From Streptosporangiaceae bacterium (lineage in GTDB: Bacteria > Actinomycetota > Actinomycetes > Streptosporangiales > Streptosporangiaceae): a stretch of DNA of 64,000 bases. Where the stretch lies: contig DASXMP010000127.1 in NCBI GenBank assembly GCA_036495585.1, forward strand, positions 12,749-76,748, in the 5' to 3' direction. The position numbers and the translations under genes are program-made. Under the pieces are notes generated by a model that had not been told where the DNA came from, searched no databases, and was given only the letters and a program-made list of their open reading frames with translations. How positions within the stretch are numbered: position 1 is the first letter of the stretch; every line of letters begins with the position of its first letter. Below, one piece after another: positions 1 through 64,000 of the stretch.

Positions 1-1
1 C

Positions 2-397
2 GTTGACGGCTGGTGGCGCGCGCTGGGCATGCTCCAGGGCCTGCTGCTTGGCTGCGTGCTAGTGGGCACGGCCTGGTTCGCAGCGCTGATGGTCTTCGGC
101 GTCGCTCGGGTCGGATCGAATGTGCCGGGGATCTTCACTGGGCACCGATTCATCGCGGCCGCGGTGGGGCTCGTCGCGATCGGGCTGATCGGTGGCGCGG
201 TGACCGCCAGGCTTGGCATGCGGCGCGTTCAGAACTCCACCGAGCGCCAGCGGGAGCTCGTGACCGAGGAGATCAGCCAGCGGATGGCCGGCGTTGCCGC
301 CGATCTGGTGATAGCCCCGGCCGACTTCGAGATAGCCGAGTTCCATCAGTTCCGCGCCGTGGTGCGGGCGGCAGCTGAGGACGACTACTCGGGGTAG
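2..397 (+). CDS. 3' end of a membrane protein of unknown function (gene begins upstream of the window)
   Basis: The frame is open from the window edge to TAG at 395-397. Two hydrophobic helices (LLLGCVLVGTAWFAALMVFG, AAAVGLVAIGLIGGAV) precede a charged tail. GC3 is high. No family recognised. Confidence 0.4.
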   Translation, partial: VDGWWRALGMLQGLLLGCVLVGTAWFAALMVFGVARVGSNVPGIFTGHRFIAAAVGLVAIGLIGGAVTARLGMRRVQNSTERQRELVTEEISQRMAGVAADLVIAPADFEIAEFHQFRAVVRAAAEDDYSG

Positions 398-663
398 ACC
401 CGGCGGATCATCCCACCATCGCGCCAGTGCTGCTGCCGCTTGTCCACAGGATCCGCGGCGCGGCGAAGTTGTGCACAGGCCCACGTTCGGCGCGGCAGCG
501 CTCGACGCGATCGGCGGATCCTGGACAGGCCGACGAGAAGCACGGCACTTACACGCGGCGCTGACAGCAAGGCACGGAGCACCCCGCCGACAGCACGGGC
601 TGTCAGCGGGATGATGCGCTCGCCCTGCTGTCTGGGTGCCGCCGGCAGCCAGGAGGTCTGATC

Positions 664-1302
664 ATGATCAACGACTCGTACTTCAGTGTGTCGGGATACA
701 TCGCTACCCAGCCGGTGTCGGGCATGACAGCCGGCGGCGTGCCGACCTTATCGATGCGGGTGGGCTGGACCCCGCGCCGCTACGACCGGGTGCTAGCGGA
801 GTGGACGGATGAGCCGAGTTCCTTCGTTAGCGTCCGCTGCTATCGCAAGCTGGCGGACAACGGCGCGGCCTGCCTGCGCAAGGGGGACCCCATCGTGCTC
901 AAGGGCACGCTGCGGGTTCGGGAGTTCACTGACGCCGCTGGCGCGAAGCGCAACGCGGTCGACGTCGTCGCCGACTTCATCGGGCACGACATGACCCGAG
1001 GCATCAGCAGCTTCAACAAGACCCTCGCCAGGCAGGCACAGACAGCACTCGAGGCGCTGCGGGCCGGACGTGCGGAGGCCGGCGGGGGACCGCTGCCGGG
1101 AGACCGCGACGATGCGGCAGCAAGCGGTCCAGTGGACGGTCAGGACGATCAGCTCGCCACCGGATCTGGCCCGGGTGGCCGGGAGCTGAGCGGTCCGGCA
1201 GCCGACGGGCTAGAGGACCCGGACGACGAGGAGGCCTTCGACGACGACGAGGCAGCAGAGTTGCTGGCGGATGGCAGCGAGCCGGCCGTGTTGTCAGGCT
1301 GA
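664..1302 (+). CDS. ssb: Single-stranded DNA-binding protein paralogue (OB fold plus acidic tail)
   Basis: AGGAGG lies 7 nt upstream of the ATG. The first ~115 aa align by eye to the bacterial SSB OB fold (FVSVRCYRKLADN, KGDPIVLKGTLRVREF, AVDVVADFIGHDM). A G/P/D-rich linker and an acidic tail (DDEEAFDDDE) follow. Confidence 0.75.
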   Translation: MINDSYFSVSGYIATQPVSGMTAGGVPTLSMRVGWTPRRYDRVLAEWTDEPSSFVSVRCYRKLADNGAACLRKGDPIVLKGTLRVREFTDAAGAKRNAVDVVADFIGHDMTRGISSFNKTLARQAQTALEALRAGRAEAGGGPLPGDRDDAAASGPVDGQDDQLATGSGPGGRELSGPAADGLEDPDDEEAFDDDEAAELLADGSEPAVLSG

Positions 1303-1390
1303 GGCGGGTGTGCCTCCACAACCGGGCCGGGCGGCAGCCTTGCGGTCGGCCGGCCCGGCTCGGGTGCCGCATGAGCGTGGTGACGGAGCA

Positions 1391-1570
1391 GGCAGATCGG
1401 CGTGGTGACCGGGCGCTGGCGGATTGGCGTGGTGGTGACCGGCGGGTGGCGGATCGGCGTGGAGACCGGCCCAGGTGCGCGATCTGCGTGTCTAGTGACC
1501 GGGCGGGTGTCGGATCGGCGCGGTGACCGGCCCTGGTGCGCGATCTGCGTGTCTGGCGACCGGCCGGTTC
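1391..1570. repeat. Six contiguous degenerate ~30-bp tandem repeats with a GTGACCGG core in the ettA upstream region
   Basis: GTGACC or a near copy occurs at 1405, 1435, 1464, 1495, 1523 and 1556. Segments 1464-1500 and 1525-1561 are near-identical, giving a 61-bp higher-order period. Confidence 0.85.
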
Positions 1571-1603
1571 GAAGCCGGGCGCGGTTGCCCCTACCCTGGT
1601 GAC

Positions 1604-3268
1604 ATGCCGGAGTTCGTCTATCAGATGAGCCGTGTCCGTAAGGCGCACGGCGACAAGGTCATTCTCGATGACGTCACGCTTGCGTTCTTGCCAGGAGCGA
1701 AGATCGGCGTGGTGGGGCCGAACGGGATGGGGAAGTCCACCCTGCTGCGCATGATGGCGGGCACCGAGCAGCCATCGAACGGCGATGCGCGGCTGATGCC
1801 CGGCTTCAGCGTGGGGATCCTGGAGCAGGAACCCAAGCTGGATGAGTCCAAGACGGTGCTGGGCAACGTCGAGGAGGGCGTGGCAGAGACCAAGGCGCTG
1901 CTGGAGCGGTACAACCAGATCGCCGAGCAGATGGCCACCGATTACTCGGATGAGCTGCTGGAGGAGATGGGGCGGCTGCAGGAGCAGCTGGACCATCGGG
2001 ACGGCTGGGATCTGGATTCCCAGCTGGAGCAGGCGATGGACGCGCTGCGATGCCCCGCGCCGGATGCCGATGTCAGCGTGCTGTCGGGCGGTGAGCGGCG
2101 GCGGGTGGCGTTGTGCACGCTCTTGCTTGCCCAGCCGGATCTGCTGCTCTTGGATGAGCCGACCAACCACCTGGACGCCGAATCCGTGCAGTGGCTGGAG
2201 CAGCATCTGGAGAAGTACCCGGGAACAGTGGTCGCGGTCACTCACGACCGGTACTTCCTGGACAACGTGGCGGGCTGGATCCTGGAGCTGGACCGCGGGC
2301 ACGCCTATCCGTACGAGGGGAACTACTCGACGTACCTGGAGACCAAGGCGGCGCGGCTGAAAGTCGAGGGCGCCAAGGACGCCAAGAAGCGGCGGCGGCT
2401 CGAGGACGAGCTGGAGTGGGTCCGCTCGAGCCCGCGGGCGCGGCAGGCTAAGTCGAGGGCCCGGCTGCAGCGGTATGAGGAGATGGCCGCGGAAGCGGAT
2501 GCCAACCGCAAGCTGGACTTCGAGGAGATCCAGATCCCGCCGGGGCCGCGGCTGGGTACCCAGGTGGTCCAGGTGGATGGCCTGTCGAAGGGGTTCGGGG
2601 ACCGGGAGCTGCTTGAGGACCTGTCCTTCAGCCTGCCCCAGGGCGGCATCGTGGGAGTGATCGGCCCGAACGGGGTCGGTAAGACCACCCTGTTCAAGAT
2701 GGTCGTCGGCGAGGAACAGCCCGACGCCGGCAAGATCACCATCGGCGACACCGTCCAGATCGCCTACGTCGATCAAGCCAGGGGCAGGATCGATCCGGAC
2801 AAGAACGTCTGGGAGGTTATCTCCGACGGCGAGAGCTACATCACGGCAGGCAAGACCGAGATCCCGAGTCGTGCGTATGTAGCCGCGTTCGGGTTCAAGG
2901 GCAGCGACCAGCAAAAACCCGCCGGGATCTTGTCGGGCGGCGAGCGCAACCGGGTGAACCTCGCGCTGACCCTGAAGCAGGGCGGCAACCTCCTGCTGCT
3001 GGACGAGCCCACCAACGACCTGGACGTGGAGACGCTGTCGTCGCTGGAGAACGCGCTGCTGGAGTTTCCCGGCTGCGCCGTTATCACCAGCCACGACCGG
3101 TGGTTCCTGGACCGGATCGCCACCCACATCCTGGCCTGGGAAGGCGGCGCGAACTGGTTCTGGTTCGAGGGCAACTTCGACGCCTACGAAAAGAACAAGG
3201 TCGACCGCCTGGGCGCGGAGGCGGCTCGTCCGCACCGGGTCACCTACCGCAAGCTCACCAGAGGCTGA
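1604..3268 (+). CDS. ettA: Energy-dependent translational throttle protein EttA (ABC-F ATPase)
   Basis: N-terminus MPEFVYQMSRVRKAHGDK. Two ABC cassettes are present: GPNGMGKST/LSGGERRRVAL and GPNGVGKTT/LSGGERNRVNL. There is no TM domain. ATG 1604 is chosen over the track start at 1523, which lies inside the repeat array. Confidence 0.95.
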   Translation: MPEFVYQMSRVRKAHGDKVILDDVTLAFLPGAKIGVVGPNGMGKSTLLRMMAGTEQPSNGDARLMPGFSVGILEQEPKLDESKTVLGNVEEGVAETKALLERYNQIAEQMATDYSDELLEEMGRLQEQLDHRDGWDLDSQLEQAMDALRCPAPDADVSVLSGGERRRVALCTLLLAQPDLLLLDEPTNHLDAESVQWLEQHLEKYPGTVVAVTHDRYFLDNVAGWILELDRGHAYPYEGNYSTYLETKAARLKVEGAKDAKKRRRLEDELEWVRSSPRARQAKSRARLQRYEEMAAEADANRKLDFEEIQIPPGPRLGTQVVQVDGLSKGFGDRELLEDLSFSLPQGGIVGVIGPNGVGKTTLFKMVVGEEQPDAGKITIGDTVQIAYVDQARGRIDPDKNVWEVISDGESYITAGKTEIPSRAYVAAFGFKGSDQQKPAGILSGGERNRVNLALTLKQGGNLLLLDEPTNDLDVETLSSLENALLEFPGCAVITSHDRWFLDRIATHILAWEGGANWFWFEGNFDAYEKNKVDRLGAEAARPHRVTYRKLTRG

Positions 3269-3289
3269 GTTGGCACCTGCCGTGAGATC

Positions 3290-5782
3290 ATGACGACGAC
3301 CGGTGCGCCGGGCGCCGCCGAGTCCAGGCTGCCGTCCCGGGCGCAGGCAGTCGTGGTGGGCGGCGGGATCATCGGGACATCGGTTGCCTACCACCTCGCC
3401 CACCTGGGCATGCGGGACGTCGTCCTGCTGGAGCGCGACCGCCTGACCTCAGGCACGACCTGGCATGCGGCCGGGCTGATGGCCACATTCGGCTCGACTT
3501 CACAGACATCAACTGAGCTCCGCCAGTACAGCCGCGACCTGTACCTGCGGCTGGAGGCCGAGACCGGGCTGGCCACCGGGATGCGCCAGGTCGGCCTGAT
3601 CGAGCTGGCCGTCGAGCCCGGCCGGCTGGAGGAGTACCGGCGCGTCGCCGCGTTCAACCGGCACTGCGGCGTAGAGGTACACGAGATCAGCGCCCGTGAG
3701 GTCGCCGAATTGTGGCCACTGGCCCGGGCCGACGACGTGCTGGCGGGCTTCTACATTCCTGCCGACGGCCGGGTCAATCCGGTCGACGTCACGATGTCGC
3801 TCGCCCGAGGCGCCAGGATGCAGGGCGCGAGGATCATCGAGGACGTCCCGGTGACAGGATTCCGCACCCATCGCGGCACGGTCACTGGCGTGCAGACACC
3901 GCTCGGCGACATCGAGGCCGAGTACGTCATCAACTGCGCGGGCATGTGGGCCCGCCAGCTGGGCGAGCTGGCCGGCGTCAGCATCCCCCTGCAGGCGGCC
4001 GAGCACTACTACCTGCTGACCGAGCCCATCGCGGAGGTGAGCCGGGACTGGCCGGTGCTGGAGGATCCGGCGAACTACGGCTACTTCCGCGAAGAGGGCG
4101 GCGGCCTGATGCTCGGCATGTTCGAGCCGGTCTGCGCCCCGTGGCACGTGGACGGGATTCCGGCGGACTTCTCCTTCGGCGAGCTGCCGCCCGACTGGGA
4201 CCGGATGGGACCGTTCCTGGAAAAGACGATGTCCCGGATCCCCGTCTCCTCCCAGGTCGGCATCCGCAAGTTCTTCTGCGGCCCGGAGAGCTTCACCCCG
4301 GACCTGGCTCCCGTTGTCGGCGAGGCACCGGAGCTGCGCAACTACTTCGTCGCCGCCGGGCTCAACTCGATCGGCATCCTGACCGGCGGCGGCATCGGCC
4401 GGCTGCTGGCGCACTGGATCGCCACCGGGCGGCCGGACGCTGACGTCACCGGCATGAACATCGACCGGTTGCACCCCTACCAGGTCAACCCGGAATACCG
4501 GGCGACGCGCACGGTCGAGTCCCTCGGCATGGTCTACGCGACTCACTACCCCGGCCGGTCGCTGCAGACCGCCCGGGGGGCGCGCCTCTCGCCTCTGCAC
4601 GACCGCCTGGTGGCCGCTGGCGCCTACTTCCGCGACGTCAGCGGCTGGGAGAGCCCCGACTGGTACGCCCCTGACGGCGCCGGCCCGCAGCCACCCGAGC
4701 TCTCCTTCGGCCGTCAGCCCTGGTACTCGCGCTGGGAGGCAGAGCATCACGCCTGCCGGGACGAGGTCGCGCTCTTCGACATGTCCTTCATGGCCAAGTT
4801 CACTGTGCAGGGCCGCGACGCGGGCCGCGAGCTGGACCGGATCTCGGCCGGCCGCGTCGATGGTGAGCCGGGCCGGATCACCTACACCCAGTGGCTGAAC
4901 TCCGGCGGCCGGATCGAGGCCGACCTGACCGTGACCAAGCTGGCTGAGGATGAGTTCTACGTGGTGGCCTCCGACACGGCGCACCGCCATGCACTCACCT
5001 GGCTGCGGCGCCGCCTGGCCGAGACAGGCGCGCACGCCTTCGCCACGGATGTCAGCGGTGGTTATGCACTGCTGAGTGTCCAGGGGCCTCGTTCCCGTGC
5101 CTTGCTGGCAAGCGTTACCAGCGCCGACGTGAGCGATTTCACACTCCCTTACCGCGCCGCCCGGCAGATCGACATCGGGTTCGCGCGCGTGCTGTGCGTC
5201 CGGATCACTTACGTTGGCGAGCTCGGATACGAGTTGCACATCCCGGCCGAGCAGGCCGCGCACGTCTACGACCGCCTCGTGGCTGCGGGCCGCGACCTGG
5301 GACTGCGGCACGCGGGCCTGAAGGCACTTTCCAGCCTCCGCCTGGAAAAGGGATACCGGGACTACGGGCATGACATCGACAACACTGACACTCCGGCCGA
5401 GGCTGGGCTTGGCTTCGCACTGGCGGTATCGAAGCCGGGCGGCTTCATTGGCCGGGACGAAGTCATCGCGCAGCGCGCCGCTGGCACGCCTGGCAGGCGG
5501 CTGGTCCAGGTGCTGCTGACCGACCCGGATCCACTGCTGTTCCACGCGGAGATCGTCCGCCGCGATGGTAGCGAGGTTGGGTACCTCCGCGCTGCCTCCT
5601 ACGGCTGGACGCTGGGCGGCGCGGTTGGGCTTGCCATGGTCGACTCCGGCGGCACGGGACCAGTCGATCAGGAGTACCTCGACTCCGCCCACTGGAGCGT
5701 CCAGATCGGCGATTCGATCGTGCCAGCGCGGGTGTCGCTCCGGCCCTTCTACGACCCTGAGGGCAAGCGCATCCGGATGTAG
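3290..5782 (+). CDS. FAD-dependent oxidoreductase fused to a GcvT-type folate-binding aminomethyltransferase domain (dimethylglycine/sarcosine dehydrogenase family)
   Basis: The N-terminal Rossmann motif VVVGGGIIGTSVAYHL indicates a DAO-type domain. The C-terminal ~400 aa resemble the GcvT fold (FDMSFMAKFTVQG, GELGYELHIP). Total length is 830 aa. Confidence 0.8.
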   Translation: MTTTGAPGAAESRLPSRAQAVVVGGGIIGTSVAYHLAHLGMRDVVLLERDRLTSGTTWHAAGLMATFGSTSQTSTELRQYSRDLYLRLEAETGLATGMRQVGLIELAVEPGRLEEYRRVAAFNRHCGVEVHEISAREVAELWPLARADDVLAGFYIPADGRVNPVDVTMSLARGARMQGARIIEDVPVTGFRTHRGTVTGVQTPLGDIEAEYVINCAGMWARQLGELAGVSIPLQAAEHYYLLTEPIAEVSRDWPVLEDPANYGYFREEGGGLMLGMFEPVCAPWHVDGIPADFSFGELPPDWDRMGPFLEKTMSRIPVSSQVGIRKFFCGPESFTPDLAPVVGEAPELRNYFVAAGLNSIGILTGGGIGRLLAHWIATGRPDADVTGMNIDRLHPYQVNPEYRATRTVESLGMVYATHYPGRSLQTARGARLSPLHDRLVAAGAYFRDVSGWESPDWYAPDGAGPQPPELSFGRQPWYSRWEAEHHACRDEVALFDMSFMAKFTVQGRDAGRELDRISAGRVDGEPGRITYTQWLNSGGRIEADLTVTKLAEDEFYVVASDTAHRHALTWLRRRLAETGAHAFATDVSGGYALLSVQGPRSRALLASVTSADVSDFTLPYRAARQIDIGFARVLCVRITYVGELGYELHIPAEQAAHVYDRLVAAGRDLGLRHAGLKALSSLRLEKGYRDYGHDIDNTDTPAEAGLGFALAVSKPGGFIGRDEVIAQRAAGTPGRRLVQVLLTDPDPLLFHAEIVRRDGSEVGYLRAASYGWTLGGAVGLAMVDSGGTGPVDQEYLDSAHWSVQIGDSIVPARVSLRPFYDPEGKRIRM

Positions 5783-5846
5783 CACGGCTGGCGTTCGACC
5801 GGCTTGCAACACTAGGGTTAAGCCGGGGCAAAGACCTTCTTTCCGC

Positions 5847-5866
5847 CGTAGTCGTTTGCGACTACG
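5847..5866 (+). terminator. Small hairpin downstream of the dehydrogenase gene
   Basis: cgtagtcg-tttg-cgactacg forms an 8-bp stem with a 4-nt loop, 65 nt after the stop codon. There is no clear U-tract. Confidence 0.3.
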
Positions 5867-5940
5867 CCCTCATCCTCAGATACTGGGACGCGCACCTTCT
5901 TGCCTGGCACTACCGTGGCACCGCCAACGCCTGGTCCAGG

Positions 5941-7704
5941 ATGCCGAGAATCCCCGCGGCTGGAGGCCCAGCAGTGACACAGGACGTCTACTCAGGAGCC
6001 GGTGGCCTGGCTCCGGGAGACCGCCTGGCTGGGTACCTGATTCAGGACAGGATCGGCCGGGGCGGGATGGCAGTCGTCTACCGCGCCACGGACTTGCGCC
6101 TGGGTCGCACCGTCGCGCTCAAGGTGCTGTCACCACGGCTGGGCGACGATGACGCCTTCCGGCAGCGGTTCATTCGCGAGTCCCGCGCGGCCGCGGGCGT
6201 CGATCACCCGCACATCGTGCCGGTCTTCGAGGCAGGCGAGGCGGCCGGCATGCTCTTCATCGTGATGCGCTATGTGGACCGCGGTGACATCCGCCGGCTC
6301 ATCCAGGCGCAGGGCTGGCTCAGCCCGAAGCGGACCGCCGTCATCACGACACAGGTGGCGGCCGCTCTGGACGCGGCGCACGCCCAGGGACTGGTGCACC
6401 GCGATGTCAAGCCGGGCAACATTCTGCTGACGCGGGCTGGCGACGGGTCCGACCACGCCTACCTGTCGGACTTTGGCCTCAGCAAGCACAGTGTGAGCAC
6501 GTCCACGCTCACGGCGGCTGGCCAGTTCCTCGGCACGCTGGATTACGTCTCGCCGGAGCAGATTCAGGGGAACCACGTCGACGGCCGCGCCGACCAGTAC
6601 GCGCTGGCCTGCACGGTGGTGGAGATGCTCACCGGCCAGCCGCCGTTCCACCGCGACGACAACATGCAGCTCATGTGGGCGCAGTTGGAGGAGCCCCCGC
6701 CCAGCCTGCTGGCGCGTCGCCCGGATCTGCCGCCCGCGGTCGACCACGTCCTGGCAGCTGCCCTCGACAAGTCGCCGGGCGGCCGCTATCCGACCTGCGC
6801 TGCGTTCGCGGCGTCATTGGCCGCCGCCTGCGGCGCCTCGCGGGCGGCCGCGCTGCCAGCCGGGCGGACGCAGGGGGCCTCGGGCAGTTTCCCAGCCCGG
6901 CACGCCGGGCCAGACGGCAGGGACCAGCCTGCCTCAGCCAGGCAGCCGCGGCCCCCGGGCGCCGAGCCGGGGTACACCGAGCCGGGGTATGCCGAGCCGA
7001 CGGGATATGCCGCGCGGTCTGCCTACGGCGAGCGGTCTGCCTATGCGGAGCGACCTGCGTATGCCGAGCCCGCGGGCCACGGCGAGCCGGGGTACGGCGA
7101 GCCGACGGGGTATGCCGGGCGGCCAGGCTATGCCGCCCAGGGGCCCGGCACCGGCCAGGAGGACTTCAGCGATGCCCCGCCGACGGCGTACGACGACCTC
7201 TACCGGAGCGGGCGCCAGACCCAGGCTGGCAGCGCCGGGCCACCTGGCGGTCCGCGGCGTGGCCGCCGGAGCCGGCCCAGGAAGCAAAACCAGCTGCTGG
7301 CCGCCGTAACGGTTGTGGTCGGGGTGCTGGCCATAGCGTTCATCGGCTACAAGATCTTTCATCACTCGGCGCCTGCCGCTGCCACGCCGCCGGCGCATGC
7401 TTCCACGCAGACCGGCCCGCAGCTGGCCCCGGCGGCTACCGTCCGGGCCTACTTCACCGCCATCAACCGGCACCGCTATGCGGCCGCGTGGCGGATAAGC
7501 GGCGAGCAGGAGTCGCTCAGCGCGTTCACGGCCGGGCTGGCCGGTACCAAGCATGACACCATCAAGATCCTCGGCACCAACGGTCAGGTGGTGAGCGCCC
7601 GGCTGGTCGCGACCCAGACAGACGGCAGCGTTAAGAAGTTCAGCGGGACCTATACCGTGTCGGACGGCAAGATCGTCAAGGCGAACATCCAGCAAACCAG
7701 CTGA
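5941..7704 (+). CDS. Ser/Thr protein kinase (Hanks type) with a repeat-rich linker, one TM helix and a small extracytoplasmic C-terminal domain
   Basis: Kinase motifs GRGGMAVVYRA, ALKVL, HRDVKPGNILL, DFGLS and VSPEQ are present. The TM helix is LLAAVTVVVGVLAIAFIGY. The exact start is uncertain. Confidence 0.9.
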   Translation: MPRIPAAGGPAVTQDVYSGAGGLAPGDRLAGYLIQDRIGRGGMAVVYRATDLRLGRTVALKVLSPRLGDDDAFRQRFIRESRAAAGVDHPHIVPVFEAGEAAGMLFIVMRYVDRGDIRRLIQAQGWLSPKRTAVITTQVAAALDAAHAQGLVHRDVKPGNILLTRAGDGSDHAYLSDFGLSKHSVSTSTLTAAGQFLGTLDYVSPEQIQGNHVDGRADQYALACTVVEMLTGQPPFHRDDNMQLMWAQLEEPPPSLLARRPDLPPAVDHVLAAALDKSPGGRYPTCAAFAASLAAACGASRAAALPAGRTQGASGSFPARHAGPDGRDQPASARQPRPPGAEPGYTEPGYAEPTGYAARSAYGERSAYAERPAYAEPAGHGEPGYGEPTGYAGRPGYAAQGPGTGQEDFSDAPPTAYDDLYRSGRQTQAGSAGPPGGPRRGRRSRPRKQNQLLAAVTVVVGVLAIAFIGYKIFHHSAPAAATPPAHASTQTGPQLAPAATVRAYFTAINRHRYAAAWRISGEQESLSAFTAGLAGTKHDTIKILGTNGQVVSARLVATQTDGSVKKFSGTYTVSDGKIVKANIQQTS

Positions 7705-7766
7705 CAGGTCCTGGCCGATGCTGCCCGGCCCACCCAGGTTCGGCGTCCGCGAGGGACAGACCGAGG

Positions 7767-8189
7767 TCAGGCGGGGGTCAGACCGAGGTCGGGGCCGCCG
7801 TGGACAGGCTGGTTCACCAGGCTGTGCGCCGCCATCACCAGGTAGTTCCAGAGCTCAGCGTCGTGCGCCGGGTCGAGCTCCAGCTCGTCCAGAGCCGTCC
7901 GCATGTGCCGCAGCCAGCCGTCCCGCTCGGCCTCGCCGATGGTGAAATGGACGTGCCGCATCCGCAGCCGAGGGTGACCGCGCCGCTCGTTGTAGGTGGC
8001 CGGGCCGCCCCAGTACTGGATCAGGAAGAGCCGCAGGTGCTCCTCCGCGGGTCCGAGGTCCTTGCTCGGGTACACCGCCCTGAGCTCGGGGTCTGCCGCG
8101 ACCTCCTGGTAGAACCTGTGCACCAGGCGCCGGAACGTCGGCTCCCCGCCGATGGCCTCGTACAGGCTGACTTCGTCCGTATCGGTCAT
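7767..8189 (-). CDS. glbO: Group II truncated haemoglobin (trHbO)
   Basis: Near-colinear by eye with mycobacterial GlbO (FYxxVxxDxxLRxVYP, [29 protein letters not shown], MAAHSLVN). Confidence 0.9.
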
Positions 8190-8252
8190 AGCGCCTCTAG
8201 CCTAGCCGGGCCGCCGACCCGCCCAGCCACCGCAGCAGCGGCCGGGCTCCGG

Positions 8253-10409
8253 TCAGCCGATCGCCAGTCCGGTCTGCGCGGCGACGAAGGCCAGGCTGTC
8301 GGCCTGCAGTCCGATCGTCCGGCTGACGGCACGCGCCCCGTGGCCGACCTGCGCTTCCCGCCGCAGCAGGATGGGCCGCTGATCGGGCGGCGCGGTGGTC
8401 GCGTGCTGCAGGGCCGCGCACATCTTCCGGCCGTGCATCGGGTCCACGCGGGTATCCCCGTCGAAGATCGTGAACAGCACTGCCGGGTAGGCAACTCCGT
8501 CGCGCACATGGTGATAAGGCGAGTAGGACATCAGCCAGCCGAACTCCTCCGGGTCGGCGGCGCGACCGAATTCGTCGTTCCACGTCTCGCCGAGGCCGAA
8601 CCGCTCGTACCTGATCATGTCCAGTAGTGGTGCCGAGCAGACGGCGGCAGCGCTCAGGTCCGGCCGCTGGGTCACGAAGGAACCGACTAGCAGGCCGCCG
8701 TTCGAGCCACCCCAGACCGCGAGCTGGTCGCGGCTGGTCCACCCGTCACTGATCAGCTTCTCGGCGGCCGCCTGGAAGTCGTCGAAGACGTTCTGCTTGT
8801 GGGCCCGCATGCCCGCCCGGTGCCACTGCTCGCCTTCCTCGCTGCCGCCGCGCAGGTTGGCGATGGCGTACACGCCGCCCGCCTCGACCCAGGCCAGCAT
8901 GCTGGCCGCGAAGGCAGGCGTCAGGCTGACGTTGAAGCCACCGTATCCGTAAAGAATGGCTGGCCGCTTTCTACCGGGAACGGCTCCCGCGTCGCTCTCG
9001 GCCGCCGGAACCGCGCCGCCGGCTCCGTCATTGGCTGGCGCGCCCGAGAGGACGACCATCCTGATCGGCGTCCCGTCGGCCGAACGGCAGGTGACCTGCG
9101 CTGCCCGCACGGCCGGGATCTCGATCGCGCCCGGGGCCCGCTCCCAGACGGTTGCCTCGCCCGTGCTTGCGTCGTACCGGAGCACCAGGCCCGGCGTGGT
9201 GTAGTCGGTGTAGCCGAACCATGCCTCATGCCCGCCTTCCGGCCGTTCCTGCAGGGCGCCGATGGTGCCAAGGCCCGGCAGCGCCACGGTGCCGGCCGGC
9301 TGGCCGGTAGCCAGGTCGTGCACGGTGACCTCGCTGATGGCGTGCCGGGTCCGGGTCGCCAGCAGCACCGGGGCGGGTGCGCCGGGTCCGTCCAGGATCG
9401 CGAAGTCGGTGAGCACCGCCTCGCTGTCTTCAGCGACCAGGTCGTGCCAGCTGGCCGGGGCTGGGAACGCCGGGTCACCCGGGTCGGCCACCGCCAGCCG
9501 CCACCGCGGCGCGTCCAGGTCGGTCAGCAAATAGAACCGGCCGTCGCGGCCAGCGAGCGCGGCCGTCTCCGCGTCGACGCCCTGCTGCAGGACCTGCAGG
9601 TCCGGCCGGGCCGGATCGGCTGCGCTCAGGTCGGCCACCCACACGTCGTTCCGCGGCGCCGTGCCCGCTGAGGCGCTGACGATCAGCCAGCGACCGTCCC
9701 GGCTGACCGATGCGTGATAGTAGTTCGTCTTCTCCAAGCCGGCGCCGAGGATCTCCGCGTCCTGGTCGGCGGCATCGCCGACACGGTGCAGGTACACCCG
9801 CCGGTGGAACTGCTCCTCGCCGGCCGGCACGGCCTCCGGCGCGAGCCGACGGCTGTAGTAGAAGCCGTCACCGCCGGGCAGCCAGGCCACCGCGGTGTAC
9901 CGGCAGCGGTCGATCGGACCGTCGACCAGCTCGCCGGTCGCCACGTCGATGATGCGCAGCATCGACTCCTCGCTGCCGCCCTCAGACAACTGGTAAGCCA
10001 GCAGCCGGCCCTCCTTGTCCGGCTGCCAGGTGTCCAGCGTGGTCGTGCCAGCCGGGTCGACCGCGATCGGGTCGACGAGGGCCCGCTCCCCGTCCGCTGC
10101 CGTCGCCACGTACAGGACCGCGTGCTCCTGACCGGACTCGCGCCGGGTGTAGAACTGCCGGTCGCCGCGCCAGACCGGTGCGCTGACCTCACCGGCCGCG
10201 AGCAGCTCAGCGAGCCTGGCCGCCAGCTTGTCCCGGCCGGGCAGGTCCGCCTCGTACCGGGCGTACAACTCGTCCTGCGCCTGCAGCCAGGCCTTCGACT
10301 GGTCGGTGTCGGGGTCCTCCAGCCAGCGGTACGGATCGGCCACCTGGCGGCCGTGGATGGTCTCGGTCTCGTCATTCCGCTCGGCCGCGGGATAGCTAGG
10401 CAGTGTCAT
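8253..10409 (-). CDS. Prolyl oligopeptidase (S9A serine peptidase)
   Basis: 718 aa. An N-terminal beta-propeller-type region is followed by a C-terminal alpha/beta hydrolase domain. The nucleophile elbow is GGSNGGLL, with late Asp and His (GHG). Confidence 0.9.
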
Positions 10410-10576
10410 ACCGCGACCCTATGTCCGCAAGCTTCCCGTCAACTCGTCACTTCGGTGAGGCATTTCGTGTTGGCGAATTGGGCTCCGGGCGGTCACACTT
10501 GTCACGGGTGCCCCGGCGGCACGTTGCTGGCGCGCGCGACAAGTTTGGTTCAGGCCCGTCCCGACGGGAGGTACAC

Positions 10577-11089
10577 GTGCGCCGGGTGCTGCTGCTCAAC
10601 ATCACCTATGAGCCGCTGACAACTGTCGGTCTGCACCGTGCCGTGTGCCTGGTGCTCGGGGAAAAGGCCGACGTTGTCCACGACGATCTAGCCGGCTCGC
10701 TGTTGCATTCGGCCTCGGCCAAGCTGACCGTTCCATCGGTGATCAGGCTCCGCCGGTATGTGCGGGTGCCGCATCGCAACCGCGTTCCGCTGACGCGGGC
10801 GGCCCTGATGCGCCGGGACAATTACCTGTGCGCCTACTGCGGCACCAAGGCCGACACCATCGATCACGTGCTTCCGCGCAGCAAAGGCGGCCAGCACATC
10901 TGGGAGAACTGCGTCGCGTCCTGCACCCGGTGCAACCACCGGAAGGCGGACCGGCTGATCGAGGAACTCGGCTGGACCTTGCCGGAGGACCCGACAGCCC
11001 CACGCGGGCCGCACTGGCGGCTCATCGGCGCGATCAACGACGGCGACCCCCAGTGGGTCGCTTATCTGACTGAGCCGAGTGCCGCCTAG
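10577..11089 (+). CDS. Stand-alone HNH endonuclease
   Basis: The GTG at 10577 is preceded by GGGAGG. HNH/zinc motifs are CAYCG...DHVLPRSKGGQHIWENCVASCTRCNHRK. The 5' extension in the ORF track was rejected because the conserved N-terminus RRVLLLNITYEP starts here. Confidence 0.85.
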   Translation: MRRVLLLNITYEPLTTVGLHRAVCLVLGEKADVVHDDLAGSLLHSASAKLTVPSVIRLRRYVRVPHRNRVPLTRAALMRRDNYLCAYCGTKADTIDHVLPRSKGGQHIWENCVASCTRCNHRKADRLIEELGWTLPEDPTAPRGPHWRLIGAINDGDPQWVAYLTEPSAA

Positions 11090-11248
11090 CGCCGCCCGTC
11101 CTCGCGACGCCACTTCGGCATGATTCACCCCTAACCCTGCGAAACCCCTCGTTCAGTCACTGCACCTACTCGCTAGGTGCACGTGATCTTCATCTCAACT
11201 GCACGAGGGGCTTGTTCTAATCGATAGTCGACAGGGAGGGGTCTGACG

Positions 11249-11413
11249 ATGCATTCGCTGCTCGAGCTGATCAGGGCAATCGGGGGGATCGACTCACAGC
11301 ATGCCGACCAGACGGCGCGAGCAGCGCTCGCCTGGATGAATCACCTCAAAGGGCTGCAAGCCCAGGCGGCAGTCCACCACCTGATGCTGATTCTGCAGTA
11401 CACCTCCCGTTGA
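11249..11413 (+). CDS. Hypothetical 54-aa protein (below the ORF-track cutoff)
   Basis: ATG lies 7-8 nt after GGGAGGGG. The product is MHSLLELIRAIGGIDSQHADQTARAALAWMNHLKGLQAQAAVHHLMLILQYTSR. The third codon position is mostly G/C. The ORF ends 8 nt before a 19-bp hairpin. No family recognised. Confidence 0.35.
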   Translation: MHSLLELIRAIGGIDSQHADQTARAALAWMNHLKGLQAQAAVHHLMLILQYTSR

Positions 11414-11421
11414 CGGGGGCT

Positions 11422-11462
11422 GGCCGGTGCCGGGGTACCCACTGGGTGCCCCGGCACCGGCC
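11422..11462. terminator. 19-bp stem / 3-nt loop hairpin between convergent units
   Basis: ggccggtgccggggtaccc-act-gggtgccccggcaccggcc. There is one G-U pair and all other positions pair perfectly. Confidence 0.6.
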
Positions 11463-11467
11463 TGTTG

Positions 11468-11971
11468 CTAGCTGGTGCGGTGACCCGGATCATCGTGATC
11501 ACTGTCGCCAGGACCGCCACCATGATCCCGGCCGCGACTCCGAATGCGCGGTCGAATCCGGCGGCCAGGCGCGGCGAGCGCCGCGGCGATGCCGATCGGC
11601 AGGTTCACGAACAGCACCCATCGCCAGGACACATAGCTGACCAGCAGTCCGCCGGTCAGCAGGCCCACCGAGCCGCCGGCCACGCAGATGGCCGCGTAGA
11701 CGCCCATCGCGCGGCTGCGTGCCTTGCCCTCCGGGAACGTCGTCGCGATCAGCGACAAGGCAGCCGGCGCGACGATGGCGCCGCCTAGTCCCTGCACCGC
11801 GCGGGCCGTCAGCAGCCAGGCCTGCGAGGTGGCGGGGCCGCCGGCCAGGGATGCAGCAGAGAACAGCAGCAGGCCGACGACGAACATCCGGCGGCGGTTA
11901 AGCAGATCCCCGGCCCGGCCGCCGAGCAGCAGGAAGCCGCCGAAGGTCAGCGCGTAGGCCGCGATGGTGCT
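11468..11971 (-). pseudogene. Remnant of an MFS (DHA2/EmrB-type) transporter: only the TM2-TM6 region survives
   Basis: AYALTFGGFLLLGGRAGDLLNRRRMF...LQGLGGAIVAPAALSLIATTFPEGKARSRAMGVY...SWRWVLFVNLPIG matches the N-terminal half of 14-TM MFS exporters. TM1 and TM7-14 are absent. The reading frame runs into an unrelated R/G/D-rich tail. Confidence 0.65.
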
Positions 11972-12089
11972 CAGTCCGGCGACTGCCAAGACGCACGTGA
12001 GCCGGGCAATGATCAAAACTCGGCGCCCGCGACGGGGCCCAGCTGGGTGGTGTTTGCCCACCAGTTGGGGCTGGTCAGCCCGCGCGATC

Positions 12090-12968
12090 CTAGCCCGCCA
12101 CATTGACGCCCCAATGGCAGCGCAGGGCCACGGTGAGCTCAGCGGCACGCTCATCCGGGAAGAACAGCCGCGCTCCTTCGACTTCGACCACCTCGGCAGC
12201 GCCCGGGATGGTGTCGCGCAGCCAGTACGCCCACTTGCGCCGGAAGAAGATGTCCTTGGTGCCCCAGACGATCAGCGTCGGGACCTGCATGCGGGCCAGG
12301 GCCGGCTCGATCGCGAGCAGGTCGCGCGGGTTCAGCGAGGCGGTCCATGTCTGCAGCTGGCGGACCGATTCCGGCGTGCCGAACAGCGGCGTCAGCTGGG
12401 CCGCCGCGATCTCCAGCGGCAGCTTGCTGACGTCGCGGTAGCCCATCCCGTAGAAGCGCCGGCGTGCCTTTGGTATATCCCGCATAAACCGGGGAGCCAT
12501 GCGCGCGAGCAGCCCGGCGCGGGCCGCGAGCACGGCTGGCCTAAGGGCCAGGGGCGGCATGTTGTCATGCGCCTCGCAGTTGGTCAGGGTGAGCGTGGCC
12601 AGCCGGTCCTGGTGGCGCACAGCGAAGACCTGCGCGATCGCGCCGCCGGTGTCGTTGGCCACCAGATCGATGCTGGTGAGCTCGAGCGCATCGCAGCAGT
12701 CGGCGATGAAGTCGGCGAAGGCCGGCAGTGAGAATTCCCAGCCCGGGGGACAGGGAGTCCGCCCGTGCAAAGGCAGGTCGAGGGCGACGCAGCGGCGCTC
12801 GCCGGCGAGCTCGCCGATGACGTTGCGCCACAGATAGCTGCTGGTGCCCGCGCCGTGGATGAACAGCACAGGCCGTCCCGGTCCGCCGGTATCGATGTAG
12901 CTGACCGGGCCGGATTTGATGACCACCTGGCGGCGATACCGGTCGAATCGTTCGAGCTCGCTGGGCAT
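12090..12968 (-). CDS. Alpha/beta-fold hydrolase (Asp-nucleophile, haloalkane dehalogenase/epoxide hydrolase-like)
   Basis: HGAGTSSYLWR is the oxyanion HG motif and VANDTGGA is the nucleophile elbow. 292 aa. The gene is divergent from a TetR gene. Confidence 0.75.
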   Translation of the reverse strand: MPSELERFDRYRRQVVIKSGPVSYIDTGGPGRPVLFIHGAGTSSYLWRNVIGELAGERRCVALDLPLHGRTPCPPGWEFSLPAFADFIADCCDALELTSIDLVANDTGGAIAQVFAVRHQDRLATLTLTNCEAHDNMPPLALRPAVLAARAGLLARMAPRFMRDIPKARRRFYGMGYRDVSKLPLEIAAAQLTPLFGTPESVRQLQTWTASLNPRDLLAIEPALARMQVPTLIVWGTKDIFFRRKWAYWLRDTIPGAAEVVEVEGARLFFPDERAAELTVALRCHWGVNVAG

Positions 12969-13007
12969 GGCGTGGCCTCCCGAGGATTCACTGCAGTACG
13001 GTGCTCA

Positions 13008-13054
13008 TATAGACCGACTGATGGTCTAACTCTTATAGACCGACAGTCGGTCTG
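13008..13054. promoter_or_regulatory. Two adjacent palindromic operator-like sites in the hydrolase/TetR divergent promoter
   Basis: TAGACCgactgatGGTCTA is at 13010-13028 and tAGACCGACaGTCGGTCTg is at 13036-13054. Both begin TATAGACCGAC. Confidence 0.6.
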
Positions 13055-13074
13055 TCAAGTAGCCTCGGAGACGG

Positions 13075-13695
13075 ATGAACGACAACGCCGAGCGGGTTAA
13101 CAAGAATGTGGAGCGCGGGCAGGCGACCCGGGCCCTGCTGATCGACGTGGCGACGCGGCTGTTCGCCTCGCGTGGCTACGACGACACGTCGATCGAGATG
13201 GTGCTGGCCGAGTCCGGGGTAAGCCGCGGTTCGCTCTACCACCACTTCCCGGGCAAGGACGCGCTGTTCCAAGCGGTGCTGGAGGCGGTCGGCCTGCAGG
13301 TGGCCGAGGCCGGTGCCGCTGTCTTGGCCGGCGCTACCGACCCGCTGGACGTGCTGCGCAAGGGTGGCCGCCACTGGCTCCAGCTGGCCAGTGATCCGGT
13401 GGTGCGGCAGATCGTGCTGATCGATGCGCCCGCGGTCCTTGGCTGGAAGCGCTGGCGGGAACTCGACGACGCGAACCTGGGCATGATCAAGAGCACCCTC
13501 GACCACGCCGCCAGCGCTGGTGCCTTCGACCAGCGGCATGCCGAGGTCTTCGCCCACATCGTGCTGGCCGCCGCCAATGAGGTGGCCCTGATGATCGCGC
13601 TGGCCGAGGACCCGGCGGCGGCGCTGGCGGCCGCGGAGCCAGCGTTCGTTAACTTCCTGGACCGTTTCCTCGGCGGTTCAGGCGCCGGGGCCTAG
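13075..13695 (+). CDS. TetR-family transcriptional regulator
   Basis: The N-terminal HTH is TRALLIDVATRLFASRGYDDTSIEMVLAESGVSRGSLYHHFPGKDALF. Confidence 0.9.
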   Translation: MNDNAERVNKNVERGQATRALLIDVATRLFASRGYDDTSIEMVLAESGVSRGSLYHHFPGKDALFQAVLEAVGLQVAEAGAAVLAGATDPLDVLRKGGRHWLQLASDPVVRQIVLIDAPAVLGWKRWRELDDANLGMIKSTLDHAASAGAFDQRHAEVFAHIVLAAANEVALMIALAEDPAAALAAAEPAFVNFLDRFLGGSGAGA

Positions 13696-13728
13696 ACACA
13701 CCGGCTCGGACGCGGCGGGCAGGCGGCG

Positions 13729-14508
13729 CTAGGCGCGCGGGCGCAGGCGTCGCGAGATGACCGCGATGTCGCCGGCCTCCGTCCGCAGCACCTGCACCGC
13801 CGGGCCGAACTGGGCGGCCAGCACGTCCGGGCGCAGGACTGCCTCGGCTGGCCCGTCGGCAGCGATCTCGCCGTCAGCCAGAAGCAGCAACCGGTCGGCG
13901 AATTGCCCGGCCAGCGTCAGGTCGTGAATCGCCGACAGCACGGTCAGGGACCGCTCGCGTCGCACCTCGTCGATCAGCTCGAGCGCGTCCATCCGGCGGC
14001 CCAGGTCGAGCGCGCTGGTCGGCTCGTCAAGCAGCAGTACCGGTGCCTCCTGCGCCAGCGCGCGGGCGAGCACGACCCGCTGCAGCTCGCCGCCCGACAT
14101 GGCCGCGAGGACCCGGCCCGCCATCGGTTGCAGCTCCAGCCGGTCCAGCACGGCAGCACAGGCCGTGCGGTCTGCCACAGTCTCCGCGCCGAAGTAGCCG
14201 ACGTGCGCAGTCCGGCCGAGCAGGACATAGTCGGTCACCGTCATGTCCGGCGGCAGCACCGGCCGCTGCGGAACGTAGGCAACAAGCCTGGCTAGCTCCC
14301 GGCGGCTCAGCCTGGCCGCCGGGCGCCCGCAGATCGTGATGCTGCCGGTGAAGTGGATCAGCCTGGCGATCGAGTTGAGCAACGAGGTCTTGCCCGCTCC
14401 GTTCGGCCCGATCACGCCGAGCCACTCACCGTCGGCGGCCTGCCCGGAGATCCCGGCGAGGGCGAGCGCGGTGCCGTAGCGGACCGACAGGTCCTCGAAA
14501 CTGATCAC
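13729..14508 (-). CDS. ABC importer ATP-binding protein (FecE/BtuD type)
   Basis: Motifs GPNGAGKTS, MSGGELQRV and LLLDEPTSALD are present. It is the last gene of the binding protein-permease-ATPase operon. Confidence 0.9.
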   Translation of the reverse strand: MISFEDLSVRYGTALALAGISGQAADGEWLGVIGPNGAGKTSLLNSIARLIHFTGSITICGRPAARLSRRELARLVAYVPQRPVLPPDMTVTDYVLLGRTAHVGYFGAETVADRTACAAVLDRLELQPMAGRVLAAMSGGELQRVVLARALAQEAPVLLLDEPTSALDLGRRMDALELIDEVRRERSLTVLSAIHDLTLAGQFADRLLLLADGEIAADGPAEAVLRPDVLAAQFGPAVQVLRTEAGDIAVISRRLRPRA

Positions 14509-14525
14509 TGCCAGCCGCCTCCCGG

Positions 14526-14575
14526 TATGGGAGCCGATCTGGTGTCGCTATGACAGCACCAGATCGGCTCCCATA
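14526..14575. repeat. Perfect 19-bp inverted repeat inside the 97-nt permease-ATPase intercistronic gap
   Basis: tatgggagccgatctggtg at 14526-14544 pairs with caccagatcggctcccata at 14557-14575. The loop is 12 nt. Confidence 0.85.
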
Positions 14576-14605
14576 GGACAGTTCGCAAGGCGTAAGTGGC
14601 GCAAA

Positions 14606-15844
14606 TCACGTCAGGTCCTGCCGAGCGCGGCGGGAGCGTAGCACGAAAAGGAAGAACGGCCCGCCGGCCAGGGCTGTGATTACGCCGATGGGCACCTCGG
14701 CGGGCGACTGCACGGTCCTCGCCGCCACGTCCGCGAGGACGAGGAAGGCAGCTCCGCCGATCATCGACACAGGCAGCACGATGCGGTAGCTCGGGCCAGC
14801 GGTCAGCCGGATAGCGTGCGGCACAATAATGCCGACAAAGCCGATCAGGCCGCTGACCGCAACGGCGGCGGACACCCCGAGCGTGGCGGCGATCACCACG
14901 GTCAGGCGCAGCCTCGCGACGTTCACGCCGAGGCTAGTGGCTTCGGTCTCGCCGACGCGGAGCACGTCCAGCAGCCGCCGGTGAATGACGAGCACGGTCC
15001 CGGCGACGGCCACATAGGGCACGATGAGCCAGACGTCCGACCAGGTCGCTCCGGACAGGCCGCCAAGGATCCAGGAGTAGACGTCCGCGAGTTCCTGGGC
15101 GTGGGCCTGCTGCAGGTATGTCTGCAGGGCGGTCAGCAGCGCGGCTACCGCGACGCCGGCCAGCAGGATCGAGCCGGTGCCGCTCCGGGTCGCCGGTGAC
15201 TCGCTGCCGCCGGTCCTGGCGCCGAGGGCGTAGGTGAGCGCGACCGTGCACACGGCACCGGCGAAGGCGGCCGGGGGCAGCAGGTCCTGGCTGCCGCCGG
15301 AGACGATCACGATCGTGGCGCCAAGCCCGGCTCCGGCTGCGACACCCAGCAGGTAAGGGTCTGCCAGCGGGTTGCGGAAGATGCCCTGATACGCCGCGCC
15401 GCCGCCGGCCAGCATCGAGCCGACCAGAACTCCGAGGATCACCCGCGGCAGCCGGATCTGCCAGACGATGGCGGTGTCCAGGGCCGGGACGGCGACGCTC
15501 GGATGCCAGGGGAGCCGGGTGGCCAGCGCGTCCAGGATCTGCGGGACCGAGAGGCGTACCGGGCCGACCCCGATGCCGACGAGGACGGCGATGACGAGCA
15601 CGACCGAGGACAGGGCGATGGCCCGCCCGGGGGTGCCGATGCCGCGGGGCCGCGCCGGCGAGGACGGCGCGGTGGCGCGCGCACCGGCCGGACTCTGGTC
15701 CGGCCGGCCGCTTGCTTCCTCTGCTGGCCTGCGACCCAGAGAGCGGGACTCGCCCGGCCGGCTGCGCCGGGGCGCAGCCGGCCGGGATGGCCGCAGCGGG
15801 CCGGTCGGTGTCGGCCGGCCCGCGCCCGGCCTGGTGCTCGTCAC
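14606..15844 (-). CDS. FecCD-family ABC importer permease (BtuC/FhuB-like) with a P/R/A-rich N-terminal extension
   Basis: The FRNPLADPYLLGVAAGAGLGA motif and about 9-10 TM segments are present. GTG 15844 is the first in-frame start codon after the upstream stop at 15858. The track start at 15934 overlaps the upstream gene. Confidence 0.8.
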   Translation of the reverse strand: MTSTRPGAGRPTPTGPLRPSRPAAPRRSRPGESRSLGRRPAEEASGRPDQSPAGARATAPSSPARPRGIGTPGRAIALSSVVLVIAVLVGIGVGPVRLSVPQILDALATRLPWHPSVAVPALDTAIVWQIRLPRVILGVLVGSMLAGGGAAYQGIFRNPLADPYLLGVAAGAGLGATIVIVSGGSQDLLPPAAFAGAVCTVALTYALGARTGGSESPATRSGTGSILLAGVAVAALLTALQTYLQQAHAQELADVYSWILGGLSGATWSDVWLIVPYVAVAGTVLVIHRRLLDVLRVGETEATSLGVNVARLRLTVVIAATLGVSAAVAVSGLIGFVGIIVPHAIRLTAGPSYRIVLPVSMIGGAAFLVLADVAARTVQSPAEVPIGVITALAGGPFFLFVLRSRRARQDLT

Positions 15845-15857
15845 GTGCCCGCTCGCC

Positions 15858-16823
15858 TCACTGACTGCCCGATTCGATGGCCTTGGCCACGGCTTGCAGC
15901 AGGTCCCCCACGCGCGGCCCCCACCGGGAGGCAATGTCGGCGTTCAGCAGGATGATGTGCTTGTCCTTCACGGCGGACAGCACATTCCAGCCGGGCCTGG
16001 CCGACACGGTCGCGGCGTCCTGGCCGCCGGCGGTCTTGCCGTCATCGGCCAGGATGATGTACTTCGGGTTGGCCTTCAGGATGAACTCGGCTGAGAGGCT
16101 CGGGTAGCCTCCCGCGGCCGCTGCTCCCTTGACCGTATCGGCGATGCTCTTCATGCCGAGCAGCGACAGCACGCTGCCGATGAAGGTGGCCGAGGTGACG
16201 GAGTAGTACGGGCTGGTGGACAGCTCGTAGTAGTAGGTCAGCGGTTTGGTCCGGGCCGGCAGCGCGGCCACGATCCTGGCGATCTGGCCCTTGAGCCTGG
16301 TGACCTCGGCGGTCGCGCCGGACACATCCCCGGTCGCCTTGCCCAGTTCGGTGAACTCCGCGTACTCGCCAGCAAGCGTCGCCGTCGCCGGGAGCTGAAG
16401 GACGGGGATGGACAGCGAGCTGAGTTTTCCGGCGATGCCGTTGATGTTGTTGGAGATGATCACCAGGTCGGGCTTATAGGCGGCGATCGCCTCGGCGTTC
16501 GGCTCGAAGGCTGACAGCTTCGTGATCGGAGCGTCCGTCGGGTAATCAGAGTCGCTGTCGACCGCTTTGACTTGCGAGCCTGCGCCGATCGAATACAGCA
16601 TTTCGGTCGCCGTCGGCGCGAGCGAGACGATGGCCGTGGGCCTAGCCGGGACATGCACTGTGCCGCCGGCCGTGGTCACCGTGACCGGGAACCTGGCCTT
16701 CGCGGTCTGCGCGGCGGCCTTGGTGCCGGTGGAGCTGGCAGGAGAACTGCCGCACGCGGCACATGCCGCGGCGAGGGCCGCAGCAGCCAGCACCGCTGGC
16801 AGCCTGCGAGTGATAAACCGCAT
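15858..16823 (-). CDS. Periplasmic-binding-protein type 2 lipoprotein (BtuF / iron-siderophore-type substrate-binding protein)
   Basis: The signal peptide/lipobox is LAAACAACGSS. ATG 16823 lies 6 nt after GGAGGA. It is the first gene downstream of a cobalamin riboswitch. Confidence 0.8.
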   Translation of the reverse strand: MRFITRRLPAVLAAAALAAACAACGSSPASSTGTKAAAQTAKARFPVTVTTAGGTVHVPARPTAIVSLAPTATEMLYSIGAGSQVKAVDSDSDYPTDAPITKLSAFEPNAEAIAAYKPDLVIISNNINGIAGKLSSLSIPVLQLPATATLAGEYAEFTELGKATGDVSGATAEVTRLKGQIARIVAALPARTKPLTYYYELSTSPYYSVTSATFIGSVLSLLGMKSIADTVKGAAAAGGYPSLSAEFILKANPKYIILADDGKTAGGQDAATVSARPGWNVLSAVKDKHIILLNADIASRWGPRVGDLLQAVAKAIESGSQ

Positions 16824-16894
16824 GATCATCCTCCGTCGGTAAGGAGGACGAAGTGCGTCCGCTGCGATACCGACGGGCATCGGAACGAGCCGCC

Positions 16895-17070
16895 CTTCCT
16901 CCGAGGACAGGTCGCCGCCGCAGGCCAGGCGTCCGGGCTCGTCCTTCGCATGAAGGCATCACCGTTGCGGGACAGCGCCGGGATCTCACCGGCTTCGCTG
17001 CGCTCTGCGCGCACCCGCGACGACTCATGTCGCACGGGTGGCCGCAGCCTACCGCAGTACGGCCGCCGTG
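16895..17070 (-). promoter_or_regulatory. Cobalamin (B12) riboswitch aptamer
   Basis: The minus strand reads GAAGCCGGTGAGATCCCGGCGCTGTCCCGCAACGGTGA, which is the conserved core GGTGxxAxTCC..GCxGxCCCGCAACxGT. This is followed by the B12-box-like GAGCCCGGACGCCTGGCC. Downstream, TCCTCC can pair with the GGAGGA SD of the binding-protein gene. Confidence 0.75.
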
Positions 17071-17267
17071 CATGGCGAAGATGCGGAGCCGTGCCCGCGC
17101 AATCGCGCTGGCGGCGTGTCGGTGCTGGGCGAATGGCATTCGGCCGGACAGAATGATCGCCAAGGCCCCTCCAGGTATGAGATGGAGGGGCCTTCGCCGA
17201 CTGTCGGCAACGACGCAGCCGCGAGCCGTGCTGCACCCGCGCGGCCGTGACCGGTAGCGTTTGACTT

Positions 17268-18188
17268 ATGACCGACACTGCAAGCGCGGGCGGCCGGCCA
17301 GCCTCTGCACCGTTCGGGCGCATGCTCACGGCCATGGTCACTCCTATGACGCAGGACGGCGCCGTCGACTATGCAGGCGCCGCGCGGCTCGCCGAGTATC
17401 TGGTGACCGAAATGCGCAACGACGGCCTGGTGATCAGCGGCACGACGGGCGAGTCTCCGACGACCTCTAACGAAGAGAAGGCCAGGCTGCTGGCCGCCGT
17501 GCTGGAGGCGGTTGGCGACCGGGCTGTCGTCGTCGCGGGGGTAGGCACCAACGACACCGCACACAGCTGTGAGCTCGCTCGCGCCGCGGAGCAAGCTGGC
17601 GCGCACGGCCTCCTGGTCGTGACGCCGTATTACAACAAGCCACCGCAGAGCGGACTAGCCGCGCACTTCAGCAAGGTCGCCGACGCGACCGGGCTGCCGG
17701 TGATGCTCTACGACATCCCTGGCCGGACGGGTACGCCGATCGCGACCGAGACGCTAGTCAAGCTGGGCGAGCATCCGCGCATCGTCGCGGTCAAGGACGC
17801 CAAGGGGGACTTCGGCGGCGGATCCTGGGTGATGGCTCGCACCTCCCTGGTCTTCTACAGCGGCGACGACATGGTCAACCTGCCGTGGCTGTCGCTCGGC
17901 GCCGCCGGATTCGTGAGCGTGGCCGGCCATGTCGCTGGCGACCGCCTGCACGAGATGATCGACGCCTACCAGGCCGGCCGGGTCGCGGACGCGCTGCGGC
18001 TCCACAAGGACTTGCTGCCGGTGTACACGGGGCTGTTCCGGACCCAGGGCGTGATCCTGACGAAGGCCGCGCTGACCCTGCTCGGCCTGCCCGGTGGCTC
18101 GGTGCGGCCACCGCTTCCGGACGCCACCGCGGCGGAGACCGAGCAACTTGTCACCGATCTGACGGCGGGCGGTGTGAAGCTGAAGTGA
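17268..18188 (+). CDS. dapA: 4-hydroxy-tetrahydrodipicolinate synthase
   Basis: Motifs GTTGESPT and the active-site region VAVKDAKGD are present. 306 aa. It is followed by rnj, as in other actinobacteria. Confidence 0.95.
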   Translation: MTDTASAGGRPASAPFGRMLTAMVTPMTQDGAVDYAGAARLAEYLVTEMRNDGLVISGTTGESPTTSNEEKARLLAAVLEAVGDRAVVVAGVGTNDTAHSCELARAAEQAGAHGLLVVTPYYNKPPQSGLAAHFSKVADATGLPVMLYDIPGRTGTPIATETLVKLGEHPRIVAVKDAKGDFGGGSWVMARTSLVFYSGDDMVNLPWLSLGAAGFVSVAGHVAGDRLHEMIDAYQAGRVADALRLHKDLLPVYTGLFRTQGVILTKAALTLLGLPGGSVRPPLPDATAAETEQLVTDLTAGGVKLK

Positions 18189-19879
18189 GCCACCCGCATC
18201 CAGAGCTCGCGCCACCGCCTCCGCTCCCGATCGGCGGACTGCGGATGGTCGCCCTCGGCGGCCTCGGCGAGATCGGCCGGAATATGACGGTCTTCGAGCA
18301 CGCCGGAAGGCTGCTCATAGTCGACTGCGGCGTGTTGTTCCCGGAGCAGGATCAGCCCGGCGTCGACCTGATCCTGCCGGACTTCACCGCGCTGGAGGAT
18401 CGCCTCGACCAGGTCGAGGCGGTCATGCTGACCCATGCGCACGAGGACCACATCGGCGCGATCCCGTACTTGCTGCGGCGGCGCGAGGACATCCCGCTGA
18501 TCGGGTCCAGGCTCACGCTGGCGCTGGTGCGCAGCAAGCTCACCGAGCACCGGATCACCCCCGTGGATATCGAGGTCGAGGCCGGCGGCCGGCTGGAGCG
18601 CGGGCCGTTCCAGCTGGAGTTCCTGGCCGTGAACCACTCGATCCCCGATGCGCTGGCCGTGGCCATCCGCACACCTGCCGGACTGGTGCTGCACACTGGC
18701 GACTTCAAGATGGATCAGCTTCCGGTGGACGGGCGGCTGACGGATCTGGGCGGGTTCGCCCGGCTCGGCGGCGAGGGCGTGGATCTGCTCCTCTCCGACT
18801 CCACGAATGCCGAGGTGCCCGGCATCGTGGCGTTCGAGCGGGACATCGGGCCGGTGCTGTCGGACGTGTTTGCCGCGGCCGAGCAGCGGATCATCGTGTC
18901 ATGCTTCGCCAGCCACGTGCACCGTGTGCAGCAGGTGATGGATGCCGCCGCCGAGCACGGCCGCAAGGTGGCGCTGGTTGGCCGGTCCATGGTGAAGAAC
19001 ATGGGCGTGGCGCGGGATCTTGGCTACCTCAAGGTGCCGTCCGTGACGGGCGGGCTGCTGGTGGACCTCCGTGAGGCAGAGGAAATGCCGCCGGGGCAGA
19101 TCGTGCTGGTCTCGACCGGCTCTCAGGGCGAGCCGATGTCGGCACTGTCCCGGATGGCCGGCCGCGACCACCCGATCCGGATCGCCGAGGGCGACACGGT
19201 GATCCTGGCCTCGTCGCTGGTGCCCGGCAACGAGACCGCGGTGTCGCGGATCATCAACGACCTGACCCGCCTCGGCGCGCGCGTGGTGCACAAGGGCAAC
19301 GCGCTGGTGCACGTCTCGGGTCATGCCCCGGCCGGCGAGCTGCTCTATGTGCTGAACCTGGTCCGGCCGAGCAATTTCGTGCCGGTGCACGGGGAGTGGC
19401 GGCACCTCAAGGCGCATGCCGACCTGGCCGCCCTGAGCGGCGTGCCAGCGAGCAACATCGTGATTGCCGAGGACGGCGTGGTCGTCGACCTGGTGGCCGG
19501 GCAGATCACGGTGGCGGGCAAGGTGCCGTGTGGCTATGTCTACGTGGACGGGCTGTCGGTGGGGGAGATCACCGAGGCGTCGCTGAAGGACCGGCTCATC
19601 CTCGGCGACGAGGGCTTCATCTCGGTGGTCGTGGTGGTCGACTCCACCAGCGGCAAGCTGGTGGCCGGCCCGGAGATCCACGCTCGCGGTGCGGGTATCG
19701 ACGACGTCGGCCTGGGCGCTGTCCGGCCGCTGGTGGAGGAGGCACTGGCTGGCGCTGCTCGCGAGGGCATCGACGAGGTTCATCAGCTGCGCCAGCTGGT
19801 GCGGCGGACCGTCGGCCGCTGGGTGAACGAGAACTACCGCCGCCGTCCGATGATCATCCCAGTCGTGGTCGAGGCTTAA
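18185..19879 (+). CDS. rnj: Ribonuclease J
   Basis: The GTG at 18185 overlaps the dapA TGA (GTGA). The metallo-beta-lactamase motif is HAHEDHIG. beta-CASP and C-terminal domains give a length of 564 aa. The long 5' extension in the track overlaps dapA and was rejected. Confidence 0.95.
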   Translation: MSHPHPELAPPPPLPIGGLRMVALGGLGEIGRNMTVFEHAGRLLIVDCGVLFPEQDQPGVDLILPDFTALEDRLDQVEAVMLTHAHEDHIGAIPYLLRRREDIPLIGSRLTLALVRSKLTEHRITPVDIEVEAGGRLERGPFQLEFLAVNHSIPDALAVAIRTPAGLVLHTGDFKMDQLPVDGRLTDLGGFARLGGEGVDLLLSDSTNAEVPGIVAFERDIGPVLSDVFAAAEQRIIVSCFASHVHRVQQVMDAAAEHGRKVALVGRSMVKNMGVARDLGYLKVPSVTGGLLVDLREAEEMPPGQIVLVSTGSQGEPMSALSRMAGRDHPIRIAEGDTVILASSLVPGNETAVSRIINDLTRLGARVVHKGNALVHVSGHAPAGELLYVLNLVRPSNFVPVHGEWRHLKAHADLAALSGVPASNIVIAEDGVVVDLVAGQITVAGKVPCGYVYVDGLSVGEITEASLKDRLILGDEGFISVVVVVDSTSGKLVAGPEIHARGAGIDDVGLGAVRPLVEEALAGAAREGIDEVHQLRQLVRRTVGRWVNENYRRRPMIIPVVVEA

Positions 19880-19977
19880 AGGCACCGGCAACGGCCCCTT
19901 CCGCTCGCTTCCGCAGACTTAACGCTGGTCAGGCCCTATCCTGGCGACGTCTGACAGTGGGGAGTGGCGGGGAGCGG

Positions 19978-21213
19978 GTGGCAGCACGCAACGACTCTGC
20001 TGAGCCGCCGGATGGATTCGCCGTCCGGCCGCGCGCAGCAGGGCGCGGGGACCAGGGCCAGGCGCGGCGGCAGACGATGATCGCGGTGGCAGTCGTCGGC
20101 GCGCTCACGGTGGCAGGCTGCTATGCCCTGCTGGCCACCAGGCCGGGCGCGATAACTGCCGCTGGCCGGGCCACCGGGCGGCTCGCGGCGGGGGCCCACG
20201 GCGCGCGCCAGCCCGCGGTCGGCACGTCACCGGCCACGGCGGCGACAGGCAGGACCGTCAGCATCACCTGGGTTGGCGACATGACCTTCGGGACGCTGGG
20301 CTCCTACCCGGCCGGCGGTGCCACGTCCCTGCTCAGCGACGTGAAGCCGGACCTGCGCAGCAACCTGACGATCGGCAACCTGGAGAGCGCTCTTGGAGAC
20401 CTGCCGATGTCGAAGTGCGGAGCGCACAAGGCCGACTGCTATCAGTTCGAGGCGCCGGACGACACGGCACAAGATCTGCGCCGCGACGGCTTTGCCGCCG
20501 TCAACGTGGCCAACAACCACACTCTCGATGCCGGTGCCGCAGGCGAGCAGAGCACCGACTCCGCGCTGGACGCGGCGCGCCTGAAGTACGCCGGCCGCCC
20601 CGGCCAGGTCACCTACCTGCAGCGCAACGGCATCAAGATCGCGCTCGTCGGATTCGCCCCGTGGTCCTATGACGCCGACGCGCTGGATATCCCGGCGGCC
20701 GAGGCCCTGGTCCGGCAGGCGCGCGAGCACGCCCAGGTCGTGATCGTGATGGAGCACCTGGGCGCGGAGGGGGACGGCGCCCAGCACGTCAGGCCGGGGG
20801 AGGAGTACTACCTCGGCCAGGACCGCGGTGATCCGATCGCCTTCGCGCACGGCGTCATCGATGCCGGCGCGGACCTGGTCGTCGGCTCGGGCCCGCACGT
20901 GCTCCGCGGCTTCCAGTGGTACCGCGGCCATCTGATCGCCTACAGCCTCGGCAACTTCTGCGGCTACGACACCCTCGGCCTGGATTCGATCACCTCGGTC
21001 AGCGCGATGCTGCATATCACGCTAGGCAGCGACGGCCAGTTCGAGCTCGGCAGCATCACGCCCCTGCACCTGGCGGCGCCAGGCATCCCGGAACCCGATC
21101 CGGCAAAGGCGGCCATCACCATGATCAACTCGCTTTCGCACGCCGATTTTGCCGGGAACGGCGCCGCGAGGATCTCGGCCGTCGGCAAGATCGTCAAGCC
21201 AAAAGCCGGGTGA
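19978..21213 (+). CDS. CapA/PGA_cap-family metallophosphatase-like protein with an N-terminal membrane anchor
   Basis: Motifs VSITWVGDMTFG, GNLESA and VANNHTLD are present. The anchor is MIAVAVVGALTVAGCYALLA. The start is uncertain: GTG 19978 or ATG 20077. Confidence 0.7.
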   Translation: MAARNDSAEPPDGFAVRPRAAGRGDQGQARRQTMIAVAVVGALTVAGCYALLATRPGAITAAGRATGRLAAGAHGARQPAVGTSPATAATGRTVSITWVGDMTFGTLGSYPAGGATSLLSDVKPDLRSNLTIGNLESALGDLPMSKCGAHKADCYQFEAPDDTAQDLRRDGFAAVNVANNHTLDAGAAGEQSTDSALDAARLKYAGRPGQVTYLQRNGIKIALVGFAPWSYDADALDIPAAEALVRQAREHAQVVIVMEHLGAEGDGAQHVRPGEEYYLGQDRGDPIAFAHGVIDAGADLVVGSGPHVLRGFQWYRGHLIAYSLGNFCGYDTLGLDSITSVSAMLHITLGSDGQFELGSITPLHLAAPGIPEPDPAKAAITMINSLSHADFAGNGAARISAVGKIVKPKAG

Positions 21214-21365
21214 GCGGACCCGGATTTCACGGCTCATCTGCGGGCTGGCCGGCCAGGCTGCACAGCCGGTGTACGGTAATCCTGCATGCGGCACGTTCCG
21301 GCAAGATCGGTGCTGTCCAGGACATTGCGGGCCGTGCCGTAACGGGGACCCACCAAGGAGCCACG

Positions 21366-21872
21366 ATGACCTACCAGCCTTACCCGACAGGGCCTGAGAG
21401 CAACCAGATAGTGCAGCCAGAGGCGCCGTCCGAGCAGCCCCGCACGATTGTGAACGCGGTCCGGTTCATGTATGTCGGAGCGGCTCTGCAGACGCTCGGC
21501 ATCATCTTGAGCCTGGCGACGATCGGCAGCCTGCGCAGCCAGATTCACAAGAAGTTCCCCACCTACACCTCGGCTCAGATCCACAGCGCGGAGGTCGTGG
21601 GCGTGGTCGCCGTGGTGGTCGTCGGCATCATCGGCATCGCCCTGTGGCTGTGGATGGCGCGAGCCAACGGGACGGGTCACCGCTACGGGCGCATCGTGGC
21701 GACGGTGCTGTTCGCCCTGTACACCCTGGACATCCTGCTCTCGTTCGCCCGTGCGCAGGCCTTCACGGGCCTGATCTTCGGGCTGCTCACCTGGCTGGTT
21801 GGCCTCGGCGCGACGTGGTTCCTGTGGCGTAAGGAGTCCACCGCGTATTTCGGCGCCGCTTCGCCACGGTAG
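21366..21872 (+). CDS. Hypothetical integral membrane protein (168 aa, about 4 TM)
   Basis: AAGGAG lies 6 nt upstream of the ATG. A P/Q-rich N-terminus is followed by hydrophobic helices. No family recognised. Confidence 0.65.
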   Translation: MTYQPYPTGPESNQIVQPEAPSEQPRTIVNAVRFMYVGAALQTLGIILSLATIGSLRSQIHKKFPTYTSAQIHSAEVVGVVAVVVVGIIGIALWLWMARANGTGHRYGRIVATVLFALYTLDILLSFARAQAFTGLIFGLLTWLVGLGATWFLWRKESTAYFGAASPR

Positions 21873-21906
21873 GCAGCATCCGGGCCGCAAGGGGCCGGGT
21901 GCGGAC

Positions 21907-23634
21907 CTAGCTGCATCCGGCTCGAAGGACCGTCAGGAACCCGGTCCCCCGGTACTTGGTCTCGCTGACCGGGCAGTAGCCGAATTGCCGCAGGGCAGTG
22001 AGCGACTGCTGGTGCACCGATGGCGTGGGGAACCGAGGACGACTGCTTGGAGGATTGAGCTCCAGCAGGTAGATGGCCGGGCTGCCGCGGTGCGTGGCTA
22101 GAAACCGGTCGACGGCTCCCGGCGTCAGGTGCACAACGGCGATAGTGTTCTGCGCCGGCACCTTCGGCAGGGCCGCGACCCGCCCAGGCCAGCCCTGATA
22201 GAGGTTCATGTAGTACAACCACGGACTGGCGTACCAGGCTGGCGGGATGCGGTCGGCGCGGACAATGACCAGATCGGCGGGTGTTGCGGTCGTCCTGGAC
22301 AGGGCGACCGCAGCCTTGACCCGGTCGAAAATCGTCCGGCGGTACTGCAGTGTGCTGGTCTCGGTGAATCCCCGCGCCGTGGCTATGCCCCCGGCGAGCA
22401 CCACGCCCGCGACCACGGCCAGTGTTGCCGTCATCGCCAGTACCCGCCAGGAAACGAGCCGCGCCGTTGCGGACCGGGACAGCCCAGCGAGACCGCGGGC
22501 GAGCCAGAGGGCCCCCATCCCGGCGAGGATGTACAGCAGCGGCAGCACGAAAATGTTCACGCGGGCAAGGCCGAACGGCCACTGGCGCAAGGCCGAGCCG
22601 GCGAGCTCCAGCAGCAGGCTGCCGCCCACAGCTGTAATCAGCGCCCGGCCAGCCGCGTCTCGCGCCGCGGCCACAATGCCGGCGGCCAGCAGCACCACAA
22701 CGGCCGTGGTGAGCAGCCCGTGAGCGGCAGGCGGAAGCGCATAGGACGGCGTCTGCCCGGTCGCGCCGACCACCCCGGTGATGAGGGTGGAGGCATACGA
22801 GACGAGGCCGTCCAGCGCGAACCGAGAGAAGGCGGCCAAGCCGTGCGGCGGGAAATTAGTCCCGAAGACGCCGGTGCTCGCCACTCGCCCCTGCGGGCGC
22901 AGGAACAGCTCGTAGTGTGCCAGCGCGATGGCGGCGGCGACGGCTGCTCCGGCCACCCGCAGCACCGCCCGCCCCCGAAGTGCCCGGACCAGGTCCAGGG
23001 CCAGCAGCGATGCGAGCAAGAAGAGGTTCGGCGTTGACAAGACACAGGTCAGGCCGAGCGCGGCATACAGACCGAGCAGCTGCGCTCGGGTCCAGGTTGT
23101 CCGCTGGACTACCAGGAACAGGGCCAGCGTGGCGACGGCGATCACTGCCTCGTACGAATACGACTTAAGCTGCAGCGCGTAGCTGACGATCCACAGGTTC
23201 ACCAGGAGCAGCGCGGCCACGCAGAAGCTGGCTGGTCTGGCCATCCAGCGGCGGCTGAGCAGGTAGGTGACCACACCAAGCACTGGCAACGACGCGAACA
23301 TCGGCAGGCGAAGGCCGGATTCGTTGTCGCCAAAAACAATGCGCGCTGCGTTCTCGATCCCGATCCAGCCGAGTGACAGCGGCGCGGCAGCAGTGCCGAG
23401 ATGCGTCAGGAACCGTCCGCCTTCGGCGATGTCGTACGCCCGCCACGCCTCGTCGTAATAGAAGGGCCTGGTCAGCAAGTGCCGCAGGAAAGCCTCCACC
23501 ACGACGCCCACGGCAACCAGGCCGACCGCGGCGAGCAGGTCGCCGGCCCGGCCATCCAGCCGGGTGGCTGGTGTGGCGTCCACTGCGGCTGAATTCTCAG
23601 CCGCACTGGGCGGGGTCGCTTTCACGCTGGCCAT
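21907..23634 (-). CDS. Polytopic membrane protein, putative GT-C-fold (ArnT/PMT-like) glycosyltransferase
   Basis: About 11-12 TM helices are present. An acidic FYYDEAW motif follows TM1, as in GT-C enzymes. A soluble C-terminal region of ~150 aa follows. The assignment rests on architecture only. Confidence 0.45.
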   Translation of the reverse strand: MASVKATPPSAAENSAAVDATPATRLDGRAGDLLAAVGLVAVGVVVEAFLRHLLTRPFYYDEAWRAYDIAEGGRFLTHLGTAAAPLSLGWIGIENAARIVFGDNESGLRLPMFASLPVLGVVTYLLSRRWMARPASFCVAALLLVNLWIVSYALQLKSYSYEAVIAVATLALFLVVQRTTWTRAQLLGLYAALGLTCVLSTPNLFLLASLLALDLVRALRGRAVLRVAGAAVAAAIALAHYELFLRPQGRVASTGVFGTNFPPHGLAAFSRFALDGLVSYASTLITGVVGATGQTPSYALPPAAHGLLTTAVVVLLAAGIVAAARDAAGRALITAVGGSLLLELAGSALRQWPFGLARVNIFVLPLLYILAGMGALWLARGLAGLSRSATARLVSWRVLAMTATLAVVAGVVLAGGIATARGFTETSTLQYRRTIFDRVKAAVALSRTTATPADLVIVRADRIPPAWYASPWLYYMNLYQGWPGRVAALPKVPAQNTIAVVHLTPGAVDRFLATHRGSPAIYLLELNPPSSRPRFPTPSVHQQSLTALRQFGYCPVSETKYRGTGFLTVLRAGCS

Positions 23635-23913
23635 ATTATGGCCTTCGGATCCTGTCGAGCCGTGAATCTAAACGTCTTTACTTACTTGCCTGGCTAATTA
23701 CGTCCGGGCGCTCATTCTGGACGGCATCTGGCATGAAGACGCTTCCGCAATCGCGCTTTCTCGCCGCCTTATGCAGAGGTCGCGCGGATAAGCCGCCATA
23801 TCTTTACTCTTTCATTGCTTTCCCATGGTCAGCGGGCGCGGTGTGGCGCGCACTGAGGCGAAGTAGCCCGATTATTGGCTGGCGGTCTGCCACCCGCCTG
23901 GCATGCTGTCATC

Positions 23914-24855
23914 ATGGCCGATGAACGTGCCAGCCACTCGTACCTGGAAGCGATCCGGCGCGCTTTCGAATTCGCGCGCGAGGTCGGCAGTGGCTGCCGT
24001 CCGGTGCACTTCCTGGTCGGAATCGCCGACGGCGACGACGCCGCCGCGCGGGCGCTTAGGCCCGCCGCGCGGGCGCTTAGGCCCGCCGACGGCCGCTCGT
24101 TGCGCGCCGTGGTCGCCGAACAGAGCGCACGCGCGGGCGGGGCGCCCGCGGCTTACCTGCACATGCAGGCCCAGCAGGGCGCCCGGTGGCTGGCAGATCA
24201 CCATGGCCAGCCACCGGCGCCAGCGCATCTCCTGGTGGCGCTGATCGATCAGGGCACGCCGGAGGTTACTGACGCGCTTGGGCGGGCTGGGCTCGACCCT
24301 GCTGCGGTCCGTCGGTCGCTGCTGGCGGAGCTGGGCCTGCCCGCCGACGAGCCATCCGTCGCCTTCGAGCCGGTCACGCCCGCTGGCACCCTGGACCGGC
24401 CGCCCTTGCCGGTCGCCGAGCTGGATCCGCGGGCCTGGTCGGTGCTGCGCTGGCGCCAGGACCATCTGCCGGCTGGTCAGCTGCACGGCTGGCGGGATAC
24501 CGAGGCGCTGATCCACCTGGAGCGAGCCGCGGCAGGCCGGCTCGCTGACCAGCTTGGCCTCGACGATGACCAGCGCTACTCGCTCCTGTGGCGGCACGAG
24601 ACCGCCGTGGACGATCGGGTCGCCGAGCTCAGGCCGGAGGTCGCCAGGCTGGGCGGTGAGGCGTTGCTGGCCGCGTCCCGGGTCCGCGCCCGCCTGCGCA
24701 TGCGGCGAGTGCGAGGTCTGCGGCAGCTGAGCTTCCTCCTTGGCTGGGGTGTCTGGTTCGGCAACCGCCGCGCGGCACTCTGGGATCGCTGGTTCCGGCT
24801 GCGTACCCTGACCGCCTACCGTGGCGCCCCACAGATTGAGCACGCACAGCCTTGA
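23914..24855 (+). CDS. Orphan Clp_N (Clp R) domain protein with a W/R-rich C-terminal region
   Basis: SYLEAIRRAFEFAREVG..HFLVGIA and AHLLVALIDQGTPEVTDALGRAGLDPAAVRRSLL resemble the two Clp N-terminal repeats. There is no AAA module. ATG 23914 is preferred. Confidence 0.55.
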   Translation: MADERASHSYLEAIRRAFEFAREVGSGCRPVHFLVGIADGDDAAARALRPAARALRPADGRSLRAVVAEQSARAGGAPAAYLHMQAQQGARWLADHHGQPPAPAHLLVALIDQGTPEVTDALGRAGLDPAAVRRSLLAELGLPADEPSVAFEPVTPAGTLDRPPLPVAELDPRAWSVLRWRQDHLPAGQLHGWRDTEALIHLERAAAGRLADQLGLDDDQRYSLLWRHETAVDDRVAELRPEVARLGGEALLAASRVRARLRMRRVRGLRQLSFLLGWGVWFGNRRAALWDRWFRLRTLTAYRGAPQIEHAQP

Positions 24856-24945
24856 GCAGATTTGGTCGGCACAGCCTTGAGCAGATCTCGTTGGCGCGGC
24901 TTGAGCAGATCTCATTGGCACCGCCTTGAGGCGGCGCTGTCCTAT
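24845..24945. repeat. Four ~25-bp tandem copies of the gene terminus (CCTTGAGCAGAT...)
   Basis: CTTGAG recurs at 24851, 24876, 24900 and 24925. The first copy contains the stop codon of the Clp_N gene. Confidence 0.8.
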
Positions 24946-24959
24946 CCGGCGGCGGCCGC

Positions 24960-25979
24960 TCAGCTCGGCCGGCGGACTCGCAAGTAGCAAAGTCCGCCGA
25001 GCCCGGTCGCCAGGACCAGGAAGATGCCGGTCTCGATCCACTGGAACTCCCAGTACCGGCTGGCCGGCTGATACGTGATCGACAGCCGGATGCCGCGCCC
25101 GGACAGGCACTGCAGGAAGGCGGCCGGCTGCGCATTGCAAGCCTGCGGTGCCTGCGTGACTACGTGGCCACGGGTATCGACGGGTCGCTGGCTGAGGATC
25201 CACCCGCCGCGCTGTCCTGGGAGCTCCGCGGCCGCCAGGATCAGCCGGCCGTTGCTGTCTCCTGTCGCGCTGAACGACACGGCCGCGAGTGCATAGGTGG
25301 TCCGGACCGGCGGTGCCAGGTGCGGCCGGATCAGCATGGGCATCAGCACCTGGACCGCGGCGAAGACGGCTAGCGTCAGCGCCATCGCCGGGATTGTCCG
25401 CCGGACCAGCACGCCGACACTCACCCCGAGCGCGAACGCGAACACCGCGTACCCGGCTGGCACGATCCCGCCCGCCCCGAAGTACAGCGGGGAGATCCGG
25501 CCGAACGGCAGGCTTGGGTTATTCGCCTTTGCCGCTGCCGCGTAGATCGGCCGCGACCACAGCGTCAGCATCAGGCTGAGCAGCCCGGACGCGGCGAGCG
25601 CGGCAAGCCCGACGAAGCCGAGCTTGACCACCGCCCATCGAGTGCGCGGCACGCTCTGGTTCCACGCCAGCGACAAGGTGCCAGATTCGAACTCGCGGGT
25701 GATCAGCGGCGCGCCCCAGAAGATCCCGGCGAGCGCGGGGATGAGGTAGAGCACAACGACACCCGCGTAAAAGATCGCCTGGCCGCCACTGCTCCGGACG
25801 TCGTAGGTGAAGGCAGCAGTTGGCTGCCCGCAGGCCGTCGTGCACGTGGCCAGGCCGCTGTCGCGGTAGAGCGCAGCCAGGTGCACGCCGGTCAACGCCA
25901 GCGCAATCGCGGCCGCTGCGAGCGCAGCTCCGGCCACCACTGCCTGACTGCGGAACTGCCGCCATGCGAGCCAGAGCAT
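24960..25979 (-). CDS. ABC-2-type exporter permease (paralogue 2)
   Basis: N-terminus MLWLAWRQFRSQAVVAG. Six TM segments are present, with a Cys-containing first loop. It is colinear with the upstream paralogue. Confidence 0.7.
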   Translation of the reverse strand: MLWLAWRQFRSQAVVAGAALAAAAIALALTGVHLAALYRDSGLATCTTACGQPTAAFTYDVRSSGGQAIFYAGVVVLYLIPALAGIFWGAPLITREFESGTLSLAWNQSVPRTRWAVVKLGFVGLAALAASGLLSLMLTLWSRPIYAAAAKANNPSLPFGRISPLYFGAGGIVPAGYAVFAFALGVSVGVLVRRTIPAMALTLAVFAAVQVLMPMLIRPHLAPPVRTTYALAAVSFSATGDSNGRLILAAAELPGQRGGWILSQRPVDTRGHVVTQAPQACNAQPAAFLQCLSGRGIRLSITYQPASRYWEFQWIETGIFLVLATGLGGLCYLRVRRPS

Positions 25980-26018
25980 CGTGCCAACCCTCCGATAGGA
26001 CTAGGTAACGGGCCCGTT

Positions 26019-27074
26019 TCAGGGCCGCTTGCGGCGGACCTGCCACCCGCAGACGACGCCCAGACCGGTGGCGAGGATCAGGTAGATGCCGGTCTCGATG
26101 CCTTGCAACGGCCAGAATCGGCTCGCTGGCTGATACGCCACGTATTGCCGCAGGTGCATGTCCACCAGTGCGCTGATGCACTGGCCGGGGCCGCCGGCGC
26201 TGGATTGCGGTCCAGCGTTCTGGCCCGGCCCGAGGCATGCGGCTGGTGGCTTGGTCAGCGCGGCTCCAGACGGCGTGATCGTTGCATCGGAAAGGACCCA
26301 GGCCCCTGGCTTGCTGAAGTTTCCGGTCACGCGAATGACCGGCGGGCTACCGGGGTTCCCGGTGATGGAGATGCCGGCGCTCTGCGCGTTCAACGGCGCG
26401 GTCGTATGCGCTGGGGGCAGCAGGTGTGGCCGGACCAGCGTTGGCATGGCGAACTGGACCGCGGCGAACACCACCAGGGTGATCGCCATCGCGGGCAGCG
26501 TGCGCCGCAGCAGCACCCCGGCGGTGACACCGGCCGCGAAGGCGAACGCCGCGTACCCAAGCGGAGCCACGCCGCGCGCGTTGAAGACCAGCGGATCGAG
26601 CCGTTGCAGCGAGGCCGATCCGCCAAGGCCGGCCGCCTGGTCGATCGGGTTGGCCCACCAGCTCACCATCAGGCTGAGCAGGCCAGCGGCGGCGACGCCG
26701 ACGAGCCCGACGAGTCCAAGCTTGATGGCGGTCCACCGAGCGCGCGTCACGCTCTGATTCCAGGCAATGCGGTACGTGCCGGCCTCGAATTCGCGGGCGA
26801 TGAGTGGCGCGCCGTAGAAGATGCCAATCAGCGCCGGTGCCAGGTATCCGATCACGATGGTGGCGTTGAACAGGGCCTGGTCGAGACCGCCGACGCCGTT
26901 GATGAAGTTGCTCGCGCTTGCCCCGCAGTTCACGTGGCACGTGGCTAGACCAGCCGACCGATACGAGCTGACGATGCCCGGCCCGGTGGCTGCGAGCAGC
27001 ACGGCGATGACGGCCAGCGCGGCCGCGGCCACGATGGCCTGCGGCCGGAACTGGCGCCAGCTCACCCAGATCAC
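26019..27074 (-). CDS. ABC-2-type exporter permease (paralogue 1)
   Basis: N-terminus MIWVSWRQFRPQAIVAA. The architecture matches 24960-25979. Its start overlaps the ATPase stop by 4 nt. Confidence 0.7.
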   Translation of the reverse strand: MIWVSWRQFRPQAIVAAAALAVIAVLLAATGPGIVSSYRSAGLATCHVNCGASASNFINGVGGLDQALFNATIVIGYLAPALIGIFYGAPLIAREFEAGTYRIAWNQSVTRARWTAIKLGLVGLVGVAAAGLLSLMVSWWANPIDQAAGLGGSASLQRLDPLVFNARGVAPLGYAAFAFAAGVTAGVLLRRTLPAMAITLVVFAAVQFAMPTLVRPHLLPPAHTTAPLNAQSAGISITGNPGSPPVIRVTGNFSKPGAWVLSDATITPSGAALTKPPAACLGPGQNAGPQSSAGGPGQCISALVDMHLRQYVAYQPASRFWPLQGIETGIYLILATGLGVVCGWQVRRKRP

Positions 27075-27973
27075 TGCTTCACCTCCAGCATCCTGCCCTG
27101 CGGCGCCCCTGCTGCCGCCCGGCCCATGTAGGCGAGCACTAGGTCCTCCAGGCTCACCTGATCCACCGTCCAGGCGGGATCGATGACCGGCTCGCTGCTC
27201 CGCACCAGGAACGTGCTTTGCCGGTCCGTGTGGCTTTCGGTGATCACCTGCTGGCTGCTCGGGAGGCTGGCAGCGTCACGACGCGGTCCGGACAGCAGGT
27301 GATGGGCGGCGAGCAGGTCGTCCACCTCGCCGTCGATACGCACCCGCGACGCGACCAGGACGATGAGGTAGTCGCTCACCCGCTCGAGGTCGGCGACCAG
27401 GTGCGAGGACATCACCACGCTGAGCTCCTGCTCGGCGGTGGCGTCCATGAGCACCTGGAGGAACTCGCGCCGCGCCAGCGGGTCCAGGCTGGCGATCGGC
27501 TCGTCCAGGATCAGCAGCTGCGGTCGCTTGGCGAGTGCCAGCGTGAGGGCGAGCTGGGCCCGCTGGCCGCCAGACAGCTTGCCGGCCTTCTGCTGCGGGT
27601 CCAGGTCAAGCTGCTCGATCCGGCGCTGCGCCAGCTCGTCGTCCCAGCCTGGGTTCATGTGCCGGCCGAACCGGAGATGATCGGCCACCGTGAGCCCGGC
27701 GTAGGTGGGGGTGTCCTGGGCGACGTAACCGACCCGCGCGAGCTGCTGCGGGCCGCTAGCCGGGGTGCCGCCGAGCACCTCGATGGTGCCGGTCGTCGGC
27801 GCCAGCATGCCGGTCGCCAGGTTGAGGAGAGTGGTCTTGCCGGCTCCGTTCGGTCCGACCAGCCCGGCTACGTGCCCAGCCGGGACGCTGAGCGTGCAGT
27901 CCGACAGCGCCCATCGGCGGCCATAGCGCCTGCCCAGGTTGCGCGCGTCAAGGACGGCAGTTGCGTTCGTCAT
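27071..27973 (-). CDS. ABC transporter ATP-binding protein
   Basis: Motifs GPNGAGKTT, LSGGQRAQLAL and LILDEPIASLD are present. Confidence 0.9.
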   Translation of the reverse strand: MTNATAVLDARNLGRRYGRRWALSDCTLSVPAGHVAGLVGPNGAGKTTLLNLATGMLAPTTGTIEVLGGTPASGPQQLARVGYVAQDTPTYAGLTVADHLRFGRHMNPGWDDELAQRRIEQLDLDPQQKAGKLSGGQRAQLALTLALAKRPQLLILDEPIASLDPLARREFLQVLMDATAEQELSVVMSSHLVADLERVSDYLIVLVASRVRIDGEVDDLLAAHHLLSGPRRDAASLPSSQQVITESHTDRQSTFLVRSSEPVIDPAWTVDQVSLEDLVLAYMGRAAAGAPQGRMLEVKQ

Positions 27974-28362
27974 CCTGCTACCTCCCGTGCGGCGGACCGG
28001 ACGGCCCGCTGAAACAGCGCCTCAATGCTTTCGAAGTCCAGACCAGCCAGCTGGGCTCGCCGGATCCACGTACCGAGCTCCTGGCTCAGTCGCTGATGCG
28101 CGGCGACCGACTCGTCGCTCAGGGTCTTGGTCACGAACGTGCCGACTCCCGGCCGCGCCGACGCCAGCCCCTCGTACTCCAGCTGGCGGTAGGCCTTGAG
28201 CACAGTGTTGGGGTTGATCGCCAGCGACCCGGCCACTTCCTTTACGGTCGGCAGCTGGTCGCCGGCCCGCAGCAGGCCGAGGCGCAGCGCCTGCCGAACC
28301 TGCTGGATCAGCTGCAAGTACGGAGCTACTCCGGATCGGCCGTCGAGGTGGAACTCGATCAC
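27970..28362 (-). CDS. GntR-family (YtrA-subfamily, short) transcriptional regulator
   Basis: GTG 28362 lies 5 nt after AGGAG. The wHTH region is GDQLPTVKEVAGSLAINPNTVLKAYRQLEYEGL. It is 130 aa with a short C-terminal region. Confidence 0.85.
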   Translation of the reverse strand: MIEFHLDGRSGVAPYLQLIQQVRQALRLGLLRAGDQLPTVKEVAGSLAINPNTVLKAYRQLEYEGLASARPGVGTFVTKTLSDESVAAHQRLSQELGTWIRRAQLAGLDFESIEALFQRAVRSAAREVAG

Positions 28363-28590
28363 TCGTACTCCTGCCTGTCGCCTCTGCAAGGGGCGCGGCA
28401 GTCCCGGGTTCTGTTTCCCCGGCCGCGCCGACGATCTGCTGTTTATCTAGGTGACTAGCACATTAGAATAATGAGTTCCCGCGGTCAAGCGACTCGGGGT
28501 CAGGCGTTCGCGCAGAAGATCTCACGCTGACTGCCGACACGCCGCCGCGCTTGCGTGAGGCTGGCCCTCATGCTCGTTACGGTGGGGATC

Positions 28591-31248
28591 ATGGCGACTC
28601 GTGCGCCCAGTAAAGGCGCAGCGCGCTCTCGTGGCGGCACGAATAGCCGGACCAGATCCGCCAGCACCTCGGCGCGAAGCAGGTCCGGCACTAAGGCGCG
28701 CGGTCGCAGTTCGAGCCGATCGCGGGGCGCGGGGCGGCGGTATACGCCACCGCCCCCGTCGCAAAACCCGTTTGTGATCCTCGCGGGCTGGGTCGGCTCC
28801 ACGATTACCGGCGTCTGGATGGCAATCGCGCACGGCGTCGGCGCCATCTTCCGTACGTTCGGCCAGCACGCCAGGGATCTGGATCCGCTGCACCGCAGGG
28901 ACGGTATCGGGCTCGCGGCCGTGTGCGCCGCGATCGTGTCCGCCGTCGCCACCTGGTGGCATGCGTCGGGGCCGATTCGGCCGCTGGACACGTTCCTGGC
29001 CAGCGTTCTCGGGTCCGGGGCGTGGACCGTGCCGGTCCTGCTCGGTCTGCTGGGCTGGCGGTTCCTGCGGCATCCCGACCGGAATGCCGACACCGGCCGG
29101 ATGGTGATCGGCTGGACCGCGCTCATGGTCGGTGTGCTCGGCCTGGTGCACGTGGCCTCCGGCGCGCCCCGGCTGTCCGCCGGAATGCCGGCCATCAGGT
29201 CGGCGGGCGGGCTCGTCGGATTCGCGATCTCCGTGCCGCTGGTCGCGGTGATCACGACCTGGGCCACGATCCCGGTGCTCGTTCTCGTCTCCGGTTTCGG
29301 CCTGCTCGTGGTCTCCGGGACGCCGCTGCACCGCGTCCCGGAGCGGGTCGCCGAGCTGCTCGGCCTGATGCTCCGGCGGCCCGACGACCAGCAGGCCGCC
29401 GAGGAAGGCGACGAGCCAGCTCCGTCCGGCCGCGCACTCGCCAGGCTGACCCGCCGCAAGGCCGATGCGCTGGACGTGGGTGCGCGCGACCGCGCTTACG
29501 ACACGCCGCTCATCGGCGGCGCGCTGCAACGCACCGACAAGGACCGCGTTAAGCCGGACCCGGCCGCCGCCGCAGCCGCCGCAGCGGAGGCGGGCAGCGG
29601 CATCGGCGGCCTGCGGTTCACCACCCCGGCCGGCGTCGACGCCGGCGGGGGTGGCGACTGGCACGATCCCTGGGCCGCCGCCGAGGACGGCACGGCCGTC
29701 GGCGCGGTCCCCGCGGCAGCTGGCGGCTCGCCGGCGGCGGCGAAGAAGCACGAGCAGCTCACGCTCGCCGCTGTTACCGACGGCAGCTATACGCTGCCGC
29801 CGGTCGCACTGCTGAAGCCCGGCACTACGCCCCGCGCCCGGACGCGGGCCAACGACGGCGTGGTCGAGGCCCTGTCCGGCGTGCTTGATCAGTTCGACGT
29901 CGATGCTCAGGTCACTGGGTTCACCCGGGGGCCGACCGTTACGCGGTACGAGATCGAGCTGGCGCCCGCGGTCAAGGTCGAGCGGGTGACCCAGCTCAGC
30001 AGGAACATCTCGTACGCGGTCAAGAGCGCCGACGTGCGGATCCTGTCCCCGATTCCGGGCAAGTCGGCGATCGGCGTGGAGATCCCGAACGCCGACCGAG
30101 AGGTCGTCAGCCTCGGCGATGTCCTCCGCTCGCCAGTCGCGACCAGCGACCAGCATCCGATGGTGGTCGGACTCGGCAAGGACGTCGAAGGCCGCACGGT
30201 CGTCGCGAACCTGGCGAAGATGCCGCACATCCTGATCGCCGGCGCCACGGGCAGCGGCAAGAGCGTCTGCCTCAATGGCCTGATCACCTCAATCCTGCTG
30301 CGGGCCACGCCGGACGAGGTCCGGATGGTGCTGGTTGACCCGAAGCGGGTTGAGCTGGCCGCCTACGGCGGGATCCCGCACCTTATTACGCAGATCATCA
30401 CCAGCCCGAAGAAGGCGGCCGAGGCCCTGGAGTGGGTTGTCGGCGAGATGGAGCGGCGCTACGACGACCTTGCTGCCTCGGGATTCCGGCACGTGGACGA
30501 CTTCAACAAGGCGGTCCGGGCCGGGCGGGTGAATGCGCCGCCCGGGTCGGAACGCGAGTACGTGCCGTATCCCTATCTGCTGGTGGTGGTGGACGAGCTT
30601 GCGGACCTGATGATGGTCGCGCCCCGGGACGTCGAGGACGCCGTAGTGCGGATCACCCAGCTGGCCCGGGCGGCGGGCATTCACCTCGTGCTGGCGACCC
30701 AGCGGCCGAGCGTCGACGTCGTTACCGGGCTGATCAAGGCCAACGTGCCGTCCAGGCTGGCCTTCGCTACGTCCAGCCTGACCGACAGCCGCGTCATCCT
30801 GGATCAGCCTGGCGCGGAGAAACTTGTCGGGCAGGGTGACGCGCTGTTCCTGCCGATGGGCACGAGCAAGCCGATCCGGCTGCAGAACGCCTTCGTGACC
30901 GAGAAGGAAATCCGCGAGATCGTCGCGCACTGCAAGAAGCAGGCCGAGCCTGCTTACCGGGACGACGTGATCGCCCCGGCGGGTAAGCGGCGCGAGATCG
31001 ACGCGGACATCGGCGACGACCTTGAGTTGCTGATGCAGGCGGCCGAGCTGATCGTGAGCAGTCAGTTCGGCTCGACCTCGATGTTGCAGCGCAAGCTCCG
31101 CGTGGGCTTCGCCAAGGCTGGCCGCCTGATGGACCTCCTGGAGAGCCGCGGCGTCGTCGGTCCCAGCGAGGGGTCCAAGGCGCGTGACGTTCTGGTGCGC
31201 CCAGACGACTTGCCGGGTTTGCTGGCTTCGCTACGCGGAGAGGAATAA
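28591..31248 (+). CDS. ftsK: DNA translocase FtsK/SpoIIIE
   Basis: N-terminal TM helices and a long linker precede the motor domain. Motor motifs are Walker A GATGSGKS and Walker B VVVDELADLMM. The gamma wHTH is STSMLQRKLRVGFAKAGRLMDLLE. Confidence 0.95.
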   Translation: MATRAPSKGAARSRGGTNSRTRSASTSARSRSGTKARGRSSSRSRGAGRRYTPPPPSQNPFVILAGWVGSTITGVWMAIAHGVGAIFRTFGQHARDLDPLHRRDGIGLAAVCAAIVSAVATWWHASGPIRPLDTFLASVLGSGAWTVPVLLGLLGWRFLRHPDRNADTGRMVIGWTALMVGVLGLVHVASGAPRLSAGMPAIRSAGGLVGFAISVPLVAVITTWATIPVLVLVSGFGLLVVSGTPLHRVPERVAELLGLMLRRPDDQQAAEEGDEPAPSGRALARLTRRKADALDVGARDRAYDTPLIGGALQRTDKDRVKPDPAAAAAAAAEAGSGIGGLRFTTPAGVDAGGGGDWHDPWAAAEDGTAVGAVPAAAGGSPAAAKKHEQLTLAAVTDGSYTLPPVALLKPGTTPRARTRANDGVVEALSGVLDQFDVDAQVTGFTRGPTVTRYEIELAPAVKVERVTQLSRNISYAVKSADVRILSPIPGKSAIGVEIPNADREVVSLGDVLRSPVATSDQHPMVVGLGKDVEGRTVVANLAKMPHILIAGATGSGKSVCLNGLITSILLRATPDEVRMVLVDPKRVELAAYGGIPHLITQIITSPKKAAEALEWVVGEMERRYDDLAASGFRHVDDFNKAVRAGRVNAPPGSEREYVPYPYLLVVVDELADLMMVAPRDVEDAVVRITQLARAAGIHLVLATQRPSVDVVTGLIKANVPSRLAFATSSLTDSRVILDQPGAEKLVGQGDALFLPMGTSKPIRLQNAFVTEKEIREIVAHCKKQAEPAYRDDVIAPAGKRREIDADIGDDLELLMQAAELIVSSQFGSTSMLQRKLRVGFAKAGRLMDLLESRGVVGPSEGSKARDVLVRPDDLPGLLASLRGEE

Positions 31249-31390
31249 TTCGGTCCAGCGTCCGGCCCCGCGGCGGCCCGCCGGCCGGGCCAATTACCGC
31301 CCGACCCTCGCCGACCGGTGATCGGGTGTCTACACTAAGTGACCGTCCAGTCATGGGGTTCGGGGGAAGCATGACGTACGGAGGCGCCGC

Positions 31391-32149
31391 GTGAGCATAG
31401 GTGACGCCCTGGCGGCGGCGCGTACGCAGGCCGGGCTCAGCATTACCCAGGTGAGCCAGCGGACGTGCATCAGGGAGACCATTGTCCGCGGCATCGAACG
31501 CGGCGACTATTCGGCCTGCGGCGGTGACTTCTACGCGCGCGGCCACATCCGCAGCATCGGGCGGGCCGTCGGCCTCGATCCGGAAGAACTGATCAGGGAG
31601 TACGACGCGACCCAGGCGCCACCGCAGCAGATCACCGCGGCTGATGTCTTCCAGCCGTTCACTCCGGTCAAGCTGAAAGAGCGCAGGCGTCGACCGTACT
31701 GGAGCGGGGTGCTGGCCGCCGGAGTAGTGGTCGCGCTGGCGATCGTCGGCTTCCGGTTCTTCGGCTCGCACGGGCCACCGGCCCGGCCAACTGCTGCCAC
31801 CACCCACACCACGCAGACGACCCACTCCAGCCCGCCCAAGAAGCAGACCACAACCAAGCCGGTCGTCAACATCACGCCCCGGCATGTGGCGCTGATGGTG
31901 GTCGCCAAGCCCGGCAGTGTCACGTGGGCCGAGTTCACCGCGGCCAACGGCCGCGTCGTGTTCCAGGGCGACATCGGCGTCGGGGCCGGGCTCACCCAGA
32001 AATCGTGGACGGCGCCGCGTGGTCCGGTCACCGTGCAGCTGGGCAACCCGGGCGGAGCGATCCTCTACCTGAACGGCAAGAGGCAGGCTTACAACCAGAC
32101 GCACCCGGTCGTGCTGTCGTGCACCCGGACAATCTGCACCGCGCACTGA
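31391..32149 (+). CDS. RodZ-like HTH membrane protein (HTH, TM, DUF4115-like C-terminus)
   Basis: GTG start. The HTH is LSITQVSQRTCIRETIVRGIERGD and the TM helix is VLAAGVVVALAIVGF. Confidence 0.7.
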   Translation: MSIGDALAAARTQAGLSITQVSQRTCIRETIVRGIERGDYSACGGDFYARGHIRSIGRAVGLDPEELIREYDATQAPPQQITAADVFQPFTPVKLKERRRRPYWSGVLAAGVVVALAIVGFRFFGSHGPPARPTAATTHTTQTTHSSPPKKQTTTKPVVNITPRHVALMVVAKPGSVTWAEFTAANGRVVFQGDIGVGAGLTQKSWTAPRGPVTVQLGNPGGAILYLNGKRQAYNQTHPVVLSCTRTICTAH

Positions 32150-32305
32150 ACGTTGGGCTGAGGCGGCGCGTTCCACGCCCGGGCTCGTCAGAGCGCCGGA
32201 CCGTCCGCCAAGCTTCGCCATAATGCGCATATCGCCCGGTCCCGGCCGGGCGTGGTGCACCCCTGCTGGTCGCTGGCACCAGCGCGATTACCGTAGTCTG
32301 CCGGT

Positions 32306-33856
32306 GTGCCTTCCTCCAGTCAGCGGCAGGTGAGCCAGGCCCGGGCGCGCGGCGTCCGGCTGGTGACGCTCGGCTGCGCCCGGAACGAGGTGGACTCCGA
32401 GGAGCTGGCGGCGCGCCTCGAAGACGGTGGCTGGACGCTCGCGGAGGCCGGCGACGACGCGGCCGTCGTGCTGGTGAACACCTGTGGCTTCATCCAGGCA
32501 GCCAAGCAGGAGTCAATCGGCGAGCTGCTGGATGCCGCGGCGGGCGGCGCGAAGGTCGTGGCCGCCGGCTGCCTGGCCGAGCGGTACGGCTCAGGCCTGG
32601 CCGAGGCCATGCCCGAGGCGCAGATCCTCAGCTTCGATGACTACACCGACATAGCGGCCAGGCTGGATGCGGTGGCCACTGGCGCGCACTGGGCCGCGCA
32701 CGACCCGCGGGACCGGCGCACCCTGCTGCCGCTCTCGCCAGCCGCCCGCCCCGGCAGCTCGGCCGCTAGCCTGCCCGGTCATGGCCTGACGGGCGTCTCA
32801 GCACCCGGCCTCGGCGGCGCGCCTGCCGCCACGCCGGCGCGGCCGGACAACGGGATCGCGGACCTGCCGGAGGGCATTGCGCCGGCGTCTGGCCCGCGGG
32901 TCTTGCGCCGCCGTCTCGGCGGCGGCGTGGTCGCCCCGCTCAAGATCGCCTCCGGCTGTGACCGGCGATGTACCTTCTGCGCGATCCCCGCCTTCCGTGG
33001 CGCCTTCGTGTCCCGCCGTCCAGACGACCTGGTGGCCGAGGCTGGCTGGCTCGCCGATCACGGTGCGCGCGAGCTGCTGCTGGTGAGCGAGAACTCGACT
33101 TCTTACGGGAAGGACCTGGGCGACCTCCGGCTGCTGGAGACACTGCTACCCCGGCTTGCGCTCGTTCCCGGCATCGCGCGCGTTCGTGTCAGCTACCTGC
33201 AGCCTGCCGAGGTCCGCCCGGGGCTGGTGGAGGTGCTCGCCGGCACGGCCGGCGTGGCGCCCTATTTTGACCTCTCTTTCCAGCACGCCAGCGGGAGCGT
33301 CCTGCGCGCCATGCGGCGATTCGGCGACGGCGCCCGGTTCAGTCAGCTCATCGAGCAGATCAGGAGCCTGGCACCGGAGGCGGGCATCAGGTCCAACTTC
33401 ATCGTCGGGTTCCCCGGCGAGACCGAGGCCGACGTTGCCGAGCTGCAGGACTTCCTGGCCGATGCACGCCTGGATGCGATCGGCGTCTTCGGCTATTCGG
33501 ACGAGGACGGCACCGAGGCCGCCGGCTTGCCGGGCCAGCTGTCCGAGGACGAGATCGCCGCTCGCGTGGAGGACCTGGCCAGCCTGGCCGATGACCTGAT
33601 GACGGCGCGGGCGGCCGAGCGGATCGGGCAGGATGCCGAGATCCTCATCGACGAGGCGCTTGGCGGCGGCCTGTACCAGGGCCGGGCGGCCCATCAGGCC
33701 CCTGAGGTCGACGGAACGGTCGAGGTGCGCAGCGACCGGCCGCTGGCGCCGGGTGACCTGGTGACGGCGGCTATCACCGGGAGCGAGGGGGTGGACCTGG
33801 TCGCCGCCGTCCGGGCCGGTGCAGCCGCGGGGGTCGGCGCGCCGGGCGCGGGTTGA
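32306..33856 (+). CDS. rimO: Ribosomal protein S12 methylthiotransferase RimO (radical SAM, with an internal insertion)
   Basis: The UPF0004 N-domain starts [16 protein letters not shown]. The radical-SAM motif is [16 protein letters not shown]-like C-terminus is present. Confidence 0.85.
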
Positions 33857-34470
33857 CGCAGCCAGGTCCTGGCTCGAAGGCCGGTGCGGGCGGGCGGCCG
33901 GCGGCTGGCGTTGCGGCCGGGTCGGCGCCGGCCACTCCGAGCCTGGTCAATATCGCGAATGCGCTGACCGTCCTCCGGCTGCTGCTTGTTCCGGTCTTCA
34001 TCTTGTTTCTTCTCGGCGGCGGCACGACCGCCCGGACCATCGCCTTCGTCGCCTTCGCGGTGGCTTCGGCCACGGACCTGCTGGACGGTGAGCTGGCACG
34101 GCGACGGAGCCTGATCACGGACTTCGGCAAGATCGCCGACCCGATTGCGGACAAAGCCCTCACTGGTGCCGCCCTTATCACCATCTCCTACCTTGGCGAG
34201 CTGGCCTGGTGGGTTACCGCCATCATCGTGTTCCGCGAGCTGGCAGTGACCGGGCTGCGATTCTGGGTGATCAGGCGCGGCGTGATCGCCGCCAGCCGGG
34301 GCGGCAAGATCAAGACGATGCTGCAGATCGTGGCGATCAGCCTCTACGTGCTCCCGTGGCACATCACGCTGGTCCGGGAGATCGTGATGGGCGCCGCTGT
34401 GGTGGTCACGGTGGTGACCGGCATCGACTACGTAGCCAGGGCGATCCGGCTGCGGCGCGCTGTCCAGTGA
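33853..34470 (+). CDS. pgsA: CDP-diacylglycerol-glycerol-3-phosphate 3-phosphatidyltransferase
   Basis: The CDP-alcohol phosphatidyltransferase motif is [27 protein letters not shown]. The TTG start overlaps the rimO stop (TTGA). Confidence 0.9.
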
Positions 34471-34991
34471 ATCCGGCGGCTGAGCCGATCCGGGAGTCCG
34501 GGACGGCGAGCAGCGAGCAGCTGGCCCAGGAGGCAATCGAGCGGCTGACCGCCGCCGGGCAGACCCTGGCGGTGGCCGAGTCCTTGACCGGCGGCCTCGT
34601 GGCGGCTGCCCTGACCACGGTGGCCGGCTCGTCAGCGGCCTTCCGCGGCGGGATCGTGGCCTATGCCACCGAGCTGAAGACCGCGCTCCTCGGCGTGCCG
34701 GCTGACCTGCTGGCTGCGCATGGCCCGGTCTATGACGAGGTGGCGGAGGCGATGGCCCTGGGCGTCCGGGACCGGCTCGGGGCTGCCTATGGCCTCGGGA
34801 CGACCGGCGTGGCTGGGCCTGGCCCGGCCGACGGGCATCCGGCCGGCACGGTATTCATTGCGGTCGCTGGCCGCCTGGGCTCCCAGACCCAGGGCCTCAG
34901 CCTGGGCGGAGACCGGTACGAGGTCCGGGCGCAAACTGTGCAAAGCGCGCTTTCTCTGCTGGTCAGGGCGCTGCGGGAAGATCAGGACTGA
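34467..34991 (+). CDS. cinA: CinA-family protein (PncC-type nicotinamide-nucleotide amidase domain only)
   Basis: The GTG overlaps the pgsA stop (GTGA). Motifs are [11 protein letters not shown] and GTTGVAGP. Confidence 0.85.
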
Positions 34992-35101
34992 TTACAGTGT
35001 TACGAACACGTGAACACGCGGCTATGCCCTCTCCCGCACGGTGTGCAGGGGCAGGTACGGTAGAGAGGTCAGCACGTAGACCTCAGGGAGGGAGCGCGAC
35101 G

Positions 35102-35656
35102 ATGGTCTTGCTTCGTCACTTGCTCGGTGACGCGCTTCGGCGGCTTCGCCTTCGCCAGGGTCGCACTCTGCGCGAGGTCTCGGCGACTGCCCGCGTCTCC
35201 CTGGGTTACCTGTCTGAAGTAGAGCGGGGCCAGAAGGAGGCCTCCTCGGAGCTGCTTGCCTCGATTTGCGACGCGCTCGGCGCGCCGCTGTCCCAGGTCC
35301 TGCGCGAAGTGTCGGACAGCTTCGCCTTGGCCGAGCTCCAGGCTGAGCCTTCGTTCGAGATCCCGCGCGAGCCTGCTCTGGCGGGTAAGGGCGGGCCTGG
35401 CCCTGGCGACGGGGATGAGCCCGAGTCGGCCAGCCGAACGGTGCCGTCCGGTCAGCCTGCGCCCCAGCGGGCAGCGGTCCGGGTCGGCCAGGCTGGCGCG
35501 CAGCGGCTGGTCATGCCGCAGCGCAAGATCACCGTACGCACGGGCCAGCAGCTGGTGCCCTCGGCGGAGCCGCGGATCGAGCAGGTAACGCTTCCGGGTC
35601 ACGACCGGAAGTTCGACAAGCTATCCCGCGACATTACGGACATGGTGCCTGTCTAA
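35102..35656 (+). CDS. clgR: XRE-family HTH regulator, ClgR-like, with a ~80-aa C-terminal extension
   Basis: The ATG is preceded by GGGAGGGA. The HTH is [37 protein letters not shown]. Its position after pgsA-cinA matches clgR synteny. Confidence 0.75.
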
Positions 35657-35739
35657 GCTACCAGTCATGCTTGTCCGACCGTGGTCCGTCAACCGCTCAG
35701 CTGGAGTGGTGGCGGACCACAGTCATGCAGGCGAGCCGG

Positions 35740-36201
35740 TCAGGCGGGGTGCGAGGCCCAGGCTTCCGGGTTGTCAGCGAGCTTGCGGACGCTCGGGGGC
35801 AGGCTGCCCGTCACGATGTGCTCGAGCGTGACTTCCTCAAGGATGGCGCGCTCGTTGGCGCGGAGGGCGATCCACACCGCCTGCAAGGGCTCGGCGGCCC
35901 CGACGTAGCCCAGATTCTCTGGGCGCTCACCGCGCACGCCGACGAGCGGGCCGTCGATCGCCCGGATGATGTCGGCGAGCGAGATCTCCGCGGCGGGCCT
36001 GGCCAGCCAGAATCCGCCGTCCGGACCACGCTGGCTGCGCACCAGCCCAGCGCGGCGCAACTGGGTCAGGATCGCTTCAAGGAACTTGCCAGGAATGGCC
36101 TGCGTCCGCGCAAGCTGATCGGCCGTGACGTGCCCGCCACTGGACGCGGCAAGCTCGATGACGGCGCGCAGCGCATAATCGGAACGAGCGGACAGACGCA
36201 T
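35740..36201 (-). CDS. Rrf2-family transcriptional regulator
   Basis: N-terminus MRLSARSDYALRAVIELA, with GKFLEAILTQLRRAGLV. ATG 36201 was chosen over the track start at 36285. Confidence 0.85.
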   Translation of the reverse strand: MRLSARSDYALRAVIELAASSGGHVTADQLARTQAIPGKFLEAILTQLRRAGLVRSQRGPDGGFWLARPAAEISLADIIRAIDGPLVGVRGERPENLGYVGAAEPLQAVWIALRANERAILEEVTLEHIVTGSLPPSVRKLADNPEAWASHPA

Positions 36202-36314
36202 ATGCAGCATTATGCAGGTAACCGTGGCCGGCTTGCCCCTGACGCTCCGGTGAAGTCCTTCTGACAGGTAACAATGCGGCCGCAACCGGACACCGGTCCG
36301 AGTAGGCCTGCGAC

Positions 36315-37871
36315 TCAGGGCCAGGCGAGGCCGAGGACTTCAGCGACCGCCTGGCCGCTGCTGCGGCTTGCACCGTAACTCGCCACGTAGGCACCGGTGG
36401 CTGGCCGCCAGGCCGGGATTCCCATCTCCACCAGGACGGCGTCCGGCCGGGCCGCCAGCAGGCTGGCGGCAACGTCCTCGGCCACCGGATGCCGGTGCGC
36501 GTCTCGCGTCACGATGATCAAAGTCCGCCCGGTCGCCTCGGCCAGCAGGCCGGCCAGCAGGGCTGGCACGCCGCCGGGCGCCGTCCCAGTGCTGACCTCC
36601 CGGTAGCTGTCGGCCGCGACCCATGGGCGAAGGCCCCAGGGGACTTCGCCCACCGCCAGGTTGGCGGGCGGCACCAGCTGGACCACCAGGGGATCACGGG
36701 GCGCCGGGATGCTGCCCTCGGCCCGGACGGCGCGCCTGGCCGCAGCCAGGCCGACGGCCTCGCGGGCGGCCGCGCCGCGCACCGGGCCGACCGGGCCCCG
36801 CGAGTCGGCTGCCTCCGCCGCTGCTGCCATCCAGGCCCGCAGCTCGTCCACCCGGGCCGCGGCCTCCTCCAGCCGAGCTCCCGGCAGCCGGCCCGAGCGC
36901 ACCGCCTCCACCAGCGCCGCCTTGACGGCGAGGCACATCCTGCGGTCCTGGTCACGGCCGAGGCACAGCAGGTCGGTGCCAGCGATCACGGCCAGCACCG
37001 CCGCCTCCGGGATGCCGTAGCGCTCGCTGACGGCCCGCATCTCCAGGCCGTCGGACACAATCACTCCGGTGAACCCCAGCTCGCCACGGAGCAGGCCGGT
37101 CAGTGCTCGCGCGGAGATCGACGCCGGCAGGTCCCCGGTGAGCTCAGGCACGCGGATATGACTCGGCATGATGGCGCGGACGCCGGCGTCGATCGCGGCT
37201 GCGAACGGCGGTAGCTCGCGCTTACGCAGGACGCTCAGCGGCGCGTCGACAGTCGCGACCACGAGGTGCGAGTCCAGCGTCGTGCTGCCGTGGCCAGGGA
37301 AGTGCTTGGCGCAGGCGGCGACGCCGGCTGACTGCAGGCCCGCGACGGCCGCCGCGCCGTGCCGGGCTACCAGCGCCGGGTCGGACCCGAACGACCTGGT
37401 CCCGATCACCGGGTTGTCGGCAGCGGTGTTGACGTCCACCGACGGGGCCAGGTCGAGATTGATGCCGAGCGCGCGCAGGTCCGCGCCAAGCGCCGCGTAC
37501 ACGGCCTCGGTCAGCGCGACGTCGTCGGCCGCGCCGAGAGCGCTGTTGCCCGGGTACTCGCTGCCCGTCTGATGGAAGATGCGGGTGACGTCGCCGCCTT
37601 CCTCATCGATGGCGATCACCGGTGCCCCGGCAGTCAGGGCCGCAGCGGCGGACTCGGCGGCCGCGGGGCCGGCCGCCGCGCGCAAGCTGGCCGTCAGCGC
37701 GGCAAGCTGGGCACGGTCGGCCACGTTCGGGCCGAAAAGTGTCACGCCGGCCAGCCCATCGGTCAGCGCCGCGCGGATCCATCCGGGTGCGCGGGGACCG
37801 GGGAAGGGCGGTATCAGGACCGCGTCGGCTAGCCGGCCCAGGACTGGGTCGGCTGTTAGCTCCTGGGTCAT
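36315..37871 (-). CDS. Glycoside hydrolase family 3 (NagZ-like beta-N-acetylhexosaminidase/beta-glucosidase)
   Basis: Motifs DEEGGDVTR and KHFPGHGSTTLDSH are present. The ATG overlaps the upstream permease stop (ATGA). Confidence 0.8.
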   Translation of the reverse strand: MTQELTADPVLGRLADAVLIPPFPGPRAPGWIRAALTDGLAGVTLFGPNVADRAQLAALTASLRAAAGPAAAESAAAALTAGAPVIAIDEEGGDVTRIFHQTGSEYPGNSALGAADDVALTEAVYAALGADLRALGINLDLAPSVDVNTAADNPVIGTRSFGSDPALVARHGAAAVAGLQSAGVAACAKHFPGHGSTTLDSHLVVATVDAPLSVLRKRELPPFAAAIDAGVRAIMPSHIRVPELTGDLPASISARALTGLLRGELGFTGVIVSDGLEMRAVSERYGIPEAAVLAVIAGTDLLCLGRDQDRRMCLAVKAALVEAVRSGRLPGARLEEAAARVDELRAWMAAAAEAADSRGPVGPVRGAAAREAVGLAAARRAVRAEGSIPAPRDPLVVQLVPPANLAVGEVPWGLRPWVAADSYREVSTGTAPGGVPALLAGLLAEATGRTLIIVTRDAHRHPVAEDVAASLLAARPDAVLVEMGIPAWRPATGAYVASYGASRSSGQAVAEVLGLAWP

Positions 37872-38857
37872 CCTTTCACCGCTCCGGCGGTCAGCCCTCC
37901 GACCAGCCTCCGGCGGACGATGAGGAAGAAGATCATCGCCGGGATCGTGTACATGCTGGAGGCGGCCATGATGGGACCCCACTCAGCACCGTGCTGACCG
38001 AAGAAGTAGGTCAGGTAGATCGGCAGCGTGTACGCGGAGTGCGTCTGGCCGAGGAAGGTCAGCGCGTAGATGAACTCGTTGTAGGCGGTGATGAAGGCGA
38101 AGATGCTGGTGGCGACCAGACCGGGCGCGACCAGCGGGAACAGGATCCGCCAGAAGATCCGCGGCCCCGTTGCGCCGTCGATCGCCGCTGCCTCCTCCAG
38201 TTCCTTCGGGATCGTGGCGACGAAGTTGCGCAGCATCCAGATGGTGACCGGGAGCGCCTGCGCGGCATAGGCCACGACCAGGCCGGTCAGGCTGTCCAGC
38301 AGGTTGATCGCCTTGAAGTCGAGGAACAGCGCGATGATCAGCGCCTGGCCGGGGATCATCTGCACAACCAGCAGCAGGATCAAGAACGTGGTGCGCAGCC
38401 GGAACCGGAACCTGGCCACGGCGACCGAGGCGAGGAGCGCGAGCACGGAGGCAATGACCACGGTCACCAGCGCAACGGCCAGGCTGTTGCGGAAGAAGAG
38501 CCAGATCGGCCCGATCCCGCCGGTCACCTTGCCGCTGATTACCTGCGTGATGTTCGACAGCGTGGGGTGCGTGGGCAGCAGGTTCGGGGTGAGGGAGTAG
38601 ATCTCCTGCGACGGCTTGAACGCCGTGCTGATCATCTCGAAGATCGGGAACAGGGTGACGACGGCGATGATCAGTCCGAGCCCGTTCAGGCTGACTGCCT
38701 TGGCCCGCTTGACCGTCCGCGCGCGCGCAGCTGCGCGGGTACCGGTCGGGCGCGAGCCCGCGATGCGAGCGCGGACCGGAATGGCCCCGGTGGCCGGCGT
38801 GCCGAGCCCTTCCCGCGCTGCCGACGCCGCCTCGCTGCTCATGTCCACGCCGGTCAC
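37868..38857 (-). CDS. Carbohydrate ABC transporter permease (MalG-like)
   Basis: The EAA loop is EEAAAIDGATGPRIFWRILFPL. GTG 38857 overlaps the upstream stop (GTGA); the alternative is ATG 38842. Confidence 0.85.
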   Translation of the reverse strand: MTGVDMSSEAASAAREGLGTPATGAIPVRARIAGSRPTGTRAAARARTVKRAKAVSLNGLGLIIAVVTLFPIFEMISTAFKPSQEIYSLTPNLLPTHPTLSNITQVISGKVTGGIGPIWLFFRNSLAVALVTVVIASVLALLASVAVARFRFRLRTTFLILLLVVQMIPGQALIIALFLDFKAINLLDSLTGLVVAYAAQALPVTIWMLRNFVATIPKELEEAAAIDGATGPRIFWRILFPLVAPGLVATSIFAFITAYNEFIYALTFLGQTHSAYTLPIYLTYFFGQHGAEWGPIMAASSMYTIPAMIFFLIVRRRLVGGLTAGAVKG

Positions 38858-39846
38858 GTGAGGGCCCCCTGCCGCACGGAGGCCCGCACGTAGCCCATCG
38901 TCACGATGAGCAGGATGACGGCGAAGATCAGCGCGAGCGCTCCGCCCAGGCCGTAGCTCGGCGGGAACGTGAAGGCCTTGTCGTAGATGTACAAAGACAG
39001 GTTGTACTCGTTCAGGTTGGCCAGCCCGGCAATGATGTCGCTCTGCGTGAAGATGTTGAAGTCCCAGATCACCGATAGCAGGAGCAGCACCAGGTAGATC
39101 GGCTTCATCAGCGGGAACGTGACCCGCCAGAAGACCCGCCAGGCGCTGGCTCCGTCCACCCGCGCGGCCTCGCCGAGTTCGGCCGGGATGGTCTTGAGGC
39201 CGGCCAGCACGGTGACCGCGATGAACGGGAACGCCTGCCAGATCACGAGCAGCGCGATCAGGGTGTAGGCGGGCAGCGCGCCATTGGTCGACCAGTTGTA
39301 CTGGGCCCAGTTTGTGCTGCCGACTAGCCAGTGCGGGAGCCTGGCCAGGGTCCAGTCGACGATTCCGCCGTCGGGGCTGAACATCCAGTAGAACAGGACG
39401 GCCGCCGACACCGGCGGCGTAGCCCAGGCCAGCAGCGCGGCTGTGCTGACGAACACCGACATGCGCCGGCCCAGGCGGTTCAGCAGCAGGCCGACGATGG
39501 AGCCGAGAATCAGGCTGAGCGGCACGACGACGATCGCGAAGAGAACGCTGATCCGCAGCGACAGCCAGAACTCCGGATCTTTGAAGGTGGTGGCGAAGTT
39601 CGCGAAGCCGACCCACTGCGTGGGCAGCGCACCGGTGATCTGCTGAATCCCGTAGTTCTGGAACGAGTAGATGACGACCTGAACCAGCGGCCAGAGCAGG
39701 ACCAGCGCTATCCCCGCGAGTGCCGGGAGCAGCAGCAGGTACGGTGCCAGCTTGTGCCGGCGTATAAACGCGCCGAGCCGGGGCCTGATCGGCCCGGCCG
39801 GCCGGCGCCGCAGCACGCCAGTGCCGGGCTGGAGGGTCTCAGCCAT
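38854..39846 (-). CDS. Carbohydrate ABC transporter permease (MalF-like)
   Basis: The EAA loop is GEAARVDGASAWRVFWRVTFPL. ATG 39846 is preferred. Confidence 0.85.
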   Translation of the reverse strand: MAETLQPGTGVLRRRPAGPIRPRLGAFIRRHKLAPYLLLLPALAGIALVLLWPLVQVVIYSFQNYGIQQITGALPTQWVGFANFATTFKDPEFWLSLRISVLFAIVVVPLSLILGSIVGLLLNRLGRRMSVFVSTAALLAWATPPVSAAVLFYWMFSPDGGIVDWTLARLPHWLVGSTNWAQYNWSTNGALPAYTLIALLVIWQAFPFIAVTVLAGLKTIPAELGEAARVDGASAWRVFWRVTFPLMKPIYLVLLLLSVIWDFNIFTQSDIIAGLANLNEYNLSLYIYDKAFTFPPSYGLGGALALIFAVILLIVTMGYVRASVRQGALT

Positions 39847-39946
39847 TGATCTGGTCAACTCCCTGGGGAATGGTGCCTGGCCGGCTGGCTGGCCCGCACA
39901 CGGCAGGCCAGCCAGCCCAGACAGTGACAATCAGAACAGTGACCGA

Positions 39947-41308
39947 TCAGCCAGTCTCGCTGCCGCTGTTGAGCACATTCTGGAGTTCGGTGTTTGCCTG
40001 ACTGACCGTGGACTGGAAGTTAGCCCCCGACTCCAGTGCCTTCATCATCGTCGGGATGATGTTGTACTTGCCGGTGTCCGCGGTCGCCCAGTTCGTCGTG
40101 TTGAGCGGCGAGATCTGGGTGTAGCCGGCCGCCTTGGCGAAGCCAGACATGACCGGGCTGCTCGAGTACACCGGGCTGGAGAGCTGCGAGGTGAACTCGG
40201 GGAAGAAGCCCTGCGAGTTAGCGAACGTGGTCGCGTTCGAGGTGCTGTCCATCACCGAGATCAGGTCCCAGTCAACGCTCTTGTACTTGCTGTTGACCCA
40301 GACGCCGAGGTCCGAGCCGCCCGAGAAGGCCGGGGACGGGTTCGGCCCGTTCTGGCTCGGGATCGGGAACGAGGCCCACTGTGACTGGTTCTTCTTGCTG
40401 ACCTGCTCGAGCTGCGCCTCGGCCCACGGGCCGTCGATATACATGTCGAGCTTGCCGAGCGCGAAGTCCTCCTCTGCTCCGCCCGGACCGGCCGTGCCCG
40501 GCGCGCCGATCTCGGTCTCGCCGATGTACTTGGTAGTGGAGACGTGCTCGGTGGTCAGCAGGTCGGCGTAGAACTTGATGCCGGCCTCAGACTGAGGCGA
40601 GGTGAGCTGCGCCACCCATTTGCCGCCCTGCTGCACCGCAACCTGGCCGCCAGCGCCCCAGATGAAGCTGGCGATCGCGTCGGTGTCGTCGGTCGGCGCG
40701 CCGATGCCGAAGGTGCCGGGGTTCTTGGCCATCAGCGTCTTCGCGTCGCTGACGAGCTGAGTCCACGTGGTCGGAGTTGAGGTGATACCGGCCTGGCTGA
40801 ACTGGTTCTTGTTGTACCAGATGCCGCGCACGCCACCGAACCACGGCACGCCGTAGATGGTGCCCTTGACCGTGTCATTGGCCAGGTTGCCGGCGATGAG
40901 CTGCGAATCGTTCGACCAGCCCTTCACATTGGACGTGATCCCGGCGAGGGCGCCCTGTGCGGCCAGGCCCGGCGTCTCGGTGTTGCCCATCTCGGTGATG
41001 TCTGGACCGCCCTTGCCGCTGGTCAGCGCGTTAGTCCAGTCCGTGGTGTTGCTGGTCCACGGAATCCAGTCGACCACCACCTTGGTCTTCTTGTACTGCG
41101 GGAACTGCTTGTGGAACTGCTTGGTGACGGCGGTCATCCAGCTCACCTGTGACGCCACGGACGAGCCCATGCGCCACACGACGAGCTTGGCGGGCGCCGA
41201 CGACGCCGCCGACGGCGAACTGCCGCCGCTGGAACCGCAGCCTGCTACGGCTGCTCCGGCGACCACGGCGATTGCGCCGAATGCGGCCGCCGATCTAGTG
41301 AATCTCAC
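39947..41308 (-). CDS. Extracellular sugar-binding lipoprotein (ABC family 1 solute-binding protein)
   Basis: The lipobox is AVAGCGSSGG. 453 aa. It is the first gene of the SBP-permease-permease-GH3 operon. Confidence 0.85.
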   Translation of the reverse strand: MRFTRSAAAFGAIAVVAGAAVAGCGSSGGSSPSAASSAPAKLVVWRMGSSVASQVSWMTAVTKQFHKQFPQYKKTKVVVDWIPWTSNTTDWTNALTSGKGGPDITEMGNTETPGLAAQGALAGITSNVKGWSNDSQLIAGNLANDTVKGTIYGVPWFGGVRGIWYNKNQFSQAGITSTPTTWTQLVSDAKTLMAKNPGTFGIGAPTDDTDAIASFIWGAGGQVAVQQGGKWVAQLTSPQSEAGIKFYADLLTTEHVSTTKYIGETEIGAPGTAGPGGAEEDFALGKLDMYIDGPWAEAQLEQVSKKNQSQWASFPIPSQNGPNPSPAFSGGSDLGVWVNSKYKSVDWDLISVMDSTSNATTFANSQGFFPEFTSQLSSPVYSSSPVMSGFAKAAGYTQISPLNTTNWATADTGKYNIIPTMMKALESGANFQSTVSQANTELQNVLNSGSETG

Positions 41309-41497
41309 TGCCGATCTCCCTTCCCGGCTTTTATCTCAGCGGAGGCGACGTCCGCGCGGGCGGACGTCTTGTGGGCTGCTTCCGGCGGCCGGGCCACCTA
41401 GGCTAGCTGCGGGCCTGCGTGCGCTGGCCCGTTTTGAGCTGGTTTGGCATCCGGCCGGGCGGGGAGCCCGACGTGCGTTTCTGGCGAGGAAACTAAC

Positions 41498-41510
41498 AGG
41501 AAACTTTCCT
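41498..41510. promoter_or_regulatory. Palindrome AGGAAAcTTTCCT in the AT-rich divergent promoter (candidate ROK operator)
   Basis: It is preceded by a direct half-copy, aGGAAACTa, at 41488-41496. It lies between the SBP and ROK genes. Confidence 0.35.
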
Positions 41511-41600
41511 ATAAGATAGAGTCCGTTGCCATATTGAGATACTGACGGGACCGCGCAGCACGACTGCGGGTCAGCGGTGCGGCGATGAAGGGGTGGGGGA

Positions 41601-42788
41601 ATGCAGCGACGCCCGGGCACGCCGAGCCTGTTGCGCGAGCTCAACGACAGGTCGGCGCTGGAGCTGCTGCTCACTGACGGCCCGATGACCCGTGCCCAGC
41701 TCGGAGAGCAGACCGGCTTGTCCAAGGTCACCGCATCCCAGCTGCTGGCGCGGCTGGAAGAGCGCGGGCTGGTCGAGGTGGCGGGAGAGCAGGCTGGCGG
41801 CCGGGGGCCGAACGCGGCGATCTACGCGGTGGTCCCGTCCACGGCTTACGTCGCGGGTTTGCACGTCGAGCGGGACGAGATCAGCGCCAGTGTGGCCGAC
41901 ATTACCGGGAACTGCATCGCTGGAATCTCGGTCGATCCGAGCGACGCGGCCGATCCGGTCGAACTGGTTCGCGGCGCGGTCCAGGCGGCGTGCCGGTCGG
42001 CCGGGGTGCCACCAGAATCGCTGCGCGCGTTCGTGATTGGCACGCCCGGCGTGCTGGACCCGCGCACCGGTGATCCGCGCCTGGCCGTGAACCTGCCCGC
42101 CTGGCACGAAGGCGTCCTGGAGGCCCTGCGCAGCGACCTCGGCCGGCCCGTCACGCTGCAGAACGACGTGAACCTGGCCGCGATGGCTGAGCGCGTCGTG
42201 GGTGCGGCCACTGGCGCCGACGACTTCGTGCTGGTCTGGCTCAGCGTCGGCGTCGGCCTGGCCACGGTGCTCGGCGGCCGGATACACCGTGGCGCTGGCG
42301 GAGCCGCCGGCGAGATCGGGTACCTGCCGGTGCCCGGCGTGCCGCTGCCGGAGGACGTGACGCATCCGGACACGGGGGCGTTCCAGCGGCTGGTTGGCGC
42401 GCAAGCGGTGCTGCTGCTCGCCGCCGAGCACGGCTTCGACGCGGGTTCGGCGGCGATGGCCGTCGCGAAGGCTGTCAGCGCGGCGCAGGCGGGAGAGGAC
42501 CGCGGCGTTGCATTTCTCGCCGATTTCGCCAGCCGGGTCGCAACCGGCGTCGCCGCAATCTCGGTGGTGCTCGATCCAGGCCTCGTTGTCCTCGGCGGCG
42601 ACGTGGGCCTGGCCGGCGGACCAGAGCTGGCCAGCCGGGTCGCCGCCGAGGTCGGCCGCATCAGCCCGGCCCGACCGGACGTGGTGCCAACAGCCGTCAC
42701 CGGCGGCCCGGTGCTGCGCGGCGCGCTCCTGGCCGCCGTCGATCAAGCCCGCGCTGAACTGCTCGCCTCGGTCGCGAGTCCCGCCTGA
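41601..42788 (+). CDS. ROK-family transcriptional repressor (NagC/XylR-like)
   Basis: The N-terminal wHTH is MTRAQLGEQTGLSKVTASQLLARLEERGLV. The ROK sugar-kinase-like body contains GAGGAAGEIGYLP. Confidence 0.85.
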   Translation: MQRRPGTPSLLRELNDRSALELLLTDGPMTRAQLGEQTGLSKVTASQLLARLEERGLVEVAGEQAGGRGPNAAIYAVVPSTAYVAGLHVERDEISASVADITGNCIAGISVDPSDAADPVELVRGAVQAACRSAGVPPESLRAFVIGTPGVLDPRTGDPRLAVNLPAWHEGVLEALRSDLGRPVTLQNDVNLAAMAERVVGAATGADDFVLVWLSVGVGLATVLGGRIHRGAGGAAGEIGYLPVPGVPLPEDVTHPDTGAFQRLVGAQAVLLLAAEHGFDAGSAAMAVAKAVSAAQAGEDRGVAFLADFASRVATGVAAISVVLDPGLVVLGGDVGLAGGPELASRVAAEVGRISPARPDVVPTAVTGGPVLRGALLAAVDQARAELLASVASPA

Positions 42789-43008
42789 CCCGGCCGATAG
42801 ACCGCGGACGGCCAGCTAGTCGCCAGCTGGAGGCAGCTGCGGCCAGCCCGCTGGCACTATCTCGTTCACGCTTGGCAAGGACGGACGGCCGGTGAGATAA
42901 GTTGCCTGGCTAGGGTCTGAAACCTGGCGATATCGCCTGCGGTGCCCAAGGCTGGCCGGATGGGGCAGTTCCTGGACGCGCACTCGAAGCGGAAAGGGGC
43001 TCGTTCCC

Positions 43009-44505
43009 GTGGCCTTGATCAAAGTCGATCTTGATCGTGTCGTTGGCCAGGTCGACCGCCGGATCCTGAGCGGATTCACCGAGCACCTCGGGCGGTGTGT
43101 TTACGGCGGCCTCTACGACGAGGGCTCGCCGCTATCGGACCGTGAGGGCTTCCGGACTGACGTGCTGGAGGCGGTGCGTCGCCTGGCTCCGCCGGTGATG
43201 CGCTGGCCAGGCGGCAATTTCGTGTCTGGCTACCACTGGACCGACGGGATCGGGCCGCAGGACCAGCGGCCGCGCCGGATGGACCTCGCCTGGCACAAGG
43301 AAGAGTCCAACCGCTTCGGCACCGACGAGTTCATGCGATTCTGCGAGCTGGTCGGGGCCGAGCCGTACCTCTGCGTGAACATGGGGACCGGCACGGAGGA
43401 CGAGGCGCAGGCCTGGCTCGAATACTGCAACGGGACCGGCAACACCGAGTGGGCGAACAAGCGCCGGGCGGGCGGACGAGAGGCGCCGTACGGGGTCAAG
43501 TACGTTGGCCTGGGCAACGAGATGTACGGGACGTGGCAGCTCGGCCAGCTGTCGGCCGAGGACTATGTGAAGAAGGCGCGGCAGTTCGCCAAGGTGCTGA
43601 GGTGGACCGATCCATCGGTGGAACTGGTCGCCTGCGGCCTCAACGGCTGGTCGGACTGGGACGAGGTGGTAATCCCTGGCCTGGCCGAGTTCGTCGGCTG
43701 GTACAGCATCCACCTGTACACAGGAGCGCAACGGTACTGGCGCAACGTGCTGGAGCCGCACCTGGCCGAGCGGGCGATCCGGATCACCTCGGCTCTGATC
43801 GAGAAGGCCCGTTACGACCAGCGGGTTAAGCATCCGATCCACATCGCTTACGACGAGTGGGGCGTCTGGTACCGCGAGTGGGACGGCTCGACCGGTCTGG
43901 AAGAGCGGTATACGCTCGCGGACGCGCTGGCGGTGACCACGTACCTGCATGCGTTCCTGCGCAACCCGGGCACCGTCAAGATGGCCAACTTCGCTCAGCT
44001 CGTCAACGTGATAGCGCCGATCGTGACTAGCCCGGACGGCATGTTCCTGCAGACGATCTACCATCCGCTGCGGCTGTTCGCTGACTACCTGGGCACTGAA
44101 GTCGTGAACGTGTACGTGGACTGCTACCAGCGCGAGTTCACCGACGACCAGCTCGACGGACCAAGGCCCGCGCACCGTGTTGCCGACCTCGGCCCGTTCC
44201 CGATTATCGACGTCGTCGCTACCAGGTCAGGGGCAGCCGGACAGCTCATGCTGAGCGTGATCAACCGGTCGCTGGAGCGTGACATCACGGCCGACATCCG
44301 CATCGCCGGGCCGTTTCACCCGGGGAGGGCAACCGTGGCTCAGGTCAACGGCCCGGAGGCACAGACGGTCAATTCCTTCGAGCAGCCCGATGCCGTCACG
44401 GTGCAGGAGGACACCATCAAGAAGTTCGGGGACGGTATCAGCTACACGTTCCCGGCCCATTCGGTCACGGTGATCACCGTGCCTGCCACTGACGAGGGCC
44501 ACTAG
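43009..44505 (+). CDS. abfA: Alpha-L-arabinofuranosidase (GH51)
   Basis: Motifs MRWPGGNFVSGYHWTDGIGP and GLGNEMYG (acid/base Glu) are present. 498 aa with a GTG start. Confidence 0.85.
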   Translation: MALIKVDLDRVVGQVDRRILSGFTEHLGRCVYGGLYDEGSPLSDREGFRTDVLEAVRRLAPPVMRWPGGNFVSGYHWTDGIGPQDQRPRRMDLAWHKEESNRFGTDEFMRFCELVGAEPYLCVNMGTGTEDEAQAWLEYCNGTGNTEWANKRRAGGREAPYGVKYVGLGNEMYGTWQLGQLSAEDYVKKARQFAKVLRWTDPSVELVACGLNGWSDWDEVVIPGLAEFVGWYSIHLYTGAQRYWRNVLEPHLAERAIRITSALIEKARYDQRVKHPIHIAYDEWGVWYREWDGSTGLEERYTLADALAVTTYLHAFLRNPGTVKMANFAQLVNVIAPIVTSPDGMFLQTIYHPLRLFADYLGTEVVNVYVDCYQREFTDDQLDGPRPAHRVADLGPFPIIDVVATRSGAAGQLMLSVINRSLERDITADIRIAGPFHPGRATVAQVNGPEAQTVNSFEQPDAVTVQEDTIKKFGDGISYTFPAHSVTVITVPATDEGH

Positions 44506-44605
44506 CGCGAGCGCCGGACCGTCCGGCTGACGCCCGGCAGTTGCCGTCGGGCAGCGTAAGCTTTCCGGGCGGACATTTCCGGCGGATCGAAAGGCCTGGT
44601 CGCTC

Positions 44606-45631
44606 ATGCACATTTCGGAGATCAGCACCCCAGCCCTGCTGGTCGATCGCGATGCGCTGGAGCGCAACCTCGCCACGATGGCTGCTGCGCTGCCAGGGGA
44701 CCGGCTCCGCCCGCACGTGAAGGCGCACAAATGCACTGGCATCGCCCAGCGCCAAGCGGCAGCCGGGCACAGCAAGTTCACCTGTGCCACCATCCGCGAG
44801 TGCGAGATCATGGCGGTCGCTGGGCTCGGCGACGATCTGCTGCTGGCCAATGAGGTGCTGGATGCGTGGCGCCTCGGCAAGCTTGTCGAGGCCGGCGTCC
44901 GGGTGACGCTCGCGGTGGACTCGGCGCAGACGATCGAGGCGGCCGCGGCGGGCGGCGTGCCTGAGGTTGTCATCGACGTCAACGTCGGCCTGCCGCGCTG
45001 TGGCTGCGCGCCGGAGGACGCGGGTCGGCTCGCCGACCTGGCCCGGCGCCGCGGCCTGGAGGTGCGCGGCGTGATGGGCTACGAGGGGCACGTCGTCGGC
45101 CTGGAAGATGCGGGGGAGCGCGCGCAGCGCTGCCAGGCCTCGATGGAACTGCTCGTCGCCGCGCACGCCGACGTCGGCGGCGAGCTGGTATCGGCCGGCG
45201 GCACCGGCACGTACGAGCTGAACACCTGGGCGACCGAGATCCAGGCTGGTTCGTATGCCCTGATGGACACCGCCTACAGCCGGCTCGGCCTGCCCTTCGA
45301 GCAGGCGGCGTTCGTGCTGGCCACGGTCATCTCAGCGGCACCCGACTGGGCGGTCGCGGACGCTGGCCTCAAGGCCTTCGGTATGGACCACGGGAACCCG
45401 GACGTGGTCGAGGGCACCGTGCTGTTCTGCTCCGACGAGCACGTTACGTTCGTCCCGCCGCGCCCCGTGGGAGAGCGCGCCTGGCTGATTCCCGCGCACA
45501 TTGACCCGACCATGGCCTACCACGACCGCGTCTACGTCTTTTCCGGCGATGAGGTGGTCGAAATCTGGCTGATCGACATGCGTGGCTGGGACACGTATGG
45601 TCCGGTCGAGCTATCCCGCAAGGGTGACTGA
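44606..45631 (+). CDS. PLP enzyme of the alanine-racemase-N fold (D-serine deaminase / D-threonine aldolase-like, DSD1 family)
   Basis: N-terminal region TPALLVDRDALERNL. The PLP lysine lies in PHVKAHKC. Confidence 0.7.
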   Translation: MHISEISTPALLVDRDALERNLATMAAALPGDRLRPHVKAHKCTGIAQRQAAAGHSKFTCATIRECEIMAVAGLGDDLLLANEVLDAWRLGKLVEAGVRVTLAVDSAQTIEAAAAGGVPEVVIDVNVGLPRCGCAPEDAGRLADLARRRGLEVRGVMGYEGHVVGLEDAGERAQRCQASMELLVAAHADVGGELVSAGGTGTYELNTWATEIQAGSYALMDTAYSRLGLPFEQAAFVLATVISAAPDWAVADAGLKAFGMDHGNPDVVEGTVLFCSDEHVTFVPPRPVGERAWLIPAHIDPTMAYHDRVYVFSGDEVVEIWLIDMRGWDTYGPVELSRKGD

Positions 45632-45657
45632 GCCGCCGCTGGTGGCACAGGTGCTGC

Positions 45658-45717
45658 GGCTCAGGCGTGTCTGCCTGAGGTGTGTCTGGCTCAGGTGTGT
45701 CTGGCTCAGGTGACGAG
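45658..45717. repeat. Four 15-bp tandem repeats (GGCTCAGGTGTGTCT)
   Basis: The units are at 45658, 45673 (an inverted variant that forms a hairpin with unit 1), 45688 and 45703. The last unit contains the amidohydrolase stop codon. Confidence 0.85.
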
Positions 45718-46896
45718 CCAGACGCGCCACAGTGCGGCTGGGTCAGACAGCGGATCGCCGTGCACGAAGACAAGATCGGCCGGGCCACCCTGCCGGATGA
45801 TGCCGGCGTCCGGCTCGCCGAGGAGCTGCCCGCCGTTGCGGGTCGCCGCGGCGAGCGCTTGCCACGGCTCCAGGCCCGCGGTCACCAGGCATTCCACTTC
45901 CCAGGCGAGCTGATTGGCGCGCAGGGATCCGCCACCGAAGTCGGTGCCTGCCGCCACCAGCACGCCGGCGCGAACGGCGAGCCGGACGCTCTCGTGCGCC
46001 CACTCCCGGCGGGCGGCGATGTCTGCCTTTCGCGGCGGCTCGGTGAAGCGCGGGATGACCGTCGTGCGGCCGAAGGTGCGCCACGACTCCAGCACAGCCA
46101 GCGTGGACACCAGCGCCACGTTGTTTGCCGCCATCAGCGCGGCCACGTCGGAGTCGAGCTGGAAGCCGTGCTCCAGGGAGTCGACCCCGGCCTCGGCGCC
46201 CACTCGCGCTCCGGGGAGCATGCCCGAGTGCGCTGTCACCCGGGCACCCCGGGCATGCGCCACCTCGACGACAGCGCGCACCTCGCTCGCCGTGAACGGT
46301 GAGGTCTCGCGATCCGGCCCGTCGAGGTACAGCTTGATGAAGTCGGCGCCGTCGTCGAGCTGCCCGACGGCGGCGGCAACAAGACCGTCCCCGTCGCCGA
46401 CCTCGACCGACAGCCCGCCAGGAAGCGAGCCAGCTCGGGTGACCCAGCAACCCGCAGCCCGCACATAGGGATACTCGCGCCGCCCGGACCAGCGGTCGCG
46501 CACCCCGAGGGCCAGCGCCCGATGCCACCCGTCCACCGGATCGTCGCCGATCGGCGATCCGACGTCCCGTGCCCAGCGGATCCCGGCGCCCCGCATCAGC
46601 CGGGCGTTGTGCTCGGCGACCTCCACCAGGCGCTGCGGCGGGTCGAAGCCGCGGTCCACCCAGTGCGCGCCGCCCGGCAACGTCAGATGACTGTGGCTGT
46701 CGACCATCCCGGCGACGACGGTCGAGCCGGACGCGTCGACGACGACTGTGTCCGGGGCGAGCTGCGGCTCGTCTGCGACCTCGCCGATCCACTCGATCCG
46801 GTCGCCGGCGACAAGAATGCTGATGCCGGCCCGCAAGTGCGGCCCGGTCCCGTCAGCCAGGGCAGTATCACGGTAAATGGTGCGTACGGGGTCCAC
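45706..46896 (-). CDS. Metal-dependent amidohydrolase (imidazolonepropionase/prolidase-like superfamily)
   Basis: The HxH motif is GMVDSHSHL. Later His/Asp ligands are consistent with a TIM-barrel amidohydrolase architecture. Confidence 0.75.
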   Translation of the reverse strand: MDPVRTIYRDTALADGTGPHLRAGISILVAGDRIEWIGEVADEPQLAPDTVVVDASGSTVVAGMVDSHSHLTLPGGAHWVDRGFDPPQRLVEVAEHNARLMRGAGIRWARDVGSPIGDDPVDGWHRALALGVRDRWSGRREYPYVRAAGCWVTRAGSLPGGLSVEVGDGDGLVAAAVGQLDDGADFIKLYLDGPDRETSPFTASEVRAVVEVAHARGARVTAHSGMLPGARVGAEAGVDSLEHGFQLDSDVAALMAANNVALVSTLAVLESWRTFGRTTVIPRFTEPPRKADIAARREWAHESVRLAVRAGVLVAAGTDFGGGSLRANQLAWEVECLVTAGLEPWQALAAATRNGGQLLGEPDAGIIRQGGPADLVFVHGDPLSDPAALWRVWLVT

Positions 46897-47755
46897 GCCG
46901 GACAGACTGTCGCGCCGCCGCTCGCTTCGTCAAGGCGGCGCGGGCGTCAACCCGCCGGGTTTGTCCCGCGTCTTGATAGACGTGCTTGCACATATTCGAG
47001 TTTGGCTCGGCGTCGGCGCGCTCGCGCTGCCTCTGGCGTGTGGTGGTGCGGTCCTCGCCTCGGCAAGCGTGTCGGCGTCGAGCGCGGCGGCGAAACCGCT
47101 CGCGGGCAAAATCGTCGGCATCGACCCCGGCCACAACGGCCGCAACTGGACCGACCCAGCCTTCCTCAATCGCCAGGTCTGGAATGGCCGCGAGTGGGAG
47201 GACTGCGACACCACCGGAACCGAAACCGCAGGCGGCTACACCGAGGCGAAGTTCAACTGGAATGTTGCCACCTACCTTCGCGCCGACCTCAGCAAGGAAG
47301 GCGCCAAGGTGGTGCTGACTCGCCAGAGCAATAACGGCATCGGCCCGTGCGTCAACCGGCGCGCCCGGATACTCGACAACGCGCATGCGAACGTGTCGAT
47401 CGACATCCACGCCGATTACGCTCCCGCCTCCGGCCGCGGTTTCACGATCCTCGAGCCAGTCGCCGACACCGTGAACAAGAAGGTCGTCAAGCCTTCGCTG
47501 CGGTTCGCAACCGATGTGCATGCCGCCATGCTGACCCATACGGCCGTCCCGATCAGCGACTACTACGGCCGCAACGGCTACATCCGGCGCGACGACCTGG
47601 CCGGGCTGAACCTGACGACGATGCCGAAGGTCCTCATCGAGTGCGGCAACATGAACAACCGCGCTGACGCCGCCATGCTGGTCCGCCCTAAGGTGCAGCA
47701 GAACATCGCCAAGGCACTGGCCGCCGCGATCACGCGCTTCCTGACAGCCAAATAG
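46877..47755 (+). CDS. N-acetylmuramoyl-L-alanine amidase (Amidase_3 family), secreted
   Basis: Motifs GIDPGHNG, SIDIHAD and LIECGNMNN are present, with an N-terminal signal-like helix. The start is uncertain. The track ATG overlaps the divergent gene by 20 nt; GTG 46982 is an alternative. Confidence 0.8.
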   Translation: MVRTGSTPDRLSRRRSLRQGGAGVNPPGLSRVLIDVLAHIRVWLGVGALALPLACGGAVLASASVSASSAAAKPLAGKIVGIDPGHNGRNWTDPAFLNRQVWNGREWEDCDTTGTETAGGYTEAKFNWNVATYLRADLSKEGAKVVLTRQSNNGIGPCVNRRARILDNAHANVSIDIHADYAPASGRGFTILEPVADTVNKKVVKPSLRFATDVHAAMLTHTAVPISDYYGRNGYIRRDDLAGLNLTTMPKVLIECGNMNNRADAAMLVRPKVQQNIAKALAAAITRFLTAK

Positions 47756-47787
47756 CCGCCCAGTGCGGGCAGCGGCCTGCCGGTGGG

Positions 47788-50700
47788 TCAGGCGCGCAGG
47801 CGCAGGCCCTTGGGGGTCGGCCGGAAGCCGGACGCTTCGAGGGCGCGGGCCAGCGGTGAGTCATAGACGCCGCCGCCGTCGGCTCGCTCGACTGTCAGCC
47901 GGCCGAGTGCGCCAGCTCGCACCGCAGCAGCGAGGGCAGCCGCGGCAGGCTCGAGCAGTGCCGGGTCGCTGGTCCACGAGAGCAGGGTCTTGCCGCCGCG
48001 CTCCACATACAGGACGAGGGCGCCGTCGGCCAGGATGACCAGCGCGCCCGCCTTCCGGCCCGGCCGATGGCCGGTGGCGGACTCATCTGGCCGGTCCGGC
48101 CAGGGCAGCGCGGCGCCGTAGGCATTCGCCGGATCGGCGGCAGCCAGCACGACGAGCTTCGGCCCGGAGGCCGGCCGCCCGCGCCCGCTGGTGTCCCAGG
48201 GCTGCGGTGGTTGCGGCATGGTGCTGGCGCCCGCGGTGTCCCACGGGTCGCTGGCGAGCGCGCCGCCGGGGCCGCGGGTGTCCCACGGATCAGCGAGGGT
48301 AGCGGTCGCCCGCGTCGACTCCGCGATCGCACGCATCCGGTCGACCGCGCCGGGCAGCGCGAACTGGGCGGCGCCCAGGCCCTCGACGAAATAGCCGCGG
48401 CGGCACTGGCCGGCCTCCTCCAGCGCACGCAGCACCGGGTACAGGGCGCCGAAGCCGCCGGCGATCCGCTCGGCCGCGGCGGCGCCCCGGATCAGGATGC
48501 CGTGCCGGTCCAGCAGCGACAGTGCCTGGGCGTGCAGCCGCCGGGTCGGATCGGATTCTCGCGGCGGTAGCACTGACCACCGGCCGGTCACGGTGGGCGG
48601 GCCGGTCCGCGACGGCAGTGCGGCGCGGCCGAACCCCGGCCGGCGGCTGACCGCCAGGCCTGGACGGCTGGCCGGACGCGGCCGCGGACCAGTGCCAAAA
48701 CCCATAGCGGTCACCGGCTCGTCCGCGTCGCCCGGCGCATGCGGCCTGCTGGCGACCGTCGGCCGGCCACTGGTCAAGACGGTTCGCAGCGGCGCCAGCG
48801 TGTCGTTGGTCAGCAGCCCGGCCCAGACCAGGTCCCAGATCGCGCTGGCCACATCCCGGTCGCTGGCGCCGAGTGCCCTGCTGCTCTGATCGGCCAGCCC
48901 GGCGGCTACCCGGTCGGCGATCGCGCGGAAGAACAGGGCCCCGCCGCCGGCCAGCACGCCCAGCACCGCGTCGTGCACCGGCGTCGTGGAGACCTCGGTC
49001 GGCTCGGGCAGTACCAGCGGTGCGAGCCCGGCCGGGGCCAGCGTGACCCAGCCGTCGCTGCCGGGCAGCCCGCCAGCGCCGGCCCAGGCGATCTCTCCGG
49101 CCGCCGTCAGCTCGTCCAGCAGCGCAGGCGAGTAGCCGGGCACGCGACCTGGCAAGATCAGGGTCTCCAGCGCGGACGCGGGGACTGTCACGCCGGCCAG
49201 CTGCTCGACGACGTCGTAGACCTCATCTGCTCGTGCGGACCGGGCGCGTCCGCCACGAAACTCCGCGCGGTCCGCTCGCTGCCACGCCGGCAAGAATGCC
49301 GCAAACGCCGCAGGCGGTGCCGGCTCGACCTCCTTGCGAAGCTTGGCCAGGCAACGGCGGCGCAGCAGGCGAAGGACACCGGCCTCGCACCAGCCCGTTC
49401 CCTCCGAAGGATCGAAGTCGCCCTCCGTCAGCACGCCATCGGACGCCAGCCGGTGCAATGCGCCGGCGACGACCGCAACGCCGAGGCCGTAGCGGGCGGC
49501 CGCGGCGGCAGTGCTGAACGGACCGTGCGTGCGCGCGTACCGCAGCACCAGATCGCGCAGCGGGTCGGCGACCGGCTCGGTGAACGCTTCCGGGACGCCG
49601 ACGGGCAGCGCCACGCCGAGCGCATCGCGCAGCCGGCCCGCGTCCTCGATCGAAGCCCAGCGCTGCTCGCCGGCGATCCGCAGGTCCAGCACCCGGCGCT
49701 GGGCGGCGAGATCGGCCAGCCACCCGGGAGCGGCCGCCGGGTCGGTTGACCGCTCGGCGGCCTCTGCGCTGGTCAGCGGGCCGAGGGCGCGGAGCATGTC
49801 GGCCACCGCCTCGGCGTCGCGGCACGTCCGGCCCGGAGCCAGCCGCTGCAGCTCGCGCTCGGCCTCCTCGACCACCAGCGGATCGAGGAGCTCGCGCAGC
49901 TCGGCCTGGCCCAGCAACTCGGCGAGCAGCGCGGAGTCGAGGGCGAGGGCCTGCGCCCGCCGCTCGGCCAGCGGCGCGTCCCCCTCGTACATGAACGCGC
50001 CCACATACCGGAACAGCAGCGACTTGCTGAACGGCGATGCCGTTGGCGTCTCCACCTCGACCAGCCGGACGCGGCGGGCGCTGATGTCGCGCATCAGCGC
50101 GGTCAGCCCCGGGACGTCGAAGACGTCCTGCAGGCACTCACGCATCGTCTCCAGCACGACCGGGAACGTGCCGTACTGGCTGGCGACCGTGAGCAGCTGC
50201 GCGGCTCGCTGCCGCTGCTGCCACAGCGGCGTGCGGCGGCCTGGCTGGCGGCGCGGCAGCAGCAGCGCCCGGCCTGCGCACTCACGGAACCGCGAGGCGA
50301 ACAATGCTGACGATCCGAGCTCGGCGGTGACCAGCTGGTCGACCTCGTCCGGGTCCAGCATGGCCACCCCGGCCGGCGGCGGGTCGTCGGCGTCCGGGAC
50401 CCGGATCACGATGCCGTCGTCGGTGTGGATGGCCTGCACGTCCATGCCGCCGTAGCGCTCACGCAGCCGCGCCGTGATCGCCAGCGCCCACGGCGCGTGC
50501 AGTTGCGACCCGTACGGGCTGTGCAGGACCAGGCGCCAGTCGCCGAGCTCGTCGCGGAACCGCTCCAGCACCAGCGTCCGGTCGTCCGGCAGGTACCCGG
50601 TCGCCTCGCGCTGCTCGTTTAGGTAGGAAACGAGGTTGCTCGCCGCCAGGTCGTCCAGCCCCGCGCCGCGCAACCGGGCCAGGGCCTCATCCTTGGTCGC

Positions 50701-52803
50701 CGCCCCAAGCTCGCGGCAGAAGGTTCCGATCGCAGCGCCGAGCTCGGCGGGCCGGCCCGGGGCATCGCCCTTCCAGAACGGCAGCCGACCGGGCAGCCCG
50801 GCGGCGGGGGAGACGATGACCTGGTCGGCCGTGATGTCCTCGATCCGCCACGAGCTGGCGCCGAGCACGAACACGTCCCCGACCCTGGACTCGTAGACCA
50901 TCTCCTCATCCAGCTCGCCGACCCGGCGGGAGTGCCTGCCTGATCTGTCGGTCTGGGCACCAGCGAGGAAGACCCCGAACAGCCCGCGGTCGGGGATCGT
51001 GCCGCCATTGCTGACGGCGAGCCGCTGGCTGCCGGGACGGCCGGTCAGCTTGCCGCTGGTCCGGTCCCAGACGAGCCGTGCGCGCAGCCCGGCGAAGTCC
51101 TCGCTCGGGTAGCGCCCGGCCAGCATGTCCAGGACCGACTCCAGCACCGCCCGGGTCAGCCCGGCGAAGGGGGCTGCGCGCTTGACCGTCTGCTCAAGGT
51201 CGCCCACGTCCCAGTCGTCCATCGCGGTCATCGCCACGATCTGCTGGGCCAGCACGTCGAGTGGGTTGCGCGGCATGCGCAGTTCCTCGATCTGGCCGGC
51301 GTGCATCCGCTGAGTGACAACGGCCGCCTGGATCAGGTCACCCTGGTACTTGGGGAAGAAGATGCCTCGCGACTCGTCGCCCACGTGGTGCCCGGCGCGG
51401 CCGGTGCGCTGCAGGCCGCTCGCCACCGAGGGCGGCGACTCGACCTGGATGACCAGGTCGACCGCGCCCATGTCGATGCCGAGCTCCAGGCTAGAGGTAG
51501 CCACCACAGCAGGCAGCGTGCCGGACTTGAGGGCCTCCTCGATCTGGCTCCGCTCGGCGCGCGAAACTGAGCCGTGATGAGCCCGGGCGACGATCGGCGG
51601 CGCGCCATCGCCTGCGCCGGCCTGTCCCATGAGCTCGGCCGGTGGCCGGGAGAACGCGTGGTCCACCGAGGGTGCACCGTCCAGGCCGGCGTAGTCCGCG
51701 GTCTCGTCGGCACCGGCTGTGCGCTCGGCCGCGAGTTCGTTCAGCCGGGCGCAGAGCCGCTCGGCCAGGCGGCGCGAGTTGGCGAAGACGATCGTGGAGC
51801 GGTGGCTCAGGATCAGGTCCAGGACCCGTTCCTCGACGTGCGGCCAGATGGAGTGCTGGCGCACCGGATCCCCATCGGGTGCGCCGTAACCAGTGCCTGG
51901 CGGGTGGCCAGTCGCCGGAGCCCTGCCGTTGGCCGCCGCGCCGTTGGCCGCGCCCTTGACCACCGTCCCGTCCGCCATCGGCACCCGGACGCGGGTCGAG
52001 CCGACCCGGCTGCCTTGCTCGGCTGCCTGCAGGTCCGCCATGTCCTCGACCGGGACCACGATGCGCAGGTCCAGTCGTTTCTCACTGGGCGGCGCCACGA
52101 TCGTCACCGGCTGCGCGCCGCCGAGGAACGTCGCCACCTCCTCCGGCGGCCGGACGGTTGCGGACAGGCCGATGCGCTGCGCTGGCCTCGGCCCGGTGCG
52201 CAGGGCGTCCAGCCGCTCGAGCGAGAGGGCCAGGTGCGCGCCGCGCTTCCCCCCGGCCAGCGCGTGCACCTCGTCCACGATCACCGTCTGGACCTCCCGC
52301 AGGCCCTCCCTGGCCTGAGAGGTCAGCATCAGGAACAACGACTCGGGCGTGGTAATCAGGATGTCCGGCGGCTTGCTGACCAGCCTGCGCCGTTCGTCCG
52401 CGGCCGTGTCGCCGGTCCGGACCGCGACCCGGATGTCCGGCTCGGGGAGGCCCAGCCGATGCGCCGCGTGGGTAACCCCGGTCAGCGGCGAGCGGAGGTT
52501 GCGCTCCACGTCCACGGCGAGGGCCTTGAGCGGGGACACGTACAGCACCCGGCAGCGCTGCTTGGGGTCGGCCGGCGGCGCCTGGCTGGCCAGCTTGTCG
52601 ATCGCCCAGAGGAAGGCTGCCAGCGTCTTGCCGGAGCCAGTCGGGGCGATGACCAGCGTGTGCTCGCCCCGGGCAATGGCCTCCCAGGCCTCCGCCTGGG
52701 CCGGCGTTGGCTGGGCGAATGCCGAGGTAAACCAGGCCCTGGTCGCCTCGCTGAAGTCTGCGAGCCCAGGGCCGGTCACGCCGCTGCCGGAATCCTGAGC
52801 CAT
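47788..52803 (-). CDS. lhr: Lhr-family large ATP-dependent helicase (1671 aa)
   Basis: Motifs APTGSGKT, DEVH and SATV form the SF2 core. The long Lhr-type C-terminal extension follows. ATG 52803 is preceded by GGAG. Confidence 0.9.
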   Translation of the reverse strand: MAQDSGSGVTGPGLADFSEATRAWFTSAFAQPTPAQAEAWEAIARGEHTLVIAPTGSGKTLAAFLWAIDKLASQAPPADPKQRCRVLYVSPLKALAVDVERNLRSPLTGVTHAAHRLGLPEPDIRVAVRTGDTAADERRRLVSKPPDILITTPESLFLMLTSQAREGLREVQTVIVDEVHALAGGKRGAHLALSLERLDALRTGPRPAQRIGLSATVRPPEEVATFLGGAQPVTIVAPPSEKRLDLRIVVPVEDMADLQAAEQGSRVGSTRVRVPMADGTVVKGAANGAAANGRAPATGHPPGTGYGAPDGDPVRQHSIWPHVEERVLDLILSHRSTIVFANSRRLAERLCARLNELAAERTAGADETADYAGLDGAPSVDHAFSRPPAELMGQAGAGDGAPPIVARAHHGSVSRAERSQIEEALKSGTLPAVVATSSLELGIDMGAVDLVIQVESPPSVASGLQRTGRAGHHVGDESRGIFFPKYQGDLIQAAVVTQRMHAGQIEELRMPRNPLDVLAQQIVAMTAMDDWDVGDLEQTVKRAAPFAGLTRAVLESVLDMLAGRYPSEDFAGLRARLVWDRTSGKLTGRPGSQRLAVSNGGTIPDRGLFGVFLAGAQTDRSGRHSRRVGELDEEMVYESRVGDVFVLGASSWRIEDITADQVIVSPAAGLPGRLPFWKGDAPGRPAELGAAIGTFCRELGAATKDEALARLRGAGLDDLAASNLVSYLNEQREATGYLPDDRTLVLERFRDELGDWRLVLHSPYGSQLHAPWALAITARLRERYGGMDVQAIHTDDGIVIRVPDADDPPPAGVAMLDPDEVDQLVTAELGSSALFASRFRECAGRALLLPRRQPGRRTPLWQQRQRAAQLLTVASQYGTFPVVLETMRECLQDVFDVPGLTALMRDISARRVRLVEVETPTASPFSKSLLFRYVGAFMYEGDAPLAERRAQALALDSALLAELLGQAELRELLDPLVVEEAERELQRLAPGRTCRDAEAVADMLRALGPLTSAEAAERSTDPAAAPGWLADLAAQRRVLDLRIAGEQRWASIEDAGRLRDALGVALPVGVPEAFTEPVADPLRDLVLRYARTHGPFSTAAAAARYGLGVAVVAGALHRLASDGVLTEGDFDPSEGTGWCEAGVLRLLRRRCLAKLRKEVEPAPPAAFAAFLPAWQRADRAEFRGGRARSARADEVYDVVEQLAGVTVPASALETLILPGRVPGYSPALLDELTAAGEIAWAGAGGLPGSDGWVTLAPAGLAPLVLPEPTEVSTTPVHDAVLGVLAGGGALFFRAIADRVAAGLADQSSRALGASDRDVASAIWDLVWAGLLTNDTLAPLRTVLTSGRPTVASRPHAPGDADEPVTAMGFGTGPRPRPASRPGLAVSRRPGFGRAALPSRTGPPTVTGRWSVLPPRESDPTRRLHAQALSLLDRHGILIRGAAAAERIAGGFGALYPVLRALEEAGQCRRGYFVEGLGAAQFALPGAVDRMRAIAESTRATATLADPWDTRGPGGALASDPWDTAGASTMPQPPQPWDTSGRGRPASGPKLVVLAAADPANAYGAALPWPDRPDESATGHRPGRKAGALVILADGALVLYVERGGKTLLSWTSDPALLEPAAAALAAAVRAGALGRLTVERADGGGVYDSPLARALEASGFRPTPKGLRLRA

Positions 52804-52939
52804 GTCTCCATCTTGCCCGGTGCCACCGACAGCCCTGACCGTTCCGTGGCTCCCAGTTCCTGCCCATGCAGAAGGAGTAGCTCGCGGCCAAAGCAGCCGC
52901 GATACTTGCACAAGGCGCACAAGTCGCACGGGGGTGCAA

Positions 52940-54145
52940 ATGGACGCTGCCCAGCTACTCACCGAGCTGCTGAGCCCGGCGGGCCGGGATGATCCCTATC
53001 CTCGCTACGCGCAGCTACACGAGCTCGGCGCGGCAACCGCAGTGCCAGGCGTGGTGGTAGTTGTCGGCTACGACGCCATCAACGGAGTACTGCGCGATCC
53101 CGCCTTCGGGGCTGCCGACGCAGAGCTGTACGACCAGATCATGCCGGGCTGGCGCGATCACCCATCGGTCAGCCTGAACGGGCTGCTGACGCTGAACCCG
53201 CCTGAGCATGGGCGGATCAGGCGGCTGGTCTCCCGCGAGTTCACCTCGCGCCGCATAGCAGCGCTAGCGCCGGCCATCGCCGCCATGACCGACAGCCTGC
53301 TGGCTGAGATGGCGGAGCGAGGAGCGGCGGGCCGCCCGGTGGAGTTCATGCACGACTTCGCCTTCCTGCTTCCGGTCACGGCGATCTGCGAGCTGATCGG
53401 TATCCCGGAGGCTGATCGCGAGACCTTCAGGCCGCTGGCGACTGCGCTGGTCGCGACGCTGGAGCCGGCCATCACGCCGGACCAGCTGGCGGCCGCCGAC
53501 GAAGCGGCCGTGCAGCTGAACGACTACTTCACTGACCTCGCCGAGCGCCGCCGCGAGCAGCCGCGCGATGACCTGCTGAGCGCGCTGGTCGGCGTCCACG
53601 ACGCCGATGACGGACGGCTCAGCTCCGCCGAGCTCCTGGACAACCTGGCGCTGTTGCTCGTTGCTGGCTTCGAGACGACCGCGAACTTGCTCGGCAACGG
53701 GCTGCGCATCATCCTGCAGGACCCCAGCATCGGCGACGAGCTCAGGACCGGATCCATACCCGTGCCTGCGTTCGTCGAGGAGGTGCTGCGGTTCGACTCA
53801 CCAGTGCAGCTGACCAGTCGTCGCCGCGCCGACCCCACGGAGATCGCGGGCGTCACTGCCACGCCGGAGGACGAGGTCCTCCTCCTGCTCGGCGGCGGGA
53901 ACCGGGACCCGCGCCGGTTCTGCCGCCCGGACACGTTCGATCCGGCGCGGGCCGACGCCGGACCGCTCAGCTTCGGCGGCGGCGCGCACTTCTGCCTGGG
54001 GGCGGCGCTGGCGCGGCTGGAGGCAGGCGTGGCATTCCCGCGGCTCCTGGCCAGGTTTCCCGAGCTGGCGCCGGCCGGTGCGCCGACCCGCAAGGACACC
54101 ATCGTGCTGCGCGGTTACGAGACGCTCCCGGTGACGGTGCAATGA
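52940..54145 (+). CDS. Cytochrome P450
   Basis: The I-helix is LLVAGFETT, the ExxR motif is present, and the haem loop is FGGGAHFCLGAALARLE. ATG 52940 follows GGGGG. Confidence 0.9.
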   Translation: MDAAQLLTELLSPAGRDDPYPRYAQLHELGAATAVPGVVVVVGYDAINGVLRDPAFGAADAELYDQIMPGWRDHPSVSLNGLLTLNPPEHGRIRRLVSREFTSRRIAALAPAIAAMTDSLLAEMAERGAAGRPVEFMHDFAFLLPVTAICELIGIPEADRETFRPLATALVATLEPAITPDQLAAADEAAVQLNDYFTDLAERRREQPRDDLLSALVGVHDADDGRLSSAELLDNLALLLVAGFETTANLLGNGLRIILQDPSIGDELRTGSIPVPAFVEEVLRFDSPVQLTSRRRADPTEIAGVTATPEDEVLLLLGGGNRDPRRFCRPDTFDPARADAGPLSFGGGAHFCLGAALARLEAGVAFPRLLARFPELAPAGAPTRKDTIVLRGYETLPVTVQ

Positions 54146-54966
54146 GTGCGCCCGACCCCGCCATGCATGAGTACTACGAGCGGGGGGAGGAAGCGGCTCG
54201 GCTGGACTCGGCCGTCGGCCGCCTGGAACTCGAGCGTACGCAGGAGATCCTGCTGCGCGCGCTGCCGCCAGCACCGGCGACCGTCGCTGACGTCGGCGGC
54301 GGCCCGGGCCGGTACGCGATCTGGCTGGCTGACCTTGGCTATACGGTGCTGCACCGCGACATCGTGCCGTTGCACATCCAGCTGGTCACAGCAGCAGCGC
54401 AGCAGGTCACAGCCGCCGCTGCCATCGAGTCCAGGCTCGCGGACGCGCGCGCCCTCGACCTCCCGGACGCCAGCGCCGACGCCGTGCTGCTGCTCGGGCC
54501 GCTCTATCACCTGGAAGCCGAAGCCGACCGCATCGCCGCGCTTCGCGAGGCCGCCCGCGTGGTCCGTCCGGGCGGACCGGTCTTCGGTGCGGCGATCTCG
54601 CGCTGGGCGCCCCGCCTGGACGGCATCCTGCGTCACCGGCTCGATCAGCAGTACCCGCAGATGGGCGATCTGGTGGCAGAGGTGGAGAGCACCGGCGTCC
54701 TGCCGCCGCTGCAGGCCGGCTCGTTCTGCGGTTACACGCACCGGCCGGACGAACTGCGCGCCGAGGTAGCCGCGAGCGGCCTGGAGGTGACGGATCTGGT
54801 CTGCGTGGAGGGCGGCGCGTTCCTGCTCGGCGACGTGGCCGAGCGGATGAGCGATCCGGCCGGGTGGCAGGTCGTGCTGGAGACCTCGCGCGCCCTGGAG
54901 CGCGTTCCTGAACTGATGGGCAACGGGCCCCACTTGCTGGTCACCGCGCGCCGTCCTGGACCCTGA
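54142..54966 (+). CDS. Class I SAM-dependent methyltransferase
   Basis: The SAM motif I is VADVGGGPGRY. The ATG overlaps the P450 stop (ATGA). Confidence 0.85.
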   Translation: MSAPDPAMHEYYERGEEAARLDSAVGRLELERTQEILLRALPPAPATVADVGGGPGRYAIWLADLGYTVLHRDIVPLHIQLVTAAAQQVTAAAAIESRLADARALDLPDASADAVLLLGPLYHLEAEADRIAALREAARVVRPGGPVFGAAISRWAPRLDGILRHRLDQQYPQMGDLVAEVESTGVLPPLQAGSFCGYTHRPDELRAEVAASGLEVTDLVCVEGGAFLLGDVAERMSDPAGWQVVLETSRALERVPELMGNGPHLLVTARRPGP

Positions 54967-54989
54967 CGACGGCCGTGAGTGCCGACTGG

Positions 54990-55007
54990 CCCGCAGCCGC
55001 CTGCGGG
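54990..55007. terminator. Short hairpin between convergent genes
   Basis: cccgcag-ccgc-ctgcggg. Confidence 0.35.
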
Positions 55008-55038
55008 TGATCGGGCACCCACGCGCCGCCAGTTGCGG

Positions 55039-55725
55039 TTAGCGGGCTGCGACCGCCTTCCTGGCGGTCCGGTACCGGTCGATGACCAGCCCGGCAATCG
55101 CCGGGTGGCTGCCCAACGGCGCGGTGACCCAGTCGGCGCCGCTGTCAGTGAGCTGGTCCTGGAAGCGGCCGGGCGCGAGCAGGTAACTGGCCACCGCGAC
55201 CGGCCCGCCGGTCTGTGACCGCAACTGCGCCACCGCCTCGGGGACCGTTGGCTGTGCCGCAGTGGCGAAGGCCGCGACCACCGGCGCGCCGCGCCGTTCC
55301 GCCAGCAGGTCTGCCTGCTGCCGCACGTCGGCCGGGCCAGCGGGGTCGGCGGATCCCGCTGCGGCCAGCACCACCGGCGTGCCTGCTGGCACCCCGGCCT
55401 CAGTCAGCCGTGCGGTCAGTACGGTGAGCAGCAACTCGTCCGGGCCGAGCGGGCCGGTCACCTGTGCACCGGCGGAGGTCACCGCGTCGACGAACTCGGT
55501 GGCCAGGTGGAACCCACTGGAGAGCAGCAGCGGCACGATGACCGGGGGCGCGCTGACGGCGCCGAGCTCGGCCGGGAGCGACGGCGACGCGTGCCCGATG
55601 AAGGCGACGCGGACGTCGAGGGATGGCGCGAGCCGCCGGATCTGACGGCCAAGCCCGCGCACCACTTCGGCGGCCGCCGGGTCGCGGCTGCCGTGCGCGA
55701 CCGCGAGCAGGGCTGGCTGACTCAT
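55039..55725 (-). CDS. cbiX: Sirohydrochlorin chelatase (CbiX-type)
   Basis: N-terminus LLAVAHGSRDPAAAEV, with a duplicated CbiX half-domain. The ATG overlaps the upstream stop (ATGA). Confidence 0.8.
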   Translation of the reverse strand: MSQPALLAVAHGSRDPAAAEVVRGLGRQIRRLAPSLDVRVAFIGHASPSLPAELGAVSAPPVIVPLLLSSGFHLATEFVDAVTSAGAQVTGPLGPDELLLTVLTARLTEAGVPAGTPVVLAAAGSADPAGPADVRQQADLLAERRGAPVVAAFATAAQPTVPEAVAQLRSQTGGPVAVASYLLAPGRFQDQLTDSGADWVTAPLGSHPAIAGLVIDRYRTARKAVAAR

Positions 55726-57092
55726 GCGATCGCCCCCAGCGTCGGCTCGGGCTGCCCAGTGCGCTCCGATCCATAAGGCGAAGGAAAAGTGTCGCTGGAG
55801 GACACTTTTCCTTCGGGATCACGAAGACCGGCGATCCTTTCGCGTAGCCGGACCACGTCGCCGATGACCACGACCGCGGGCGGCTGCACACCGGCCGCCG
55901 CGACGTCGTCCGCGGCGGCACCCAGTGTCGACGTCAGGACCTGCTGATCTGGCAGTGTCCCGTTGCTGATGACCGCGACTGGTGTCGCGGCGTCCCGGCC
56001 CCGCTTGATCAGTTCGGCTGACACCTGCGCCACATTCGCCACCGCCATCAGCAGCACCAGCGTGCCAGGGCCGTTCGCCAGTGCCTGCCAGTCCACGGTT
56101 GCCCCGGGATGCGATGGGTCGAGGTGCGCCGACACCACCGCGAAGTCCTGGCTGATGCCCCGATGCGTTACCGGAATGCCCGCGTAAGCAGGCACCGCGA
56201 CCGCGCTGGTGACCCCGGGCACGACCTGGAACGGCACGCCGGCGCGGACACACTCGAGCGCTTCCTCGCCGCCGCGGCCGAAGACGAACGGGTCGCCGCC
56301 CTTGAGGCGCACCACCCGCTGCCCTGCCAGCGCGCGCGCCACGATCAGCTCGTTGATCTGTGCCTGAGTGAGGTTGTGCGCGTGCGGCTGCTTCCCGGCG
56401 TCGATGATCTCCACGTCCGGGTCGAGCTCTGCTAGCAGCGCGCGCGGCGCGAGCTTGTCGGTCACGACCACGTCGGCCTCGGCCAGCAACCGCCGCCCGC
56501 GCACGGTCATCAGCCCTGGGTCGCCCGGTCCGCCGCCCACCAGGACGACACTACCCAGTCGGGCTCGATCGGCGGCCGGCTGACTGCGCAGCGGGCGGAT
56601 CGGCAGGCTGCCCTCGGCCAGCGCGAGCGCCATGGCGGCGCGCAGTCGCTGTGAGCGGCGCGGGTCGCCGCCGGCCGTGACTGCCACCGTGACATCACCG
56701 TGCCTGGTCACGGCCGGCGTCCACGCGGGTGATGCGCCAGCATCGTCCGCGCGTACGCACCAGATGCGGTGGCGTTCAGCGTCGGCCGCCACCCGCGCGT
56801 TGACCGCCGGGTCGTCCGTCGCGGCGTGCGCGAGCCATGCGGCCGACAGGTCGCCGCCGGTGTACCGGCGGCGCAGCACGGTGACGGGCAGCGCGGCCAG
56901 CTCGGCGCACACGTCCGGCGCGATGACGACGACGTTCGCGCCGCAGTCGAGCAAAGTCTCGGACCGGCGCAAGGCGACGCGTCCGCCTCCGACCACGACC
57001 GCACGGCGCCCTGCCATGGACAGCATCAGCGGGTAACGAGCGCCGCCGCGGCTGTCGGCGCTGGCGTTGCTCGGGTCGTCCGGGGCGGTCAT
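55722..57092 (-). CDS. cysG: Fused precorrin-2 dehydrogenase domain plus uroporphyrinogen-III C-methyltransferase (CysG-like siroheme synthase)
   Basis: The N-terminal NAD motif is [12 protein letters not shown]. The SUMT motif is [21 protein letters not shown] 57092 overlaps the stop of the micro-ORF. Confidence 0.85.
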
Positions 57093-57268
57093 GATGCTCG
57101 CCCGACCGCAGGGTAGGTGGGCTGCGGCCGGATCACGGCGATGAAGTGCAGGCTGAAGCCCCTGGCGCAGGCCCGGCACTCCCACTCGCCAGCGTCCGAG
57201 CTTGCGGGACGGAGATTTTCCTCGCCGCAGTACGGGCAGAAGAATGGGATCTGGCGTTCGCCGGTCAC
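57089..57268 (-). CDS. 59-aa zinc-ribbon-like micro-protein (not in the ORF track)
   Basis: [63 protein letters not shown]...CRAC provides four Cys. The GTG overlaps the sirA TGA (GTGA) and its TGA overlaps the cysG ATG (ATGA). Confidence 0.7.
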   Translation of the reverse strand: MTGERQIPFFCPYCGEENLRPASSDAGEWECRACARGFSLHFIAVIRPQPTYPAVGRAS

Positions 57269-58950
57269 GCTGCCGCCTCCGGCCGGGCCGCCTGCGCGAC
57301 CGGCTCAGTCTGGGTCAGCAGCGCAGGGTCGGCGCGCCGCACCCAACTGGCGAACGCCTCGCCGTCTGCCCGGTTGGCCTCGAAGTTGCGGAGCAGCCGT
57401 TCGACGTAATCGGTGAGCCCTGCCGAGGTGACCTTGAGGCCGCGCAGCTTGCGGCCGAAGCCCGGTTCGGTCCCGAGCGAGCCACCCAGGTGCACCTGGA
57501 ACCCTTCCTCGCCGTCGACGATCGAGCCCTTCAGGCCGATGTCGGCGAGCTGGAAGCGGGCGCACGAGTTCGGGCAGCCGTTCACGTTGATCGTGACCGG
57601 GGTGTCGAAGCCAGGCAGCCGGCGGCTCAGTTCGGTGTACAGCTCGCGTGCCCGGCCCTTGGTCTCGACGATTGCCAGCTTGCAGAACTCGATGCCCGTG
57701 CAGGCCATCGTCCCGCGCCGGAACACGTTCGGACTGGCCTGAAGGTCAATCGCGGCAAGTTCGGCCGTGAGGCCCGGCAGGGCTCGTTCCCCTATATCGA
57801 GAAGGAGAAGCTTCTGCTCGATGGTGGTGCGTACCCGGCCCGAGCCGTACGCCTCTGCCAGGTCCGCGACCTGCCACAACTGCGTCCCGGAGGTGCGGCC
57901 GGTGTGCGGGGCGACGCCCAGGTACCAGCGGCCGTCGCGCTGGCGATGGGCGCCGAGGTGATCGCGGGAGCCGGCGGCTGGCGCGGGCGGCGGCCGACCG
58001 TCGGACAGGGCGCCAGCCAGGTACTCGGTCTGCAGGACCTCGCGGAAGCGCTCGGTGCCCCAGTCGGCGACCAGGAACTTGAGCCGGGCGCGGCTGCGCA
58101 GCCTGCGGTAGCCGTAGTCGCGGAACAGGCGTGCTACGCCGGTCCAGACCTCCGGCACCTGGTCGGCCCGGACGAACACGCCGAGGCGCTGCGCCAGCAT
58201 TGGGTTGGTGGAGAGGCCGCCGCCGACCCACAAGTCGTAACCGGGCTCGCCGCCTGGGCCGACGACGCCGACGAAGGACACGTCGTTGACCTCGTGGGCG
58301 GTGCACTGGCTGGCGCAACCAGAGATCGCGGTCTTGAACTTGCGCGGCAGGTTGGTCAGGTCGGGGCTGGTCGTCGCGATCAGGTCGGTCGCGTGGATGG
58401 CCGCCGATGCGTCGATGACCTCGGCCGCGTCGAGGCCGGCCACTGGGCAGCCGAGGATGTTGCGCGGCACGTCGCCGCAGGCTTCCTGGCTGGACAGGCC
58501 CACCTCCTCCAGCCGGGCCCAGATCGCCGGGACGTCCTCGATCCGGATCCAGTGGAACTGGACGTTCTGCCGGTCGGTGATGTCCGCCAGGTCGCGGCCG
58601 TACTCTTTCGCCACTTCGGCAACTGCTCGGAGCTGGGGCAGGTTCAGCTGACCGCCCGGGATGCGGACCCGCATCATGAAGTAGGGGTCCTCGATCTCCG
58701 CGTCCTCCAGGGCACCGGTTCTGCCGCCGCCGATGCCGGGCTTGCGCTGGGTGTACAGGCCCCACCAGCGGAATCGGCCGCGAAGGTCGCTCGGGTCGAT
58801 GGACTCGAAACCGAGGTGGGCATACCGGTTCAGGATGCGCTCGCGGACGTGCATCCCGTCGTCGTCCTTCTTGAATCGCTCGGCCGGGTTGAGCGGCTCA
58901 TGGTGGCCGAGGGCCCACTGGCCCTGGCCGCGAAGCTGCTGGGATGGCAT
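57265..58950 (-). CDS. sirA: Ferredoxin-dependent sulfite (nitrite/sulfite) reductase hemoprotein
   Basis: The siroheme/4Fe-4S Cys cluster is CTGIEFCKLA...NVNGCPNSCA. The fold is duplicated NIR_SIR. ATG 58950 follows GAAGGA. Confidence 0.9.
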   Translation of the reverse strand: MPSQQLRGQGQWALGHHEPLNPAERFKKDDDGMHVRERILNRYAHLGFESIDPSDLRGRFRWWGLYTQRKPGIGGGRTGALEDAEIEDPYFMMRVRIPGGQLNLPQLRAVAEVAKEYGRDLADITDRQNVQFHWIRIEDVPAIWARLEEVGLSSQEACGDVPRNILGCPVAGLDAAEVIDASAAIHATDLIATTSPDLTNLPRKFKTAISGCASQCTAHEVNDVSFVGVVGPGGEPGYDLWVGGGLSTNPMLAQRLGVFVRADQVPEVWTGVARLFRDYGYRRLRSRARLKFLVADWGTERFREVLQTEYLAGALSDGRPPPAPAAGSRDHLGAHRQRDGRWYLGVAPHTGRTSGTQLWQVADLAEAYGSGRVRTTIEQKLLLLDIGERALPGLTAELAAIDLQASPNVFRRGTMACTGIEFCKLAIVETKGRARELYTELSRRLPGFDTPVTINVNGCPNSCARFQLADIGLKGSIVDGEEGFQVHLGGSLGTEPGFGRKLRGLKVTSAGLTDYVERLLRNFEANRADGEAFASWVRRADPALLTQTEPVAQAARPEAAA

Positions 58951-59400
58951 TGCTGGTCCTTCTGCTGGAAGCGCTGCGGCTATGGCGGCGTGCACAAGAC
59001 GGCAGCCTGCGCACGAGGCCGCTGCCCGGCTGATCCGGGCGGGCTAGGGAGTGCGAGGAAGCTGACTCAGCAGGAGGTACGACAGATGGCGCTGGAAACA
59101 CGCAGCAGATCGATGTGACGCCGGCAGACAAGCCACGGGCCGCGGCAGGCGGTCGGGCGGGTCACTACGGCCTCCGGAGGCTAGGTCGCTGCGCTCGCGC
59201 GCCGCGAGGGACTCGGCGGTGCAGGTCGCGCCACGCTGCGCTGGTCACGGTGCCGACGGGCCAACCTCTGGAAGGCGCCGATAGCACTTCTAAGACGGTA
59301 ACATCCGCGACCTGGGATCGCGCAACAGCAAAACCGGTCAGTAGCGAAAGCCTAACCTGCCCTCGGTGGTGCCCGGCCCGTCCGTCCTGCCCGGGCGTGG

Positions 59401-59480
59401 GTACTGGTCCGGTCCGCCCGGTGCTGGCCTGGTCCGCCTGGTGCTGGCCCGGCCGCCCGGTGCTGGCCCGGCCCGCCGGT
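59401..59480. repeat. About 3.5 copies of a 20-bp tandem repeat (GGTCCGCCYGGTGCTGGCCY)
   Basis: The units are at 59411-59430, 59431-59450 and 59451-59469 (one base shorter). Degenerate copies flank them. Confidence 0.85.
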
Positions 59481-59630
59481 AGGGTTCAGCCCGCCAGAGG
59501 GTCCAGCCCGAACGATGGGGTCCGGCACCCGTCGATACGCGTTGGTCGGCCAGTCGATGTAAACGCCTCGTCAACGCGCCTGCCGACCGGCTTCGTCCTC
59601 ATTGCGCTGAGCCGATCGGCAGGCCTTGTG

Positions 59631-59816
59631 CTATCCGGTTAGGTGGTGTAGTTGCTGCCAGACTTCGATGACCGCGTAGCCAATCCCGGCGATCATCGCG
59701 GTTGCGATCACGATGATCATCAGCTTCAGTATCTTGCGCCAGAACGCCACGACCGCGATCGCGATGAGCACTACTACGATGCGGATGGCTTCGGCATTCT
59801 GAGCCGCGGCCTGCAT
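59631..59816 (-). CDS. 61-aa two-TM hydrophobic micro-protein
   Basis: AAAGGAGGTG lies 7 nt upstream of the ATG. The product is MQAAAQNAEAIRIVVVLIAIAVVAFWRKILKLMIIVIATAMIAGIGYAVIEVWQQLHHLTG. A 12-bp imperfect hairpin lies downstream at 59581-59625. Confidence 0.7.
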   Translation of the reverse strand: MQAAAQNAEAIRIVVVLIAIAVVAFWRKILKLMIIVIATAMIAGIGYAVIEVWQQLHHLTG

Positions 59817-60398
59817 GTTTCAACACCTCCTTTCGGCGACAGCCGGCCGGAGGGCCAAGCGAGGCGGCAACTTCCACCTGTTTCACACGGGTATCTTGCA
59901 TTCACCCGCTAGGCAGGTAGCATGATCCCATCACTTGGCCCACCTTTGGTTGGTTCGGTTCGGGTGACTGGCACGGTCGATGGCGTCAACATCGGCCGTG
60001 CTTTTGTGTCAGCTGTGTTTCGGCGTCTTCGCATGCCCCCTTTCCTGCCGCCGCCGACCTGCCCGCAGCGTGGCCAGGTGGTGCAGGCGGCGCACATCAG
60101 CCCCTTTCACGGTCTCATAGCTTTTGGCATTTGCCAATGGCGTTCGCTTCTGTAACCGGCCATTGTGGTATGGCGCGGACCGCTGGCCCCGTCCCGGCCG
60201 CCGTCATCTGGCTGTGCTGGCGCTCAGAAGGTCGTCGCCTTGTCTCAATGAATGACCAGGTCACAGGGTCAGACGAAGGGGCTGAAGATTTTCTCAGGGC
60301 GCGTGTGTCGGCCTAGGTGCACAGCCGCCATTCAGGTGTATCGTCATCCTGTGGCAAATGCCAATGGCGATGTTGGACGCGCGCCGATTGCTCGGCGG

Positions 60399-61283
60399 GT
60401 GCCGGGTCAGCGTCCGGCCGCCGAGGTGGCGGAGGACGCCAATCCGACCGTGCGGCAGCGGGAGCTTGCCCACCGGCTGCGGGAGTTGCGCCTCGCCAGC
60501 GGCCTGACCGTGGAGCAGGTCGGTGCCGAGCTGCTGTGCTCTGCCACCAAGATCAGCCGGATCGAAACGGCGGCGCGCCGCGCCAGCTTGCGGGATGTCC
60601 GCGACCTTTGCCTGGTCTATGGGGTTGCCGACCCTGGTGAACTGATGGAGCTAGCCACCAGGGCGCGGGAGCGCGGCTGGTGGTCCCGCTTCGACGATCT
60701 CGCCCTCGAGCCCTTCATCGGGCTAGAGCAGGAAGCGACCGTCATCACCTCGTACACGATGTACTGGGTTCCTGCGCTGTTTCAGACCGCGGACTATGCG
60801 ACGGCCATCATTCGGGGGATTGGCCGAAAAATGGATCCCCGTGTCCTCAACGACCGGGTAGAGGCTAGGATTCTGCGCCAGAAGCGGCTTGAAGGTGTGA
60901 GACCACCGCGATACCGGGCGTTGACCGACGAAGCGGTCTTCCGGCGACCAGTTGGCGGTCCCGCAGTAATGAAGGCTCAGCTCGACAAGATCCTGACGTG
61001 GACAGCTCTCGGCCGAGGTTCGATTCAGGTGATCCCGTTCAGCGCCGGTGCGCATGCGAGTTCCGACACGAATTTTGATCTGCTGGAATTCGGGGATGCT
61101 GCACTGCAAAGTCCTGTGGTGTATGTAGAGAGCCTGATGGGCGCTTTTTACTATGAGCGCCCCGCCGAGGTCGAGCGATACCGCGAGTCGATCGAGTACC
61201 TGCGGGAAGCGGCGCTCAGCACCCAGGACTCGCTCGCGCTCATCGCTGGGATCCGAGATCAGCTCTCAGCCGCTTCTAGCTGA
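60399..61283 (+). CDS. XRE-family HTH regulator with a DUF5753-type C-terminal domain (WhiJ-like)
   Basis: The HTH is LRELRLASGLTVEQVGAELLCSATKISRIETAARR. The C-terminal domain contains WWSRFDD, VPALFQTADYA and IQVIPF. The start is uncertain among in-frame GTGs at 60336, 60351 and 60399. Confidence 0.8.
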   Translation: MPGQRPAAEVAEDANPTVRQRELAHRLRELRLASGLTVEQVGAELLCSATKISRIETAARRASLRDVRDLCLVYGVADPGELMELATRARERGWWSRFDDLALEPFIGLEQEATVITSYTMYWVPALFQTADYATAIIRGIGRKMDPRVLNDRVEARILRQKRLEGVRPPRYRALTDEAVFRRPVGGPAVMKAQLDKILTWTALGRGSIQVIPFSAGAHASSDTNFDLLEFGDAALQSPVVYVESLMGAFYYERPAEVERYRESIEYLREAALSTQDSLALIAGIRDQLSAASS

Positions 61284-61322
61284 GGTCCATTAATCCCAGT
61301 TAGTACCTTAAGAGGAGACTAA

Positions 61323-61532
61323 ATGCTGCAGATACCGCAGAGCCTTGGAGACCTCTCGTGGCGCGTCGCACGCAAGTGCAATGGCGGGCAGTGTGTTCGC
61401 GTGGCGGTGCACGGAGACGAGATACTCGTCGGTTCCACGAAGCAGGGCGGTGGCCCGGTGCTGGCCTATAGCCGCGAGGAGTGGGCGACGTTCGTCGAGG
61501 GCATCCGCCAGGGCGATTTCGACGACATCTGA
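61323..61532 (+). CDS. DUF397-domain small protein (BldB-like partner of XRE/WhiJ regulators)
   Basis: GAGGAG lies upstream of the ATG. The motif is WRVARKCNGGQCVRVAV. It is 69 aa and starts 39 nt after the XRE gene. Confidence 0.85.
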   Translation: MLQIPQSLGDLSWRVARKCNGGQCVRVAVHGDEILVGSTKQGGGPVLAYSREEWATFVEGIRQGDFDDI

Positions 61533-61580
61533 GGACGCCGTCCTCCTCCCCGCAGCGGAAGGTACTCCGGTCGGCTTAGC

Positions 61581-61619
61581 GCCCGGGGACATGCTGGCAG
61601 TATGCCCGCGTCCCCGGGC
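61581..61619. terminator. 10-bp stem hairpin between convergent DUF397 and AAA+ genes
   Basis: gcccggggac, a 19-nt loop, then gtccccgggc. Confidence 0.45.
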
Positions 61620-61627
61620 CCGGCCAG

Positions 61628-62809
61628 TCACCGCCAGGGCTCGGCCCCAATCGTGGCCGATGGCCCGGTCAGCGCCGAGCCGGTCGGTCCGGCGCCGACG
61701 TCCGCGGCGTCCAGGCGCATCAGGTCATCCTTGCCCCAGCGGCGGCCGAGGTCGCTGGCCAGGCGGAACGCATGCTTGAGCCTGGCTTGCTCCAGTTCGT
61801 TGCGCACGCTCCGGGCGTTGGCGAAATGCGGGTGCCCCATCTGAGCCGCGATGCGGTCACGGAATGCGGCTTCGGCGTCCGATGACAAGTAGTAATTCGT
61901 ATCCCGAAGCATGAGCTGCCCGATAGCCGAGAGCTCGTCAAGCTCGTACGCCGCGAAATCGAGATGGTGAGCGATTCGCGACCGCATGCCCGGGTTGTAA
62001 TCGAAGAACTCGTCCATCCTGTCCTTGTAGCCAGCCAGGATGACCACCAGGTTGCCGCGGTCCTTCTCCATCACCTGCAGCAATATGTCGATGGCTTCCT
62101 GGCCGTAGTCCTTAGAGTCGGATGCCCGGTACAGGTAATAGGCCTCGTCGATAAAGAGGACGCCGCCCATCGCGCGGTCCAGAATCCGCTTGGTCTTGGG
62201 TGCGGTATGCCCGACGTACTGGCCGACCAGGTCGTCGCGCATCGCATGAATGAGCTTGTCCTCCTCGATGTAACCCAGCCGGTGCAGCAGCTCGGCCATG
62301 CGCAGCGCCATCGTCGTTTTGCCAGTGCCTGGCGGGCCAGTGAAGCACATGTGCAGGGTTGGTCGCGGCGTGCTCATGCCGAATTTGCGCCTGGCCTGGT
62401 CGACAAGGAGCAGAGCCGCGATTTCCTCGACCTTCCTTTTGACCGGAACGAGCCCGATCAGGTCCCGGTCGAGTGCGCCAAGGATGTCGTCGATGGCGGT
62501 GGCGTTCCGCTCCGTGGCGAAGTCAATGGTCGCACTCATCGGCAAGATCTGTGTCTGACTGGCCTTCTTCACCCGGCGTCGGCCACGGTGCCGCTGGTCG
62601 CTCGTGTGCGTGGAGGTCTTGCGCGCCTTCGTCCGGCTACCCGATATATTCCGATTGCCGGGTTCGCTCTTGTCGGTGCTGCGGGAGCTTGCCATCGCGA
62701 GCGCAGACAGGCCGATGAGGACCGCGACGGCCGCGGCGGCCGCGACGATCAGGCCTAGTGCGTGGCTCATCCGGCTCGCCCCCATTCGCGTCGCCTGTTG
62801 CACTGTCAT
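61628..62809 (-). CDS. CbbX/SpoVK/EccA-type AAA+ ATPase with an N-terminal TM helix and a highly basic linker
   Basis: The core of ~300 aa carries Walker A GPPGTGKTT, Walker B VLFIDEAY, and NLVVILAGY, MRSRI and FANARSVRNELE. In-frame upstream lie ALGLIVAAAAAVAVLIGLSALAMA and RTKARKTSTHTSDQRHRGRRRVKK. Candidate starts are ATG 62809, 62785 and 62770. The internal ATG 62539 has no SD. Confidence 0.8.
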   Translation of the reverse strand: MTVQQATRMGASRMSHALGLIVAAAAAVAVLIGLSALAMASSRSTDKSEPGNRNISGSRTKARKTSTHTSDQRHRGRRRVKKASQTQILPMSATIDFATERNATAIDDILGALDRDLIGLVPVKRKVEEIAALLLVDQARRKFGMSTPRPTLHMCFTGPPGTGKTTMALRMAELLHRLGYIEEDKLIHAMRDDLVGQYVGHTAPKTKRILDRAMGGVLFIDEAYYLYRASDSKDYGQEAIDILLQVMEKDRGNLVVILAGYKDRMDEFFDYNPGMRSRIAHHLDFAAYELDELSAIGQLMLRDTNYYLSSDAEAAFRDRIAAQMGHPHFANARSVRNELEQARLKHAFRLASDLGRRWGKDDLMRLDAADVGAGPTGSALTGPSATIGAEPWR

Positions 62810-63131
62810 CCGAGGATGACGTGGCCCTCTTGCATCCGCAAGACGCTGCCCGCTCGCATTTGGAGCGCGTTGTATCTGGATGCGTCGTATCAGGATGACA
62901 GAGCGGCGCCAGGCCCCTGCGGGCGCGTAGCCAGGAACTTCTCGATATCCGGCTCCGCCTGCGGAGGCGGTGGCACGCTGCGGACTGGGGGTCGGCGCCG
63001 GCCGCCGCTTCCGCTGGGTGCCCCGCGGCCTTCGCTGGCCGCCCCGCCGTCGCGGTCCTCGACCGTGCGCGCCGCGCCGGGAGGCGGGGCCCGGTTGTCG
63101 GGATCGCCCGGCCCGGATTAGCCTGGCGCCC

Positions 63132-63326
63132 GTGCGACTGACGGACTTCTGGGCCAAGATGCGGAAGCAGTTTGGCGATGTCTACGCCGAGAGCGTGGCC
63201 AAGGATCAGGTGCTCGCTGCCCTGGGCGGCCGGACCGTGGAGCAGGCCCTGGCTGACGGCGAGGACGCCAAGATCGTCTGGCGAGCCGTGTGCGAGACAT
63301 TCCGCGTCCCAGAGCGGATGCGGTGA
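63132..63326 (+). CDS. DUF3046-family protein (the conserved small gene normally found upstream of actinobacterial recA)
   Basis: VRLTDFWAKMRKQFGDVYAESVAKDQVLAALGGRTVEQALADGEDAKIVWRAVCETFRVPERMR aligns by eye with the mycobacterial recA-upstream protein. GTG start. Confidence 0.8.
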   Translation: MRLTDFWAKMRKQFGDVYAESVAKDQVLAALGGRTVEQALADGEDAKIVWRAVCETFRVPERMR

Positions 63327-64000
63327 CGCAGCCACTGGTCGGCCCGCCTGGGGCGCCAAGGACTGCGGCCGGCGCCGCCCCGATCGCGGAAGCTGCGGCC
63401 GGCCCGCTCGCGGCAACCGGAGCAGCAGCCAGCAAGCCTGTTGCCGCGGAGCCTGCCGCCTTCCCGCCGACCGGGGCGGCCGAGCCGCATGCCGGGGCTC
63501 CGGACGCGGCGGTCGGCCCGTCGGTCAGTGCGGAGCAGCGACGCCTGGTGCTGGTGTCCGGGCCGCCGGGCTCCGGCAAGAGCACGCTCGCCGGGCCGCT
63601 GGCCGCGGAACTCGGGTTCGCTTTGCTGGCCAAGGACCGGATCAAGGAAACCCTGCACGACTGGCTCGGCCAGGCCTCCGACCTCGTGTGGTCGCGGCGG
63701 CTCGGCGCGGCGGCGATGGAGCTGCTCTGGGCACTGGCGGCGGATGCACCGGCGGTAGTGCTTGAAGCCAACTTCTGGCCCGGTGATACCCGCGTCACGA
63801 GTCACCTCCGGGAGCTGTGCGCGTCGCCGGTCGAGGTGTATTGCCAGTGTCCGGAGGCGGAGTGCGTCCGCAGGTATGCGGCGCGGGCATCGTCCCGGCA
63901 TGAGGTGCATGTGATCTCGGCGCTGTCGCCCGAGGCGTTCGAGCAGTGCTCCGGGCCGGTTGGGCTCGGCCCGATAGTCGACGTGGACACGACCCGGCCG
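63323..64000 (+). CDS. P-loop NTPase/kinase (AAA_33-like) with an A/P-rich N-terminus; 3' end lies outside the window
   Basis: The GTG overlaps the DUF3046 stop (GTGA). The frame is open to the window end and is absent from the ORF track for that reason. The P-loop is LVLVSGPPGSGKSTL. Confidence 0.65.
   Translation, partial: MTQPLVGPPGAPRTAAGAAPIAEAAAGPLAATGAAASKPVAAEPAAFPPTGAAEPHAGAPDAAVGPSVSAEQRRLVLVSGPPGSGKSTLAGPLAAELGFALLAKDRIKETLHDWLGQASDLVWSRRLGAAAMELLWALAADAPAVVLEANFWPGDTRVTSHLRELCASPVEVYCQCPEAECVRRYAARASSRHEVHVISALSPEAFEQCSGPVGLGPIVDVDTTRP

Follow-up and report, generated by a model that had tools for sequence, protein, structure and literature searches.

A low-G+C block between sirA and a DUF3046 gene probably joins two independent acquisitions, a WhiJ/BldB-type cassette and a membrane-anchored AAA+ ATPase

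Four genes lie together in a low-G+C block of a Streptosporangiaceae/Trebonia-like genome, within the 64-kb stretch of DNA that we analyzed (the window): a 61-residue micro-protein gene (TM61), an XRE-DUF5753 regulator gene, its DUF397 partner and an AAA+ ATPase gene (Table 1). This raises the question of whether the four form a single system. The initial annotation read them as one horizontally acquired conflict or stress module, combining a sensor-regulator with an ATP-driven membrane effector and a small membrane toxin. Alternatively, the block may be a composite of two independent acquisitions, namely unit A (about 59.58-61.55 kb), which holds the micro-protein, regulator and DUF397 genes, and unit B (61.53-63.12 kb, with the ATPase gene itself at 61.6-62.8 kb).

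All four genes were found with the domains ascribed to them, and the claimed drop in G+C is real. At 63.5%, positions 59580-62830 have the lowest G+C of any 3.25-kb window in the 64 kb (all others: mean 69.9%, sd 1.6, minimum 65.5), despite internal peaks of 71-73% at 60.4-60.7 and 61.45-61.9 kb. The hand counts behind the claim were reproduced (57.5% for 61861-61980; 58.3% for 60781-60900), while the ~73% sampled in sirA became 70.0% for the whole gene. The low G+C of the micro-protein, regulator and DUF397 trio (62-63%) is no sign of recent arrival, since it is alike in five diverged lineages, and that of the ATPase gene is partly a family trait, because its relatives in 73 loci average 3.2 points below their flanks.

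The block also interrupts core synteny, as had been proposed. The genes for sirA, whose relatives are 60-91% identical in 80 metagenome loci, and DUF3046 are divergent neighbors separated by 336-705 bp in eight related contigs; the gap is 1.2-2.6 kb with other cargo in six more contigs and 3.9-5.2 kb in the window and in loci L167, L169 and L178. Downstream of DUF3046, relatives carry genes for an AAA_33 kinase, recA, recX and RNase Y (in that order in L167, L169, L175 and L178). The comparison supports a lineage-specific insertion into otherwise conserved synteny, and the sirA-DUF3046 interval is a variable spot, an insertion hot spot. We found no mobile-element signature and no known defense system in the block, which PADLOC left unclassified, as the initial annotation had expected, with just weak, generic AAA+ and HTH matches.

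Table 1. Coordinates of features in and around the block (positions within the window)
Feature	Position	Strand	Basis or remarks
sirA (sulfite reductase)	57265..58995	-	NIR_SIR and NIR_SIR_ferr domains; left flank, core gene; start of the longest ORF probably too far upstream
20-nt tandem repeat array, 4-5.8 copies	59371..59480		Tandem Repeats Finder; left border of block
Hairpin, 15-nt arms, 93% complementary	59578..59624	-	Inverted repeat directly 3' of the TM61 stop; possible terminator, though no U-run follows
TM61, 61-aa two-TM micro-protein	59631..59816	-	ORF; divergent from regulator
Promoter-like element TTGCAT, 16-nt spacer, TAGCAT	59896..59923	+	Five-lineage alignment
Small-RNA-like element, ~80 nt	59929..60008	+	Invariant 5' segment, variable stem-loop, invariant 13-bp terminator hairpin, then TTTTGTG
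Putative operator O2, TTGGCATTTGCCAA	60124..60137		Perfect 6-N2-6 palindrome
Putative -10 of regulator promoter, TATCGT	60339..60344	+	Lineage alignment and L172 sequence
Putative operator O1, GTGGCAAATGCCAA	60351..60364		Over the regulator's predicted transcription start
XRE (HTH_31) + DUF5753 regulator, WhiJ-like	60351..61283	+	DUF5753 at 8.6e-53; HTH_31 at 1.3e-15
DUF397 (BldB-like) small protein	61323..61532	+	PF04149 at 1.1e-10; 39 nt downstream of regulator gene
ATPase-bearing 1.59-kb segment	61527..63117		Replaces 222 bp of the DUF397-DUF3046 spacer of L169; L169 and L170 aligned to the window with blastn
385-aa AAA+ ATPase, CbbX-like	61628..62785	-	N-terminal TM helix, ~60-aa basic Ser/Thr-rich linker, CbbX-like core
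DUF3046 gene	63132..63326	+	PF11248 at 3.9e-27; right flank, core gene

To distinguish between the two readings, we compared where the genes occur in related genomes. Four related lineages carry the unit A genes at this same chromosomal site without the ATPase: the full trio is visible in L169, L170 and L178/L179, and in L175 the XRE and DUF397 genes abut DUF3046 on a contig that starts too close to show the micro-protein. The segment bearing the ATPase gene thus appears to be a later insertion; neither flanking direct or inverted repeats nor a nearby tRNA was found for it. Conversely, relatives of the XRE, DUF397 or micro-protein genes were absent within ±10 kb (tblastn, E <= 1e-3) at 80 of 80 loci holding relatives of the ATPase (57-75% identical). 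No other partner gene was common to more than 10 of these loci and none was universal; the loci fall into several syntenic groups, one of which adjoins a large ORF reading as leucyl-tRNA synthetase. All four genes occurred together only in the close relative L003/L167 (sirA 90% identical), where every gene is 77-91% identical to that of the window, a co-occurrence that fits simple vertical inheritance.

The ATPase itself aligns with the CbbX structure 3SYK/3SYL over 260 residues (336 bits), and an N-terminal hydrophobic helix is present in 114 of its 118 top homologues, which together support its earlier description as a membrane-tethered CbbX/SpoVK relative. Its family is multi-copy in Streptosporangiaceae/Trebonia-like genomes, with at least two copies in each of three MAGs. 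Members of the SpoVK/CbbX/EccA clade are dedicated chaperones with variable N-termini (PMC11513918), and the window ATPase has the three clade signatures named there: GY in sensor 1 (ILAGY), an Asn placed four positions ahead of the first Arg finger (NPGMR) and the sensor-2 Arg (ANARSVRN). In SpoVK and EccA (PDB 9LUR) the N-terminus is a small beta/alpha domain or TPR repeats, whereas here it is a single TM helix; in each case it presumably sets location or client. The gene is unlinked to sporulation or type VII secretion genes. Judged from these features, unit B appears to be a stand-alone, N-terminally anchored AAA+ ATPase of this clade.

Could the ATPase nevertheless belong with the trio, or be a genuine CbbX? 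The single-module reading draws on the contiguity of the genes in a low-G+C block, their joint retention in L003/L167, the fact that ATPase and micro-protein are both membrane proteins, and weak PADLOC matches of the ATPase to IetA (33 bits). Against it stand the trio without the ATPase at the same site and the ATPase relatives without the trio; moreover, the IetA/IteA likeness is generic to AAA+ proteins (27.6 bits for the NCBIfam IteA model, whose cutoff is 510), an IetS-like partner is missing, and the contexts of ATPase paralogues resemble housekeeping regions. The presence/absence data largely refute this reading, which we now consider very improbable, although a lineage-specific link may exist between ATPase and trio, whose adjacency is kept in the two lineages having the ATPase. 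Even less credible, to the point of being nearly negligible, is the idea that the protein is a red-type Rubisco activase. Its core is very similar to Rhodobacter CbbX (PDB 3SYK/3SYL, 3ZUH), with the pore loop GQY(V/I)GHT, Walker A and B and both arginine motifs conserved, and JGI names the identical gene call P0001 "probable Rubisco expression protein CbbX." Yet it scores below the TIGR02880 cutoff (409 against 459 bits), has a TM anchor and basic linker foreign to soluble CbbX, and occurs as several paralogues per genome. CbbX is invariably encoded in one operon with form IC Rubisco (PMC5437159), whereas our search of the window and all fetched loci, including those of ATPase relatives, for a Rubisco large-subunit motif gave no convincing match, returning only a degenerate 6-residue pattern in frames that lack RbcL-like context. 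We therefore regard the block as probably a composite of two independent acquisitions. Unit B would encode a hexameric, membrane-tethered AAA+ remodeller with further paralogues in the same genome; its gene would have joined the flank of unit A in this lineage only and would be functionally unconnected to it, and the cytoplasmic ring presumably serves a dedicated client near the membrane rather than Rubisco.

The XRE/DUF397 pair of unit A, in turn, is a WhiJ/BldB-type module, in line with the WhiJ-like regulator of the initial annotation. The regulator has 2,611 relatives at E <= 1e-30, and its best NCBIfam match, to the Sco1979 family, scores 221 bits; as this lies below the equivalog cutoff of 350, it is a relative of that family rather than an orthologue. 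In-frame GTG start candidates lie at 60351, 60426 and 60450, the last being unlikely because the codon is ATC in L168. The ATG of the ORF at 60252 is also an unlikely start, because O1 and the promoter fall within that ORF. DUF397 partners 70-77% identical adjoin the XRE gene in L167, L169, L170, L172, L173/L174, L175 and L178. Domain architecture and gene order are those of the 15 XRE/DUF397 pairs of Streptomyces coelicolor, among them Scr1/Scr2, SCO1979/78 and WhiJ SCO4543/42 (PMC10364602, PMC6262351).

The two copies of a palindrome that had been noticed in the spacer were recovered, at 60125-60142 and 60352-69 (TGGCA(T/A)(T/A)TGCCAATGGCG). The 13-nt core occurs only at these two sites in the window, against 0.03 matches expected by chance, and among 171 loci it is confined to the eight with this XRE subfamily. 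Both putative operators share the conserved consensus TTGGCA-N2-TGCCAA and form conserved islands of the spacer, with O2 flanked by the invariant sequence GGTCTCAT. A TANNNT form of the hexamer next to O1 is kept in six lineages, and on this conservation TATCGT is the putative -10 of the regulator's own promoter.

The closest known counterpart is iosA-whiJ9-bldB9 of S. venezuelae, along with the whiJ/bldB/abaA paralogue clusters (PMC10294661). Like unit A, the iosA locus pairs an XRE-HTH + DUF5753 gene with a same-strand DUF397 gene, has a divergent small output gene across a spacer of ~0.5 kb, and carries repeated spacer motifs, one of them placed to repress the regulator promoter (putatively so in unit A). 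WhiJ9 binds repeats in the iosA-whiJ9 spacer, activating the divergent gene and repressing itself, and BldB binds no DNA but hetero-oligomerises with paralogues (PMC10294661). The two loci differ in that the WhiJ9 site consists of three direct repeats and the unit A motifs are palindromes, and in that IosA is a 15-kDa cytoplasmic protein (AbaA is different again), whereas the output of unit A is a two-TM micro-protein. In addition, the unit A spacer has a conserved RNA-like element of a kind that we did not find described for whiJ loci, and its host is a Streptosporangiaceae/Trebonia-like MAG rather than Streptomyces.

That element lies in what had been described as a non-coding spacer; a spacer of ~535-610 nt is present, but it is not empty. 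The 80-nt element has a minimum free energy of -36.9 kcal/mol (z = -4.2; 0 of 200 shuffles as good), and a terminator scan matched 59970-60002. Its covariance model found full-length copies at 82-100 bits in seven distinct lineages (11 loci with duplicate contigs), against a best match of 22.8 bits elsewhere in 2.4 Mb. There was no match to an Rfam family, and an alignment of only five sequences gave almost no covariation support (1 compensatory pair of 26). Upstream, the promoter-like element keeps both hexamers and its spacer length across the five aligned lineages, with a spacer that varies in sequence; the L172 equivalent reads TTGCAT-16-TACCAT, and the element fell below the threshold of a sigma-70 consensus scan.

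TM61, which lies beyond this element, is very hydrophobic, and a strong SD (AAAGGAGGTG) precedes its ATG by 7 nt. Homologues of 60-61 aa occupy the same position in L167 (80% identical), L168 (67%), L170 (54%), L178 (51%) and L169 (49%), and the wider family comprises 61 representative clusters, all of them about 57-65 aa long and marked by the motifs FWR and Q..HH. TM61 matched no Pfam, NCBIfam or PADLOC model. No TM61 promoter was located, and the lineage alignment has no conserved TANNNT between the RNA promoter and the SD. L172-L174 retain the cassette with TM61 reduced to a 5' remnant, so the output gene is dispensable.

Three other readings of unit A deserve consideration. In tisB/istR-1, hok/sok and similar type I toxin-antitoxin loci, a small hydrophobic peptide gene with a long conserved leader is paired with an opposite-strand small RNA gene within that leader region. 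TM61 and the RNA are similar in layout and could be such a pair, a membrane-damaging peptide checked by antisense RNA, with transcription under the control of the surrounding XRE/DUF397 cassette. In favor, TM61 is small and very hydrophobic and is led by a strong SD, an RNA gene with a putative conserved promoter and terminator sits on the opposite strand, 113 nt upstream of the TM61 ATG, and conservation is higher in the leader than in the proteins. Because no conserved promoter lies between RNA gene and SD, the TM61 mRNA may start further upstream and overlap the RNA. However, that overlap and any toxicity are hypothetical, trans pairing of the RNA with the TM61 translation-initiation region was no better than random or shuffled sequence, and at 61 residues with two TM segments TM61 would rank among the largest type I toxins. 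The RNA is also kept where the peptide gene is lost, and a single-copy fixed chromosomal site with a protein regulator pair is unlike typical multi-copy type I loci, which leaves this reading unlikely. Equally doubtful is that the XRE-DUF397 operon has the element as its 5' leader, with the terminator serving as an attenuator. The element has the orientation of the XRE gene about 340-420 nt downstream, is present at every XRE-subfamily locus with enough upstream sequence except L171, and outlasts TM61; but there is a separate conserved putative -10 just upstream of O1, the sequence from terminator to O1 is poorly conserved apart from O2, and neither folding of the element nor the alignment made an alternative anti-terminator fold evident. 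Less plausible still, and improbable in our view, is a type II system in which DUF397 is the toxin and XRE the antitoxin, as predicted for the family by Makarova et al. 2009 (PMC2701414, as relayed in PMC10364602). A two-gene operon with a putative autoregulatory operator would suit it, as would the matches of both proteins to actinophage families (phrog_9908 at 3e-71, phrog_10815 at 9.5e-8). Nevertheless, S. coelicolor tolerated overexpression of 14 DUF397 proteins without toxicity, the pairs act as pleiotropic regulators (PMC10364602, PMC6262351), and BldB works through regulators (PMC10294661).

Given these comparisons, unit A is probably a WhiJ/BldB-type regulatory cassette with a micro-protein and an RNA-like element. 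By analogy with iosA-whiJ9-bldB9, the XRE-DUF5753 protein would bind both operators, repress itself through O1 and also control the divergent TM61 gene, whose product may be a membrane effector, and the DUF397 protein would bind no DNA but tune the regulator by protein-protein contacts. The spacer would yield an RNA of ~80 nt from its own promoter and terminator, probably adding a second, post-transcriptional layer, and this RNA would be antisense to the TM61 leader if the TM61 mRNA starts upstream of it. The main interest of the locus lies in this small-RNA-like element and the TM61 micro-protein.

The stretch at 59580-62830 had been described as a low-GC insertion with four genes, and these parts of the description held up. 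Its computed G+C content is 63.5%, compared with 69.6% for the whole window and 69.9 ± 1.6% (minimum 65.5%) for the other 3.25-kb windows, which makes it the lowest in the 64 kb; two hand counts of local G+C were recomputed as 57.5% and 58.3%. All four genes were recovered by ORF and domain searches. It had also been said that the block interrupts core synteny, and this is correct, as sirA and the DUF3046 gene, its left and right core flanks, are direct neighbors in eight relatives. The block is real and it is an insertion.

Positions of the four genes, the spacer elements and other features in the window
Feature	Position	Strand	Evidence or content
Cobalamin riboswitch RF00174	16906-17033	-	48.9 bits
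59-aa Cys-rich, zinc-ribbon-like ORF	57089-57268	-	CPYC...CRAC; between sirA and siroheme-synthase gene
Region upstream of sirA	58996-59244		~190-250 nt alignable with L169 and L170
Tandem array	59371-59480		G+C-rich 20-nt unit, 4-5.8 copies
Micro-protein, 61 aa, two-TM	59631-59816	-	ORF preceded by AAAGGAGGTG
Promoter-like element	59896-59923	+	TTGCAT-16 nt-TAGCAT
RNA-like element	59929-60008	+	GATCCCCATCACT, variable stem-loop, hairpin
Invariant 13-bp hairpin with TTTTGTG	59970-60008	+	also detected by terminator scan
Putative operator O2	60125-60142		core TTGGCA-N2-TGCCAA
M-R-P-stop ORF beside O2	60138-60150	-	ATGAGACC(G/T)TGA
Putative operator O1	60352-60369		core TTGGCA-N2-TGCCAA
HTH_31 + DUF5753 regulator	ends 61283	+	domain search
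DUF397 gene	61323-61532	+	domain search
AAA+ ATPase, 385 aa	61628-62785	-	CbbX model TIGR02880 and crystal-structure sequence
Repeats in ATPase-DUF3046 spacer	62800-62904		12-nt inverted repeat GCACTGTCATCC / GGATGACAGAGC flanking two tandem copies of GCGTCGTATCAGGAT

To place the insertion, we fetched 80 metagenome contigs encoding sirA relatives and searched them for neighboring genes (related loci and contigs are given L numbers). Because both the distance between DUF3046 and sirA and the content of the interval differ, in three classes, this interval is a variable hot spot.

Distance between DUF3046 and sirA in the window and in fetched contigs
Loci	Distance	Between the two genes
L096, L097, L098, L100, L106, L109, L110, L111	336-705 bp	nothing; divergent neighbors
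L087, L153	1.3-1.4 kb	methyltransferase
L090	2.3 kb	~410-aa protein
L107	2.6 kb	membrane protein
L095, L118	1.2-2.0 kb	other ORFs
Window, L167, L169, L178	3.9-5.2 kb	micro-protein, regulator and DUF397 genes, with further genes

The block shows none of the features that define a mobile genomic island: there is no integrase or transposase gene among the window ORFs, no direct-repeat border or terminal inverted repeat was found around either insertion, and no tRNA lies at the block, the sole tRNA in the window being at 17.8 kb. The tandem array marks the left border of the block, between the conserved region upstream of sirA and the micro-protein gene. That upstream region, for which Rfam has no hit, probably serves sirA as a conserved leader or promoter. 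In the window, L091 and L092, what looks like a conserved ORF start on its opposite strand (MTPADKP..GRAGH) is spurious. On the other side of sirA, the 59-aa Cys-rich ORF has a gene call of equal length at the corresponding position in L003, L167, L169, L170 and L178, and we therefore list it as a predicted conserved micro-protein of the sulfite-reduction operon.

The initial annotation had read the four genes as one horizontally acquired conflict or stress module. The reading as a single system did not survive a check of gene co-occurrence in other genomes, since the micro-protein, regulator and DUF397 genes (hereafter, the trio) are found without the ATPase, and ATPase relatives are found without the trio. 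A scan of one genome per species gave 80 loci with ATPase relatives (57-75% identical) from Streptosporangiaceae, Trebonia and related MAGs, and no relatives of the XRE regulator, DUF397, the micro-protein, sirA or DUF3046 lay within ±10 kb in any of them. Two rounds of neighbor-ORF clustering across these 80 loci found no conserved partner gene for the ATPase; the clusters were syntenic groups of at most 10 loci each, with no universal partner. Conversely, L169, L170 and L178/L179 carry, in order, sirA, PNP_UDP_1, a methyltransferase, the micro-protein (-), XRE (+), DUF397 (+), DUF3046, an AAA_33 kinase and recA, and L175 carries XRE, DUF397 and then DUF3046. These relatives have the trio at the site it has in the window, lack the ATPase and have DUF397 immediately beside DUF3046; identities to the window are 73-77% (XRE), 70-75% (DUF397) and 49-54% (micro-protein). 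By nucleotide comparison, window 61527-63117 stands in place of 222 bp of L169. All four genes occur together only in L003/L167, with identities to the window of 90-91% for sirA and 77-88% for the four block genes, which is consistent with a recent ancestor having passed on the set vertically. Given that the ATPase is found without the trio, that the trio is found without the ATPase, and that the four are together only in L003/L167, the ATPase gene appears to be a later, separate addition. One Logan contig, L168, has the micro-protein and XRE without DUF397 and with a different neighbor; at a length of just 2.2 kb this contig could be a chimera, and it counted for little in our assessment. We consider it probable that the block is a composite of two unrelated units rather than a four-gene system.

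Base composition can be read separately for the two units. The trio has a G+C content of 62-63% in five diverged lineages whose flanks are at 67.5-70%, so its low G+C is a stable property and not a sign of recent arrival. Relatives of the ATPase gene are on average 3.2 ± 2.1 points under their own flanks (73 loci), and the window copy, at 7.8 points under its flanks and with a GC3 of 0.83 versus a family mean of 0.89, is unusually AT-rich even within its family.

That no described system would be recognized in the block was borne out when we ran PADLOC-DB 2.0 on it: there were only weak generic hits (IetA, 33 bits; capH/HTH, 14-21 bits), and no known anti-phage system emerged. For the ATPase there were generic AAA+ hits only, with no IetS-like partner gene, and NCBIfam IteA scored 27.6 against a cutoff of 510. 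As a separate observation on the right flank, the product of the recA gene beside DUF3046 is 735-737 aa long and contains a LAGLIDADG_2 intein in L167 (3576-5789), L175 (2809-5019) and L178 (9621-11828), whereas it is 370 aa long and intein-free in L169 (8380-9492). The intein is thus a presence/absence polymorphism among close relatives; L095, L107 and L118 have long RecA ORFs as well.

The description of the ATPase as a membrane-anchored CbbX-type AAA+ protein was upheld: its core is CbbX-like and its N-terminus forms a hydrophobic helix. Its 409 bits on TIGR02880 fall below the curated equivalog cutoff of 459.25. Aligned with the sequence of the CbbX crystal structure (3SYK/3SYL; 336 bits), the core shows the pore-loop Tyr, Walker A and B and the Arg fingers. 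Signatures of the SpoVK/CbbX/EccA clade, namely sensor 1 GY, an Asn placed four residues ahead of the first Arg finger, and a sensor-2 Arg (PMC11513918), can be read in the translation as ILAGY, NPGMRSR and ANARSVRN. The gene for CbbX invariably shares an operon with form IC/ID Rubisco genes (PMC5437159); the neighbors of the window gene are DUF397 and DUF3046, and a search for a Rubisco large-subunit (RbcL) motif gave no convincing match in the window or any fetched locus. We rejected a role as Rubisco activase on the score below the family cutoff, the lack of an RbcL match nearby and the N-terminal helix with its basic linker, and the protein is predicted not to be one. The helix is present in 114 of the 118 best homologues and, because basic residues follow it, the positive-inside rule would place the ATPase ring facing the cytoplasm. 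In this clade of dedicated chaperones, the N-terminus determines where a member is located or on which client it acts (PMC11513918); by analogy, the ATPase would most likely be a membrane-tethered remodeler of a specific membrane-proximal client.

This ATPase family is large, uncharacterized and mislabeled in public annotations as Rubisco expression protein, and it is multi-copy, as three MAGs contribute two loci each. No sampled paralogue is more than 68% identical to the window copy over its full length, which points to an old paralogue that was relocated or transferred, and not to a recent duplication. Each paralogue group sits at its own conserved chromosomal position, which suggests that the family expanded long ago and is not mobile cargo. 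One group (L007, L008, L009, L012, L016, L022, L023, L033 and L037) lies directly downstream of a ~857-aa ORF that reads as leucyl-tRNA synthetase, with nearby ORFs that read as LexA-like and NrdR-like; these identities were assigned by eye from the sequences and not by domain search. In the window, the repeats between the ATPase gene and DUF3046 may be a candidate regulatory site for either gene. With the ATPase removed from the cassette, a tempting false lead is cleared.

Few regulator families of actinomycetes have expanded as much as the XRE/DUF397 (WhiJ/BldB) pairs, which are still poorly understood. The pair in the block has the expected architecture, with an N-terminal XRE HTH (HTH_31, 1.3e-15) and a C-terminal DUF5753 (8.6e-53) in the regulator and, immediately downstream on the same strand after a 39-nt gap, a 69-aa DUF397 protein (PF04149, 1.1e-10). 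The pairing is kept in L167, L169, L170, L172 and L173/L174, L175 and L178. The regulator has 2,611 relatives at E <= 1e-30, its best NCBIfam model is the Sco1979 family (221 bits, under the cutoff of 350), and both proteins match actinophage families. As judged from their sequences, the two are ordinary WhiJ/BldB family members. In S. venezuelae, the repeats bound by WhiJ9 lie in the spacer that separates whiJ9-bldB9 from the divergent iosA, and WhiJ9 acts as an activator of iosA and a repressor of its own gene; the DUF397 protein BldB does not bind DNA but acts through protein-protein interaction, and it hetero-oligomerizes with paralogues (PMC10294661). Over-production of S. coelicolor DUF397 proteins is non-toxic (PMC10364602). 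The window cassette shares the layout of iosA-whiJ9-bldB9 but differs in its output gene. To our knowledge, iosA is the sole output gene directly tied to an XRE/DUF397 pair.

An alignment of the spacer from five lineages consists of near-invariant islands amid freely varying sequence, and O1 and O2 are among the islands. They correspond to the paired palindromic motif that had been claimed here, which we located as two 18-nt copies; the core has no third copy in the window, where 0.03 chance matches are expected, and of 171 loci, only the eight with this XRE subfamily have the motif. Six lineages keep a TANNNT hexamer (TATCGT, TAGCAT, TATCTT or TACGAT) at a distance of 6-10 nt upstream of O1, so that the putative O1 would cover the regulator's own predicted transcription start; the WhiJ9 site is likewise positioned over the start of its own regulator. 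Beside O2, the invariant M-R-P-stop ORF of three codons is present in five lineages (counterparts in L167-L170 and L172, with a synonymous CCG to CCT change in L172 and TGG as the stop in L170), and it may be chance, part of a protein-binding site or a tiny upstream ORF.

The spacer also holds a conserved ~80-nt RNA-like element. The promoter-like element upstream of it is kept in five aligned lineages with free spacer sequence, and its L172 version is TTGCAT-16-TACCAT. The predicted fold of the 80-nt RNA has an energy of -36.9 kcal/mol (z = -4.2). A covariance model built from seven copies scored 82-100 bits in every XRE-subfamily locus with enough upstream sequence, except L171, and at best 22.8 bits elsewhere in 2.4 Mb. 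Rfam gave two chance-level hits only for 59400-60600 at E <= 10, and at gathering thresholds the sole family in the whole window was the cobalamin riboswitch at 16.9 kb. Covariation is almost absent (1 compensatory pair among 26), and the predicted structure rests on thermodynamics and conservation. We also tried to read the conserved leader as coding: a 1-nt indel between the window and L168 breaks the frame of a + strand small ORF (MIPSLGPP...), and a - strand ORF of 27 codons becomes 57 codons in L168 and runs into the SD. It is treated here as non-coding.

The micro-protein gene itself is real, with length and position kept across lineages that are 49-80% identical. An identical copy is annotated in a MAG named Streptosporangiaceae bacterium. 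Two hydrophobic segments with RKILK between them can be read in the translation, and a profile search of 1.84 billion representative proteins gave a family of 61 clusters, nearly all of 57-65 aa, sharing the motifs FWR, (L/I)G.GA and Q..HH. No Pfam, NCBIfam or PADLOC model matches it, and PHROGs gave one chance-level hit only (phrog_17726, E = 0.013); it is a member of an unannotated ~60-aa two-TM family. In L172 (5660-7927; same sequence in L173 and L174) the cassette lies at a different chromosomal site, with XRE (72%), DUF397 (70%), the operators and the RNA-like element (83.7 bits) intact. The micro-protein gene there is a ~40-nt remnant with an early stop (TAG at codon 3), and the other parts persist despite its loss. 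A RES toxin replacing the micro-protein in L172 was considered and rejected, as the alignment shows only this remnant and the RES-domain gene just comes next on that strand.

How the RNA-like element might act can be read in more than one way. It lies on the opposite strand to the micro-protein, 113 nt upstream of its ATG. Pairing in trans with the micro-protein initiation region found no support (z of -1.9 to +1.2 versus shuffles in six lineages). The five-lineage alignment has no conserved TANNNT between the element's promoter and the SD, and O2's TTGGCA, tried as part of a micro-protein promoter, is wrongly spaced for any -10 element. Because no conserved promoter lies between the element and the SD, the micro-protein mRNA may start further upstream and overlap the element in antisense. 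Such an overlap, if present, would give an arrangement similar to that of type I toxin-antitoxin systems, and the micro-protein is, as in those systems, a small hydrophobic membrane peptide. Alternatively, the element may serve the regulator operon as a leader that acts by attenuation. A further proposal, to which we assign a low probability, is that the cassette is a three-layer switch, in which a regulator, a DUF397 modulator and a cis-encoded small RNA would control a membrane-active micro-protein, the micro-protein and RNA forming a type I toxin-antitoxin-like core captured by the regulator pair. Were this true, two families that have been treated apart until now would be connected, and the enigmatic XRE/DUF397 pairs would gain a concrete effector.

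We conclude that the trio and its spacer are a variant WhiJ/BldB cassette, new in its micro-protein output, its palindromic putative operators and its undescribed RNA-like element; the mechanistic details suggested for it draw only on analogy and conservation. Conserved across seven lineages, the cassette offers a compact test case outside Streptomyces, with a defined operator motif, a defined micro-protein output and an undescribed small-RNA-like element.

Follow-up and report, generated by a model that had tools for sequence, protein, structure and literature searches.

A predicted membrane-anchored CbbX-like AAA+ ATPase of soil Streptosporangiaceae represents a sister clade of the red-type Rubisco activase

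In this study, we identified a gene encoding a CbbX-like AAA+ ATPase with a predicted membrane anchor in a 64-kb stretch of DNA from a Streptosporangiaceae bacterium, which we refer to as the window. The coding sequence occupies positions 61628..62770 of the minus strand and specifies 380 amino acids and a stop codon; all features of the gene given below lie on the same strand. The protein consists of three parts, namely an N-terminal hydrophobic helix, a disordered basic linker, and a complete CbbX-type AAA+ module. A divergent intergenic region of 361 bp (62771..63131), approximately 180 bp longer than in the positional ortholog L092, is shared with a DUF3046 gene. We searched the upstream region for an actinobacterial SOS box, a sigma-70-type promoter, and an Rfam family and found none of them.

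The minus-strand frame is open throughout 61628-63157, but an open frame alone is weak evidence because the DNA is 70% GC. Third-position GC is 0.75-0.9 from approximately 62800 into the AAA+ core, with the hydrophobic and basic segments included, and only 0.45-0.6 in the 116 codons over which the frame remains open further upstream. The block GGGGGCGAGCCG(A)G-ATG-AGCCAC, which corresponds to ATG 62770, is the only one conserved in the positional ortholog (L092/L093), and the ATGs at 62809, 62785, and 62539 are missing there. Therefore, the protein has 380 residues and not 393. The conserved block contains a Shine-Dalgarno-like GGGGG element (62779..62783) 8 nt upstream of the ATG, and the N-terminus starting there (MSHALG...) is matched by MSHVIG... 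in the homolog P0003. An earlier sequence-only reading had preferred a 393-residue form starting at 62809, which is 13 codons too long; it had also doubted translation from 62539, and rightly so, as this Met is absent in the ortholog and has no Shine-Dalgarno sequence in front of it. The gene is real and conserved, and its N-terminal extension is coding.

The Pfam matches of the core are AAA and AAA_lid_6, which delimit an alpha/beta subdomain (61964..62350; PF00004) and an alpha-helical lid subdomain (61697..61879; PF17866). The former contains Walker A (GPPGTGKT, 62315-62338), pore loop 1 (GQYVGH, residues 183-188, 62207-62224), Walker B (LFIDEA, 62141-62158), and sensor-1 (LAGY, residues 245-248, 62027-62038). 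The arginine-finger motif NPGMRSR (N259-P-G-M-R263-S-R265) is located at 61976-61996, and sensor-2 (FANARS, residues 316-321, 61808-61825) lies in the lid. The core is preceded by a conserved N-terminal extension (LPxxATIxFxxER...LDRDLIGL, 62450..62545) equivalent to that of CbbX; the extension has invariant L, P, and E-R columns in our alignment A1 and pairs with residues 8-36 of CbbX from R. sphaeroides. The C-terminal tail (residues 354-380, 61631..61711) is variable, uncharged, disordered (AlphaFold2 pLDDT <50), and not conserved in the same alignment.

These AAA+ motifs are conserved across 239 family members and five CbbX sequences. The G and Y of sensor-1, the sensor-2 Arg, and the N and second Arg of the arginine-finger motif are invariant, and position 263 is R, S, or G both in the family and in operon-encoded CbbX. 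Pore loop 1 aligns with GQYIGH of RsCbbX, with Tyr or Phe at the aromatic position across the family. All catalytic and pore-loop motifs are intact, and the motor is predicted to be competent. Among the NCBIfam models, the window protein scored 408 bits with cbbX_cfxQ, 248 with SpoVK, and 210 with EccA. The solved-structure match of the core is Rhodobacter CbbX (3SYL/3ZUH, E 2e-99), with 57% identity over approximately 260-280 residues. In the AlphaFold2 model, helices 98-108 and 113-134 (385-aa numbering) immediately precede the Walker A strand, the place where the SpoVK-EccA-CbbX clade is expected to have a bihelical hairpin (PMC11513918). The Foldseek TM-scores to CbbX were modest (0.43-0.57), probably due to 80 disordered N-terminal residues and the inter-subdomain angle; therefore, the CbbX assignment rests on the sequence match. 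Horizontal acquisition of the AAA+ gene, considered in view of the core GC of 0.60-0.63, was rejected: third-position GC is 0.8-0.9 and host-like, and the dip reflects second-position composition.

The predicted transmembrane signal-anchor helix comprises residues 4-27 (62690..62761) within an uncharged stretch of residues 1-29, and its best 19-residue Kyte-Doolittle hydrophobicity (KD19) is 2.63. It is followed by a polybasic linker of 46 residues (residues 30-75, 62546..62683) containing 14 K/R and 3 D/E (net charge +11; 21% Arg). AlphaFold2 predicts a confident helix (pLDDT ~92), then disorder (~42), and then the AAA+ fold. Just ahead of the AAA+ N-extension, the linker carries the Arg/Lys cluster RHRGRRRVKK (residues 60-69, 62564..62593); the conserved cluster counts about 10 K/R residues. 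In an alignment of 118 homologs, most sequences have K/R at positions -14 to -4 ahead of the invariant Leu-Pro, and 107 of them have K/R at position -8. The hydrophobic stretch and the basic segment RTKARKTSTHTSDQRHRGRRRVKK noticed in the sequence-only reading correspond to residues 1-29 and 46-69 of the 380-residue form.

A strong N-terminal hydrophobic helix followed by a basic linker was present in 116 of 118 close homologs and in 94 of 98 members of a second subfamily. In total, the top matches of two homolog searches included 216 sequences complete enough to judge, 210 of which show this architecture. The family linkers are 33-114 residues long with net charges of +3 to +19. In the homologs, the median net charge rises from 0 ahead of the helix to between +9 and +11 beyond it. 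Therefore, the AAA+ domain is predicted to be cytoplasmic by the positive-inside rule, and a two-helix variant (P0221) likewise places this domain inside. The disordered C-terminal tails of the family proteins have a median net charge of 0 and a K+R content of 7.7%. Because these tails are neutral and the Arg cluster of the same proteins is positionally conserved, the basicity of the linker appears to be selected rather than compositional. The fusion of an AAA+ module to a transmembrane anchor and a polybasic linker, as suggested beforehand, thus agrees with the hydrophobicity, the homologs, and the AlphaFold2 helix. We predict a single-pass membrane protein whose extracytoplasmic N-terminus is very short or absent and whose tether of approximately 46 residues is cytoplasmic.

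The basic linker might instead bind nucleic acid, and the protein would then hold a DNA- or RNA-bound complex at the membrane or remodel it there. The Arg content and the conserved cluster would suit such a role, some related loci adjoin lexA, and the window copy adjoins the DUF3046 gene; DUF3046 genes often flank recA in actinomycetes. However, no nucleic-acid-binding domain was found in the Pfam and NCBIfam scans, the promoter region has no SOS box, and the lexA/leuS neighborhoods are just one of at least eight contexts. Topology and anionic lipid binding explain basic juxtamembrane segments more simply. We therefore regard nucleic-acid binding as improbable, and the nucleic-acid-bound substrate envisaged in the sequence-only reading found no support in the domain scans or the promoter region.

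Profile matches and a phylogenetic tree place the protein on the CbbX branch, with 57-61% identity to operon CbbX and approximately 41% to EccA and beta-helix fusions. This refines the initial assignment to the CbbX/SpoVK/EccA clade, whose signatures are present and within which CbbX is the best profile match. In the tree (neighbor-joining, 260 columns, calculated without bootstrap values), the anchored proteins form a monophyletic group that is sister to operon CbbX and does not fall inside it. Identity is 59-61% between the two groups, 74% within CbbX, and 72-86% within the anchored family. The family splits into at least two subfamilies, runs to hundreds of distinct sequences, and is carried by soil Streptosporangiaceae/Trebonia-like actinomycete genomes at no fewer than eight different chromosomal (syntenic) positions; some of these genomes have at least two copies. 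These data point to a large uncharacterized family whose sister clade is CbbX, the red-type Rubisco activase. The sequence-only reading had called an anchored version next to a toxin-antitoxin-like pair unusual; by these counts, the architecture is common, while none of its members was found to be already characterized, and a literature search for a published description of such a membrane-anchored CbbX-like architecture returned none. In a representative-level search, the anchored family collapses to a few 50%-identity clusters. The top 150 matches of that search are mostly giant proteins with 3-8 tandem CbbX-like modules, which lead the list because their module scores add up.

The anchored proteins and CbbX (RsRca, PDB 3SYL/3ZUH, TIGR02880) have in common the N-terminal helical extension, Walker A/B, the pore-loop-1 Tyr, the Arg finger, sensor-2, and the lid. 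In CbbX, threading of the RbcL C-tail through the pore loops via the top face is established (PMC5437159, PMC5385338), and a hexameric pore-threading mechanism is probably common to both groups. Of the 260 columns, 109 are invariant in both, including Walker A/B, the Tyr114-equivalent aromatic residue, the Arg194 equivalent, and sensor-2. Eight fixed differences distinguish the anchored family from CbbX, for example E124R and V105A/T106M (RsCbbX numbering). Of the two groups, only the anchored family has the transmembrane helix and polybasic tether, and it, unlike CbbX, lies outside the cbbL-cbbS-cbbX operon, at multiple paralogous loci and without Rubisco at the sampled loci.

These similarities raise the question of whether the protein is a true Rubisco activase, that is, a tethered actinobacterial CbbX ortholog serving a red-type/form IE Rubisco encoded elsewhere in the genome. 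Its identity to operon CbbX nearly reaches that of red-algal CbbX isoforms to RsRca (60-70%; PMC5385338), and the common invariant positions extend into the alpha-helical subdomain that binds RuBP in CbbX. JGI pipelines also name family proteins "probable Rubisco expression protein CbbX". However, proteobacterial CbbX is described as invariably sharing an operon with the genes of form IC Rubisco (PMC5437159), and the gene order cbbL-cbbS-cbbX was confirmed at our control loci, whereas the neighbors of the family loci are unrelated housekeeping genes. No Rubisco large-subunit motif was found in the 64-kb window and 81 related loci (1.5 Mb in total, these loci only). The window protein (408 bits) and five other members (405-423 bits) miss the TIGR02880 equivalog cut-off of 459.25 bits, which the control CbbX proteins from C. 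necator (546 bits) and A. carboxidovorans (536.5 bits) exceed. The position in a separate sister clade, the several paralogous positions, and the multiple copies in some genomes also argue against an activase, and a membrane anchor is hard to square with a soluble 550-kDa client. We consider a Rubisco activase function very unlikely.

Clustering of 1,220 predicted neighbor proteins revealed no conserved operon partner of the ATPase gene. The best co-occurring neighbor cluster is an MFS transporter at 22 of 81 loci, a pattern explained by the synteny of a single orthologous group. In the window and in the contig of its nearest relative (L081), the ATPase gene is adjacent to an HTH-DUF5753/DUF397 gene pair, and the sequence-only reading had attached meaning to the proximity of this toxin-antitoxin-like pair. 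The pair sits in a lower-GC insertion, is convergently transcribed, and is missing from 80 related loci; in the positional ortholog L092, it is absent and a sulfite reductase gene follows the ATPase gene after 528 bp. It is therefore best regarded as a lineage-specific insertion whose adjacency is incidental, and not as a functional partner. The ATPase can hardly be the effector of a toxin-antitoxin-like or defense module formed with this pair: although the three genes are adjacent in both contigs and PADLOC gave weak matches (IetA ATPase, 33 bits), these scores represent generic AAA+ similarity at noise level, no significant defense or toxin-antitoxin component was matched in PADLOC-DB, and the pair is not conserved. 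There is next to no chance that the extension is untranslated (a soluble 303-residue product from ATG 62539) or that the hydrophobic segment is a cleaved secretion signal, since, although the CbbX profile match starts only four residues past Met 62539 and A-M-A follows the hydrophobic stretch, no Shine-Dalgarno sequence precedes 62539, almost all homologs have Pro or a different residue in place of this Met (CCG in L092), third-position GC is high upstream, the helix and linker are retained in 210 of 216 homologs, the absence of a positive n-region, an h-region of 24-29 residues, and a strongly positive downstream flank are the opposite of a Sec signal peptide, and an exported ATPase would have no ATP.

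According to a published analysis, the signatures of the SpoVK-EccA-CbbX clade are GY in sensor-1, an Asn four residues before the Arg finger, and the sensor-2 Arg, and its members are specialized chaperones at particular subcellular sites, often membrane-proximal; SpoVK acts on MurG at the forespore surface, and EccA acts on type VII secretion substrates and mycolate enzymes (PMC11513918). All of these signatures are present in the window protein, which shares them with B. subtilis SpoVK and mycobacterial ESX EccA. However, identity to the latter two is only approximately 41%, and both are soluble. At the N-terminus, the anchored family has a membrane helix, whereas a small beta-rich domain is found in SpoVK and either TPRs or a beta-helix in EccA. 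In its main text, the survey of N-terminal architectures in that analysis lists no membrane anchor in the clade (PMC11513918). The EccA model TIGR03922 gave 210 bits against a cut-off of 466.65 and was covered only in its C-terminal AAA+ part, and neither a TPR domain (Pfam) nor nearby ecc genes were found.

To our knowledge, FtsH is the only well-studied membrane-anchored classical AAA+ protein in bacteria. The FtsH ring, like that predicted here, is anchored at the cytoplasmic face. In the same analysis, the AAA+ domain of FtsH and the SpoVK-EccA-CbbX clade are sister groups (PMC11513918). FtsH differs in having two transmembrane helices, a periplasmic domain, and a C-terminal M41 zinc protease, and it usually lacks the sensor-2 Arg, which is present in the window protein. 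No peptidase family was detected in the Pfam and NCBIfam scans, and the FtsH model gave 14.9 bits against a cut-off of 600 bits. The eukaryotic membrane-protein extractase Msp1/ATAD1 has one N-terminal transmembrane anchor, a linker, a single AAA+ module, and no protease. This layout is the same as that of the anchored family and thus illustrates, by functional analogy, the kind of work open to a tethered threading ring. However, Msp1/ATAD1 belongs to another AAA+ clade and kingdom, and its linker is short and structured whereas the linker described here is long and disordered. No specific sequence relationship to Msp1/ATAD1 was found, the top structure and sequence matches being CbbX.

We lean, by a modest degree, toward a hexameric pore-threading remodeler that acts at the cytoplasmic face of the membrane on a membrane-proximal client. 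A CbbX-like hexameric ring would assemble, and, powered by ATP hydrolysis, its pore-loop aromatic residue would exert a transient pull on a terminal tail or a loop of the client, resulting in remodeling rather than degradation. The N-termini of classical AAA+ rings exit at the substrate-entry face; therefore, six anchors would hold that face toward the membrane. Anionic lipid head groups would probably serve as the docking site of the conserved Arg/Lys cluster close to the ring. With the entry face tethered and the cluster at the lipid, the clients would probably be membrane-embedded or membrane-associated. They may include envelope-biosynthetic enzymes, in parallel to SpoVK (on MurG) and EccA, and the several paralogs per genome may serve different clients. 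On the other hand, the disordered tether of 33-114 residues is so long that the ring could work without contacting the membrane or being oriented toward it, and the anchor may only raise the local concentration. The very high conservation of the alpha-helical subdomain could also indicate that the sugar-phosphate regulation of CbbX is retained, which would be more consistent with a role in metabolism than in the envelope. A membrane-proximal client is nevertheless plausible.

Much more speculatively, and with considerable doubt on our part, the family might be a protease-less bacterial counterpart of Msp1/FtsH: a tethered threading ring of CbbX stock, diversified into several client-specific paralogs in soil Streptosporangiales, for the extraction, unlocking, or reactivation of proteins embedded in or associated with the membrane. 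If so, the anchored family, as the nearest outgroup of CbbX, would show the type of chaperone from which the red-type activase was recruited; reviews only suppose "a general chaperone using pore threading" as its origin. A protease-less anchored ring would also be a new type of membrane-surface remodeler in bacterial proteostasis. CbbX is the best-understood AAA+ motor specialized for the repair of one enzyme, and a predicted membrane-anchored sister clade that is approximately 60% identical and not linked to Rubisco at the sampled loci provides a concrete comparison group for its origin. The Rubisco-related label now carried by hundreds of these proteins can mimic autotrophy in soil metagenomes.

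The ATPase on the minus strand of the window scored highest against cbbX_cfxQ (408 bits) among the NCBIfam models, followed by SpoVK (248) and EccA (210), and a Pfam scan identified the AAA and AAA_lid_6 domains. Among solved structures, it matched R. sphaeroides CbbX (E value of 2e-99, 57% identity) and EccA1 (7e-48). It also shows all three signatures of the SpoVK-EccA-CbbX clade given in PMC11513918, and the core of this class claimed from the sequence alone is borne out by profile ranking, structure matches, and clade signatures. In annotated plasmids, genes labelled cbbX are 51–60% identical to the ATPase, and, after a marked drop, the next tier (≤42%) consists of Streptomyces beta-helix fusions, EccA, and Bacillus AAA proteins. 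The cbbX genes of C. necator pHG1 and A. carboxidovorans were confirmed to lie within cbbL-cbbS-cbbX operons.

The reading frame at 61628–63157 (−) contains 509 open codons. Because every frame has long open stretches at the window GC of 69.6%, an open frame alone is no evidence of coding. The third-position GC is 0.75–0.95 from approximately 62800 to the stop codon and 0.45–0.6 across 62830–62980. Therefore, the coding signal spans the hydrophobic and basic segments, ending near the ATGs at 62809, 62785, and 62770, and does not start at 62539. P0003 (69% identity) is the positional orthologue of the ATPase, and divergent DUF3046 and AAA_33 genes lie upstream in both loci. In a DNA alignment with two loci of this orthologue (L092 and L093), the upstream region was unalignable apart from one block, GGGGGCGAGCCG(A)G-ATG-AGCCAC, which consists of an SD-like run 8 nt ahead of ATG 62770 and the Met-Ser-His codons. 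The orthologue reads CAG for ATG 62809 and AAC for ATG 62785. The single conserved ATG block and the third-position GC therefore define a product of 380 aa (61628–62770). The 393-aa form proposed in the sequence-only reading is 13 codons too long, since ATG 62809 is not kept in the orthologue and ATG 62770 is. The same reading was right to doubt a start at 62539: the orthologue codon is CCG, the corresponding residue is Pro or Ala in 99 of 118 homologues, and no purine-rich element was found ahead of it. A soluble 303-aa form is refuted by these codons and residues, together with the upstream third-position GC. The ATPase and DUF3046 genes are separated by an intergenic region (62771–63131) approximately 180 bp longer than in L092 and L093; its extra GC-rich stretch is not matched in those loci, and searches of the region for a promoter, SOS box, or Rfam family gave no hit.

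The hydrophobic and basic segments at the N-terminus are both present as originally described. The N-terminus (MSHALGLIVAAAAAVAVLIGLSALAMASS) is an uncharged stretch of 29 residues whose best 19-residue Kyte-Doolittle hydrophobicity (KD19) reaches 2.63, a helix being called at ≥1.6, and the 46-residue linker, which includes RTKARKTSTHTSDQRHRGRRRVKK, has 14 K/R against 3 D/E. A homologue search gave 120 top matches (61–100% identity). In 116 of the 118 that have 25 or more residues ahead of the core, a hydrophobic helix begins at the extreme N-terminus (median KD19 of 2.76); the exceptions are contig-end truncations or mis-called starts. The median net charge ahead of the helix is 0, and the linkers (33–81 aa) have net charges of +3 to +19 (median +9). 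A second search, seeded with the more distant homologue P0236, yielded a second subfamily of 101 assessed sequences, in which the helix is present in 94 of the 98 with at least 25 residues ahead of the core. This subfamily has longer linkers (median 70 aa, +11), in which an added conserved motif, QQGLGALPTIQR, separates the helix from the Arg cluster. Since the helix is preceded by zero net charge and followed by basic residues, the positive-inside rule predicts an N-out, C-in topology. A variant homologue, P0221, has two N-terminal hydrophobic helices, again placing the AAA+ module in the cytoplasm. The lack of a charged n-region, the long h-region, and the strongly basic downstream flank argue against a cleavable signal peptide. 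In an AlphaFold2 model (37-sequence alignment), the helix at residues 3–34 (pLDDT ~92) is followed by a disordered region at 35–80 (~42) and the AAA+ fold. The K/R cluster lies at −14 to −4 relative to an invariant Leu-Pro, peaking at −8 (107/118), and these proteins have neutral, disordered tails at their C-termini (K+R 7.7%, D+E 10.4%). The linker basicity is thus not merely GC-driven.

In proteobacteria, CbbX is reported always to share an operon with red-type Rubisco (PMC5437159). The anchored proteins differ: no Rubisco large-subunit motif was found across the window and 81 related loci, which total 1.5 Mb, and six of these proteins, including that of the window, scored 405–423 bits against the CbbX equivalog model, below the curated cut-off of 459.25 bits. 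Two operon CbbX proteins scored 546 and 536.5 bits, and the cut-off separates the two groups cleanly (2 vs 6 scored). A neighbour-joining tree placed P0221 and the two anchored subfamilies together in a single group, the sister of operon CbbX, with identities of 72–86% inside the anchored family, 59–61% to CbbX, 74% inside CbbX, and approximately 41% to outgroups. Of 260 aligned columns, the two groups have 109 invariant ones in common, and just 8 are fixed differences. The anchored family keeps Walker A/B, the aromatic equivalent to Tyr114, the Arg194 equivalent, the GY sensor-1, Asn188, and sensor-2. A CbbX-like sugar-phosphate switch may also be retained, given the strongly conserved lid subdomain.

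The CbbX hexamer docks via its top face, and the Tyr of its pore loop pulls transiently on the RbcL C-tail (PMC5437159, PMC5385338). The anchored family retains this threading machinery nearly unchanged. Classical AAA+ rings carry their N-terminal elements on the face where the substrate enters, and a ring with six N-terminal anchors would accordingly turn that face towards the membrane's inner surface, in the manner of FtsH and Msp1. This orientation would not be enforced, because the tether is long and disordered. The Arg/Lys cluster beside the ring would be well placed for binding anionic lipids. SpoVK (acting on MurG) and EccA (acting on type VII secretion substrates and mycolate enzymes) are specialised chaperones at membrane surfaces (PMC11513918). 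On these clade precedents, we favour a membrane-surface remodeller that would act on a single membrane-associated client or a small number of them, and whose paralogues would differ in client.

A full-text literature search found no description of a membrane-anchored CbbX-type protein. The N-terminal domains listed in the main article of a systematic clade survey are of TPR, beta-helix, beta-prism, and helicase type, and a membrane anchor is not among them (PMC11513918). In databases, the anchored proteins carry only the name "AAA family ATPase" or, assigned automatically, "probable Rubisco expression protein CbbX". The membrane-tethered version next to a toxin–antitoxin-like pair had been called unusual, but it is no oddity of this locus: the architecture is common (116/118 and 94/98) in one uncultured-rich lineage, yet uncharacterised. 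The family is the nearest outgroup of Rubisco activase and a candidate for a membrane AAA+ remodeller that lacks a protease; it also gives rise to false "CbbX" calls in metagenomes from soil.

An HTH_31+DUF5753 gene of the Sco1979 family (60252–61283, +) and a DUF397 gene (61323–61532, +) are transcribed convergently with the ATPase gene. This pair adjoins the ATPase elsewhere only in the nearest relative contig, L081 (88% identical), and is absent at all 80 related loci. In L092, sulfite reductase lies 528 bp after the ATPase gene. The corresponding stretch of approximately 2.6 kb in the window (59000–61600) has a GC of 0.57–0.65 vs 0.70 window-wide, and is missing in L092 and present in L081. 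The pair is therefore a lineage-specific insertion, which looks like a WhiJ/BldB-type regulator pair, and not a functional partner; the adjacency of the ATPase to this toxin–antitoxin-like pair is incidental. The low-GC stretch also contains a 61-aa ORF (59631–59816, −), mostly hydrophobic with apparently two helices (MQAAAQNAEAIRIVVVLIAIAVVAFWRKILKLMIIVIATAMIAGIGYAVIEVWQQLHHLTG) and without a Pfam match. A called 60-aa counterpart of similar sequence in L081 suggests a real small membrane protein. The sulfite/nitrite reductase (NIR_SIR) gene (57265–58995, −) is followed by an unannotated gene of ~450–490 aa and a CbiX-type chelatase, and L081 shows synteny across this sulfur-assimilation/sirohaem cluster.

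All 80 genomic relatives are MAGs from soil, labelled Streptosporangiaceae, Trebonia, Nocardiopsaceae, or "uncultured Actinomycetes", and at least three hold two copies of the anchored ATPase. Gene-order comparison revealed at least eight distinct conserved positions of the ATPase (X): leuS-X-lexA, serine hydrolase-X-...DinB-TetR-MFS, acyl-CoA dehydrogenase-X-acyltransferase, sensor kinase-X-symporter, FAD oxidoreductase-X-ECF sigma, permease-X-malic enzyme, X-alpha/beta hydrolase, and DUF3046-X, the window's own. No partner gene common to these positions was found. After the DUF3046 gene of the window (63132–63326, +; 64 aa, starting with GTG) comes a P-loop AAA_33-type ORF (63332–64000, +; motif GPPGSGKST), which continues past the window end, with no recA after the pair here. 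In L092–L094, the orthologous ATPase gene likewise has this divergent pair upstream of it. In one group of the related loci (L001–L080), the ATPase gene lies 16–39 bp downstream of a membrane sensor-kinase-like gene, and the two may form an operon. An exhaustive homologue search (P0121–P0269) was headed by giant proteins of 750–3,800 aa with 3–8 tandem CbbX-like AAA+ modules, such as P0121 (2,233 aa, 8 matched stretches) and P0231 (3,823 aa).
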